The notes under the pieces were generated by a model. It ran no database searches. It worked only from the letters and a program-made list of their open reading frames with translations, and was not told where the DNA came from. DNA of 60,045 bases, counting the filler, from Sphacelaria rigidula (lineage: Eukaryota), in NCBI GenBank assembly GCA_964200075.2. It is 10 parts of 10 records of this genome, joined end to end, with 100 filler letters (N's around TTAATTAATTAA, not from the genome) between each part and the next. Parts side by side here need not be neighbours in the genome. Positions count along the whole stretch, not along the records: positions 42,104 to 48,017 come from CAXNAA020023525.1; 9 more parts are not named here. One strand, given 5' to 3'. Shown piece by piece: positions 1-60,045 of this stretch; the first letter of the stretch is position 1, and each line of letters starts with the position of its first letter. Made by a program: the position numbers and the translations under genes.

Positions 1-345
1 GGTGCTGGCCGGGCTGAGCGCGCTCGTGCCCACGTCCCGTACCAGGCGCGCCGGGGGCGAGGGGGGGGGGGGGGGGAGGCTATCGCGGCACCACTCAAAT
101 TCTTATCTGTGTTTCCTGTGAGGGAACCGAAGTGGTAGTTGGTTGTTGTGAGCAGGCAAGCTACCTTGCTTGCTCTTTTTTATTCCTTTTTATCGCCTTG
201 ATATGTCACGGCCGTTCAAATGTCGAAAACACAGGAAGGAACCTTCGAACTAATGAAAGCCATTGATACTGCAGAGTTGAATCACCTCCAAATCCCCCCC
301 AACGTTACTTCGCCCAGTAACTGGTTTCGCTCCATGTATTAGACT

Positions 346-411
346 ACTTTGTGTGCCTCTGCTGTCACACTTTGTGTGCCTCTGCTGTCACACTTTGTGT
401 GCCTCTGCTGT
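346..411. repeat. 23-bp tandem repeat, about 2.9 copies
   Basis: ACTTTGTGTGCCTCTGCTGTCAC at 346-368 and 369-391, partial third copy 392-411. Confidence 0.95.
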
Positions 412-605
412 TACTAAAAGTGTTTTGTACATGTTTCCGCCGTCCCGTAGGGAAGTTTTCCGTACCTGGTTGCGCTGGGGGCGAAAGCCATGGCTGAGGG
501 ACAGAGCGGTTCAGCCAATGTATTCCGTAATTTGCCCGTTTTTTCGTGTTCAGTTTTTTCCAGCTTGCTGTGCCGTTTGCCAATGGTCGCGCGGTGTGTC
601 AATCA

Positions 606-1140
606 CTCGTGAGAGATCTCGAGTCTCCAGACCTTAGAAATATATAAAAATGAGCGTGGGCTGTTGCGTTTCCGGGACGTATAAAGAGGTGAAAATAATC
701 GTGGGTAATTGGGTCCCCAGGTCGTAGAAAAAGGTACACAAACCCGCGGGCTCTTGCGTTTCCAGACCCTAAAAACAAGTGAAGAAACCCATGGGCTCTT
801 GCGTCTCCGGGCCGCAGAAAGAGGCAAAAAGCGTGCAGCACGAGTGCCTTCGGAAAAATCCATAGAGTGTCGATATTGACACAAACCTTCGAGGGAGACC
901 TCAATGTTGGAAACCCTCTACAGGATTGCGAATGCCGAAGATAAGGTCCGACCTTGTGCAGGGTGGCTCTATTGGGACACCCTTTACTATGTGCGCGGTT
1001 CCGAAGGTGCTGCCTCATGTACCCTTCGGCGAGACCAAAGTGTCCACCTGTGTGGGCTCTTGCACCTCCCGGCCGTAGAAAAAGGTGAAAAGAAGCGTGA
1101 GCTCTCGCGTCCCCGGACCGTAAAAAGAGGTAAAAAGAAG
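606..1140. repeat. Degenerate 45-bp minisatellite (5 units at about 606-835, 2 more at about 1050-1140)
   Basis: Units resembling CGTGGGCTCTTGCGTYTCCGGRCCGTAGAAARAGGTRAARA start near 655, 700, 745, 790, 1051 and 1096. On the minus strand they read as a 15-aa repeat (FxLFLRPGDARAHx) in ORF 599..1453. Confidence 0.85.
838..918 (+). repeat. Interspersed repeat segment shared with 38758-38838
   Basis: GCACGAGTGCCTTCGGAAAAATCCA...TTGACACAAACCTTCGAGGGAGACC aligns with GCACGAGTTCCTTCAGAAACAATCCA...TTGACACAGACCTTCGAGGGAGACC in a different fragment. Confidence 0.85.
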
Positions 1141-1940
1141 GGCAAGAAAGGGACCTGGAAACGTTCTTCGTCCAGTCGGGTTTGTCCCGTGCGCGGGTAG
1201 GACGGGGCTGTGGAAGGCCCATACTGGTCAAATAGAGGTACACTGGACATAATATGAGACAGCGTAAACCGGGATGGGGTACAAGATGAATTGATAAGTG
1301 TTTAGGGGTATCCTTACCCCATTGTCGGACAAAGCCGGGCACATTGCATGACCCTTGTTTCCCACGGCGCTGTTCCGCCGTCAAACCGCGCTCATTCCTC
1401 GCGAAGGTTGGTGCGCATGCTCTGCATGGGCTGTGTGTGCCTTGCCTTTGCATGGGGATTGAGGTTTGAGTGGTTTGGGCCTGTCACGGACAGCTCCAAC
1501 TCGCGCGGTTGACTGTACTTGCGTGTCGGCTGAATTGCGGGGCACTGTACCCCCTTTGTCTATTGCCCTTTTTCAAACGTTGAACAACTACCGAAATAAC
1601 TCCTGCGTACCATACTCTTCCGAAGTAGGTATACCGCCGCCCGTTTTATTTCTGCACTGCGTACTTTGACTGGGTCTTGCCGTGGCTACACGGTAGCTGC
1701 GTGACTTCTGTCTCGGCCGGTTCTGCTGTTCACCGCACACACGACAAGATTTCACGTTGCATGGGTCAAGCTTCGCTTTCATTCCATGCTTTGGAAAACA
1801 ATCTGCCTCAAAATTGAAACATGGACATGTTGTCGCTCAACCATTGATCCTCTCATGTTCCACACCTATAAAGCATTATCTCCACCCTGGACTAATTTGG
1901 CATACATGTTGTTCCCCCGGGCATGACGCCGTTGCGACAG

Positions 1941-2937
1941 GGCTGTGGAACGCGTCATCACCTCGTCGGGGAAGGTATGCAACGACGGGGACGGGAACAG
2001 CAAGATGCCCCGCACGGCAAAGGAGACCGAACACTCCCAAGATGTCTATGAAAGCAGTGCGCTAGGTCGCAGCAGTTGGTTCCCGGACGTTCCCTTTTCT
2101 AGCGTTACGAGCGGCTATCAACAAGATGATCACCCCGCTCCTCCCACCACCCTGTGTACCAGTGAAGATATCTTTCCAATGATGATATCATGTTTCAGAC
2201 ATGAATCGCCCTCCCAGCCAATGACATCCGCCTACTGTGACGGCAATGTCCCGGACAATGGCAACAAGACAGTGAGTGCGAGAAGCCCAAAGGGCACAAC
2301 ACCTCAGGTAGTGGCGATGTCCAGAACTGTCCTCGGCGCACGATTCAATGATCGAGAAGAGAGGGTTCCAGTCGGAGAAATGCTACATGTGCCCGCCATG
2401 GGTGCTGGTGCTTGTGGCACCGAAGACCAGGGCGATGTCTCTTATGAATCCCGGTCTGACGTTGTGCCGACGGCAATCATGAGACATACACAGCCATCGC
2501 TATTGGGTAAACGGCAGCTGGTGAGCGACTGTGCTCCGGCAGACGTAAACGTACTCGGTCATGCACGATCAAGCGCTATTCGGGATTCATTTGTTGCAAG
2601 AAACGTTGGACATGGGAGCTTCGAGGCCGACTCACCCTGTACCACAGAGTCAAGCAACGGTTCATCGAATCGTTCGCCAAGATTTGAAGGGGCAAGAATC
2701 ATGATGCAGGCGGGAGGAATGTCCGCACCAATCCACGGGGCAGAGGTAGAGACGCAGTTGACGATCGAGGAACTGCTCGGCATATCAACCGCGGGAGCTA
2801 AGGCTTGTAGCGGCGAAAGCTCCACTGCACCAAATCCGTTTTTTGAAAACGAGTGCTTCAACTTCGATCCATTTGCTGTCACGGAGTTATACCATGATGT
2901 CGAAGCCGTTGGACACATCGGCGACGAAGGCATGTGA
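1941..2937 (+). CDS. Probable large (terminal) exon of an unknown, mostly low-complexity protein with an acidic/aromatic C-terminus
   Basis: Longest ORF in the window (330 codons), preceded by a candidate acceptor GCGACAG|G at 1940. C-terminus NPFFENECFNFDPFAVTELYHD. No recognisable domain. Confidence 0.5.
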
Positions 2938-3790
2938 CGGAAGGGTTTTGGTTGCCACGAAAAAACCGCAGTGCGAACTGACTGTAGAATGGGCAAAATT
3001 GCCGAGTTCCGGAAAGGACATAAGGTGATGTGGCGGACTCGTCCGCTGCCACCGCTGCTGGCAATTGTGTTCAGTCATGAATGCCTGTTGCAAAATGGTG
3101 TAATGCGAATCCGTCGGCAGACGCACTTATGGTTGGATTGGGCAGAGCGGTTGGTGAGATTTATAGGCCCTGGTGGTGGATATGCAGAGCCCACGAAGAG
3201 GGGCAGGACCAGGATTGCCTGAGAGGTCACGTAGAGTGCGGCCGATTGCGTTGGGGGATTGTATAGAAACAGAGGAATCTGAAACAAAACCCACGACTGG
3301 CTCTGTTGGAATAGGTTCCGACCTCATAAACACCACCATATCAAAACAAGATCAGAGCGGTGGAGAGCCATGGGGTCCTATCGATGCAGTCGATTGGTTT
3401 GAACTTGCATGTGCAAGGATGTGTCAGGGGCAAGGCGTTGACGAGCAGAGTCGGCGCTTTGACCAGGTTTCCACGTGTGAATGAGGTTTTACCAGTAGCA
3501 TATGTTGCAGTTGGATGCTGTCTACTAGTGTCGAGAGAGTGTGGATGGATGTGAATGTAGGTATTGGTATTTGAGTGAGGGGCCACTTGAAAGAACGCGA
3601 AACGGCTGATTGGAAGCACACACCCGAATGCAGCTACAAAGGCTGACACTGATAGCTGTTCGGCTGCTCGAGCGGGTAAGTTGTGTTGAGAGTCAAAAGA
3701 GGCGACAAAGACTAAACGAGTCGGTTGTGGGCAACAGGGCCGTAAAAACCCGCGCAACGTCCAGTGGCCAGGCAGGACTGAAGAGAGTAA

Positions 3791-4530
3791 GCTTCTTTGA
3801 TATCAATATCCGGGACAAGTCTTGACAATGTACTGAATACGACGGATCTAACTCTCCGCTATTTGTGTCGGCCCTACTGTCAAAACTTCATGAGAAGACT
3901 GAATATCGACAAGCATGTGTTGTCCATTGTTCCAGCAATATATTCTTCCAAGGGTATGCAGTAAACGACATGTAACAAAGCGTTGAGTATACAGGCATGA
4001 CGTGTCTTTTCTTAGACTTGCCCCGGCGACGCGAGTGCATAAAACAACGTCTTGAAACGTTTCTAGATACCGCTGGCCTTTTACCGTTCACTCATCATCT
4101 AGTCCAAACAAGCAGTGTTCAAACCCGTTGGATATATACTCAAGTCTCAGAAAAATCGAGATCCAAATACCAACTCTGCGAAGATTCAAACTATCCTGGG
4201 CGGGGGGAATATTATCCTTCCCCTATTCTTACACGCTTTTGTCTGCTTCGCACTCTGATCTCGATATCCTGGACCAGTCTTGGCAATATACTCCATGAAA
4301 CCAATCCAACTCTCCGCTATTTGATTTGGCCCTACTGCCAAAACTTCATGAGAATACTGAAGGTTGACAAGCATGAGTTGCCCATTGTTTCAGCAATATG
4401 CTCCTAAGGATATGCAGTAAAGGGTAAGTAACAAAGCATTGAATATACAAGCATCACGTGTCAGGTTTTAGACTTGCCCCCGCGACGCGAGTGCATCAAA
4501 CAATAACGTCTCGAAACGTTTCTACATGCT
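3791..4530. repeat. Old direct duplication of about 280 bp (3791-4070 and 4245-4530)
   Basis: Colinear shared blocks AACTCTCCGCTATTTG, GGCCCTACTGYCAAAACTTCATGAGAA, GACAAGCATG, TTAGACTTGCCCC-GCGACGCGAGTGCAT and GAAACGTTTCTA. Confidence 0.9.
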
Positions 4531-5469
4531 CTCAAGTTTGGGTATGTGCCGGTAGGCAGGTTACCGCTGCACAGCCCCCGAAAGGACATCGAGGTGCCGG
4601 GGTGTCGTCTCGTCTTGTCTGTGGAGCTTACCAATGCAAAGAAGTTCGATCCCTCTCTGCCTCTCTTTTTGCACAGGACTCGCCTCTGTGCGCTGCAGAA
4701 CACGTCGTTGAAAGCAAGGCAATGTTCGCGTCACCGCTACTGTTTTCTGTCACACGCATGCCACCATGCAGCAAGGATGGTGCTGCGGCAGTAACAGGTC
4801 CATCCCAACCTTGGGGGGGGGTATTATTCATCGTTGATTTCACCCGGCATCGGTACGTGCAACCTGTGCGTGCGCGACGTCAAGAGCGTACCACACGCCA
4901 GTTGGGGGGATGTATGAGAGATCAAACACTTGTGGAGACCTCCTGGTCAGGCGGAGTGAAACAAGATACCAGTGGTGGTGACCTTCTAACTGTTGCTGGC
5001 GTGGCGTATGGGGGTGCCTCCACGCTGCAACCTCGAGCACCCACCCACCCACCCGCTACGTGTGTCCCGGTAGCTTTCGAGAGTTCCAATGCCAGGAGTC
5101 ATTCATTATTACAAGCTGAGGCGAGATATGACCCCACGAGGAATAAGAGTGCTCTATGATCAACCACTTGTCGTTACATTTAAGATCCACGCCATCAACC
5201 GCCCACCGCAGAGGTCTTGCGGCTTTCAAGCAACGCTGGCGGCAGTGCGCCAGACAAACCCGGTCAAAGTTAGCTTTCGTTGCTCTATTGTAGTGACTGT
5301 CGCCTGTACAACCACCGTCCTCGTGACAGTTCATTTTTTTCAACTCATCGCACACAATGTAAAGGACTCTCAAGAGCTGCCTTGTGACGGTTTCCCCTAT
5401 ATCTGTTGTAAAAAATCTCAGATCGCCCTCAACTTTCGCGGTACCGTAGGTATTGATGCTCAAAATGAA

Positions 5470-5817
5470 AAAATGTATTCTTGACAATATTTCACAGTTT
5501 CTCCGTCCTCTACCGGCTTTTGGGGGCCCCAGTATGAAGACCTCCGAAACGTGGTACATAATGTTCTAAAAGAAATATAGTAACATGATGCGTCCCGGAA
5601 ATAGCCCAAGGAATATATGTACAAAGTTTGGTGAAGAAACTCGAAAACCAATTGTATTCTTGACAATATTTCATAATTTTGCCGTTCTCTACCAGCTTCC
5701 GGGGGTCCTAGTACGAAGACCCAAATGGCGGTACAGAATGTCCCCAAAAAATGAAATAATGGTGCGTCCCGAAGGTAGTCCAAGGAATATATGTACAAAG
5801 TTTGGTGAAAAAAGTCG
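5470..5817. repeat. Two tandem units of about 175 bp (satellite-like or TE-internal repeat)
   Basis: Both units contain TGTATTCTTGACAATATTTCA ... TGCGTCCCG ... CCAAGGAATATATGTACAAAGTTTGGTGAA. Confidence 0.9.
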
Positions 5818-5915
5818 GAGCCTCATACAGTTTTTTTGCGTTGACGTGAAATTCAGCGATAAATGTCGGGAATACGTCTTTGCAGTGACATATCAGAGAC
5901 TGACGTCACACATGT

Positions 5916-6015
5916 NNNNNNNNNNNNNNNNNNNNNNNNNNNNNNNNNNNNNNNNNNNNTTAATTAATTAANNNNNNNNNNNNNNNNNNNNNNNNNNNNN
6001 NNNNNNNNNNNNNNN
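5916..6015. other. Artificial fragment-joining spacer
   Basis: N44-TTAATTAATTAA-N44 (stop codons in all frames). Confidence 0.99.
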
Positions 6016-6107
6016 GGGGGGTCGTGTACTCCCTATGGATTGTCGTATATGCCGTATTTTATCGCATGCAGCTTTGAGAAGCATACTATTATCTCGGGTG
6101 CATTTTT

Positions 6108-6252
6108 CACACTCTGGACAACGACAAGATATTACATCGTCAAAAGAGTGTACTGCGTACAATATCGACTATTGAGTCTATTGCAATGGACAATAGGTTG
6201 CACACTGTACACAGTATACTCTTTTCAAATGTCATAAATTGACCAGGGTGCG
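6108..6252. mobile_element. Palindromic MITE-like element of about 145 bp (CACACCCTGG...CCAGGGTGTG family)
   Basis: CACACTCTGGACAA...central TATTGCAAT...GACCAGGGTGCG. Homologous to 25861-26009, 26851-27253 and 48216-48556. Confidence 0.75.
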
Positions 6253-6721
6253 GAGTTCTTCCGTTCTCTTGGGAGTACCCGTGTAGAGCGGGAGTAACAC
6301 CGCGTTTTCTCGGCAGGAGCGGCGGATAAGCGATTCAACTTCAACTTTTTTCATCACTTCGAGGAATGCTCGCCTCGCCCCTGTACCTCGGACTGGCCAA
6401 ACAAAAAAACAAGTGAAAAACTTCCTTTCTGGCTGTTGCCCACGTCGGTGTACGCTGTATGCAGACATATCCCACATGCGGTACGTGCTGTATGAGTTGC
6501 ATCTCAAGTACAGTACAACGTTGTTGCATGTCCCGTAGCGCAAACTTTTTCAGGCCTGGTCACGAAACAACATGAAACCAAACCGTCTTGCTATTGCTGT
6601 TGTTTTTATCCGGCAGGGTTTTCCAGCCAGGCTCCTTCACCATCCGAGAGCGGGCACTTCGGCTCGCGCTGTGCGCTCGCGGTCTGTGTATGCGCCAACA
6701 TTCGACGCTTTCGACAATACA

Positions 6722-6830
6722 CAAGTTGACAGGGGGTTTTAGTGGGTCGGACCCCCACACGGCCTTGGGCAAAGCTTGCGAACGCTCGAGGCGTCTACCT
6801 CACATGACTCCCGCGAGGCAGTCTAGCCGA
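6722..6830 (-). repeat. Unclassified interspersed repeat, family C, copy 1
   Basis: Reverse complement GGCTAGAC...GTCATGTGAGGTAGACGCCTCGAG...CAAGGCCGTGTGGGGG...AAACCCCCTGTCAACTTG aligns with 51637-51780 (+) and 54583-54795 (-). Confidence 0.8.
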
Positions 6831-7262
6831 GACTCCGGGAACTTGGGGCACGAACCCGCTTGCGAGGTGCGTGTTCGGTCAGGTTTCCTCCTTCCCTCAA
6901 CGGGGAAAAAAAAAACTGCATCGGAACGCCTATTCGCACAATAGCACATAGTAGACGGGCATAAACTGACTCCCGACTGCCCTGATTCATGGGCGCGTTG
7001 CCTTACATCGTCAAAAAATGACCAGACGTACCTCAAAAAGAAATACTTTCGGGCAGCGGACAGATGCAAGTGTTCATGATCTACGAAGCCGACGTGCCTA
7101 CTGGGGAAAAGTATCTACCGTGTCGCAGTACTTCTGCTCCTGGGATACGGCACGGGCATCAGGTAAGCAGCCGAAAAACTCATCTTCTGACTTCACAACG
7201 CTGAAAATTCAGCAGTGAACATTCGAGCGCAGGGAGTCCTTCACGCACAACACTACAGGCGG

Positions 7263-7470
7263 GTGTGTGTTGTGTGTTGTCGTCCTTTTTATTCTGGACG
7301 CCGGTCTACTGCACCTTTCGGTGTATGTGGGCGGTCACACAGGAGGAAGGTCAACACAGGATTTTCCCTTCTTTTTTGTTTGTTTCTAGTACCCCACCTT
7401 TCTTCTGCGGTGCTCGCCTCTTCTTTTTTTATCGCGAGAGGGGTCCAGCAGCTCCTTTCCCTCGTCGACC
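7263..7470 (-). mobile_element. tRNA-derived SINE family A, 5'-truncated copy
   Basis: Body blocks ATTCTGGACGCC, GTCACACAGGAGGAAGG, TTCTGCGGTGC and TTTCCCTCGTCGACC plus a (CA)-type tail match the full copies. No tRNA head. Confidence 0.9.
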
Positions 7471-7496
7471 AGGTATGATAGTTGTCATCTGAAATG

Positions 7497-8203
7497 GGAG
7501 GTTTTTGTAATTATTTCGTAATCGGCGATTCTCAGTGGCTTTTCGCACGCCACCCGCTCATCCCTGGGAGCGGTTGATCCCGACGTTTGGGAGTCGGCAG
7601 ATACTAGGCATCCGCTCAACATTCCGAAACAAAAAACGTATCTGCCCTCATCGTTAAACGACTTCAGAGCTTTATTGACTGGGGGTGTTATTGACCGTTT
7701 TTGGTCTAAAACACATTATTTTCGGTTCTAGCGCAGTGAGTAGGTGACAATAAAATAATAAGGGTCCTTAAAATCTCAGTGTTATCGGGGTGATGCGAAG
7801 GAAGTACCTTGTTCATCAGGGGGTGTAATCGACCGTCACTATTCCAAAAATAAATTTTTCCGCTCTAGCGCATGAAATAAGTGTTCCGACGGATATAAAC
7901 TGAAGAAGCAATCCTTTTCATTTGTTCACGAAAAACGATTGGGTTTGCTTCAATCGAGCAAAAATACTTAGGGTCAGAACCTGGGGCTGGTAGTATCAGG
8001 ACCCCTCGAAAACCGGTCAACCAGTGAGTTGTTCAATAACGAGCGCAGAAGTGACCTTGGACTGTATCGGACTGTGTAGGAGATAACTCGGATCTCCCGA
8101 TCCCAAACTTTGAACTTGGGGATCAAACGTTAACTGGGATGAACCGTGGCACGCAAAAACTCATTTGGATATTCCTTAGTCCGGAAAAACTACGAAAATC
8201 TTC
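7497..8203. mobile_element. Old non-autonomous TIR element with long degenerate inverted ends and an internal direct repeat
   Basis: 7535-7590 (TTTTCGCACGCCAC..CTCATCCC..GTTGATCCC..TTTGGGA) is an imperfect reverse complement of 8100-8165. Direct repeats GGGGGTGT..GACCGT..TCTAGCGCA at about 7681 and 7819. Confidence 0.55.
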
Positions 8204-8305
8204 TACGCTGAACTTTTGTACCGTGCTCGTTTGCCTCGGTGATTCTGGTTCTGTGCCGCTCAGACGAAACACTGGATACAGTCTGTGATTGCAATCTTCC
8301 CTACA

Positions 8306-9419
8306 CAGGCTGGGCTGCCTAAGAAGCGGACTTTCCTTCAGTCGGTTCTAACTCATGATCTATCGCGAGTTGTGCCTACTATGATACATCATGGTCATCT
8401 GCAAATCAACGTGCGTCTTTCACTTCACGTAGCACTGCGATCTGACAAGTTCCCATCAAACGAAATACCAAACTACAGTCAGTTGCAAAGTGTAGAGAGT
8501 TGAGGCTGGCATGTGCGCCGGAATTAGGAGGAAAAAACGGCTGAAATCGCATTTACGGTTACCGTCGGTTGTGCTGCGGCCGCAAAGTGATGATGCTGCA
8601 CAAGTTGTGGTTGTACAACAATGCATGTCGTACTATAGGCGTGCAGTGTCTGAGATGGCACGCAGACGAGAACTCCAGCGCGCCAAGGCGTCGCGCTTGT
8701 AGAAGACGTCAAAGTTCCGGCTGAGGTTATTGTACTCCAAAAGCAAGTCAACCGTTTCTCGGCAGAAAAACGCGATTTCACTGCTCAATTCGAAGTTTTT
8801 TTCCATGACATTTTGACACGGTATACACGGGGTATATGTGAAGCCACTACCGTTTGCCCCTCATTTTTCTTTTTTCCTCATGTTATCGGTGATCCAAATT
8901 TTGGAACATTTCTTTTCTGGTGCAAGAGCGTCGACAACTCATTAAAAAAATCAGGGGGGGACGATAGGGAGTTCAAAACATACCTCATGCGCATCGTGTC
9001 GAAATTTCGTGAAAAAATACCTCAAATTCAACAGCATAACCGCGTTTCATTTTTTCGTGGCTGGTTGTCCTTGACGTAGGAGCCAGTCTTGGACACGAAC
9101 ACGCGATTTAGCAGCTGAGTTTCAGGTCGTTTTCAACGAAATTTTGACACGATGTACATGATGTATGTGCGAAGACGCCACCTTTCCCCCTCTACATTTG
9201 TTCTTCTCGGTGAGTTATTGGCGACCAACATTACAGAACAGTTTTTCGGGACAAAATCGTGAATATATTTGAAAAAAAAAGAAAAAAAATAGGGGAAAAG
9301 GTGCCGTCTTTGCACATACATCCTGTTCATCGTGTCAAAATTTCATAGAAAACGGCCCAAAATTGAGCTGCTAAATCGCGTGTTCACATCCCTGTCCGCG
9401 TCTCAGGCAGCCCAGCCTG
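8306..9419. mobile_element. Non-autonomous Tc1/mariner-type TIR element (MITE/foldback), copy 1
   Basis: TIRs CAGGCTGGGCTGCCTAAGAAGCGGAC (8306-8331) and GTCCGCGTCTCAGGCAGCCCAGCCTG (9394-9419) match at 24/26. The right end is followed by TA. 8492-9419 is colinear with 18172-19109. No transposase ORF. Confidence 0.85.
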
Positions 9420-11766
9420 TAGTATGAAAAGGATACTTTCTTTCTTACGGTAGAGTACAGTCAGTACTAGGAAGCAACGCAATACCGCAGTAAGTAAGTG
9501 CATTGCACTCATAGATCTCGCGCTAATGGCTTCATCTCAACTGCGGGGGTGTAGCACTGTGGCGCCTCTTCTTCCTCCTTCCCCTCGCGATTCCTGATAC
9601 CACAACAACCGAACCTCTACAGTAACTACCGTACACGTGAAGCATGCCAACCCCGAAACATGGGTACAGACACACGCAAACAGCTTTGCAGGCATTGCTC
9701 CTAGGACGATAAGACCCGTTATATTTAAAATACGACAATAATATCCTGACTTACCCCCACCCCATAGTAGCGATGTCAGCTAAGTGTAGCATGTAAGAGT
9801 GCAGCGCTGGGACCGCACGTACCATATCATCTCATGGTGTGTACAACACCCCCAAAGAATAATGTACAGTAAGTATTTTTTTGTTTCTTCAAACATCGAC
9901 GGGCCTTTCTCGAGGCCTGCGGAGAGTGGTCACGCCGCACCGTCACATCGCCGAGATTTCCATCCGCGCCAAGATCTCGCTGGAGGTGTTTGATTGATGA
10001 CGATATATTGGGAGTTCATGGTCTAGACCGCAAAAATAGCCGCGCGGCAGCGACATCGACGGAATGGAGGGGCGAAACAACTACTACCACTGATGCAGCA
10101 ACAACAGTACAGTAGTACTGTGGGAAGGTTTTCATACGTTGCGACCTCCTCACCGCAGAACCCCCAAAACTCACGTACTGAATCCACCACACCCACCTGC
10201 CATTGAAGCTGTAGACGATGCCGACATGTCTCTTCTGCACCGTTCTACCCCACCAAACCCTCTTCCCATCAGAGTACTCCCTGTCCTCCTCGACATACTC
10301 GATATTTGATATGCTCTCGATCCCCGCGTGCCCGTGCCCAGGACGGCTGCGCCTGTAGCTCCCAGCATTGTTACCCTGTTCTGGAAAGGCGGTTGGCTAC
10401 CCACACACAACACCGCACCGTGCCGAGGCAGTCAGAATCAAGTACGGCTTGTAAGCGTACTCAGGACGAGAGGCGGACGATGCGCGTGGAAATATTACTC
10501 CCTGAATTCAACACGATCTCTCTGTGACGAGGATAGATGGTGCTTCGGTAACGTTGAATGTCTGATTTGCTCCGCAAGACGCAGCAGCAGTATAGCAGCG
10601 CCTGCAGCCTCCAACCTCAGAACAGCCAAACCGCAACTTTGAAAAGACAAAAAATCAATGTTTTTTTCGTCATTTTCCATCGTACATGAACGGTTGGTCA
10701 TTTTTATATTTTTTACCCTTGCGTTTGACGAAAGCTTGAGAAAGAGTACCACGCAACTTTATTTCACCAGTAGTGAAAGCAGCAAAAGAGATCGTCCCGA
10801 TGAAAATGAAGCGCTATGTTTGATTGATATTGCTTTGTCGTATCTCTCTCTACCGTGTTGTTCCTATGCTTCTGCTGTGAGAGGAGGTGGGTAACATTGT
10901 AGTATCTATACCATAATCTATTCATGACTGCATGTCATGTGTCATCCATAGAGTACCCGCGCACCGTTGCAAAATATACATCGTCGTACTGTCCTATACC
11001 GGGATCACCAAGGCTCGCAGTCAGTACCGAAAGATGATGTCGATAGTCCGTGGAACGCTCGCTTGCATCGTTGTAACCATCGCATCTCTGTGTTTCATCA
11101 AAGATGCAAGCGCGAGGGTCGTCGGGGCTGGAGTAATCGAGCGACAAGTTCAGCCCTTCAGCGGAATTCGCGATGCTGTCATGAACTCTCGGCGCACGCT
11201 CGGCCGGGCGCGCAGCAGCAACGCTCTGAGGCGGTGCAATCGCAGCGTGAGGATGCGTACGTTAGGGGGCATCACTATTTTTTGGGGTGGTATGGTGTCT
11301 GGGGCTAGGGCTTCGAGCGTATGTGGCTCTTGCATTGAATGTATTTATGCAAATGGCGTCCGTGCGAATGGATCAATCTAGTTGATGTTTTGGGCCCTTT
11401 TTCATGCACGCACACATGAACAAACATGAAACAGTCAGGAACACTCATGACACGAGACTGTCGATGTCATCTCGCTTTGTCTGATGAGTTATACAGACAG
11501 CATTGACTGCAATCTGCAAAGCGAAGAGGAATCACGGGCCGCCAAAAGAAACCTGAAGGCTGCAGGCTTGCCGCGCTCTTGTCTTAGAATGGAGCATGAA
11601 AAAATGAGGCACAACTCTAAAAACCGCTCGTTTTTCGTCAACTACTGGGGTTGACGGAGTGTTTTGTATGGTATACTGGATACGGAACGCGACTACGGTG
11701 CGAGTGAGTAGAAGGAAGGTGAGGACAACAACGGTTGAAGCAGAACTTCTGTCTACGTAACACTCA

Positions 11767-11930
11767 GGCCGCTTCTTATAGACTCGAGAAAGTCTCTGAG
11801 AAAAGTCATTTTGGTCAGTCAGAAACTTTTTTCAGAACGTGACCTTATAGGACCATTTTTCATGAAAAAAGGCTCTGGAAATTGGCCACATATCGCAGAC
11901 AGTGGGATTTTGCGAAATCTCTCTGCGAAT
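11767..11930 (+). mobile_element. MITE-like repeat with GGCC terminus (PIF/Harbinger/Tourist-like), cut by the fragment end
   Basis: GGCCGCTTCTTATAGACTC...CATGAAAAA...AATTGGCCAC..GCAGACAG..GGATTTTGC..AATCTCTCTGCGAA is the reverse complement of 19858-20023. Confidence 0.8.
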
Positions 11931-12030
11931 NNNNNNNNNNNNNNNNNNNNNNNNNNNNNNNNNNNNNNNNNNNNTTAATTAATTAANNNNNNNNNNNNNN
12001 NNNNNNNNNNNNNNNNNNNNNNNNNNNNNN
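11931..12030. other. Artificial fragment-joining spacer
   Basis: N44-TTAATTAATTAA-N44. Confidence 0.99.
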
Positions 12031-14059
12031 GAGTGCGAGCCTGGTCCGGCGAAAACTCGACGTGCTCCGTCCCCGGCTTTGTAGGGGTGCGAGGTCAATG
12101 GTCTTATGGCTATGGCATGCATGATCATGAGTACGCCCGCCTCCTTCAATGTATCTGTATGCCTCCGTCTTTACATGGACATTTTCGATTCAGGATTCCT
12201 TTTGAGCTTCCAATATTGTCGCTTTTGGTGTGATCGCACTTACCCCCGTCAGTACGTTAGTGAAGGTTTGCAGTATATAAGTCGTTTCCGCTACGCAGTG
12301 AAGAAGTGACAAGGCAGCACCACAAGAAACAAGGCGGTGGTGGAACCGGTCGAGGCATGTCGGGACTACTGCCCTCGAATCCATGCCTGATAACAATCAC
12401 GCACTGCCAGACGGCCGTCTACGTTTCAGCCAGACTCTCCCATCTGAGAAAACGTATGCATGCATTCGATACGGACATTGTTGCTTAACCCTTGCCTTCT
12501 TTCGGAGACGTTTCTACCGCGGACCTTGGAACGCCGGTTAACCCGGCGCCGTTTCTGACTGCTCACCTCTAGTTGCGCGTACCGCTTCCGATGATAACAT
12601 ACCGAGTTTTCCGTAATCCCCAATCCCCTCAGTTGCGTACTGTACTGTTTACCCGGAGAACTCGTTGATGGCGTCTTTGCTGTGGTCGGTCGACGGCGGA
12701 TCTGTGCCATCTCGTGCCCGGAGGGTAAATCTTGAGCTCGTGCTTGGAAAAGATGTGGGTTGGATATCTGGCTGTTGGCGCATACGATGAAGTCGTGACG
12801 ATTTTGTTCTGGGTGGACCCGAGTTTAAACTGTAGGTCTGCTGTGCAAGACGATGGCGGAAATGTTCGCGTGGGCTAGTTGCAGGATAACCTGTCGCTCT
12901 TCTGCCCTGCTGCCGCCTGATGTCTCTACCAATTATATGTTGCCGTCTTCCGAGTAAGCATACGTGTAGTGTTTCGATACTTGTATTCCGACAAAATGAT
13001 GAATAGGCGGGAAATGTCTTACTTGCACGGGAATGCCTTTACTCGTACCGGTGTGCGTCGTGGTGCTGTGTTTTTTTCCTCCCGTATTCTGCAAAATAAA
13101 CAGGTTTTATTTCACACCTGAGAATAAAACAAACCCAACGCCAGACTATTTGCAGTATGAAGATGAGTACACTGAAACGACGGACGCCTCATTTACACTG
13201 CACCCTTCACTTGAACGGGAAAATGCACGTTCACAGGAGTCGTGAGATTTCTGTATACTCTCCCCTGTGATCTAACCGGCAATTATTTTCCCTTCTTCCA
13301 TTGTGAACCTTGTGAACGATGGGTGTCAGAATAACAAACTGGGGAACAGCAAGCGCACCCCCGAAACACCTATTTCGTCGTTCTGAGCTCTCGTGTTTCC
13401 CAAGGGTTACCGTAGAAGACGGTGTATATCATCCCCCACGAGGTAATATGCTTGGGCTATTTTTCGGCACCACACCAGCACCTATATCACCATACCGGAA
13501 TACGTGGTATATCACCCCCATACATGCAATCCCTGTGTGATGATGTTTTGGGCCGAAAAAGTCATCAGCCGGGGTTACATTCACCTTATTTTATGGATGA
13601 TCGCCCAAATCACGAATATATCCATTGACATTCAGCGCATGATAATAAGAGTGACTCCGCTATGGGATGTTTATCACTTGCTTTCGGTTCACCAGTTTTA
13701 CCCCCATACCCCATATATATATATATACATATATATATACTTCGAAGTATATGTATATATTTATATCCCCCGTGACGACATTTCGGGCGCAAACGTTCAT
13801 TACCTACAGGTGGTATTCACCGTACTTGATTGTGTTCCTTGGGCCCTTGGGATCAAGTCCATTCAAGCAAGTCAAGACTTGAAAAAATAAGGATGAAATG
13901 GTTGATGTTACTCCCTTTTTGGCGTGGAAAGAAAGGAGGAGCATGTGTGTGACCCGCAATTGTTTTGGTTTGCTGAGTGCTGAATGGGGAACAACGTCTT
14001 TTCTGTGTTCTTACTGACGTGTTTAGATGGCGTCTAAAAATATCGATTGATGGACACAG

Positions 14060-14185
14060 GTTCCTCATTTGGACGGGAGGGCAGCGAGCAAGCGATCACT
14101 ACAACTTCGCGGCATAACGGGTGCTTTGAAGATGGCTACGGCCACCCTCGGAGACCTTCTCAGGAAGTTTTTGGGCATGGACGCG
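14060..14185 (+). CDS. Probable internal exon (VPHLDGRAASKRSLQLRGITGALKMATATLGDLLRKFLGMDA)
   Basis: CACAG acceptor, consensus GTGAGT donor, 126 nt, open, phase 0 at both ends and in phase with exon 15233-15319. Confidence 0.55.
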
Positions 14186-15232
14186 GTGAGTTAGTTCAGG
14201 TGCCCATTTTTTGCTCCGTCCACGCACAGCATCCATAACTCACTGTGGACTCGGAAATGAAGAATGTGCCCTGGACTGTTTCACATACTGTTTTACAGAC
14301 TGTTCCACAGACTGTTCCACCGATTCCGATTACTGTGGCGTTCATCCACGCCTTCATATGGTACATTTATCGACTCCGCGTAGACTAGTTGAATGAATTG
14401 TAGAAACTCATGTTGCGGTGGGATCTATGTTCGGTTCACCGGCTTTTTTCGTGGGAAGAAAACGCCATCAGACGACGATTCTGTCTCCTCAAAAATGGGC
14501 AGCTCTCATGCCGCTGAACATTGTATTACAGCAAACGTTCTGAGCAATCCTTGGTGCACGTGATTTGAATTTGGAGTCCACAACCTTCAAACCTTGATGA
14601 GATCCGACTAATATAAAACGCAACATCTCCTGCGAATTTTGGTGGTTTGCACACGAAGATCGTAACAATGTCGACCAAAAAAGCCCAAATGCGCTGAAAA
14701 TCTCTCCAAAACAGTGAAGTTTGCAATTCCGTGGAGATACAATCCGCCTGGCAGATTGTTCACGTCATTAGTCATCTCGTGCTTGCTGAACGACTTCTCA
14801 CGCATAGAATTCCGGATGGTCGGTCAATGATTATTGATTATCGCACTCTCACTGATCCCCTAGATATTTCAGCTGTGGTATCAACCAATCAATGGTCGAT
14901 CGATATACGTAAAGCAATGTCTCTAGACGATTTACGAGGCACAATCCAGCGGGGAGATTTGTGCGGGTGAATCGCGCCGGCATCGTCACGAATTTTCCCG
15001 CAAGATGCTTACCTGGTTTTCAACTGTGGACAATTACGTAACCTTCCAACGCGGAAGAGCTACTGTTACAACGACAGCTAATATTACTGGTGTTGAGTCT
15101 ACACCCTTGTCTTGTGTGCACTTGAAGACTCGAACGTTTCAAAAAATGACACACAGAGGAATCGCGGAAAATAATGTTTGTTTTTACCGCTGCTCCTCTC
15201 GGTGGAATCGGCTGCTCGTGCATGCATTACAG

Positions 15233-15319
15233 CGGTATGTGTCGATCGTGGGATGCGACGAGAAGCAAGTGTCTCTTATGATGCTCACCAAGGACGGCTG
15301 CGATAGCTACTTCAGCAAG
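15233..15319 (+). CDS. Probable internal exon (RYVSIVGCDEKQVSLMMLTKDGCDSYFSK)
   Basis: TTACAG acceptor, AAG|GTGAGA donor, 87 nt, phase 0/0. Confidence 0.55.
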
Positions 15320-15360
15320 GTGAGACACACATGGCACATCCACGTGTATTTGTCAGTGTG

Positions 15361-15361
<1 letters not shown>

Positions 15362-15393
<32 letters not shown>
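15362..15393. repeat. (AGC)10 microsatellite
   Basis: Directly visible. Confidence 0.97.
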
Positions 15394-15395
<2 letters not shown>

Positions 15396-16542
15396 CTAGT
15401 ATTTGTGGTTGTAGTTGTAGTACTAGTGCTTGTAGATTTTTTTAGTGTAGTACTAGTTCTACAGTAGTTCCAGTTCTAGTACAAGCCAAGGTGATGCGGG
15501 AGGGGTCATACTCCAGGCATGTGATGCCAGTAAGGAAGAGGCGGAGAAATGTACGGTGGGGCGTGTACCGTTGACGTGTGCTTTAGGTCGGTCGCACGTG
15601 GGCTCCGAGTTCCTCCGCGTGGCTGTTTTGGCCGTTTGGGTGAAAATGTCGGTAGGGGCCAGTCCCGTTGCGCCGGGATGATTAATAATGGCGCGTGAGC
15701 GAGTGAGATGGAAGAAAATGTATGCAGCCGTGGTGAAAAGGCACCTGTCCCCGAGGTCAATGGACGGGAACACTCGCTAACGGGCAGTCGAGAGGAGGGA
15801 GAAACGGATGAAATGAGGAGCCGAAATCAGGCAGTGAACTTCATGCACTACAGGTTGAGGACGACAAGTCCTGGTCTGTGGGGGCAGATACTCGGTATCA
15901 GAAGATGGGGCAGTGAGGGGGTCACAAGGATGCAGACCGGGTGCGAAGAAGGCAGACCCATGGTCGGGGCTTCAAGAGCCGCAGCGAGTGACAACGAGGT
16001 TGGAACCCTGAGGGCTAGGGCTACTGCGACCGCCACCGCCGCTGCGGAGGTTGCATGGGCTGTACCGGCTGCCGGCGGAGGTGCCCATAATTATTCGCAC
16101 CGGACGCTGGGCGGTCGTAGTGACCCGATATCGCGAGAAAGAAGGGGATTCGTGGTGTAGCGGGCGCATGGACGCTCTCTCTTTGCCGGTTGCCCCCGTC
16201 GTGTTTTACCTCCTCGGAGGCGCTGGTCTGATGGATGGGTAAAGTGACCCCGCTTGTAGTATACTGAATCGGCGAGCGGAACCTCGAGATCGCCGAAATT
16301 GAGATGTCCACCTGCTTTGCTCTTCCGCGGCCTGGCGTGGAGTGTGCATTTGTGACGTCTTGGCCGGAGATGTCGTTGCACCTGCTCATGGGGAGAAAGC
16401 ACCACGAATCAGTGTGATGGTGAAGACGATGACGTTCTCGGGTTTTGTGGTTTCCCTGGTTTGGTTGACGTCTAAATCATGTGCTCAATATCTACAAATT
16501 ATTGCCATTTCGAGCTGTTCTTTGACTTTTGCTCATGTTTAG

Positions 16543-16752
16543 ATGCCCGTGTCTGCGATGGCGGATATTCGTTTCAATCAGTTTTCGACATCCACAGCAC
16601 GTGATAAATTTCTGAGACTAGTGCTCCTCTACTCGTGGTTTTTCGTCATGTTCCAGCACCCCTCGGAGTACCTCGGGGGATGGAGAAACCAAGCGTGCGC
16701 TAGGATTGGAGCCATGATTGGGCTTTACAGCCCCATCAAGGTCGTCGACAAG
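16543..16752 (+). CDS. Possible exon of the same gene or pseudogene (MPVSAMAD...YLGGWRNQACARIGAMIGLYSPIKVVDK)
   Basis: Pyrimidine tract plus TTTAG acceptor, AAG|GTGAAC donor, 210 nt open, phase 0/0. Confidence 0.4.
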
Positions 16753-17330
16753 GTGAACAATGAATCGGCGCAGTCCTGATTATTTGTGCAACATGATGTG
16801 TATATGATGTTTTGCTTTCAGCGCGCCAAGTACTGTCTTTGCCTTTGTAAGTTGGCGGTTGCCCGGTGGTTGCTCGTGAAAGCGTTCCATTATTTCCTCC
16901 GTAGCAGCACGTACTCACAGCGAGGCGTTTCGCAAGCGTCTTCACGCATTTTTCGAGCTTTGATAGTGTGTATGACGCAACTGAATGCGTATAGTGCGGT
17001 GTGCTACTTTTAGACGGCCGCGTTCATGTCGCCATCGCTCGTGTCATACCTGTGTATCTCGTCGACGCCATCCCTCGAACAAAGATAGAAGTGGTATTTG
17101 TAGGACAATGGAGGGGGCCGCTCGGAATTCACATTTGCATATCCGTATCAGAGATGAGTGTTGCAGTGTGCCAGAGAAGACCGCGATACTCTAAATGGCG
17201 TGGCATCAGCCGTGCCGACTATGGTGTGGGTCGGACGAGCCCAAAAACCCCCGGCCTCCCACAACCTGTTGCATTTAGTGAGCCTAGTCAGAAGAACTCC
17301 CATGTGTTGCCCATGAACAGATATCCCTAG

Positions 17331-17778
17331 AACACGGGATGTAGCAAGTTGGGAATGGATTGTTTATTGAGGATGAGAAACCCGGAGAATAAAAATCTTC
17401 GTATCCTCTCCAAATCTTCGAAATATGGTTCCATTTCTCCACTTACTGCTGGCTATTTACAACTACTACACGCCGTACAAATTTGGATCGGATAACCGAA
17501 ATGTTGTGATCCCAGATAAATAACCAATTTGGGGAAATCTCAGCGATCTGATCAGATCATCTAAATTCCTCAAAATCGTTTCTTTACCTGTAATAGGGTT
17601 CCCAACATGCCGGTTATCGGGATCCTGATTTTCATGCCGTGTAGTAGTTGTCGGTAGCTACCAGTAGGTGAAGGAGTGGACCTATATGTCGAAGATTTGG
17701 TGTGGATACGAAAATTTGAATCCTCCGGGTTCTCATCTTCAATAAAAAATCCATCCCCACTTTGTGAAATCCCGTGTT
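17331..17778. mobile_element. Long imperfect palindrome (arms about 175 bp), foldback/MITE-like
   Basis: 17331-17507 (AACACGGGAT..ATTGAGGATGAGAAACCCGGAG..CCAAATCTTCGA..ACAACTACTACACG..GATAACCG..ATGTTG) is the inverted counterpart of 17603-17778. Confidence 0.88.
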
Positions 17779-17892
17779 GTATGCCGGGAGTGTACGGGAA
17801 CACCAGTGTAACCAAACGTCTTGCCCGGTTAACAACGGAAGGAAATCACGGCTGGAGGACCTCCGGCATGGACACTACGACAAAAGCCATTA

Positions 17893-17945
17893 AACAGCCG
17901 ATCATCTATGTTGAGGATGGTGCTTTTCATTGAGGATGAGAACCC
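17893..17945 (+). repeat. Third arm-related unit of the 17331-17778 family, cut by the fragment end
   Basis: GATCATCTATGTTGAGGATGG..TTTTCATTGAGGATGAGAACCC is the reverse complement of 54153-54205. Confidence 0.85.
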
Positions 17946-18045
17946 NNNNNNNNNNNNNNNNNNNNNNNNNNNNNNNNNNNNNNNNNNNNTTAATTAATTA
18001 ANNNNNNNNNNNNNNNNNNNNNNNNNNNNNNNNNNNNNNNNNNNN
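17946..18045. other. Artificial fragment-joining spacer
   Basis: N44-TTAATTAATTAA-N44. Confidence 0.99.
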
Positions 18046-18156
18046 CGGCGGTACTGCATGTCACCAGGTTGGTCTACAGTTCACAGCGATTTGCTCAAGT
18101 CGCACTGATTCGGTAAACCTGACAAGTTGTGGTGTTCTCGGGAAATGTTCTCTGTA

Positions 18157-19109
18157 CAGCTGGACCAGCTCGTAGAGAGTTGAGAATGGCATGTACGGCG
18201 GAATTAGGGGGAAACACGGCTGAAATCGCATTTATGGTTACAGTCGGTTGTGCCGTGGCCGCGAAGTGATGGTGCTGCACTAGCTGTGGTTGTACAACCT
18301 TTCATGTCGTACTCTACGCGCGCAGGGTCTGAGGTGGCACGCAGACGAGACCTCCAGCGCCCCCAAGGCGTCGGCCTTGTAGAAAACGTCAAAGTTCGGG
18401 CTGAGGTTGTTGTAGTCTAAACGCAAGTGAACCGGTTCTCGACAGAAAAACGCGATTTCACTGCTCAATTTCAACTTGTTTTCCGTGAAATTTTGACACG
18501 ATATACAGTAGGTTTATGTCAAGCCCCCACCGTTTCCTCCTCTTTTGTTTTATTTTCCCCTCGTGGGTCATTGGTGATCTCAATTTCGGAACAGTTATTC
18601 CAGTACAAAAGCGTCGACAACTCATTAAAAAAAACAAAATGTCAAGGGAGGACAGTAGGGAATTCACAATATACCTCATACGCGTCGTGTCGGAATTTCG
18701 TGAAAAAATACGTGAAATTGAACAGCCTAATCGCGTTTCATTTTTTCGTGGCTGGTCCATCTCCACATAGGAACCAGTCTTGAACACTAACACGCGATTT
18801 AGCAACTTAATTGCAAGTCGTTTTCTATGAAATTTTGACATGATGTGCAGGATGTATGTGCAAAGACGCCACCTTTTCCAACCGTACATTTTGTTTTTTT
18901 CCCCGTAAGTTATCGGCGACCAAACATTTCAGATTAGTTGTTCGGAACAAAAACGTGAAAATCTAAAAAAAAAAAATGTAGGGTGGAAAAGGTGGCGTCT
19001 TCACACATACATCCTGTACATCGTGTCACAATTTCATAGAAAACGACCTGAAACTAGCTGCTAAATCGCGTGTTCACATCCCTGTCCGCGTCTTGCGCGG
19101 CCCAGCCTG
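18157..19109. mobile_element. Tc1/mariner-type non-autonomous element, copy 2
   Basis: TA|CAGCTGG...CCCAGCCTG|TA with TA on both sides. Colinear with 8492-9419 including both internal hairpins. Confidence 0.85.
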
Positions 19110-19824
19110 TAGTCTATGAAACAAAACTGGGGATTTATACACCCGAGGCCATCATTTATCCTGCGTGCAGACGCTGGTGGTGGTCATCATTTGCATTTTG
19201 CGCTTGTGCCACCTGCAGTAAACCAACACGTAAATAAGCCCGTCGAGGAACAGGATGGATGGTGTGGCAACACACACACGCACACGCACACGCACTGTAG
19301 CTACTGGTATAATAGGGATCAAAACGATGGGCTTATCAACCCTTACTTCAGCTGATCGCCGCTTGGTACAGTACAGTAGTCGTGTCGCAAGCGGTGCAAT
19401 GCGTGCAGCAGACGGTTTGTGCCATAACGCACACAACAAAGTTCAGGTGACAGTTAGTTGTGCGGTAGCAACCGTCTGAGCACGCAGAATACTACAGAGT
19501 CCGCAATCGGTGGCGGGCACGACGAGCATGAAACAAAACGAGCAGTCAATGCAGCTAGCAGGGGCGACATCGTGCTATTTTACGGTAGTAACGCTGCCGG
19601 CAAGAAAGCACTGTACTGTCTGTACTGTCTGTCTCCGGTCCTACGGCCATGAAGATGATGCACGGAGTGCTGCAGCAGCTTGCTGTTGCCACGGTACTGT
19701 ACATACAGTATGGACAACTACTTTTGCACTGACTGTACTACGCTTGTATGCGAGGAGTGTGTGATGGGGCACTGACTGTACCATTGCGGGTGCGGTGTGC
19801 GAGGAATGTGTGATGGGATGACAA

Positions 19825-20023
19825 TTCCCAGACATAGAAAAGTCTCCGCGATGGCTTTTCGCAGAGAGATTTGGCAAAATCCCGCTGTCTGCAAATTGTG
19901 GCCAGTTTTTAGAGACCTTTTTCATGAAAAATGGCCCTGTAAGGTCGCGTTCTGAAAAAAGTCTCTGGAGACTGACCAAAATTACGTTTCTCAGATACTT
20001 TTTTGAGTCTATGAGAAGCGGCC
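19825..20023 (-). mobile_element. GGCC-terminus MITE-like repeat, copy 2
   Basis: Inverted homolog of 11767-11930. Ends GAGTCTATGAGAAGCGGCC|TTA. Confidence 0.8.
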
Positions 20024-20551
20024 TTATCGATTGATTGATTGATAGATTGTCGCACTTTAACTTACTCAATCTATCGGCGAAATAGGTTATACAAGGGTAC
20101 CCGATATGATGCTTGACGCCCACACAAGAGGGGACGCACAAGGGGTTTGTGACTGCTGTGTTCTTGATGTGCGGTTTTGACCCGCGGTGAGCGAGACCCA
20201 CGCGCCTTCGGCCGCAGCTACAGCCTCAGCAGCAGTCGCTTTCGACACCAGTCAGCACCTATACCAAACACAAGCCGTTTTCGACCACGGCCAGCACCGA
20301 CGCTGACAACCCCTCCCGGAAACCGGAGTCAACCAGACCCGATCAAGTTCACCGATGATGGGTCGAACAAAAGTGCACATGACCCTGTCCACGATACTGT
20401 CGACACCGATACTGCCGGTCTTTGGCAGGGGCCTGTCGCAGCCCAATTCAAGAGGTCAGGCGTTCTACTGGCATTTCTTCTGGAAGGCGATTCAACTTAT
20501 ATTAATAGATAAAATGCCAATGATGATGCGTGCCTGTTTGTGTGCGCGCGC

Positions 20552-20891
20552 GTGTGTGTGTGTATGTAGTCAGCCCATCTATTCTGGACGCCAGTCCACA
20601 CTTTTCCGATATATGTGGACGCATCAACCCCAGGGTTTTTATTATTTTGTTTTATTACTCCAACTTCCTTATGCGGTGCTTGCCTCTCTTTTTTTTCGCG
20701 AGAAGGGGTCGGCGGTCCCTCTCCCTCGTCGGTCGTGAAGTCGAATTTCGTATACCCTCGACATGGTTGATCTCCACTGTTGGGCATGATGTGAAAGAAT
20801 ACCAGATCGTGTGACTTCACCGAGATTTACGCCCACAATCCAACGGTCAGAAAGTTTCGAGGTTAGCAAGTGAGCCACCGGGGTGACCGGC
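20552..20891 (-). mobile_element. tRNA-derived SINE family A, near full length
   Basis: Minus-strand head GCCGGTCACCCCGGTGGCTCACTTGC with degenerate A/B boxes, shared body and (CA)n tail. Confidence 0.9.
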
Positions 20892-22594
20892 TGAACCGGG
20901 GCACCTACTTTTTCGCATACCGACAGTGAGCACAAGATACACACAGGTTCTTGTGGTGCCTACACAATACTACTGCTATCTGCACTTCATAGGGTTGGGG
21001 ACTGGCGCTACGCGCCAGTACCAGGTAAACTGGCTGCGGAGAGCAGCCAGTTTACTGGGTCCTATCAGGACATTGCTGTCGCAGTGCAGCCGCGACCACG
21101 GCCCCCCCACTCTGGGTATACTAACAACTATTTGAAGAAGAAACGTTTTCACACCCGGGCAGGCATCATCGAAGTGGCCCAAAATCACCTAAAAAATGTC
21201 TTCTAGTGCGCGTAAAATCACCTAAAAAATAGGTGTTAGTATACCCAGAGGAAAACGTCAACAATCGTGATTCGCTGGAGGCTGCGGCGGGTTCAGGGAT
21301 CTAAGGCCCCGGGCTCGGGTCTGAAGCGGGCGGGCTGCTGCTGCCAGTGACATATTCGTCCATCGATTTTGTGGTCTCCCTCTAGTGTGTGTGTGTCCTG
21401 TTCTCGACCTCTATCCTCTCCTGCCTCTCATGCGGCGCAGTTTCGGTGGGTTTTTATGTGATTAAGGAGGCATGATACAGGACGTACGTAAGATGGGTAT
21501 GTATTGGCTGTACTGGCAGCCTCTGACGCAGTACAGAAATACTGTCAGTAGATACCGGTCCAGTTCCCAACCCTAGCACTTCACCCCACATGAGTATTAC
21601 TTCGCGGAGCTGGTACTTTAGCTGGAGAAATCAGCATACATGCCAGCGTGGTATAGATCCCGACCATTACAGCAAGTACTGGTGTGACACGGTGATGCGT
21701 ACGACATACAGACGAGAATGTCACAGGAGACTCGATCACACATATGAGGTGATATTGGATATCCATATATTTGTTATGTGTTTTCCCCCCTTTTGTTTTG
21801 GGTCGGCCGTTTCTTTCTGTGCCTTGCTTGTGTTGACTTTCTTATTACTCTTTTCTTTGTTACGAATTAGTCTGCTATGTCGTTGTGTTCGACGTTTTTT
21901 TTCCCCCCGTTCCTTCTTTTCTTCAGAGCGTGTTTGAGTTTTGTTTTTGTTGGATACGTCTATCATGACACTACGGCTGAACCCCTGGGGGTCACTTAAA
22001 GTGCGACAATCAATCAATAACATAATTCGAATTTCACTTGGCAAATTTGGTTTCTGCTCCGGGTAAAAGAATCGACCAACCGGTTTTCGCGACTCGCTTT
22101 TTGCTACATTTTTCGTTTTTTGGGGGAAAACTGTGTCAAACAGAAACCAAACGCATCTTGCTCCGAGGCTCACCTGAACACAGCAGTTGCTGCTGCCCAC
22201 CTAGTATCATCCTCCAAATCGAGGTCTTGAGTGAGAACGCCCAGCGTGCAGCTGCTTGACGCGACCACTCCGTTCTGCTACGAACCCTTTCCCACGTACC
22301 CGACAACGGTGCCGTACAGACAGTAGCAATTCTAGCGGATCCTACGTCCTGACAGTCTGGCAGTCAGTAAAGTGGTTATGATGATGTCCTTCCAGTGGTA
22401 TCAACTCACAGTGCACTGGAGCAGAGTTTGCAGGTGAAAATTTCGGCGTTTGCCTCACCTGCAGTTCGCCCAGATGTTGCGGATTTTTTCACGATCTCAC
22501 TGAGTAACATTACAAACACGTGAAAATTAAACAGACCGTGGACAACGAATTCTACAGTCGTACGGACACGATGTTGAAAGTGCACTGCGCACAA

Positions 22595-22804
22595 TGTGGT
22601 GTGTGTGTTATCGTCCCATCTATTCTGGAACGGTCTACACCTGTCGGTGTATGTGGACGCACTAGCTAGGGTCACGCAGGAGGAGGGCCAACACAGGAGT
22701 TTTTCTTCCTTGCTTATTTTAGTTCCCCACCTCCCTTCTGCGGTGCTTGCCTTTTCTTTTTTATCGCGAGGGGGGTTCAGTAGTCCCTTTCCCTCGTCGA
22801 CCGT
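22595..22804 (-). mobile_element. SINE family A, 5'-truncated copy
   Basis: CGTCCCATCTATTCTGGA..CAGGAGGAGGG..CCACCTCCCTTCTGCGGTGCTTGCC..CCCTTTCCCTCGTCGACCG. Confidence 0.9.
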
Positions 22805-23435
22805 TGGGTCAATTTGTTTTGCACAGTACAAAATGTGTTGCCGACTGTAATTTGTATTACTCGTACTTGAAGTCGGTAACTGCAACGCTACACTTCGAGA
22901 CAACAGTGTGTAAAAATCTCCACGGTGTGGAATGTTACAGGTGGCTTTCGCGCCATAGCGGCCGTGTTGCCATACAGCTTCGCCCAGGATACAGGCAGCC
23001 ATTACAGCGGCGGAGGTGGCCTTTCACTCCTGCGTGCGCCAAATGGGACAAACGCACGCTGTAGCTGCAACACGGACAGCTTTACAAAATGTGGCGTAGT
23101 GACATAGCGCCTAGCGAGGGGTGATATCCCGTGTACACATTGGCCGCAGGTACAAGCGGCTGCGGTCATGATGTGGCAAACTGCATATGACAGTGGTAAA
23201 TCAATGCAGGACAGGGGTAGGCTAACGATGTGACACCCTGCGGTGTATTTGACCACCCTGCACCCCGCCACTGTCCAGTGAGCAGGTAGTACCGCCAAAG
23301 GCGTCACGCTCCGGTTGGTACGCAGTGTACGCGGTGTCGAACACAGCAGCAAGCAGCATATTTTGTGTACATGGATGTGTGTTCTAAGACCGATGCACAC
23401 ACACAGCAAGCACTATCGCCATCATCCATCGATCA

Positions 23436-23567
23436 GGGCGGTAACCCCCCCTCCTCGAATAGGGTACCCAGGGGTCCCCCCCCCTCACCTCCCACGGCCC
23501 CAGAATGAGATTTGGGCGACCTGGGGGGGGGAGGTGCCGTCATTCCCCGACATGGGGCCCCTCGGCC
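23436..23567. repeat. Short GC-rich interspersed repeat, inverted homolog of 35359-35507
   Basis: Reverse complement GGGGCCCCATGTCGGGGAA..GCACC..CCCCCAGGTCGC..CTCATTCTGGGG aligns with GGGGCCTATATCGGGGAA..GCACC..CCCCCAGGCCGC..CTCATTTTGGGG. Confidence 0.7.
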
Positions 23568-23960
23568 CAGCGTGCATCTGCTTGACGCTTGACGCTGTCT
23601 CATATCTGCCCGAGAAACAGCAGTTGGCAACTCGTAGTTTACGGCATACCGGGAAGCAAGTCCTGTACGTGTACCTGAAAACAGGCGTGGTAGTGGCTGG
23701 GGCTAATGCGGGACGACCTAGTAGGAGTTTGCCGAGAAACGGCTCGCGTCTCAGCGCCGGCTTGCTGCGGGCCCTTGCGAATGAAGGGCGACGGCGATGA
23801 CATGTTCATGCTTCAGTCCAACTTTACGCTTCTGTGCAACGACACATCACCATACCCCGGGTGCGTGCGGCAGACCTTCATTTTAGAGCCACTTCTAACA
23901 AGGGTCCACGGTTAGGACGAATCATCACGACTCAAAATCACCGAAATCTCGATTTCTTTG

Positions 23961-24060
23961 NNNNNNNNNNNNNNNNNNNNNNNNNNNNNNNNNNNNNNNN
24001 NNNNTTAATTAATTAANNNNNNNNNNNNNNNNNNNNNNNNNNNNNNNNNNNNNNNNNNNN
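23961..24060. other. Artificial fragment-joining spacer
   Basis: N44-TTAATTAATTAA-N44. Confidence 0.99.
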
Positions 24061-25109
24061 ACGCTTCGTCATAGGTAGCTGTATATTTTTAGAGAGGTAT
24101 ATGGACTGCCGTGCTTGCTGTGACAACAGCAGGTCTCTTTTTGCTACTACTGTTCTCTCTATACCTTGGACGGATAATTATTCGTCTGAAAATTAGTTGC
24201 TCTTAGTGTACTTGATTCGTACCATACGAATCAATCCTTGGGCTATGTGTTCTGCGTTGCACCCCAGGTACGCGCACCCCAGGCACATGGGAAAGCGCAG
24301 AATTTGCGTAGAGACGTTTTCGTCCCGCCGTCAACTTGTTCTCTCTTTCAAGCAATCAGGCCTCAGATATCGTAGATATGTATGGTCATTTGCACCCGAA
24401 TTATTTTCGGGAAGGGATACAGCAGTAGTTACAACTGGCTACACGCACAGAGGGACATGCGTGCGTTGTTTGTCCGCGAGCCGTATGCAAGCGCACGACT
24501 TCCGCATGATAATAGTACGTCTCCGTATATTGTTGTTGATGTTTTCATTTCATGCCACCCCGATAGTATTCTTCAGGTATTTCGGACGAGTACTCGACAA
24601 CAATGTCAGTCCCAGTCCTGCGAACCCAACATGCTTTATGGTTCTGTCCAGAACCCACAGTACTTCTTGATTCTGTCCATAGGAATCTTGTAGCCACGAG
24701 AAAGATTATTCGGGTTGTCGGCTACAACGATGTCTGCAAGCCTTTGAAGTTGCGGTCCTATGTGTAGCTCCGAGGTCAAGGGTGTCGCACCCAATATCAT
24801 CATCACATTCTATGTGCTTTACTGGTTTCTGGGCTATCGTTTTCTCTAAGGCGAGGTGCGAGGCTACTCACTCGCCTCCCGCCTCACTCCGGTGTTCATG
24901 TACACTTCAATGTCAACCTCTCCCAAACGCTGTCTGCGGAGAGACGAGGGCTCATAAACCTCCGGCAGTCACCTATCGTGGACAATCCTCAAAAAAGGGG
25001 CCATCATATAGAGAGAACAGTAGTAGCAAAAAGAGACCTGCTGTTGTCACAGCAAGCACGGCAGTCCATATACCTCTCTAAAAATATACAGCTACCTATG
25101 ACGAAGCGT
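24061..25109. mobile_element. Young TIR element: perfect inverted repeats of at least 103 bp around an 843-bp core
   Basis: 24061-24163 is the exact reverse complement of 25007-25109. The left arm runs into the fragment boundary, so the true termini and TSD are not visible. Confidence 0.85.
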
Positions 25110-25310
25110 TTTACACATATCACTCCTTAATGATACTCTACATAGCAGCGTGTACAGCAGTAGTAGTAGTACTATTGCAGCAGGACACACGACGCTATAC
25201 CGTAAATGTCCCGTGGACATCACTCCTCCTTACTACATGCGTGTTGTGTAGCAAGCTGTGTACAGCAAGCAGCGGGTGCAGAATGTGGTACGTGGTGTGT
25301 TGAGAGGGAA

Positions 25311-25565
25311 ATGGAAGATCCGTGCCAACGACATTGAGCGGGGTGCCGCGGTTGTTCGCAACGGTAAGATCTGTATCTTGGGGCCCTTTGCTGGGAGGGG
25401 GAAGTGATTCCTTCGGCCAAAGTGGCGATGGAAGCCGATGGAAGATCCGTGATCACGATATTCTGCACGGGCTGCATGGTTGTTTGCAGCGGTAAGATCT
25501 GTATCTTGGGGCCCTTTGCTGGGAGCGGGAAGCGATTGTTACGTCGAAGATGACCGATGGAAGAG
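25311..25565. repeat. Tandem duplication, period about 127 bp
   Basis: ATGGAAGATCCGTG...CGGTAAGATCTGTATCTTGGGGCCCTTTGCTGGGAG occurs twice. Confidence 0.92.
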
Positions 25566-25628
25566 ACTGATTTCCCGTCACATGTGGGTACAATTTCCAA
25601 AAACAAGGGTACAATTGGGAGAAAAGTA

Positions 25629-25771
25629 GTCACAGTAGGGTACACCATGGCCGTCTACCGCCGCCGCCGGGTGAAAATGGTCGTTGGCCAATCAGCTGCG
25701 CTCATTTCTCCTCCAAACAAAGAGGGTATCCAGGTTTGTCGCTAATGCACCATGGTATACCCTACTGTGAC
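25629..25771. mobile_element. 143-bp MITE-like element with 22-bp TIRs
   Basis: GTCACAGTAGGGTACACCATGG (25629-25650) and CCATGGTATACCCTACTGTGAC (25750-25771) match at 21/22. Confidence 0.75.
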
Positions 25772-25860
25772 GTTTGCCCTTTTATTTTTATATTTACCAG
25801 CTTCGTCTTCGTTTCGTTGTTGTAACAAAGCCAACTACGGCATCATCACCTACGTCGTGC

Positions 25861-26009
25861 CACACCCTGGACAACGGCAATAGGTTCCATGGTCAATAAG
25901 TGTACTGCGTACAGTATCGAATCTATTGCCCATTGCAATAGACACAGTAGTCGATGCTCTACGCTATACAATTTTTATACTGGAATCTATTGTCATTATC
26001 CAGGGGGTG
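25861..26009. mobile_element. Palindromic CACACCCTGG-family MITE-like element
   Basis: CACACCCTGGACAACGGCAATAG...CTATTGTCATTATCCAGGGGGTG. Confidence 0.8.
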
Positions 26010-26196
26010 CACCTGTCTACCGCGACGGTCTGCGTCCCATAATCAGGCTGACGTATGGAGCAGGAAGGCATATGTACACTATATGCAGAGAACCGCTTGC
26101 CAGTGCGCACAATTTTCTGGCGAACAAAATCGAACGTTACATAAATGTCGATGCTCCCCTCGTTGGGGAACAGCGTCCCCGTTTGCTGGGGTATAG

Positions 26197-26516
26197 GCCC
26201 CGGTGGTGTAGTTGTCCGACTGTCGCCATTAGGGTGGAGATAATGAGGGTTCGACTCCCGATGCGTTGGATTTTTTCTCCGTGATGTATTATTTCCACCC
26301 TGGGAAGCGTGAGAACGTGAGTAAAAAAAACAGTCGATTGGGTGTTTTTGACGCGAGTTGACGCGGTGCGGGAGTGCTGATAGTCATGACCCAATCCGCG
26401 AGACCAAAATACAACGCGTGTACGCACGGAGAGATGGGTTGATCTCTTGAGACCACGGACTCATCCCGAGGAAGGGGAGGGGTTCAAAGCGCGACAAACG
26501 AACAAAAAAGAAAAAA
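26197..26516 (+). mobile_element. tRNA-derived SINE family B, full length
   Basis: Head GCCCCGGTGGTGTAGTTG (A box), GGTTCGACTCC (B box), body homologous to 52422-52738 and 50429-50758, A-rich tail. Confidence 0.9.
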
Positions 26517-26850
26517 CACTATGAACGATGAATTTTAAATAGGTCAATCTTTGTTGCGGTGTAGGCCTATTGCAGTGGATTTGATTTTCCGTGACACGAC
26601 TGAAGCCTGGAATACATGTCGACCCGGGGAAAAAACGTCGACGGTGGTCAGTGACACCCTAGTTCAGGGCTCGCGCCCCATGCCCACTGCAAGGCACGCA
26701 TTTTCTTGACGCGAGTTGTCTTTTGGTGAGTCAGGCCTGAAATATCGGGCCAGCTTGTGCAGCGTGACCAAACCCATCCACTCGTTGTGCGCCGCGGTGT
26801 TCTCTGCTAAAACGAGAAGAAACAGAACCGCCATTCGTAAGTTGACCTCG

Positions 26851-27253
26851 CCCTGGATAATGACAATAGATTACATTGCCAAAAAATATACGGCGTATAG
26901 TATCGACTATTGCGTCTACTGCAATAGACAATATATCCCATACTGTACGCAGTACATTTCTTGACAATCTAATATATTGCCATTATCCAGGGTGTGAAGT
27001 TGACCACATCCTGGACGATGACAATACATGGTCAAGAGATAAATGTACTGGGTAAAGTGTAGGCCTATTGCAACTATTGTGGGGCCGACAATAATAGTCT
27101 CAATAGGCCTATACTTTACCCGGTATATTTTTTGTCTATTGCATCTATTGACCATATATTGTCGAGGGTGTGCAATAGTTGCAATATGCTTATACTTTAC
27201 GCAGTACAATTTGTTTATATTGCAACTATTCACCATACATTGTCCAGGGCGTG
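26851..27253. repeat. Cluster of CACACCCTGG-family units (two palindromes plus an extra half unit)
   Basis: CCCTGGATAATGACAATA..ATTATCCAGGGTGTG (26851-26996), CACATCCTGGA..GAGGGTGTG (27005-27172), half unit ending TGTCCAGGGCGTG (27253). Confidence 0.85.
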
Positions 27254-27518
27254 CAGTTTACTGAGCATTGCATCACCCGGTAAGACATATAGACACTTTC
27301 TACGATAGCATCCCCCCAAAACCAGCAGAAAAGTGTCACGAAAAAAATGAACATACAGCGCCTGATGTTTGGGTTCAGGCTGCATAAAGCGCCTCATATG
27401 GGCGACATTCGCGAGAACGGACCCAAGCGTGAGAATTCCCAGCTGCTAGTTGTGCTCGGCGTTTTCCATTTCGACTTATGTGGTGATTTTGCCTCCCCAA
27501 ACGAGGCACTTTTTCTTT

Positions 27519-27695
27519 GGGGGGGGGGGGGGGGGGGGGCGGGGAAAAATTTTTTTTATACTACCCCCCACATTTTTGTACAACGGCGGCCCCCCCCCCA
27601 GGAGAGACTTNNNNNNNNNNTTTTTTTTTTTTTTTGTTGGGGGGCGCTTTCTCCTACCAAGGTTGGTTTTGGTTGGGGGGGGGGGGGGGGGGGGG
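27519..27695. other. Low-quality sequence around a genuine 10-N assembly gap (27611-27620)
   Basis: Homopolymer-rich sequence between two long G runs flanking N10, typical of read decay after poly-G. Confidence 0.85.
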
Positions 27696-28192
27696 CTATC
27701 GTAAATTGTCTGTAACTTAACCTCGACATTCTCGTACAATGCGGCAGCCACGCCCATGGAAGTCATCTATTCCGAGGCTTATCGCCGAGGTCTTCCGGGA
27801 GGCGGGCTTTCATGATAGTATGACAGTGCGGGGCCTTGTTCCCCAGAACCAATCGAGGTTGGGTCTTTCTCATCACCCAGGGTGATACGCACTTTTCCAA
27901 AATTCACGGTACCCTCTTCAGCGTGGGCGGTCGGAAGGCATGCCGTAGGTAGCATCATTTCCGCGACGTTATAAGAAGAAAAAAAAGGTATCCTTTCAAA
28001 CGCAGCGTTTTAATGCATGTGCCCCCTCCCCTGCTTCTGTAACAAGCCAATAGGTGGGCTGTACGAGCAGTAAAACACACCAGGGTCCGAATTACCGGCT
28101 ATTTCCTACCTTCCCGCCCCCCACCCCCCGTCCATTTCCGCTCCAAATCACTTGCATTTTTCGCACTCTTTAGACACATTTTCGCCACAGAC

Positions 28193-28325
28193 TTTGACCC
28201 TTTGGGAACCCATTGACGTTTTTTGTTTTGTTTTTGTGAATTGGCATCATTTTGACTAGAAAAGGACTGAAAATGATGCCGATTTACAAAAACAAAAACC
28301 GTCAACGGGTTCCAAGAGGGTCGAA
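28193..28325 (+). other. 133-nt stem-loop (pre-miRNA-like or small MITE)
   Basis: Arms 28193-28253 and 28270-28325 with a 16-nt loop. By eye: 4 G-U pairs on the plus strand, 3 mismatches and one 5-nt bulge. Confidence 0.6.
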
Positions 28326-28442
28326 ACCCCACCCACCCATGCACCAATCGGGAAAATTTACACCACCAGCGCTACAATCAACATCCTCCCGAAACAGAAA
28401 TACATGCCATGATGGAGCGAGAGTACACGCCACGAAACCCAC

Positions 28443-28676
28443 CGTGCTCGACGACCCGTGCGCGATCGGAGAGGTCTTCTCTCCCAAACTCCCCCCACGC
28501 CCGCGTCGACCGTTCTTACAACGGCAGTCGTTGGCGCCACCGGTGCCGCCTGCGGCATGACTATTCCCGCCAGCCAATCTTGGTCCCATGATTTCCCGCG
28601 CAGACGCCCTCTCTCGCTCTAAGCACTCCTCGCGCTCTAGGTTGGCCCTCTGCGCGAACATTTTCAGCTGCTCCAC
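28443..28676 (-). CDS. Probable internal exon of an unknown protein (VEQLKMFAQRANLEREECLERERASARE...HGSSST)
   Basis: CAAAG acceptor, ACG|GTGGGT donor, 234 nt, phase 0/0, GC-rich and coding-like, with a coiled-coil-like start. Confidence 0.55.
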
Positions 28677-28804
28677 CTTTGGTGTTGTTACAGTATGTGC
28701 CAGTTGGAAACGTGTGTGTGTGTGTGTGTTTGCGCGTGCTTGTTAATCGTTTAGTGCCTTGAAAAAAGGACAGCTTTGAGAAGGGGGTTGGCTGATGATC
28801 TCAC

Positions 28805-28852
28805 CAGACCGTGATGATTAGATATATTTCTCGAAGACGGCATCAGGTTTGC
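28805..28852 (-). CDS. Possible 48-nt exon (ANLMPSSRNISNHHGL)
   Basis: Pyrimidine-rich tract plus CACAG acceptor, CTG|GTGAGA donor, phase 0/0 and in phase with its neighbours. Confidence 0.4.
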
Positions 28853-29210
28853 CTGTGATACGTACAGAAGAGAGTGGAGTCGTGAAAGAAGCTTCTTCTC
28901 GAGAGACATGATAGATTCGCTTGAGCTAGTTAGTTTCGCGCCTCCAGCGCGACTGAACGGGCAAGTAGAATACAGTAGAGAATTAAGTTTACGACTGTGC
29001 TGTATTTTTCAAAGAAGATGTCGGGGATGCTCAGTCCAATGGTTCTGTATGTTTTTTGGTGACACTTAATGCTAGCTGTCGCGCTCCGACACACTACACA
29101 TCGGTTACCCAACACCTACCGCGGATACAGTAAATAATCAGGGCTCTCTCACAATCCCTTTCAGTACAAGCCATGAGTCAACCAACACAAAGGTTGCGTA
29201 TAGTGCCTAC

Positions 29211-29409
29211 GATGCCCTCGTGCTTAACTTTGTCGCTCTCTTTTGTCTCCCCTTTCTCGCTCGCTGAAGCCCCGTCTACCGCAAACGTGTGGCGTTGACC
29301 GTTGGTTTTTTGCTTCACCACTTGGAATGTATCCCGTTGTACTCTAAACCAAGCCAGATCTAGGTTGGCGACGACGTTGAGTGTATCCAAACGCGCAGCA
29401 GTATACGAG
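29211..29409 (-). CDS. Possible exon (SYTAARLDTLNVVANLDLAWFRVQRD...KHEGI)
   Basis: CTCAG acceptor, ATC|GTAGGC donor, open frame ending in phase 0. Confidence 0.35.
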
Positions 29410-29975
29410 CTGAGCCAGCGAATAGTTTTTTTCTGGGGTGAGGGTGGTGATGGGTAATGCGCAGTTTAATTCGAGGAGTTAGGCGCTAAAAATGTTTCCG
29501 ACATACTCATCATGATTTTCAACACGCGAAACATTTCTCGAGCTACTGCAAAGCGGGAAAAAATAAAAGAACAGAAATTTAGATCGATCCGAAATTTCAG
29601 CAAAAACTAGGTAATGTAATGACTCCATGAATTGAAAAAAAAACGGGGGTGGCTTCAATCACGATTTGTTTTTCACCTGCAGGCAGAAGATAATTGTAAA
29701 ATTAAAGACTCCTGAAATTGGGCTACGCCTGGAACTTTTTGTCTGACACCGCTGCGCCCCGGTAGTCTAACGATACAGTAGACTACACGTACGAAGGACA
29801 CGAGTTCTACTGAAAGATCTAACTCCCGTAACGGAGAACGTGCATCATCGACCTGCCTATAGTTACACACATGGAAGCCACCGGGTAAACCTCGACAATC
29901 CACAGGCAAAATCGTGAAAAAACATGGATTCGAATACCCTTCGAAACTAGTTCAACAATACTCCAGGGGCGGGGG

Positions 29976-30075
29976 NNNNNNNNNNNNNNNNNNNNNNNNN
30001 NNNNNNNNNNNNNNNNNNNTTAATTAATTAANNNNNNNNNNNNNNNNNNNNNNNNNNNNNNNNNNNNNNNNNNNN
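29976..30075. other. Artificial fragment-joining spacer
   Basis: N44-TTAATTAATTAA-N44. Confidence 0.99.
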
Positions 30076-31744
30076 GGTTGCCACATCCTGTTGAAAGCTC
30101 TCCACGGCGACTCATACTGCTTGATATATCTGTACATTACCTGATGCGCACAACTCCCGAATTATAGTACAGACAGTTTGTACCTGCACCTGAAAAACGA
30201 TTGGATGAAACTTTCGGTCATCCAACCCTGCGGTTACGTATATACGTGGGTTTATTAGCAACATGAAGCCACTGTTTCATGCATATGCGGCACACGTCAT
30301 TCCTAAGCAGCCTCATCGATGGTTCTGGAGGCCCAGCCCCGAAAGGGTTAACTTGGTTTCAAGTCCGAACCCCGCACTAATGCTTCGACCTCTGAAAGCA
30401 TTCCGTTATCGAAACCAAGTTTGTGACACAAACTGAGGAAGCTTGCACGCTTTGGACGAATCATCGCCGGCTCGAATCACGAAATCTACGATTTATCAGG
30501 CATGATTTCTCGAAAGAGAGAAGAAAATTGACCGCTGGTCAAACGGTTCTCCACACAATGCTTTCGTCATTCCAAGTCCCTGGGCCGCGCATACGTGGGC
30601 TGCAATGCTGAAAACAAAGCTAGAGGAGTGATTCGTACGGTATGAATCACACTGAAATCAAGTAATTTCAAGACGAATCATGAACTCGTCCGACCCTTGA
30701 AAGCTTGAGCCTATGACAGCGAGCACAAGTCACTTTTTGAAATCAGCATTATTTTTGCTTGAAAAAATACTGCACGTACAGATGAGCTACACTCGCGGTA
30801 AAAGGATTAACTTTGGAGTCGTACGCGAAAGTCCGCCGGTAAAAGGATGGGAAAAAAAAGGGTTGCGGTTTCTAGCGTTGTTCCAAAACGAATTTCCTCT
30901 GCAAAAATTCGATGTGATGTAAACAGCGTCTGGGACTGTCAGCCCTCAACAGACGCGAGTGTACTGATTGTAGATGGACACCGAGGGATCATTTGGCCAT
31001 GGAATTTGGCGACCAACTTGGAATCGACTGCCATAATTCGTACAGAATGTGGGAATACATTCGAAATCATCCAAACATTACTGCGAAAATCTGTAAGCTG
31101 TTTTTTTATTATGAGATACCTCCATCGCTCACGATTCATGACTCGACATTTCACACTAACAGACCCAGGCACCATATCGATCCCGTGATAGTGGCTCATT
31201 TTTAATCCCTACTCAGCTGGAGATGTGTCATCTGTTTTATTGATTCGATTGATATTCGCACACCAATCCGATCCGCTACGAATTCAACCGGCCGCAAGAT
31301 AGACGTGATCAAGGTACAAGTTGCAAGCAACAGGAAAGACTCGCGTGAAGACACTGGAAGAGAGATGATGGAGATGATGGAAATTGAACTGCAGACTGGG
31401 GAAAGGGAGGGAAGAAGAACGATGCGAGATCGATATCCAACACCATTATGGCGTCCAAACATTTGTTTCATGTCCAGAAGTGTCTGATGTTTTCATGTCT
31501 GGATTTCGTAGTTGGGTTGACTTCCTCGGGGCCAAGAGTTGATTCCTGATTCTAGACATGGAGGAGGGTTGTTCACAGTTCTCACGGCTCTTCACTGCGA
31601 AGAGCTGACGATATGGCGTTTTCATTGTTCTCCCCTGGTGTGCAAATTGCCTGTACGCGCTTTTGTGCAGCCTGATTCAAATGTGTACCATCTCAGCCGC
31701 CCCTTCAAACACACACACACACCACCACCATCACCACCACGCAG

Positions 31745-31952
31745 GCACGGCCATGCCATGTGGGAGACCTTTGTGCTACTAGCAAAGTGGGTCTCGTGCT
31801 CCGAATGAGCATGGCTCTGAGGCTTGACATGATCGAGGAAGGAGACGAGGTCGTGAAAGATATCACAGGCGAGCGCAGGGTGGTGTGGATGACTTGGATT
31901 GGCACGCTAGTGTCCGATACCGTGGCTTCTCTGCTACCGGAGGTCCCAGCAG
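31745..31952 (+). CDS. Exon of a single-pass membrane protein (ARPCHVGDLC...TVASLLPEVPA)
   Basis: CGCAG acceptor and CAG|GTGGGC donor in phase 1, which matches the phase-1 acceptor at 32376 to give ...PEVPAGDVETSV. Confidence 0.7.
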
Positions 31953-32375
31953 GTGGGCACATTTGGGTAAATGTCGAGGAAGGAGGCGGAGAGAGGGATG
32001 CATGTGCAGACACAAACACGGGACGCATACCAGAGAGTCGGAGAGCCAATAGGCACGATGGACACGAAACACACGGGAAGGGAGAAGGGGGGGGTATGCC
32101 ATAGCTCCATGGTCGTTCTTGAAGCTGTTGGATTATTGACGACATGTCTTTGTGTCTCGGTATAGAGAACAAGCAAGACTGTCGGGAGAGGGGATGTATC
32201 ATTTCATATCCTTCAGTTTACTGTGAAGGCTGCGCATCAGGAATCTTGTTTCCAACCTCCACCCGTTTCCCTGACCTACCTACGGTACGATTGTTTGCAT
32301 AAATATGTCGGATTGAAAAATGAGAAAGAAATGGTGAAACATTGACGCCTGGTTGTATGTATATTGTCGCCACAG

Positions 32376-33079
32376 GTGATGTGGAGACGAGCGTAGGAGT
32401 AGCAAATGCGGACGCTGCTGGTGGTGCAGAGGGCGACGCAAACGGCGGCCGTGCAACTTTGCCGTGTACGGCTGAGGTGACGATACATATCACACCAAAG
32501 GTGGACAACAACATAGCCAATCGGGCGAGCAGCGCGCTCAACATCCCGTCCCTGACGGAGGTCTTGACGGCCTCGCTGGAAGAGATCACCCACGCAACGG
32601 GGGGATTGTGGCACGGCGGACGCGCCACGCCGAGTAAAGCAGGGTTCGTCATTACCTTCGTGTCTACGGAACAAGCAGTCATGTTCATCGCGAGTAACAT
32701 GGAGCCCTATCTTCCTTCCGTCAATGATCGGCGGCAGGCCGTAGAGCCGGATGACGCCCGGTTCAATGATCGCGTCACTACCCAGACGTTCGTGGTCCTA
32801 GCGTCCCTCCTTGGAGTAGTAGTGGCGTTGTATGCGGTCGGTGCCAGGATGAAGAACCTGCGCGCAATGACAGGAAAAAGTAGAGCAGAATTCGAGCCGA
32901 TTTCACAGGTTGAGATGCACGGGCGAGGAGCGGCGGCCAGGGAGGGAGGTGAAGGACGGCGAATAGTTGATGGTTTACTGCGCGAGGGTGTCGCGTGCTC
33001 CGCGGGCGCGCTGGTAGAGGAAGGGGCTGCGAATCGTGCGCAGCGAAAACACGCTCATGTGGCAAGGGGTGGCACGTAA
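32376..33079 (+). CDS. Last or near-last exon of a type-I membrane protein, with a possible SEA-like juxtamembrane module
   Basis: CCACAG acceptor, 704 nt open, hydrophobic helix FVVLASLLGVVVALYAVG followed by basic residues and a cytoplasmic tail. Ends at TAA 33079, or at a GTAAGA donor at 33076. Confidence 0.75.
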
Positions 33080-35358
33080 GACACAGACGTTGAATCCGCC
33101 CGTGTGTTTTTCTGTCAGGGTGTGAAGGTGTGAGAGTCACCATGTGCTGTGTATGTTTTAGTAGTGGTAAACCGCCCCCTCCTACCCAATTTCACCCGCC
33201 TTTGCCATTCACATGAGTGATGTTTTGTGCACTCTTCATCTCGAGCTCGTCTTCTTTCAGTGTCGTCCTCCCGTCATGCTTCCGTAGTTTCCTTTACCCT
33301 TGGAGTTCTGTATGATTTCCCTCGTTGGCGGCGTTGCGTGCGTGGTGTATTCCAGTCTTTCATTCGATAGTAACGCCTGTATTTTGTTCCGGTTCGACTT
33401 TTTTACATCGGTTAAAAACAGCTCTCTGCATTGTACGTGAGGGGTTGGGCAGCCGTGTAGACTACGCGGTTTCTATGCACAGACCTGAACGAGGCGTTCC
33501 TTGTTCGGACTGTGAGCAGATTCTTTTTGTATCGACACGTTTGAGAGCATGACGGCTGACTTAACATCCCATAACTAGAAATAGCATCTCATCACAGGCC
33601 GCGCGCGCCCTCATTGCCCGCCGCTGGCCACAACGCTGAGGATATCTCACCAGTAAACTTTGACTTCGCATGCGCTCAAGTACGCGGGTCGGACGTTTCA
33701 GGGGCGAAAACACGACTTGTCGTAGTATGCCCGAAGAGCGCGCAGGTTGTTGCATGGAGAAATCAGGACTCGTATTAAGTTCCTTTACGAAGCACACGAA
33801 CATCGATTTTTTTCGCTGAGTACGAATTCTCCGTGATGGTATGTCATGTGAGTATGTATGTGTATGAGTGTGCCTTGTTTCGAGAAGGGGTGTTATTTTT
33901 GTGAACTTGGTGAAAGGAAATTATCGTAAAAAGGTGGTGCCGGTACTTCACGTAATCACCACTTAGGCGCATTAGTGTGTAACGAAATGCGCCGTCTATA
34001 CTTGAAAGAAGCTGTCGTGATGAAGATGGGGTCGGAGTCTTTGACAACAAAAATAATATTGCGCAACGAGCTAGGCCAGCATTGCAGGGGATCTGTAGGT
34101 TGCAGGCCCATGCTCACCTCAGTTTAGAGACTGGACTTCAAGTTTGGTATGGAGAATCAACGGGGCATGAGAAAACAAGTAACTTTGGAACATTCTACAT
34201 TTTCTGTCCTCTTTTCATGACTTGGGACGTTTTCGTGATCGAAATTCAGACTCAATGCATTTGGTGTCTCTGCCAGGGGTATACCAATTTTAGTTTCAAG
34301 GAACGTAACCCCCGAACATTGAGAGAAACGCGAAGAAGAGGGTTTGGGGGGTTGGGCGCCAGGCGGCAGGTCTGTGCTAATTGCTTGAATTTAGTGTGTT
34401 AGACTACTAGTTGACTTGAGTAAAGTTGTAAACTACTTGATCTTAGTGCGGTTCTAGACTACCTTATCTTGGTGTACAGTTTGATTGACATTCGATTATT
34501 GCATGGACACTGGAGCAAGGTCAAATAACAACAGCTTAGCTTATTTACGAGTTCATCGTGCACAACCGTGTTTGAACATTTCTCGCGGAGTATCCTTTCT
34601 TATTGCCATTGAGCGTCTCGCTACAACACAATCATGCAGCAGTTTACACCAAGGCTCGCAAGCTCCATACCATTGTCGACTGCGATCAATATGATCGGAA
34701 GTGACAGCGGGTCAGGCAAGTTCGGCCCGGTTACAGCAACCGCAACCTTCACAGCGGTCAGCACAAGAAGACTTGTCACGCAAATATCGCGAAACATGCT
34801 TGCTGCTTGCGCCTTCAAACATGAAAAAGATTGCAAGATGGGTTGCAACTAAGTGATACAAATCCCCAGCAAAACAAATTCGACTGCGTTTGTTCGTCGG
34901 AAGTGACCAGGGTCAGCAGGATATCCCCGTCTACCCCCTGTTGTCCTCCTACACGCTTTTTCATCGCGCACATACACTGTAAATGTCTCCCAGCACACGG
35001 CACATGGCGGCAACACACGAATTGAAGAGAAATTCATGTGCTTTGTTGATAAAAATCGGACACACAAGGAGAGTGCGTAGGGGGTGGAGGTTGGTCATTT
35101 CCAACCCTCGTCCACCTACCCCCCCGTCTCTCCTCGTAATATCGTGATTTAGTGTGAAATCTTTTGTGCGCGATATCTCGACGAAGAGCAAATTAGGTGA
35201 AGGTGGCGGTATCAATACTTCGCTCGTGCTTCAAGAATGTTCACATTCGGACGATGAAGAAGATACGCAGATCACCACCCAATTCGTCTGTGTCGATGAG
35301 ATGTGGCTGTGAGAGCTCGAATCAGATTTTCACGCTGGTCCAGCTCGTATAGTTGCCA

Positions 35359-35507
35359 GCAGGGGGGCCTATATCGGGGAACGGCCGCACCACCGCCCCC
35401 CAGGCCGCAAAAACCTCATTTTGGGGTTGAAGGAGGGGGCGCGGGGGGGCGGGAGGGGGAACGGGGGAGGACCCGAATCTATGTGTGGGGGAGTACCCCC
35501 TCCCCTG
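35359..35507. repeat. Short GC-rich interspersed repeat (homolog of 23436-23567)
   Basis: See 23436-23567. Starts CAGGGGG and ends GGGAGTACCCCCTCCCCTG. Confidence 0.7.
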
Positions 35508-35989
35508 AAGCTGGATGATGCCCGATAGTAGTTTCTGCACTGCACCGCACGTGTATCAATCTCACGTTCATTACATTTGATTACCTGGAGTTAGTAAAGG
35601 CGGTAGTGCAACCATTTCCCGATATGAGGCACCTCGTTGCCAGGTCTGCTGTACCGATGAAAGCTCAACCTCTAGATTACATGAAGTTTGAATAGTATTG
35701 CGGAGTTGACTGCAGGTTTTGTCTTCTTTAGATTTCCTTGCTTGAACCAGCCATCGATGATGCGACAACCGCCCGTTCGTAACAAAAGGGCCTAGCTTGA
35801 CCGTGCCACCAGCCCCGAGATCGGAACAGTATGGTGTTCAACAACCTCCTGCATCACGAAAGACCGACGCGTTGTGTGTCCAGTTATTGTGTCGACGCAG
35901 AGAAACTCGGGAACCATTTCCGGGGAGAGAGGGGCGAGGTCGTTGTGACGACCGTGAACGGCAAATGAGCGGGAAAAGAGCCGAATGTG

Positions 35990-36089
35990 NNNNNNNNNNN
36001 NNNNNNNNNNNNNNNNNNNNNNNNNNNNNNNNNTTAATTAATTAANNNNNNNNNNNNNNNNNNNNNNNNNNNNNNNNNNNNNNNNNNNN
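35990..36089. other. Artificial fragment-joining spacer
   Basis: N44-TTAATTAATTAA-N44. Confidence 0.99.
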
Positions 36090-36359
36090 CAGGCATGATC
36101 ATGAGTACACCCCCCCCCCTACGTATGCATACTACAGTCTGTTTGCTGCTGGAACGAAATAAATAACGCTTCGAAGCCGGTTCCCTACCCCTTGGGTACT
36201 ACATTTCATACCAACTCCGTAGAACCCACTCGTGAAAAAATGAATTAAACACCTGATGGGGAAGACATGTTGGGAAAAAAAACGCTTCGCCCCCCCGCGC
36301 ACGGAACGTACACACACGGGGAGGAATTAAGGCAAATTTCAAAACATACAGCCATTCTC

Positions 36360-37000
36360 AACAGCCTACACATTTCCGGGAACAAATACAACCATATGGT
36401 TGCGTCGTACGTCCCCGATCCCCACATTATGTTGACTCGCGGGAGAACGACGGCCGGGAAGAGTCCTCGAAGTCTACGCCTATCGACCAACATACCTACC
36501 CTTCGAAATGTTCTTCTTTGCATTCCTTTGGTTTACACACGCGGCCACACGGCTTTATTGCGATTTTCATCCTCTCGAGGGTAAGTAAAATGATCCTTTG
36601 GAGGATCAAATACCTTCCAGAAGGTGTTTCACTCCTCTGAAGTGGAAAGTAAACGAATCCTGTACGTGTTGCTTGGGCTGTGGTCCGTCGCTCACGGTGA
36701 TCAAGCGCTGGTCTGGAAGGGACATGGGTGCAACCGCAACGATCGGAGGAAGACACCCGATTGTACAGTCTGCGCCGTTCGCTTCAAGCGTTTTTGCTCC
36801 GATCCGGAGTTCGGTCGGTGTCCATCTCCTTTTCCGTGCCGCAAATTGCAGATCCGGCAACGGTCTGATGTTGTCTCCGCATGATGTCGTTCGGGCTGGT
36901 GTGTCGGCAAGATGTTCACCCATGTTCGTTGGATTTTTGTGAGCTCCGGCACACAAGCCACCTGTATGCATCGTTGGATCTTCCAGGTCTTCGGACCGAC
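36360..37000 (-). pseudogene. Heavily decayed Ty3/gypsy pol remnant (RNase H end, integrase zinc finger, start of integrase core)
   Basis: Frame-hopping translation gives KIQRCIQ..LADTPAR (cf. RxxRW..ADALSR), HFRGVKHLLEGI..SFYLP..VAAC (cf. HxGxxKT..FYWP..VxxC) and WSIGVDF..GLFP..YDATIWLYLFP (cf. WxxIGVDFxGPLP..DYFTKWxExFP), in the expected order, with many stops and frameshifts. Confidence 0.5.
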
Positions 37001-38461
37001 CAACAGGGGGCTACACTCTTCTGGTCGTTGGGCTTCGGCTTTTTTTGGTGGGGTATAGTTTTACCGAAAATGGCTATGGTTGTGACTGTTAGGCGTAACT
37101 TGTGCTGAGACGGCGGTACGGTCACCACTTCACAAAAAAGGGTCAACAGGGAAGCAAAAAAGGGTAGATATAACTTTTTAGCAGAGGGCAGGGTGTACCC
37201 TCCTGGTTTGCTTACAAGAAGGGTACTCTCACAGGCTCTCATTTTCGGCGCCGTAGGTTCAGCCCAGTAAAACTTGTGAAAATAGAACAAAATGGACGGG
37301 TATGCTGCCCAGACACCTTGGGCGTGGGGCTGAGATGCTGGAACGTGTTTTCGGGGTGTTCAGCCAGCGTGCAGCGCCACGCCCCAAAGCGAGAAAAGCG
37401 TGACCCTTTTTTGTTCCAAAAGCACCAGAGTGTACCCTTTTATGCATATTGCCCAAATATGAACATCATTCCTGTGGAGGAGGAACCGACGATGGCCTCT
37501 AGGGCACTCTTGCGACTCCAGAGGACATAGCGGTGGAGTATCCTCCAACGTGTGGATTCACCACCAGATGACGTACTACATCAAGCCTCTGGAGGACACT
37601 TGTGTTCTCTCCGCACCAACCGCACAAAACGTATCCCCAGCTACCACCGCAACCCTGCAGCAAAGAGCATGAGTTGAGCACGAGGATAGATCCACACTGC
37701 AGTAGTTGGGTATGATGCGTCTATTGTTGGGGGTAAACTTGAGCATCTTGTTTCATGGGAGGGATCACCGACGGGACTGCGTGGCAGGGTGTGCAACCGG
37801 CTTGCATACACGCTCATGGACAGTGCAGGCGGTACAAAGCTGCACGTTGTACAAGTCATTTTCACGTCGTATTGAAAGCAGAGAGTGCAGATGATCCTGC
37901 CCTGTCTGTACTGCACGTTTCCCGCTTCTATCGCACATGCTGCACGTTACGAAACACGCACACACGCACACAAGCTTGCACAGACAGTTGCTAGCAATAA
38001 CGCGCGCCTACCGCAGCTGAAAGTATATAGCACCCCCACATATCCAAAGTTACAGGCATCCAAATTGTATATGCATACGTAACGTATACCGCATACTCTG
38101 CAGTACGGCACCGCATGTTCCTGCACGGCATGGTACGGTCCAGAGCAGCACCATACCGTGCTTGTAGCAATCCATATCCCTATCAAAGTAAAATAAACCG
38201 CGACGGAAATCATTGCCTTTTGTTTGGTCAACTTTTTGCTTAGATGCGTTTTTGGTGACTACGGACAACGGGTTTCTGACAGAAGAGGCATCACATATAG
38301 ACCGTACAGCTGTGACCAACGATCAACGACTGTCAAGGCACGGCCGTATGTACATATATACTGGCAGTCAGTGTATAGGGTTTATACAGCAGAGGCTATC
38401 CCAAAATGTTGACGTTTTGCCCAATTGATATGAGTTGGAGGGCCAAGACCCGAGAGTTGTG

Positions 38462-38742
38462 GAACAGCCCCTCCTGTCCGAATTTCAAAGACTAACAACA
38501 GCTTATATATATGGAACTTGAACAGCAGGGGCTGTTCGGAAGTCCATATTTTTGTCCAATTCCAGGATAGATTGGCGGGCGGAATGAAGACTTCCGAGAA
38601 CCCTCTGCTGTCCAAATCTCATATACCGATGTATGGGATATTTGAACAGCCTCTGCTGTTCGAAGTAAGTCCTTCATGCCCAATTCGTAAAAATTGGAAT
38701 GGGGCAAAAAGGATTTATTTCGAGCAGCAGAGGCTGTTCGAA
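38462..38742. repeat. Five dispersed copies of a quasi-palindromic motif of about 20 bp (GAACAGC-CTCT/AGAG-GCTGTTCGAA)
   Basis: Copies near 38462, 38520, 38598, 38644 and 38719 in mixed orientation, directly upstream of the segment shared with 838-918. Confidence 0.75.
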
Positions 38743-39280
38743 TCCCGGATTTCCATAGCACGAGTTCCTTCAGAAACAATCCAGAGGATTTCGATTTTGA
38801 CACAGACCTTCGAGGGAGACCAACATCGGAAATCCTTTACATCCTTTAAAGGGGAGTTTCAAAACGGACGACAGGGAGGGAGATGTTCGAAAAATCCACT
38901 GAAAGATCTTCGAGGGTAGCCGAATGGCCGCGTGTGTAGCAATCTCTTCAAATCCCTGTACAAACAAGGCAGCTGCCGTGCATGGCATCTTTGTATATAT
39001 TTCCTTGCCGTTGTGGCTGCCGCTCAAGGGTGCACCTGCTTCTCCCTTCAGTTTCGCCTAGCATGGACCCCGGGGTTGCGGACCTTAGTGCAGCATCAAA
39101 CATCGACTTCCCAAGCGGCTACTTGAATAACCGCTGAGAGTCTTGTGGGGGATCATGCTCCAGTGAAAGCACGGGACGAAGAGAGCAAGCACGAGAAGAA
39201 AGAAAAAAAAACAAGAAAACAAGGAAAAGAAAAAAAAATACATGAAAAAAAATGCTGCCGTGCTCGTCGTCATATTTCAC

Positions 39281-39395
39281 CTGATGTGCTAGCCGGAGAG
39301 TGCTTGTTGACCAAAATCGTCCCCGGGAAAGCTTCAGAGCCTACCCTGCAAATACCATCTTCATCCAGCCCCTCGTAGCGCTTCCACCTAGGGTC
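39281..39395 (-). CDS. RPC2: RNA polymerase III second-largest subunit, internal exon (DPRWKRYEGLDEDGICRVGSEAFPGTILVNKHSPASTS)
   Basis: GTGTAG acceptor (phase 0) and CAG|GTGAAA donor. LDEDGICxxG...ILVNKxxP matches the RPC2/POLR3B form (LDxDGICxxG..VLVNKxxP) rather than RPB2 (IIGK). Confidence 0.88.
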
Positions 39396-39628
39396 CTACA
39401 CACGGCACATCATACACAGCAGAGCACAGTGTAGTCCGGCACAGCACGTGAAGAGGGAAGAAACCGCGCAGAAAAATTACAATCTGGACATTCTCTTGTT
39501 GCAAAGCACAAACAGCGACAATTTTAGTTTTGGTGTGTCGGCACCAACAAACATATTGGAGAATGACTCGGTATAACGTATATTCTGATCAAACACAGTG
39601 TATCGCCGCCGCACTCGTGGTTGTAAAA

Positions 39629-40115
39629 GACCGTTCTTGTACGAGGACAAATCTGTACCTGTACAAAATGTGAGGATTTCAGCCCGCCTACCCGCGATTT
39701 TCTCAAGTGGGTTGATTTTTTCGGACCACAGTCCATTAGGCAATGTTTCTCGGCTAGCTGTGGGAAAAACAGATCAATTCTCCGATTCTCTGGACAGTGA
39801 CTTTTGGCATGTCATCTTTGACTTCAAATCGAGACACTCCCGAGTATGTGTGCGTACGCGAGGGACAGGTCTGGGGCGCAGATATGTTATATGTAGATGC
39901 ATATTCGGACATGTCTCGATCCGAGCAGGAAAGTGACACACAAGAAGTCAACGTCCGGAAGATCGGAGAATCGATCTGGTTTTCTCACAGCGAGCCGAGA
40001 AACATTGCCCAACGGACGGGGTTCGGAAAATCAATCCACGGGAGAAATCGCCTGCAAACGGACTGAAATCCCAAGATTTTGCACGAGTACAGATCCGTCC
40101 CCGCGAAAAATGGTC
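39629..40115. mobile_element. Foldback/MITE-like palindrome (arms about 220 bp, loop about 50 bp) in the RPC2 intron
   Basis: 39629-39848 is the imperfect reverse complement of 39899-40115, e.g. GGCAATGTTTCTCGGCT and AGCCGAGAAACATTGCC. Confidence 0.88.
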
Positions 40116-40140
40116 CAACTGTGAAAATAAGAGCAGCCAG

Positions 40141-40412
40141 CATGGGAGATTGCGGATTCAAATCTCGCCAGGTGTGTGATAAGTTTTTTTCTTCGTATGA
40201 CAAAAGACTGATTTTCGCCCTTGAAATGGTGAGGACGTGAGCGGGAAAATTGTTCGACGATAGTTGACGCGGTGCGGTATAGCAGTAGTGCTGAGTTGAT
40301 CCAATCTGTGATACTGGGAAAGATATGCTGTGGGTTGACCCCTTGCTATCACAGGCTCCTAAGGAAAATAAAGGATTGAAAAAAGGATGACGCAAAATGC
40401 ATACACATACAT
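40141..40412 (+). mobile_element. SINE related to family B (divergent 3' part, 5' end clipped)
   Basis: B-box-like GGATTCAAATCTC, shared core GTGAGGACGTGAG..AGTTGACGCGGTGCGG..AGTGCTGA..CCAATC..GGGTTGACCCCTTG, and an (ACAT)-like tail. Confidence 0.7.
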
Positions 40413-40542
40413 AATACGGGGAAATCGCTGCCCCCAGTATTGCCGACGAATTTTTTTTAATGAATTTTCCAAGCTACGCACAAACCTTGTCCACAATCAT
40501 ACTGCTCACGTGTGGCATCACACGACTGAGGGTTATCACAAT

Positions 40543-40626
<84 letters not shown>
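40543..40626. repeat. (AAC)28 microsatellite
   Basis: Perfect 84-nt run. Confidence 0.99.
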
Positions 40627-40628
<2 letters not shown>

Positions 40629-40772
40629 AACTCGATTTTCATATACCAACAACACCTCGAACACTTCGTCCAAATAGCGGGAAGAAAATTGTTAGGAGAA
40701 ATAATAATGATACTAAGAAGAAGAAGAAGAATAGTGATGCGATGCCACATCATATCCGGTGAAGTCACTCAC

Positions 40773-40856
40773 GTCGGCACCCTTAGGAAACTCCGACGCC
40801 CTGAGCTTGCCCACGATCTTGTCTTGCGTCCCGTTCGGGTATTTACGGATGGGAAC
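40773..40856 (-). CDS. RPC2: RNA polymerase III second-largest subunit, internal exon (VPIRKYPNGTQDKIVGKLRASEFPKGAD)
   Basis: Strong pyrimidine tract plus CAAAG acceptor, GTGAGT donor, 84 nt, phase 0/0. (K/R)YxNxTxDKxxG is the RPC2 segment just upstream of LDxDG, and it splices in frame to 39395. Confidence 0.85.
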
Positions 40857-42003
40857 CTTTGAAACAACAGAACGGGTACGGCATAAGAAACAAAAACGTG
40901 GAGATTTTTTTAACCCTTTTGGAACTCACAATGGAAAATTGATCATTTGCAATTGAGCAAGATATGGTTGATGGTTCATAGCTTAGACGCAACAATTTTG
41001 GCCAAACGCGTATTTTTCAGACCCGTACGAGTGACAAGTGGAACAAGAGAAGGTTTCCTATTTTCTTGCTTCGATCCGTCGGGTTTTTTTCTACACTCAT
41101 GAGGTCCTTGCTCGGCCACAGTGCGCGGCAGGCCTCTGTGAAGCATGCTTCCGGCCTAACCTGCACGCCCTGCCCGCTGCAGTTTATACTCTTTGGAGTG
41201 TCAGGGCAACAAGGGCAACGCCGATGGCACATTCGCTAGATGTATGAACTGGTGGTATGCAATCCCAGGCAGTCACCTTTCCGTGCCGCCAGGGGTGCTG
41301 CGACATTGCCCTGTACAGTACTGGGTGTGTTTACAGCAGTTTGAGGTAATCTCGACTGCAGACTCACGTCATGCACTACATGCGCCCATGCACGTTCCGA
41401 CAGCACGATCCCGCCCTTTGAAAAATGGGTAAAGGCGACGCAGACGCCATGTACCCTGCAGTTATACACCGTCTCTGTGGTGTAGAGTCTGCCAAGTGCC
41501 GTCGCCCAAGGGGTAATACCTTACTGCTTCGTATCATGTCTGTCTTGTATTTTGAAAATATCTCTGTAAAACGCGCGGCATGCGCAGAACTGCGCTCTGC
41601 CAAGTACGTGCCGACAACATCATACTTCGGGCTGACTACTACACAACGGCGTAGCGAAAGGCACAGTTGCCCCACCACATCTATACCGCGGGTTTGATCG
41701 TTCCCGACCGTTGCATAGACATACTTAATGCTGCATGAGATTCATGATGCCGGCTACCGCTATCGTCTCGTGCCGTCTACTCTCGTGGCCGACGTTTCAC
41801 GACATGCCCATATTTATCTTGCACGGAGTATAGCCGCCAGTCAATACTGTAACCTACTGTATTCACTGACTGTAGTGTTTTTCATCTGGCCTGATTACGG
41901 TAGGCGGTGTCCGTCGGCTCCCTCCCGTGTACATGTATATCGCCTGTTCGGACGCCTGCGATTACACCCGCCATGTACCGCCCGCACAACCCACTGTGCC
42001 TTC

Positions 42004-42103
42004 NNNNNNNNNNNNNNNNNNNNNNNNNNNNNNNNNNNNNNNNNNNNTTAATTAATTAANNNNNNNNNNNNNNNNNNNNNNNNNNNNNNNNNNNNNNNNN
42101 NNN
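42004..42103. other. Artificial fragment-joining spacer
   Basis: N44-TTAATTAATTAA-N44. Confidence 0.99.
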
Positions 42104-42147
42104 GGAAAGCACTGTTTTAGGCTTGAGCCTCATCTCGAAGTTAAACC

Positions 42148-44988
42148 TCAATTCGCACAATTTGTTGTTACAGGGTTCTCTGAGTCAACCCCGTCCCTCG
42201 TTTCCGGTGGATACAACGTGCTGACCTCCTCCAACGCCAATGCCATCACATCCGCGGATTCCTTCGGGTACTCAGCCTCCAACTCCTTCAGTAACATCCT
42301 GTCCAGTTTGGGTCCTTGCGGTCCTCCTCCTCCGCCGGGTCCAGCTTCGGTATCATCGTCAGGGAATGACACATCAATGTCACTTCCCCGGGGTTGGCTC
42401 CCTTGCAGCCGAGACAGGGCGTCCGGCAACTGGTGTTCGCATCCAGCTCTCCACTTGAGGACCATATCATACTCCATCAATCTTAGCGCCCGCCGGTGGA
42501 ACTTAGGTGACAAGTTCTGACTACGAAACAGCCATGTCAACGCACTGCAATCCGCATCCAGCGTAAACTCTCGCCCCCATAGGTACGATTTGAATCGTTC
42601 CACGAACCAGAAAACAGCGACTACTCCTCTCTCTGATGCTGATCTTTCTTCATCTGCCCGCGACTATCTACGACTAGCGTATTCGATGACCCATTCCCTC
42701 TCATCCGCCTCCTGGGACAGGGCGGGCGCTGCTGCGAACTCGGAAGCGTCTGAGCGTAGCACGAACCGTTCATTCCAATCCGGGTACGCCAAGATTGGAT
42801 ATAACATCAGAGCGCTCTTCAAGTGTAGGAATGCTTGTTGCTGCTGTTCTTCCCACGGGATCTTCATCCTCCGCGCTCGCTTGGAAGCGAACCGCGGGTC
42901 ACGCAGCAAGTCCGTGAGCGGTCCTGCCGTGTTACTGTACCCTTTTATGTACCTCCGCAGATATCCAGCCAAACCTAGGAACGACCTTAGCTCTTCTACC
43001 CTCTGCGGCTCCCTCAACTGAGCGATAGCTTCAATCTTAGACTGGGAAGGTCGTATTCCCGACGCGTCGATCGTCATTTCTACGAAGTCCTGTTGCTGAG
43101 TGCACTATTGTGATTTCTGGAAATTCACAGTGAGGCCAGCCTTCAGCAAGCAATAGAGCATAACTCTCAACCACGTTATGTAGCTGGCGAAAGTCGCACT
43201 AGGCCACAAGATATCATCCAACCAGTTATTGACACCCCGCGCCGGCAACAACGCTTCAGATACTGTTCGGTGAAATGTCGCGGGTAGTACCTTGAGTCCG
43301 AATCCACAACGTTGATATTGCCATAAGTGCCCCCTCGCATCGCGAAAGGCGGTAAGGTGTCGGTCTTCTTTCTCAACTTCCAACTGCAAAAACCCACTCG
43401 CTAAATCCACACTCGTAAAGTACTTGGATCCCGCTAGGTCACTATATATGGTCTGCATATCCCCCAAACCAACACTATACGACTCGAGAAGTTCGTTTAG
43501 TCCACGATAATCCTGACACAACCATAAACTACCGCCCTTCTTCCGCACCGTGACGCAAGCAGCTGCCCATGCGGACGTCGACGGCTCAGTAATCCCCCGC
43601 TCCGCGAGTTTCTGAACCTCGTCTTGTATAGCAGTTTCTTGTTCCGGCGAGTATCGTCGAGAGTCAGCAGCGAATGGCCGGCACCGGGGATCTTTCAGTC
43701 GTAGATGCAATGGCTCCTCACGCACTGCTTTCACCCGCTTGGGGTCCACCGCGAACAGACCTGCTTCGTTGAAGTATCTTAACACGGATACCAGCTGGGT
43801 CTTCTGCACCGGACCCAACTGGCCCATGTTCGCCTCCGTGAGACCTACTCCTGTGGCTCCAGTTGTGTCCTTCTCCACTTTCGTCGGTTCCGGCGGCGGT
43901 TGGGGAGGGGCTGGCGTAGTCCCTCGATCCTCCAGCCTCAACTTCAGCGTAGTTCCCGTGTAGGACACATGAAGATTTGCAACCGCTCGCGATCTCGAAC
44001 ATTCACGGCCACAACCTTCGCCACTACCATACCTTTCTTCACTAGGCGAGTACTCTTGGCCGTGTTGACTACTTTACATACTGACGGCAACTGTGGGTCC
44101 CACCACTGCACTCCCCTGGCTACCCCTATCTCGGCTTCCTCATCTGAATCGAACAACTTTCGAGGTTCAATCAACACGACTTGACGTTCCTGCGGTTGAA
44201 GACCTCGCACAAAGCCTGGGACTAGCTCGCTAACGAAGCCTTTTAACCTTGCGTCCTCTGTCAGCCGCGGAAGCCACTGAAGTGTAGCGTCGTCCTCCCA
44301 CGCCGCTCCAAGGCTCTTCCACACCTCATCCCATGCTGCTAGATCGCTCTCTTCCGACAACACCCCCGTCGAGTCGTCACTGAGCGCTTTTGGCTTGATA
44401 GCACAGAAGAGATTCGACCTTGCCGAATCATCTTGGCCGGTGAGGTGGTCGGTGTCAACAGCTCCGAGTTTTGGTGAACCGTTAGACACGAATCTTACCC
44501 ACGGAGCCTCCGGCGAAGGTCGAAATCCTGATGGACCTTCAAAAGACAGTGTACTCTTGTTCCTTCTAAAGAAACCTGCCCCCAAAATAAATCCGTACGG
44601 CAATCCATCGACTACCCTGATCCATACTTTCCTTATTCTATCCTTCGGGGTGGAACCGAATCGGGATTACCGTTGACCCTAGAATCTTCATCGGTGGCGT
44701 CCGGCTGTCCCTAGGGTTTGCTGCCCTCAGAAATCCTGCTCCCTGTCGCTACAGCTTGCCTGGTATATTACCCCAAGTCACCAACGACTTCCACCACTGC
44801 TTCGATGCATAGCTACCCCCCCCCGCCCCGGTGTCCAATAACACCGTTACTGGTAAACCGTAGCTACATTTACTGTGGTGCCAAACTCTAGCTTGCACCC
44901 ACACTTGCTGTGCATCGCTACCCTTTACTGCTGATAAACTATCCACGTACACGCTGCCCCCCGGGGACTGCGGCCCCAGGGCGCACAT
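42148..44988 (-). pseudogene. pol: Gypsy pol (aspartic protease, reverse transcriptase, RNase H), disrupted
   Basis: PR: VLLDTGAG. RT: PSTSAWAA..VRKKGGSLWLCQDYRGLN, FTSVDLASGFLQL, TAF, GFGLK, WLDD. Connection: LRSFLGLAGYLRRYIKGYS. RNase H: FVLRSDAS..VIEYASR, YLWGREFTLDADCSALTWL..PDALSRL. Confidence 0.93.
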
Positions 44989-45149
44989 TCATTCCCCGCT
45001 TGTGGCATCGAAACGGTTGCTCAGTGCATCAACCGTCTCGACTCCCTCCTCTTCGTCGCCGTTTTCTGGTTTGTTTAGCCCGTGGTTGAACCCCCGACCT
45101 TCGTTCTGGCTGTCAATTAACCCGAACAACTCCCCCAGCTGTAGGCTCA

Positions 45150-46946
45150 TCAGCCTGTCCCTCTTCGTCTTGGGCTTTGCTTGTGTCTGGTCCGGTTACT
45201 TGTAATGACCGAAGGGAATTCGATCTTGATCATGGGAGTAATTGCAGCCGCACTCTGAGTCCTTGCTGGTGCAGTCTCGTCCATATGCATGGTTGAAACA
45301 CACCCCCAGCAAACGTATGGCGACGTCGCGCTCCCCCTTGGGCGCATTGCGGGCAGGGAGGAACCCGGTCGCCGGTGCTTCTCCTCGCGTGTCAAACTTG
45401 ACACGCTTGGTGGGCTTAGCTGATTCTTCCCTCGGGCGCTTCCGTGCTCCACGAGTATATGAGGATGTCCCGAAAGGAATGCCGCCTCGTGGTGTTGATG
45501 CGTTGTGGTTACTGAAGGCAGCAACGGAGTCGAAGTCTTGTTCTTAGGTATCTTCCTCTGCTTCTTGCATGAGTCGCTTCTTACCCTCTACCAACCCCGC
45601 GTATATGGGCTTGTGTGCGGGGCGTGTTGGTGCTTCAGTAGCGCTATTCATCGCCTCCGTAGACGTTCTAGAACACTCACAGTGGCGTTGGATGGCAGAC
45701 ACGAACTCACTATATATGCGGTATGTTTCCCGCATTCGTTTCTTCATGTCGGGGCTGCACGGGTCTCCATGGTGAACGGGTAAGGAGCGGACGTCGTTCT
45801 CTAAGGCCTTGTTGGGAACTTGTAGTAGTGTACTCGATACTATCTGTGCAGTCGCGTCCGGGATTACCAACTTATGAAAAGTGCTACTCATCTGTAAGAC
45901 CAAAACTTCCGACGCTGTCCTCCAGAAGTATTCCTCCTCTGCAAGGTGTGGAGAGGCTGAAGAACCGTGGCCGCTATAGTTAACAATATCAGACGATGGT
46001 TTTTCCTCCAACTTGTCATCTCCGTATACGTCGCGGAAATAGGCAGCATTACACGCATCAAAAGGTCCCTGCGTCTATCTGTGTACTGATCCGCTTGTGG
46101 TTTCAGCAGCTTACTGGTCATGTGTGCATCAGTAGGCACCCTCCAATTCTCCCCTTCATACGCCGCGAGTGTGGTACGAAAATGGTTCGCGAACAAGACC
46201 GCGGAGTTATGATAGGTCAGTTCTGCATTGTGATCTACAGACCGTCCCTTGTGAACGATGGTATCGGTGTCCTTGGAACCGAGAAGCTTGACCAAAGTGT
46301 TTGCTTGACGGGACATCGCTGGCTGGTGTTTCAGTACAGTCGACCAGTTGTAATCAGACGGGTATGGTGCGGGAACACGAGGGTACGTGGCTCCAAACGG
46401 AGTCAGCCCATCCAGCCTGGATTGGGCTGCCGGGGTCACACCAGAGGGATTGAGAGATCCGTAGAACGGACTGCAGTAGAGACTAACCGGGTCTGGCGCG
46501 ACCGTAAACCTCGAGCGGCGCTGCGGGGGCAACGGCGGTGAAGGTGGCAGCTGGGAATGAGTGAAGTTTCCAGCGGTCGGGGCTTGATGAGCCCCCTGAG
46601 GCACAGAGACTGGCATTGCCGGCTGAAGAGGTGGAGGAACAGACGGCGGGACATTCTGAGGCATCGGGCCAAAGTGCCCTTGCCGTTGCTGTTGCTGAAC
46701 CTGCTGATGAGGATGTGCGGCCACCTGTTGCTACGGAAGCGATCCAACAGCCTCTTTCTGAGGGGGTACGGCACCCTGCTGTTGCTGAACAGGTCCAACA
46801 ACCTGTTGCTGAGGGGGTGCGACAGTCTCTTGTTGCTGAACAGGGACGAAAGGTTGCTGCTGCTGGGGGGCTTGCACTGGAGGCTGTTGACTCGACCCGG
46901 ATGGGTAGAAGGATTGGGCTTGCGGGTTCAAGGGGTTTCCGCTCAT
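45150..46946 (-). pseudogene. gag: Gypsy gag, Q/P-rich N-terminus, disrupted
   Basis: ATG at 46946. A TAG at 46731-46733 lies within a Gln-rich tract and the same frame continues. Zinc knuckle CWGCVSTMH..RDC at 45271-45311 is broken by a 1-nt frameshift. Confidence 0.75.
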
Positions 46947-48017
46947 CGTTTTGCCGATTTTCGAGTTGGCTATTCGGTACTTGAAACAACAACCTGCACA
47001 CATATGCCACATGGGTATAGTAACATCAGTCAAACGTACTTCATAATATCACCACAGTACCTCACCGTCTCGTGGGCGCGTTGGGCAGAATGGGGTGGGA
47101 AACGTCCTTAACTCATCAATGGCGAAAAGACACAATGGGATAGAACAGACAGCCTCAATTTTTCCATCATGGTACAAGAGTGGAAAGCAGGAAGGGAAGG
47201 TGAACAAGGGGGAACCGGAAAGCAAGCATGACAGGAAATTTGATCGCGCAGGAGGGGTTCATGTGAGCAGTCGGCTCGGATTTCCCTAAATAGGGAATAA
47301 TCAAGGATGTTCTCCCAGGCCTCGGCCTCCTGTCAACCTGGAAGAGCATGCGGGGGAAAATATGGCTCCCATAAACCTGTTCGAACGAGCACGGTCTTAC
47401 TATCTTGGGCCTCCGTCCTCCTTCATTTCCTGTATGTAGTGATTTCCTGCCTGATTGTGGGTGAGCCTATTGTATAGTATAACGCACGCATACTACGAAA
47501 TCACACGAATTTCCCAATTCATTCACACGTTGTCTGGCTTACATGCTAGCAAAGTGCATAATGCCCTCAATTATTACTCCCGTTGTTCAGCCCAGCCAGC
47601 CACTCTGTCGATTTCTCTTCGATATATATTTCGGCAAAAGAATGCGTGGAGCCCGTAGACCTTCAAGACCAGAAGCCCTGTCCAGAAGAACCCGATGGTG
47701 GTCAAAACATGCCCGATTAGACGATCAACTCTTGTAGTTGGTCACCAGCGCGTGCAGAGTAGACGAACAACGGGAGTCGGGGGGGTAACGTCCGTCGGGT
47801 AGCCCTGTGCAGGTCTCTTGGCTTGCAACACTCTCAGTAATTGCCCAATCGCGGCAGTGTTGAGGTGATCATCGCAGCCATGGGTGGAAAACTTAGAGGA
47901 TCCATGACTGATGGACTGATAATCCACCGCCCCGGGAATCGTTGAATCAATATTGCGGAAGAGAAAAAAATACTATGGTCAGTGTGTTTCAGCGATGGGT
48001 ATCTGCCCTGAGCAGTG

Positions 48018-48117
48018 NNNNNNNNNNNNNNNNNNNNNNNNNNNNNNNNNNNNNNNNNNNNTTAATTAATTAANNNNNNNNNNNNNNNNNNNNNNNNNNN
48101 NNNNNNNNNNNNNNNNN
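48018..48117. other. Artificial fragment-joining spacer
   Basis: N44-TTAATTAATTAA-N44. Confidence 0.99.
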
Positions 48118-48215
48118 TTCTGGCCATTTTTCGTACCTTTCTCAGGCAAAAAACGAGAAGGTATACCTTTTCTAGGCCATTGCCCTTATTTATTTCTGTC
48201 AAAATCTGAATCTTT

Positions 48216-48556
48216 CACATATTGGACAATGTATATGGTCAGTAGATGCAATATAGTATAGGTCGACCAAAGTTGCATTAGGCCTATGCTTTAGCCAGTA
48301 CATTTTTTGTCTATAGCATTTGTTAACCATATATTGTCCAGGGTGTGGAATCACCGACAACAGATGCAATATGCCTTTACTTGAACCAGTACATGTTTCG
48401 TCTAAATATTGCATCTATCGACCATGTATTGTCATTATCCACGGTGTGGATGGAATCACTGACAATAGTTGCAATAGGCCTGTACTTTATATACCCAATA
48501 CATTTCTCGTCTGCTGATATCTTTTGATCATATACATTTTCATTATCCAGGGTGTG
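48216..48556. repeat. CACACCCTGG-family element with three tandem right-arm units of about 100 bp
   Basis: Units end TCCAGGGTGTG (about 48348), TCCACGGTGTG (about 48448) and TCCAGGGTGTG (48556). Each contains TGCA(A/T)TA.GCCT..CA.TACAT..GTCT. Confidence 0.85.
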
Positions 48557-48861
48557 AATAATATTCACGTTCCAGCCCTCGCCGTCTCTTCACTACATTG
48601 TTTGTGTACCTGTTGATCTAAAGGTACAGTGCGCGCCAGCACTCAAGAATCTGACAGTTCGTAATTTGAGGAAAAGATTTTCGACATTTTGAAGAACTTA
48701 CTGGTCTGGATTCGTGCTGGAACTCGATGAGAAATTGAATGTACGTGTAAGTACTTTGTGCTGAAATTGGAGAGATGAAATAAGACGCAAGCCTTAGCCA
48801 AATAGAAGTTCCTTGAGTGCTGACGCGTGTACTGTAGCATACCTTTTGCCTTTTCTTGACA

Positions 48862-49191
48862 TTTATTTTTTCATCACAACAATTACTTTCATATCCCTCC
48901 CTTTTCTCGCCACGGATTTACAGTCTCGAGGGGATTAAACCCGCCCATATCTCCCCCGATAGCTACCTACATGCCTTGCATCTCACCATCGAAGACTGGA
49001 TCTGCTCGCCTGGACTCCGTCATCTCTCGTCGTTTTTTTTTCCTCTGTCACTCGCATCCCCCACACTTTTCAACGGCGAGAACTAAGCTTACGCTCGAAA
49101 GATACAGATGCCGTATCTGCGCGGATTGGAACTCGCCAACCTTTCCCCCGAGTGGGCTACCGATGTGCCGGTCGTTGGACCACCGGGGCGC
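48862..49191 (-). mobile_element. SINE related to family B (divergent subfamily)
   Basis: Minus-strand head GCGCCCCGGTGGTCCAACG, B-box-like GAGTTCCAATCC, and a 3' block (plus-strand GTCTCGAGGGGATTAAACCC) matching the family-B GTCTCAAGGGATCAACC. Confidence 0.7.
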
Positions 49192-49227
49192 CACCGAAAT
49201 GGAAATCTCAACCCGTAGACCGCTGGG

Positions 49228-49228
49228 G

Positions 49229-49281
<53 letters not shown>
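49228..49281. repeat. (GTT)18 microsatellite
   Basis: Perfect 54-nt run. Confidence 0.99.
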
Positions 49282-49282
<1 letters not shown>

Positions 49283-50428
49283 CCTTTGCATTAAAAAAAC
49301 GTTCCGATATCTGCGCAGTACTCTGTATTGGGCATCTGATGCGGACGCCTTCCGTGGTCACAGGCTAATTATCCCAAAATAGGGTGTAAGGAAATAAGAA
49401 AACACCCAAAAATAATCCACACGGACGAGATACAAGAGCTATCAAAGAGTGGACAAATGACTGGGTAGTTCATCTGCATCATGCATACTTTTTTCAAGTG
49501 ACATTGATGCCAATCCAACAGATGACCAATGATAAACGCCCAACGGTTGAGAACGTGGTCGAGGTTGATTGAATCCCCTGACGTTGCTGCCTATGTGCTG
49601 ATTCACAGCTCTACCATGTACAATTTCATTTTCCGCAAATATGTCTCTTCTTTTTTCTTAGTCGATTCTGTTTGTATGCTCTATTCTTTTCTTCTTCACT
49701 CCAATTACTACTGATGGACCCCCCTGGCGGGTTCAGGTGCAATGCATCGATCAATCAAATCAAATAACATATCATCTCAATCAATTAACGAAGTCGGATA
49801 TGGCTTGTACGTACATGTAAATGTTTGTATGTCAAAGGCGGAATACCTGAAGGTGTGCGATGCAACGTAGTCGGTTGCTCTCAGCGTAGTCGGGTATCAG
49901 GACCCGATACGGGTATGCTTCTCAATCGTTAGCCCACAGCGGTCCATGGGCGTCTCTCAATATCAGACATGGCTTCCTCGTGCCGAGGTTTGAGATCATC
50001 GATGCAGAGGGTGAGGTGTTTTTCTAATTGATCGGTATATATATATATATATATAAATATATTGGTAGCGCGCAGCTATCTTACTGATGTATGTAGACTA
50101 TCATGTCCGGCCAGGTTTGACGCCTGGTGTGCATCCTAAGGAGAGCTATCTCTTTTCTGTGGGCTCGAGGGGGGGAGCCATCAAGGGTGTTTTTGTCGTG
50201 CCATCAAGGGACAAAAGCCTGTTTGATGCTATGGGTTGGCAGTAGGGGGAAGAAAATTGTGCGACCCTGCGGCGTCGGGCGCGCCAATTTTCAGGCGTTT
50301 TTGGTGCGCAGCATCGGAGTATATCTTGGCGGCCGATGGCTTGCTACCTCAATCAGTTTCAGGGGCGGCCGAGTGAACAGAGACGTGGGACTGATGATTC
50401 GGCGGGATTGACGGGCTAACTACCTCCG

Positions 50429-50758
50429 TTTTTTTTTTTCTCTTCTGTCACACTTTGAACCCATCGCCTTCCTCGGGATGGTTCCGTAGTCTCAAGTGAT
50501 CAAGTCCATTTCTCCCGGTTCACACCTCTGCATCTTGATCTCGCGGATTGGGTCAGCACTCCCGCACCGCGTCAACAATTCTCGTCTGACAAACTCAGTT
50601 CACGTCTCCGTGTCTACTCAAGTCTGTGTACCAGCTTTCGATGGTGGAAAATCAGATATTTTTTCGAAGAAAAATTCCGACGCATCTGGACTCAAACCTA
50701 CCTTCTCTTCACTGCAGTGGTGACTGTCGGACAATTCTAATGTATACCACCGGGGCGC
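50429..50758 (-). mobile_element. SINE family B, full length
   Basis: Minus strand GCGCCCCGGTGG..TCCGACAGTCACC..GGTTTGAGTCC..GTTGACGCGGTGCGGGAGTGCTGACCCAATCCGCGAGA..GGTTCAAAGTGTGACA followed by poly-A. Confidence 0.88.
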
Positions 50759-50893
50759 ATCGGCATCAATACATCGTATATACAATGCAGTATGGATATA
50801 TCAAGCACTGGATAGCAAAATCTGACCGCAAACGATATCCGAAATTTCTATATCGACTATCGCGCCGTTGTAAACACCGATGTGCGCGAATTA

Positions 50894-51294
50894 TGTTGTG
50901 TGTGTGTGTTGCCGTCCCATCTCCTCTGGATGCCAGTCTACACCTTTCAGTATATGTGGGCGCATCAGTCGGGGTTACACAGGAGGAGGGCCAAGACAGG
51001 AGTCATTTCCTATTTTTTTTTCACTTTTTTGTTTGTTTCTAGTACTCCACCTCCCTTCTGCGGTGTTTACCCTTTTTTTTTTAATTGCGAGAGGATTTCA
51101 GCAGGTCGTTTCCCTCGTCGACCGTGAAGTCATTTTTTTTTTTGTGTGTGTACCCGCGATACAGTCGGTCTTCACTACTGGGCATGGTGTCAGAAAAATA
51201 TCCTAGATCGTGTGACTTCACCGAGATTCGAACCCAGGACCCAACCAACCGCCAGAGGGATTCGAGGTTACCAACTGAGCCACCGGGGCGACCG
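50894..51294 (-). mobile_element. SINE family A, full length
   Basis: Minus-strand head CGGTCGCCCCGGTGGCTCAGTTGGTAAC (A box) and GGGTTCGAATCTC (B box), (CA)n tail. Confidence 0.92.
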
Positions 51295-51636
51295 CTCTAC
51301 TGTTTTGCACTAAAAAAATAGTTGAGTACGTACCATCAACTATATGTCCCAGGCATGAGTCTAGATAGAAAAAGTACGTGCTCATACGTCTCTCGTATCA
51401 AACTCACCTTCTTGAAAGACTGTCTGTCAGCCCATAGTGAGAAATGAAGGCACGGTGACGCAAAATGGAGTATGCGTTACGCTCAAACGCTTTCCCCATC
51501 CAAGGGCTCCTCCGATCATTGAGGGGATTTTTTTTTTTCTTTCCTTGATGGAAGTAGGAAATCCAACCCAAAAATTTCCCCGCAAGCGATTGCCGGCAAT
51601 CGCTTTCGAGTTCGTGTGCCGATTACTCTGAGGCTT

Positions 51637-51780
51637 GGCTAGACCACTTCCCGCCAGTCATGTGGAGAAGGCGCCTCGAGGGGTGTGGCTCAAGGCAGTG
51701 TGGGGGATGCTCCCACTTAAACCCCCTATCAAGTTGGGGGCAGTACACTTGCCGCCCTGCTCTCAAGAGCTTGGGCCCTC
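51637..51780 (+). repeat. Unclassified repeat family C, copy 2
   Basis: GGCTAGACCAC..GTCAT..AGGCGCCTCGAG..GCAGTACACTTGCCGCCCTGCTCT..GAGCT..GGCCCT. Confidence 0.8.
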
Positions 51781-52421
51781 GTGGGGGGAGGGAAGCCTTA
51801 GACGCACGCCCATCCGGAAAGGGGCGGCGATTATTGTTTTTCCTGATCGGCGGCCTGCTTTGTTTCACCGCCTATCGCTCTCTTGCGCGTTGGTAAAGAG
51901 GAAATTCGCCCTCTTCTTGTATATAAGTCAGGATATCTAACCTTTCGTTTTTTGTACTTTCATGATATTTATTTTTATTTAGTGTCGGAGAACATTGTCG
52001 GGTTTCGATCAGTTAGTATCACCTCCGTGGTTTCTTGTTCGGGAATCGGTTCGATTTCATGGTATCCTTTACTCCTGTACGAGTGTTCTACTGTCTGTTT
52101 TCTGCAACTTTTACATTATTCGTGTTTCAGATTGGCAGCACGCCCCAGGGGCATCACGAACAAAAATGGCCAACAGCTTTACGACACACACACAAACACC
52201 CTCCACTACAAATTCAACAAAGAGTGTCCTGGGTAGGGTGTTCCCCACGTATGGGTAGTTTGAAAAATTGTACTCTAAGCACCCCAAAAAAGTTCGGTAG
52301 AGTATTGAGATCGTTATCAATAATGCTCAGACATTCGGTAAAAGAATGCGACGATACCCAACTTCGCCCAATTTCTGGGGAGAGAATCTTGTGTGGACTG
52401 TTTTCTGCTGTGTAGGCCGCC

Positions 52422-52738
52422 GCGCCCCGGTGGTGTAATGGACCGACTGTCGCCGTTAGGGTGGAGAGAACGAGGATTTGTTGATTCCCGATGATGCGTT
52501 GGGTTTTTTCTTCGTCGTATCTAATTTCCACGGTGGAAAGCGTGAGAACGTGAGTAAACAAAGTAGTCGGATGAGTTTGTTTGAAGTGAGATGACACCGT
52601 GCGGGAGTGCTGATGGTCATCATCCAATCCGCGAGACCAAAATGCAATGCTTGCACCGGGGGATAGACGGAATGGTTGATCCCTTGAGACCACGGACTCG
52701 TCCCGAGCAAGGGCAGGGGTTCAAAGTGCGACAAATAA
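52422..52738 (+). mobile_element. SINE family B, full length
   Basis: GCGCCCCGGTGGTGTAATGG A box. Colinear with 26197-26516. Confidence 0.9.
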
Positions 52739-53454
52739 TCTTACGCAAGGAAAAAAACCGCTAGAGCCTCCTGCGTATCCCTGCCTCCACGCGATATTGG
52801 CTAACGCGTAACGATGAGACTTTGGGAAGAGGATACAGCAGTCTCGAAAATTGACGGTTTTTAATGACGCACGAGTTCTCATCGAAACCTCCGGTGCGGC
52901 AGGCAGCGTTAAGCCAGAGGGGCTTGTGAGGAGGTGACTGACTCGCCTAGCACAACCAGAATTATCCCCATCGTTTCCATTCTCAAAGCACGCCATGAGG
53001 CAAAGCTGGGTTATGCCGCATAGTAGAAAACATATTTGATTCCGAGTTCGAGAAGAATCGATGCTTTCTTGCTGGAGCGGGTAGAATTTCACCAGATGTT
53101 TATGGTAGGTGAAGATTCTACGAGTCATTCCAAAACGATTTGACCTGAGCGGTTGCCTCTGGGATGAGTCAGGTGGGATGGTTCAGGGTGGTGGAACCTG
53201 CAAGGTACAAGGGGAAGCACTAGTGGTGTGTGGATTAAGTTCGAGGTTTGTGAGATCCGGGAGACGAGTGTCGCGATTATCAGCGGGTGAAAGTATCTCG
53301 GGTCATTGTTGTGAGAGTGTTTTACTTAATACAATTTTGTTTTGTTCTGAGATGCCGAAAATCAGGAGTTTTCAGAACTGGACGTTGGGATCCTCCTTCA
53401 GGGGATTCCGCCGCACCAAATTGACGAGGCCAACGGCGTGAATTGCCTGGTATA

Positions 53455-53820
53455 TGTGTGCGTGTGTTGTGTTGTCGCCCCATCTATTCTGGACGCCGGT
53501 CTACACCTTTCGGGATGTTCGGGCGCACCAGCCGGGGTCACACACGAGGAAGGTCAACAGATTATTTGTTTTTTGTTTCGTTTCTAGTATCACACCTTCC
53601 TTCTGCGGTGCTTGCCTTTGATTGTGTTTTGCGCGAGAGGGATTCAGTTGTCCCTTTCCCTCGTCGACCGTTAAGTCGAATGCTGTGTGCCCAAGACATG
53701 GTCGCTCTCCACTGTCGGAAACGGTGTGAGAAAAAATATCACATCGCTCCGAGATTCGAACCCACGACCCAACCGTCAGAAGGTTTCGAGGCTACCAACT
53801 GAGCCACCTGGGCGACCGGC
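53455..53820 (-). mobile_element. SINE family A, full length
   Basis: Minus-strand head GCCGGTCGCCCAGGTGGCTCAGTTGGTAGC..GTGGGTTCGAATCTCGG with intact A and B boxes. Confidence 0.92.
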
Positions 53821-53920
53821 ATGTTGTAGGTTTTGGTAATAGCTGTTCACGTCCGCAATATCCGTGTGCCTGGTCACATGATGGACGTTCCCAAGGTAAA
53901 AAACAAAACTGACTCCAATA

Positions 53921-54031
53921 GCCGGTCGCCCCGGTGGCTCAGTTGGTAACATCGTAACCTTCTGATGGATGAGTAAGGGGGTTCGATTCCCGGAGCGATC
54001 TGGAATCTTTCCTCACACCATGCCCAACAGT
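53921..54031 (+). mobile_element. SINE family A 5' end (tRNA-like head), cut by the fragment end
   Basis: GCCGGTCGCCCCGGTGGCTCAGTTGGTAAC..GGGTTCGATTCCC then TCACACCATGCCCAACAGT, as in other family A copies. Confidence 0.9.
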
Positions 54032-54131
54032 NNNNNNNNNNNNNNNNNNNNNNNNNNNNNNNNNNNNNNNNNNNNTTAATTAATTAANNNNNNNNNNNNN
54101 NNNNNNNNNNNNNNNNNNNNNNNNNNNNNNN
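54032..54131. other. Artificial fragment-joining spacer
   Basis: N44-TTAATTAATTAA-N44. Confidence 0.99.
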
Positions 54132-54205
54132 GATACGAAGATTTTAATCCTCCGGGTTCTCATCCTCAATGAAAATCTCCATCCTCAACATAGATGATCC
54201 GCTGT
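54132..54205 (-). repeat. End of an element of the 17331-17945 family
   Basis: GATACGAAGATTTTAATCCTCCGGGTTCTCATCCTCAAT matches 17705-17743 directly and 17893-17945 in reverse. Confidence 0.88.
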
Positions 54206-54582
54206 TATGCATGTTACATCAGTTCAGCAACAACTGATGCTAGCCCATTATAGCATACACCATCGATTGTCTGGAGAAAATTGACACATATTTTTGCTTA
54301 TTATTCCATGGATAATATATCAACTATATTATGTGCTTTATGGAGGGCGTCTTGTACTGATGCGGAGATGTTCACCGTGTTATATCGGTTTTCAGACAGA
54401 GAGTTACAGCCATGTACGGGGCCCGGCCCGGTATAAGGCGGCGCGCAGATTTCAGCCGCCTTATATCGGATCTACCGCCTTATTCACACCGCCTCATATC
54501 GGGCCCCCTACTGTACATTGATATTTTGTTGGTGCAAATAGGGAGCAGTGAGCTTACAATACGTCGTGTATATGCTTTCCCT

Positions 54583-54795
54583 TGGCCTTTCCCCCCCCTG
54601 TGTGCGGGAACTTGCGAATCAAGTATCAATGATGTGTAGGGCCGCAGCTCAGAAGAGTAGGGCGGCACGTGCACTGCGCCAAGTTGACGAGGGTTTCTTG
54701 TAGTGGCTCGAACCCCTACACTCGTCTCGAGCACAGCTCTCCAAAACGCTCTAGGCGCCTACCCTTTATGACCGCCACACGCTGGGTGGTCTAGC
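54583..54795 (-). repeat. Unclassified repeat family C, copy 3 (longest)
   Basis: Minus strand GGCTAGACCAC..GGTCAT..GTAGGCGCCTAGAG..AAACCCTCGTCAACTTGGCGCAGTGCACGTGCCGCCCTACTCT..GAGCTGCGGCCCT. Confidence 0.8.
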
Positions 54796-57700
54796 CGCAC
54801 CTCATTCGGATAATCGGCACACGAACCGTTTCGCGGGGTGAGTGTTGAGAGGGGTTTCCTCCTTCCTTCAAGGGCAAAACAAAATGGGTACGTAATAAGT
54901 AAAATATATTATACATACTGTAAAGAGAAACAACAGCTATTTTCCGGAACGAAAACATCCGAAAATATCCGAAAAAAAACAACAGTTTGCTCCGAAAATC
55001 CAATGAGATTCCATTCATCACCATCCCTTTTAGTTTGTGAATATAGACCGGAAACAACAGTTATATATATATATATATATATGTATATATTCGAAACACA
55101 AATACCAAAAATGAAAACAACTACCGCTCTGAAAACCCAACGTGTTCTCATCATCGCTCCTACCGATGTCTTCTTTTTGCCTAGACAAAAAAAGGCAGAT
55201 AAAAGAAGAAGGAGAGTTCGTTATCACTGCAACATCGATATCGAAGACGGGAAATATACACACGCTGGCCACCTAGGGGAAAAAACCACAAACGACATGT
55301 CGAACAGGCCACCACCCATCACTGTGGTGGTGTCATCCACCACTACTGCACTCCGTGTCATTCTGTCCAACAGGGTCGCCGTGTTTTTCATTCTTTTGAC
55401 CAACTTTCATCGCCAAGACCGACCAGAAAATGCTTCATCAATTCAAACAAAATAGCGACGAAGCAAACAAAACAAATTGCTGATTTACCTTCTTTCTTGG
55501 TTTGCAAAAAAGAACGAAGGAACAAGGCGAAAAGGGCCTTCGATCCACTGAGGGTATAAGAGAAAGGGAAAAACGGAAATCACACTGAGCAACGAGAGTC
55601 TGTCTTTTGTGTACTTTGTGTACTTCGTATACGATACGACACACTTGTACGAGAAAAAAAAGAAGAAAATAACAGCACGAATCAACGGCGAAACAAGCAC
55701 CGTTGACGCGCTCTGGGTAAGTAAGAGTGATATATATGCCCCCCCCCACACGACTCGAACAGAAGTGTGTCGTCTACATGTGACCCAACAACAAGTGTCC
55801 CTTCTCCCGAGAAAGCCGTGGAGGAACAGACCGACGCAGCGATGAATATCGCATGAAATCGGTCAAAACAGACGGTCAACAAAAAAAAAGAAAACCATAA
55901 CAAACTAAATGACGCAAAAACGCGGAGTTGTACGACACAATCCGGCGTTTTTCAAATGAGCTGTTGGTCGAGAGGGCTACCATACTCCCCCCCCCCATTT
56001 TGAACATGACACTACTCTACTGCTACCACTAGACTAGACTAGACTAGAAGGCGAACGCCACGCAGAAACGATCGAGGCGTAATACTACTACTGTAGACGC
56101 CTCCTATCCCCCCCCACCCCCGATAAATAACCAAAACAATCGAATTTAATGTCCGAGAGTTTTTTTCAAGCCAACATATAAAACTTCGATACTGACTACG
56201 CTAAAATACGAAAATGCCGAAAAGACCTCAGTTTCTTGTTTCAATCATTGAAGTCCGCGTGACATCCATATCCCCTATAATAAGTATAATACATGTAAGA
56301 AAGAAACAATCTACAACGGGAAGACCATCATTCACTTACGGAATTACGCCTTTTTATATTCAAGCCCGCGGACACTGTACCCGCCTTCGCTTGCTTATTT
56401 ATTTGTCCTGCTTTGGGTCGACTTCTCATATCGTTCTTCGAACAGGGGAAATAAATAAAATCAAACACACACGTAAGTAGTCTCGTTCAGGTACACAGTC
56501 TGCCACTAAAGGGGGGAAAACGAACAAACGAATTACTGTATAATAACGATAAAAATATATCTTTCATTCAGAACAACGACCGCAAGACTCGTCTTCTTTT
56601 CCCTCCGCATCCTTCTTACACAGTAGAAATGTACATGCATGACACAACCCACGAGATAGTCATCGACACCTGGAAACACATATGCACACATATATATAAA
56701 ATATCAAAATGTCAACGATTGGAAGCGCCTAGTTTAAACACTGATTCCTTATTCCGCTATACGTCCAAACATTCCAACTGTCGAACCAGCATTTTACTGG
56801 TGGATGATACGCAAGCACCGAAATCTCTGCGGCGACAGTATACCCCTATATATAACCCATGAACAATAACATAATGCCACGTTGGGGGTGCCCTTTTCTT
56901 TTTCTGAGGCTCTTTTCTGTAGGAGGCTCTCGCTGATAAATATCTGGGCCTTAGTGTGCAGCTTCAGAAATCCGTTAGACTGGAAAGTGCACCCCTACCG
57001 AGGCCATACTCCCACGTAGAGCGTAAAAGATGACCAGATATCAATACATATTCAGCCAAGTGGAAGTAAATACTCCCCCCCCCCCCCCCACGCTTGCGCA
57101 CCCCCTTCCGGCGACCCGGCATTGATTATTTTGACGGTACTTCACGTTACATTCAGTTCCAGTATAAGCACATAATATATATATATAATAATAAAAGAGA
57201 GAAAATAGAAGTCCATGGTCCTGTCGATAACCGCCATATATATCTCAACATATATGTACGTATGTATATCTATATAGATATACATATCCAACAAAGTCTG
57301 TTCGAGATTCGGAGGGAAATAAAAGGAGGCGTGAAAAGTTTTGTTCACGTTGCACGTTGATGGGCCGTTCGTTTGTTTACAAGTATACATAAACACTTGC
57401 CCTCGAAAAGCACAACGAAGGCTTTGTGCTATCCTTGTACTACTGCACAGCAAATGTGCTTTGCACAGCGTAGCATCCGGGGGAGTTCCCTACGAGGATA
57501 CCAATATCAAAATATGAAATAGCAACAACAGCAACAGCGGCGACAACAACAATGCCAACGCATTGGCACATACGTAGTAGTAGGTATAAGGGAAAAATAC
57601 CCCAACATGAACGACTATGCAAGCCCCTCTTCGGCAGTCGAATTCTTTACACGAAGCTTTTCCCACCCGCGACTGTGGTAAATATTCCTCGAGCGACTTT

Positions 57701-57978
57701 GATAAGTGTTGCTTTCGTCCTTTAGACGGAAAAAGCGAACGGCATACACACACAAACACCAACACAAGAAAGAAAGACAAAATGAAAGCGCGAGCTACGT
57801 TGATTGACCACAGACTCACATGTCAAAGACCTTGACCGCACCGTCATACCCACCCGAAAGGAGGTTTGCGAACGTGAAACTCAAATAGCGAAATATTTCA
57901 CGCTTCTCAAAACAGCCCACTCCCACCCACCCCCCTCCCGGACCACAGCTCTTTGGAGCTCTCCCTGTATCATGGAAC

Positions 57979-58723
57979 TCAGAAGTAAGGGTCGTCGTAC
58001 GTCATGGTCCCCGTCGCAGTGTGCACCCACACACGCCTGCCCATGCCATCGTACCACTCCTCGTAAGCGGGCCGCGGCCAGAAGAATACTCCAGGCTGTG
58101 TGTGGTGCAGGTTTGTAGACTGACCGTAATGAGCCTTCCCACCGGTGGGACCCGGCTGGGGCAACCCGGGCGGGTACTGGTGGTACAATGCAGGCGGAAC
58201 ACCCGGCGCACCTCCATTCGGTACCGGCTTTTGATAGAGCTGGGGCCGCGACGTAACCTTCTTCGCCCCCGGCGCCGGCGCCGCAGCTAGCAGCCGTTCC
58301 TGCGGATAGTCCTGCTCGGATTCAGCAAACGCCGCCTCCGCGGCATCATCGTCCGTCTTCGTGGTCGGATACACCGGTTTAGCCTTTTCCTTGGGTGCCT
58401 TGTACGACGACGACGGCGACGCCTTATTTCCCTTCGAAAGCTTGGACGTCGCTGATTCCTTGGCGCCCGGCATCTTCTTGGTGGTCGATTCGCGCGCTTC
58501 CCGCGCCTTGTGGGCAAACGTACCGCCGGCAGTGGGGACGGAGACGACAGCAGGCGCTGCGGGAGTTGGCGCGGCGGCAAACGTTGGTCCCCGAGCCGCG
58601 GCTACGGTTGAGTACGCCTGCATAGTCTGCTCGGCAGCTGGAGCCTCGGAGGAGGGCGAATACATCAGCTGTGTGCTCGGTCCAGCAGCGTATCGTGCTC
58701 CATTGGCCGTGGCGTAGTCCGTC
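57979..58723 (-). CDS. Terminal exon of a protein with an A/P/S-rich linker and a C-terminal WW-like domain
   Basis: Strong acceptor CTTTTCTCCCTACCCCTCAG| and a GC-rich open frame to TGA. C-terminus AYEEWYDGMGRRVWVHTATGTMTYDDP fits WW spacing. Followed by AT-rich 3'UTR-like sequence. Confidence 0.85.
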
Positions 58724-60045
58724 CTGAGGGGTAGGGAGAAAAGCGGCCGGGGGGCGAGGCCAGCATCGCAGGAGGGGGGGCAGAGAAAAATAAAAGCGCG
58801 CAAAGCATGGTGAGCATGGCTTCACCAGGGCTTGTTATCATCCACCTCGGGACAGGGCTCAATGTCGCCGCGAAGGCCACTGAACGGAACGGGACTCTTT
58901 TTCCGGGTTTTGTTTTGGACGACAGGATAAACAGGAAATATTGGGGACCGACGCGACGGGACGGGCCAGGAATTCCCGTCCCATCCCCGTCCTCACGAGA
59001 ACATGTGCGCACAACTCCCCCGAAATAGCGGCGTTGAGACTGTAGTGCAGAACAGGAATGCTTGGGCACGTTGACGAAAAGCTAATCATCCGCTTTTGAC
59101 GTGAAAAAACATGGGACGACTGCAACCTAGTGCGTGGGCTGAGAGAGTATGTCGGACGTACACTGTTCGGGGATCAACCTATTTGGGGATCGATACGTGC
59201 TGGTACAAGAGAGTGTATCCAGCTTGTCCACATTACCAACACCCGTATTTTTGTCTTTGCCCTTGTCCAATAAAACCGAACCAGCCAACCCCCTCCCCCT
59301 TCCCCCCTCCACAAAAACAACGCAATTTCATCTCAACCCTTTTATCAGTCCCGTCCATCAAAAGTAACCCAATAAAAACCGAATCCCTGTGTTGCTTCAT
59401 TCATCTCCGATTACGCTTCTCAGCCCCATGACACACCAGGGGGAGCGCCAGGACCCGCCAGGGGGGTTGCCACCCGCACAGCGACGAAAATCCGTGAAAC
59501 ATTGGAATGATACAACGGAGGAAGAAGTAAAGCACGATGATTGCTGGAGGAAGGATGATACGGACGCCGAGAGGTGTGTGTATCGAAACTTCGGACATTT
59601 TCTTCATCTTGTGTTTTTTCGTTGCTCAAGTCTACTCTTTTGCCTGTTTCACCTTTTTTCAGTACGTATTTTTTTTCACCATTCGTTGGCAAGTCCTTAG
59701 GTTATTTTTTTTTTTGTCTCGGGTACGTCTTGTCATGTGGATTATGACCACGGCTGGATGGATAATGACCCTGCGAGATCAGCTGATGTGCAATAACCCA
59801 TCAATCAATTGATCAAATCAACACCTAGATACATAAATATATTCCGGTGTCGTGTGAGTAAGGTATATGCTGAACAGAGTACATCACCGTCCATTTTTAT
59901 CGGGTAGGTGGAGAGTACCATGGACGTTGACCATGCTACCCCCACTTCTTGGGGGTATGGTAAGCACAAGGGGCCCTACAGACTGGAAAACGGTTTATAC
60001 CCCCCCCCCCCCCCCCCCCCGCGCGCGGGAAGGGTTTAGCCACAA

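Follow-up and report, generated by a model that had tools for sequence, protein, structure and literature searches.

A conserved PAM2-like peptide at the amino terminus of Gag in a Ty3/gypsy lineage of the brown alga Sphacelaria rigidula

The Gag protein of a Ty3/gypsy retrotransposon lineage in the genome of the brown alga Sphacelaria rigidula begins with a PAM2-type peptide, the kind of short motif with which cellular proteins bind poly(A)-binding protein (PABP) at its MLLE domain. Comparison of genomic copies indicates that the peptide is kept under purifying selection, and the structural rules for PAM2 ligands predict that it would bind the MLLE domain of the host cytoplasmic PABP; we regard these two propositions, taken together, as probable. 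This is a known motif in a setting that apparently has not been described yet, and as a selected feature it is well supported by the sequence comparisons. No description of PAM2 in a retrotransposon protein was found in a full-text literature search that was judged by titles and abstract openings and that lay mostly outside subscription journals.

The DNA analysed (the window, 60,045 nucleotides) is composed of unrelated contigs of ~5.9 kb each, joined by N44-TTAATTAATTAA-N44 linkers at positions 5916-6015 and then about every 6015 bases. Because the contigs are unrelated, sequences on the two sides of a linker are not genomic neighbours, and the genomic context of the Gag finding is positions 42104-48017 only (contig C23525, CAXNAA020023525.1, from a 244-Mb assembly). 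Elsewhere in the window a SINE- or MITE-like repeat is present in five dispersed copies that are 64-90% alike (7263-7488, 20553-20889, 22594-22820, 50895-51294 and 53458-53818).

The motif is encoded by the minus strand at 46931-46902 and reads LNPQAQSFYP, residues 6-15 counted from the ATG at 46946 (start codon 46944-46946; 30 of 31 copies have ATG and one has GTG). In the structure-based definition of PAM2, position 3 is hydrophobic (usually Leu), position 4 is Asn or Ser, 5 is Pro or Val, 7 is Ala, 10 is Phe and 12 is Pro; Ala 7 and Phe 10 are invariant and Pro 12 is usual (PMC2854688). In the corresponding 12-residue register of Gag (N4-P15; 46902-46937, minus strand), positions 3, 4, 5, 7, 10 and 12 are occupied by Leu, Asn, Pro, Ala, Phe and Pro, in that order. 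The likeness to PAM2 that an earlier note on this DNA had pointed out is therefore borne out: all six defining positions are matched in the right spacing. The Pfam PAM2 profile (PF07145) assigns 20.1 bits to the 71-residue ORF of the window copy, for a cut-off of 20. Scores are borderline across the family as well, ranging from 15.4 to 21.7 bits in seven other natural copies; two of these reach the cut-off and the full-length ORFs (15.4-18.1 bits) fall below it. A PDB sequence search with the 32-residue amino terminus returned one chance match only. Glu at position 9 of PAM2 is preferred and makes water-mediated contacts, and it is absent from the refined consensus (PMC2854688). The earlier note had reported that this Glu is replaced by Ser, which is correct for the window copy and not for the family, in which 29 of 31 copies carry Pro there and two carry Ser, the preferred Glu being absent.

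The Gln/Pro-rich tract that the same note placed after the motif is real. Residues 16-125 contain 49% Gln+Pro and four charged residues (with the stop read as X), and the whole low-complexity tract (46497-46901, minus strand; residues 16-150, 46% Gln+Pro) is built of short repeats in variable number, its length differing between copies. This composition suggests that the sequence around the motif is disordered. The end of the tract is marked by a polyproline run followed by a basic RRSR motif (46553-46506, minus strand), found in all subfamilies and in P0018, which is a possible ligand of a proline-binding domain. An in-frame TAG at 46733-46731 that had escaped the earlier note ends the window ORF after 71 amino acids; the window copy is a dead copy.

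The minus strand of C23525 carries a leader of ~1.07 kb, gag, a protease motif, reverse transcriptase (RT) and RNase H; stops or frameshifts occur in all of these. Behind the disordered tract lies a capsid-like helical Gag core (45586-46367), frameshifted in the window copy. Near the Gag carboxyl terminus a CCCH-type zinc-finger pattern (C-x8-C-x7/8-C-x3-H; 45232-45300) stands where a CCHC knuckle would be; zf-CCCH Pfam matches in relatives are weak and below cut-off (best E 0.0014). The pol segment comprises the aspartic protease active-site motif LLDTG (44827-44841), recognized from the sequence and without a Pfam match, and broken RT (43108-43515; RVT_1, E 3.6e-11) and RNase H (42469-42855; RT_RNaseH Pfam matches) domains, all on the minus strand. 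A high-copy repeat (depth spike at 42104-42301) truncates the element at ~42170, ahead of the integrase, and similarity to copy L086 stops at the same position, 42170. L086, which is 91-93% identical, has an integrase zinc finger and core after RNase H, giving the order protease-RT-RNase H-integrase that is the Ty3/gypsy domain order. A terminal repeat was not found in the three copies checked for LTRs, in which contigs are short and copies truncated. In the RNase H-integrase interval of L086 (1739-2389, minus strand) there is a weak match to a methyl-CpG-binding domain (E 0.0074, below cut-off), which may be due to chance or to an extra pol domain. We also observed a non-autonomous, internally deleted derivative of the family (L100-L124, L027-L029) in which the gag start is retained together with the motif, for the most part in the form LNPRAQPFYP; a stop follows soon after the motif and the sequence then jumps towards the protease region.

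The Gag core has no Pfam match, Retrotrans_gag clusters standing at 0.86-0.88 in Atlas. The corresponding core of the natural copy L024 was modelled with a pLDDT of 92, and VIA-align places MLV, Copia, PNMA2, MOAP1 and Ty1 capsid chains among its top 23 rows (Z 5.8-6.8), unrelated helical bundles in the same listing reaching Z values equal to those of the capsid chains. Foldseek gave no match at E<=0.001 with the core. In word-based homologue searches, none of 8000 candidates passed E<=0.001 with the core as query, and the linker region yielded 1 of 181 candidates; in metagenome contigs, 128 pattern matches led to no confirmed homologue. The protein is identified as Gag from its position and from a fold that is suggestive, with no significant Foldseek match, and the naming of a Gypsy Gag in the earlier note is supported by these two features together with the Ty3/gypsy order of pol domains.

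For the study of conservation, the best 30 of 42 DNA matches (29 of them distinct) were combined with five copies from DNA and core searches, making 34; L018, L028 and L078, which have indels in or beside the motif, were dropped and 31 copies were analysed. Copies found by the PAM2 pattern or profile were left out of this evidence because their selection is circular. Far from being absent or unconserved in the family, the contact positions are kept in 29-31 of the 31 copies (L6 in 30, N7 in 30 with Ser in one, P8 in 31, A10 in 30, F13 in 29 and P15 in 29). Variants of codons 6-15 that are common to at least three of the 31 copies are all synonymous; variants that replace a residue are seen in one or two copies each, as is expected from decay after insertion. 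The strongest test of selection is given by one divergent copy, L071, from a subfamily that is ~57% identical in the Gag core and for which a few partial matches were the only further copies listed. Its motif is identical to that of L011 in 10 of 10 residues, with eight synonymous and no replacement differences, and differs from that of L024 by seven synonymous and no replacement changes. In the tract that follows, L011 and L071 share ~40% identity; pN is ~0.40 there and 0 in the motif, which is thus conserved far above its flank. The chance of the L011-L071 identity is ~6e-6 if the motif evolves neutrally and 0.004 at the 57% identity of the core.

In the comparison with L071 the third codon positions of the motif are saturated while its residues are unchanged, and selection on the motif is, judged by this pattern, at the level of the protein and not of the RNA. 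This bears on the explanation that the motif is a chance match in low-complexity sequence, or that it reflects conservation of DNA or RNA. A genome-wide scan does test many ORFs and the Pfam score is borderline, yet composition-matched shuffles produce L[NS][PVT]xAxxFxP in only 1.2e-4 of 180-residue amino termini and in 1e-5 within the first 15 residues. A back-translated PAM2-type pattern has 52 matches in the genome, against one for a reversed control, though most of them are copies of this same Gag family. Together with the saturated third positions these figures largely refute such an explanation, which we consider highly improbable. Nor does the true start of the protein appear to lie downstream of the motif. 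The ATG is, by sequence comparison, the only start common to all subfamilies, the frame upstream of it differs from subfamily to subfamily, and in one of them it is closed by a stop eight codons upstream. Residues 1-5 and the non-contact positions are also well kept; because residues 1-5 are conserved, the amino terminus as such may account for some of the constraint. Expression was looked for in contigs of two presumed-RNA runs, whose coverage of the element is patchy and gives no evidence of transcription.

Beyond this family, PAM2 is lineage-restricted and dispensable across the wider Gag clade. It is found in frame in none of 40 distant Gag loci of the genome (26-36% core identity; 40 of 43 matches examined), whose amino termini are Arg/Ser-rich or Pro/Gln-rich in other ways. 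Two sister Gag families (L032, L039, L052-L070) have Arg/Ser-rich, SR-protein-like amino termini in place of the PAM2 motif and Gln/Pro tract. A Gag relative comes from Cladosiphon. Database searches yielded 101 relatives, mostly fragments. Three of these, the first, second and fifth best distant matches, belong to one clade and carry LSPxAxPYVP in the amino-terminal region (LSPFAPPYVP, LSPSAIPYVP and LSPYAAPYVP), with a shuffle probability of 2e-4 to 5e-4 each when the pattern is loosened to admit Tyr. The Pfam PAM2 profile has no match in the three, and we found no literature showing binding with Tyr at PAM2 position 10. PAM2 is absent from 14 other Gag relatives that have amino-terminal regions. 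A quick tree of 40 rows shows the two PAM2-bearing Gag clades as separate and deep, with weak basal support; the second clade perhaps carries a variant of PAM2 in which Tyr occupies position 10.

The motif is not confined to Gag, as it also occurs in LINEs of the same genome. Scanning the genome with the Pfam PAM2 profile gave 89 matches, and 31 of the 40 non-Gag ones that were fetched lie just upstream of an RTE-type endonuclease/RT; we assign these elements to RTE from their single endonuclease-RT (EN-RT) ORF and from known features of the group. Their motifs include textbook ones, either single (for example LNPDAAEFFP) or in tandem (LNPAASEFYP followed by LNPAAAAFYP), and in L168 (5172-6098) a single open frame spans motif, basic stretch and endonuclease. 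Circularity was avoided through a search with the endonuclease alone, which gave 150 matches; 28 of the best 30 have enough upstream DNA, and in 15 of these 28 (one being the query locus) a strict PAM2 lies upstream of the endonuclease, at a distance of 312-407 nt, six more having a damaged one. Twenty weaker matches picked by hand comprise four copies of a third family with a Trp-form motif (similar to LNAKAPVWTP), 12 of a fourth family without a motif, three of the tandem family and one that is unclear. Trp at position 10 is known from the PAM2w variant (PMC7356810). In all, the RTE loci (within L125-L220; for example L168, L131 and L204) fall into single, tandem, Trp-variant and motif-less families, so that in three of the four the EN-RT ORF, read from sequence, likewise opens with PAM2.

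These LINEs also matter for the suggestion that the Gag peptide only resembles a PABP ligand and is kept for another reason, such as an amino-terminal processing or degradation signal, a different partner, or the MLLE domain of a UBR5-like ligase. Conservation of residues 1-5 and of the non-contact positions would agree with this, as would the missing Glu 9 and the occurrence of MLLE in UBR5/HYD. The peptide fits none of the late-domain motifs PTAP, PPxY and YPxL; it does match all six defining PAM2 positions in the right spacing, and in the LINEs the motif has its textbook form, Glu included. We therefore judge a function of this other kind improbable, and binding of the selected peptide to the MLLE domain of PABP remains the reading that we prefer.

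On the host side, a PABP gene is present on contig C725, which ends before the MLLE exons; one of its exons encodes a segment with an 85-92% match to Ascophyllum and Scytosiphon proteins. Neither PF00658 nor an 82-residue query located the MLLE exons in the assembly, both searches being without a positive control. Brown-algal PABPs keep an MLLE domain with the KITGMLLE signature (P0115 scores 100 bits against the human MLLE). A probable host gene (L115:1041-2135, contig C16358) with an apparent intron codes for a small acidic protein that starts MFSLNPQATPFTP and has an amino-terminal PAM2 (17.7 bits with the Pfam profile, Pro at position 9); we take it to be Paip2/ERD15-like. As this probable host PAM2 gene also has Pro 9, Pro at that position in the Gag family appears to be native usage in the host.

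The gag-pol junction provides a second conserved feature. In 9 of the 10 family copies that cover the junction, gag ends with an in-frame TGA (44989-44991, minus strand, in the window copy), a candidate readthrough codon that is followed by a conserved G+C-rich stretch; an ATG directly after the TGA is seen in the window copy only. Distant families found by the protease motif have the same TGA at the junction. Retrieval with a junction pattern gave 23 copies from five families, 21 of them with TGA, and in most of the 23 a hairpin of 8-9 bp is predicted 7-8 nt downstream, its stem sequence differing between families. In the window this G+C-rich stem-loop, a candidate stimulator of readthrough, is at 44960-44981 (minus strand), and by itself it is not unusually stable (z -1.18). 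The arrangement suggests UGA readthrough at the gag-pol junction of brown-algal Gypsy elements. PAM2 as a requirement for readthrough is ruled out, families without PAM2 having the same TGA and stem-loop.

The junction nevertheless invites the alternative that Gag binds MLLE for translational control, either tuning UGA readthrough by competition with eRF3 or protecting the poly(A) tail by competition with deadenylase adaptors of the PAN3/TOB type. Besides the conserved TGA and its 3' stem-loop, such a role would agree with the stimulation of termination by PABP through the eRF3 PAM2-MLLE contact (PMC13517186) and with the competition of PAM2 ligands for one site (PMC7356810). In the sister families that lack PAM2, however, readthrough would be independent of the motif, and the effect of PABP is expected to be small where a long coding sequence follows the stop (PMC13517186). 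RTE LINEs, moreover, consist of a single ORF without such a junction. We consider translational control unlikely as the reason why the motif is kept.

We propose instead that MLLE binding would serve the capture of the element's own RNA. By analogy with known systems, the peptide, which is the first part of the protein to leave the ribosome, would tether Gag, while still nascent, to the PABP that sits on the poly(A) tail of the very mRNA under translation. Such tethering would favour capture of the element's own RNA and could nucleate a Gag-RNA granule for particle assembly, PABP keeping the adjoining Gln/Pro-rich tract soluble. The same tag at the front of the EN-RT protein of RTE LINEs would fit a shared, cis-preferential mode of RNA capture. 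A co-translational role common to both kinds of element is favoured over element-specific ones because the motif is amino-terminal in both Gag and the LINE proteins. The whole chain, from a selected PAM2 through PABP docking and own-RNA capture to the seeding of granules, has in our judgement about an even chance of being correct. A precedent for part of it is the model in which the PIE peptide of LINE-1 ORF2p contacts PABPC1 to give cis-preference (PMC7617806). Two further analogies are the condensation switch formed by PAM2 in ataxin-2 (10.1101/2021.08.23.457426) and the prion-like domain of Ty1 Gag (PMC10466094). In yeast lacking the ataxin-2 homologue Pbp1, Ty3 transposition is unchanged, which argues against a general need for PAM2 proteins (PMC4589538).

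MLLE binding could also do no more than steer or solubilise Gag in condensates resembling stress granules, the RNA of the element itself not being preferred. The position of the motif next to a long Gln/Pro tract would suit such a role, and PAM2 acts as a condensation switch in ataxin-2, whose loss of PAM2 leads to spontaneous condensation and to loss of mixing with stress granules in plants and protists (10.1101/2021.08.23.457426). Against it, the RTE motif precedes a basic stretch and the endonuclease, with no Gln/Pro tract, and many Gln/Pro-rich Gag relatives do without the motif; a purely condensate-related function seems rather unlikely to us, and we retain own-RNA capture as the favoured reading.

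The Gag motif shares with the PAM2 ligands of Paip1/2, eRF3, ataxin-2, TOB and PAN3 the hydrophobic residue at position 3, N4, P5, A7, F10 and P12 and a location in a disordered region (PMC2854688). Ataxin-2 further resembles Gag in pairing PAM2 with Gln-rich disordered tracts. Unlike these cellular ligands, the Gag motif is known from sequence, belongs to the capsid precursor of a retrotransposon, begins at residue 4 and carries Pro, not Glu, at position 9. The LINE-1 PIE is likewise an amino-proximal retrotransposon peptide that engages PABP and is proposed to set cis-preference during translation, but it is predicted to bind RRM1 and not MLLE, is unrelated in sequence and belongs to a non-LTR EN-RT protein and not to Gag (PMC7617806). 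Ty1 Gag has a low-complexity amino-terminal region, a prion-like domain, before the capsid domain (PMC10466094), and Ty1 and Ty3 assemble in cytoplasmic RNP granules, the retrosomes; they differ in that the portions of PMC10466094 and PMC4589538 dealing with them mention no PAM2 and no defined PABP docking motif. Ectocarpus, from the same algal class, has Gypsy (Metaviridae) and RTE families of the same superfamilies, with PR-RT-RH-IN order and four Gypsy lineages, and the main text of the article on its transposable elements contains no occurrence of PAM2 or PABP (PMC12477816).

By what means a retrotransposon protein selects its own mRNA has long been an open question, and one structural proposal for it invokes another surface of PABP, the RRM1 bound by the LINE-1 PIE. 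With a short motif whose receptor is known and which a known single-residue change knocks out, the question would become open to direct testing in an LTR element as well as in RTE LINEs. More broadly, and only tentatively, the two kinds of element may be cases of convergent and recurrent PAM2 mimicry, by LTR elements in Gag (in one or perhaps two clades) and by RTE elements in the EN-RT protein (in single, tandem and Trp forms), each capturing its own poly(A) RNA during translation through PABP. Cis-preference and selective RNA packaging would then have a portable and mutable basis, and in the Gypsy element the motif may also feed back on UGA readthrough by displacement of eRF3. PAM2 could also serve to mark ORF starts in the annotation of transposable elements. 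If the proposal is true, PAM2, besides serving cellular regulators, would also be used by selfish elements, in competition with eRF3 and deadenylases for one site on PABP.
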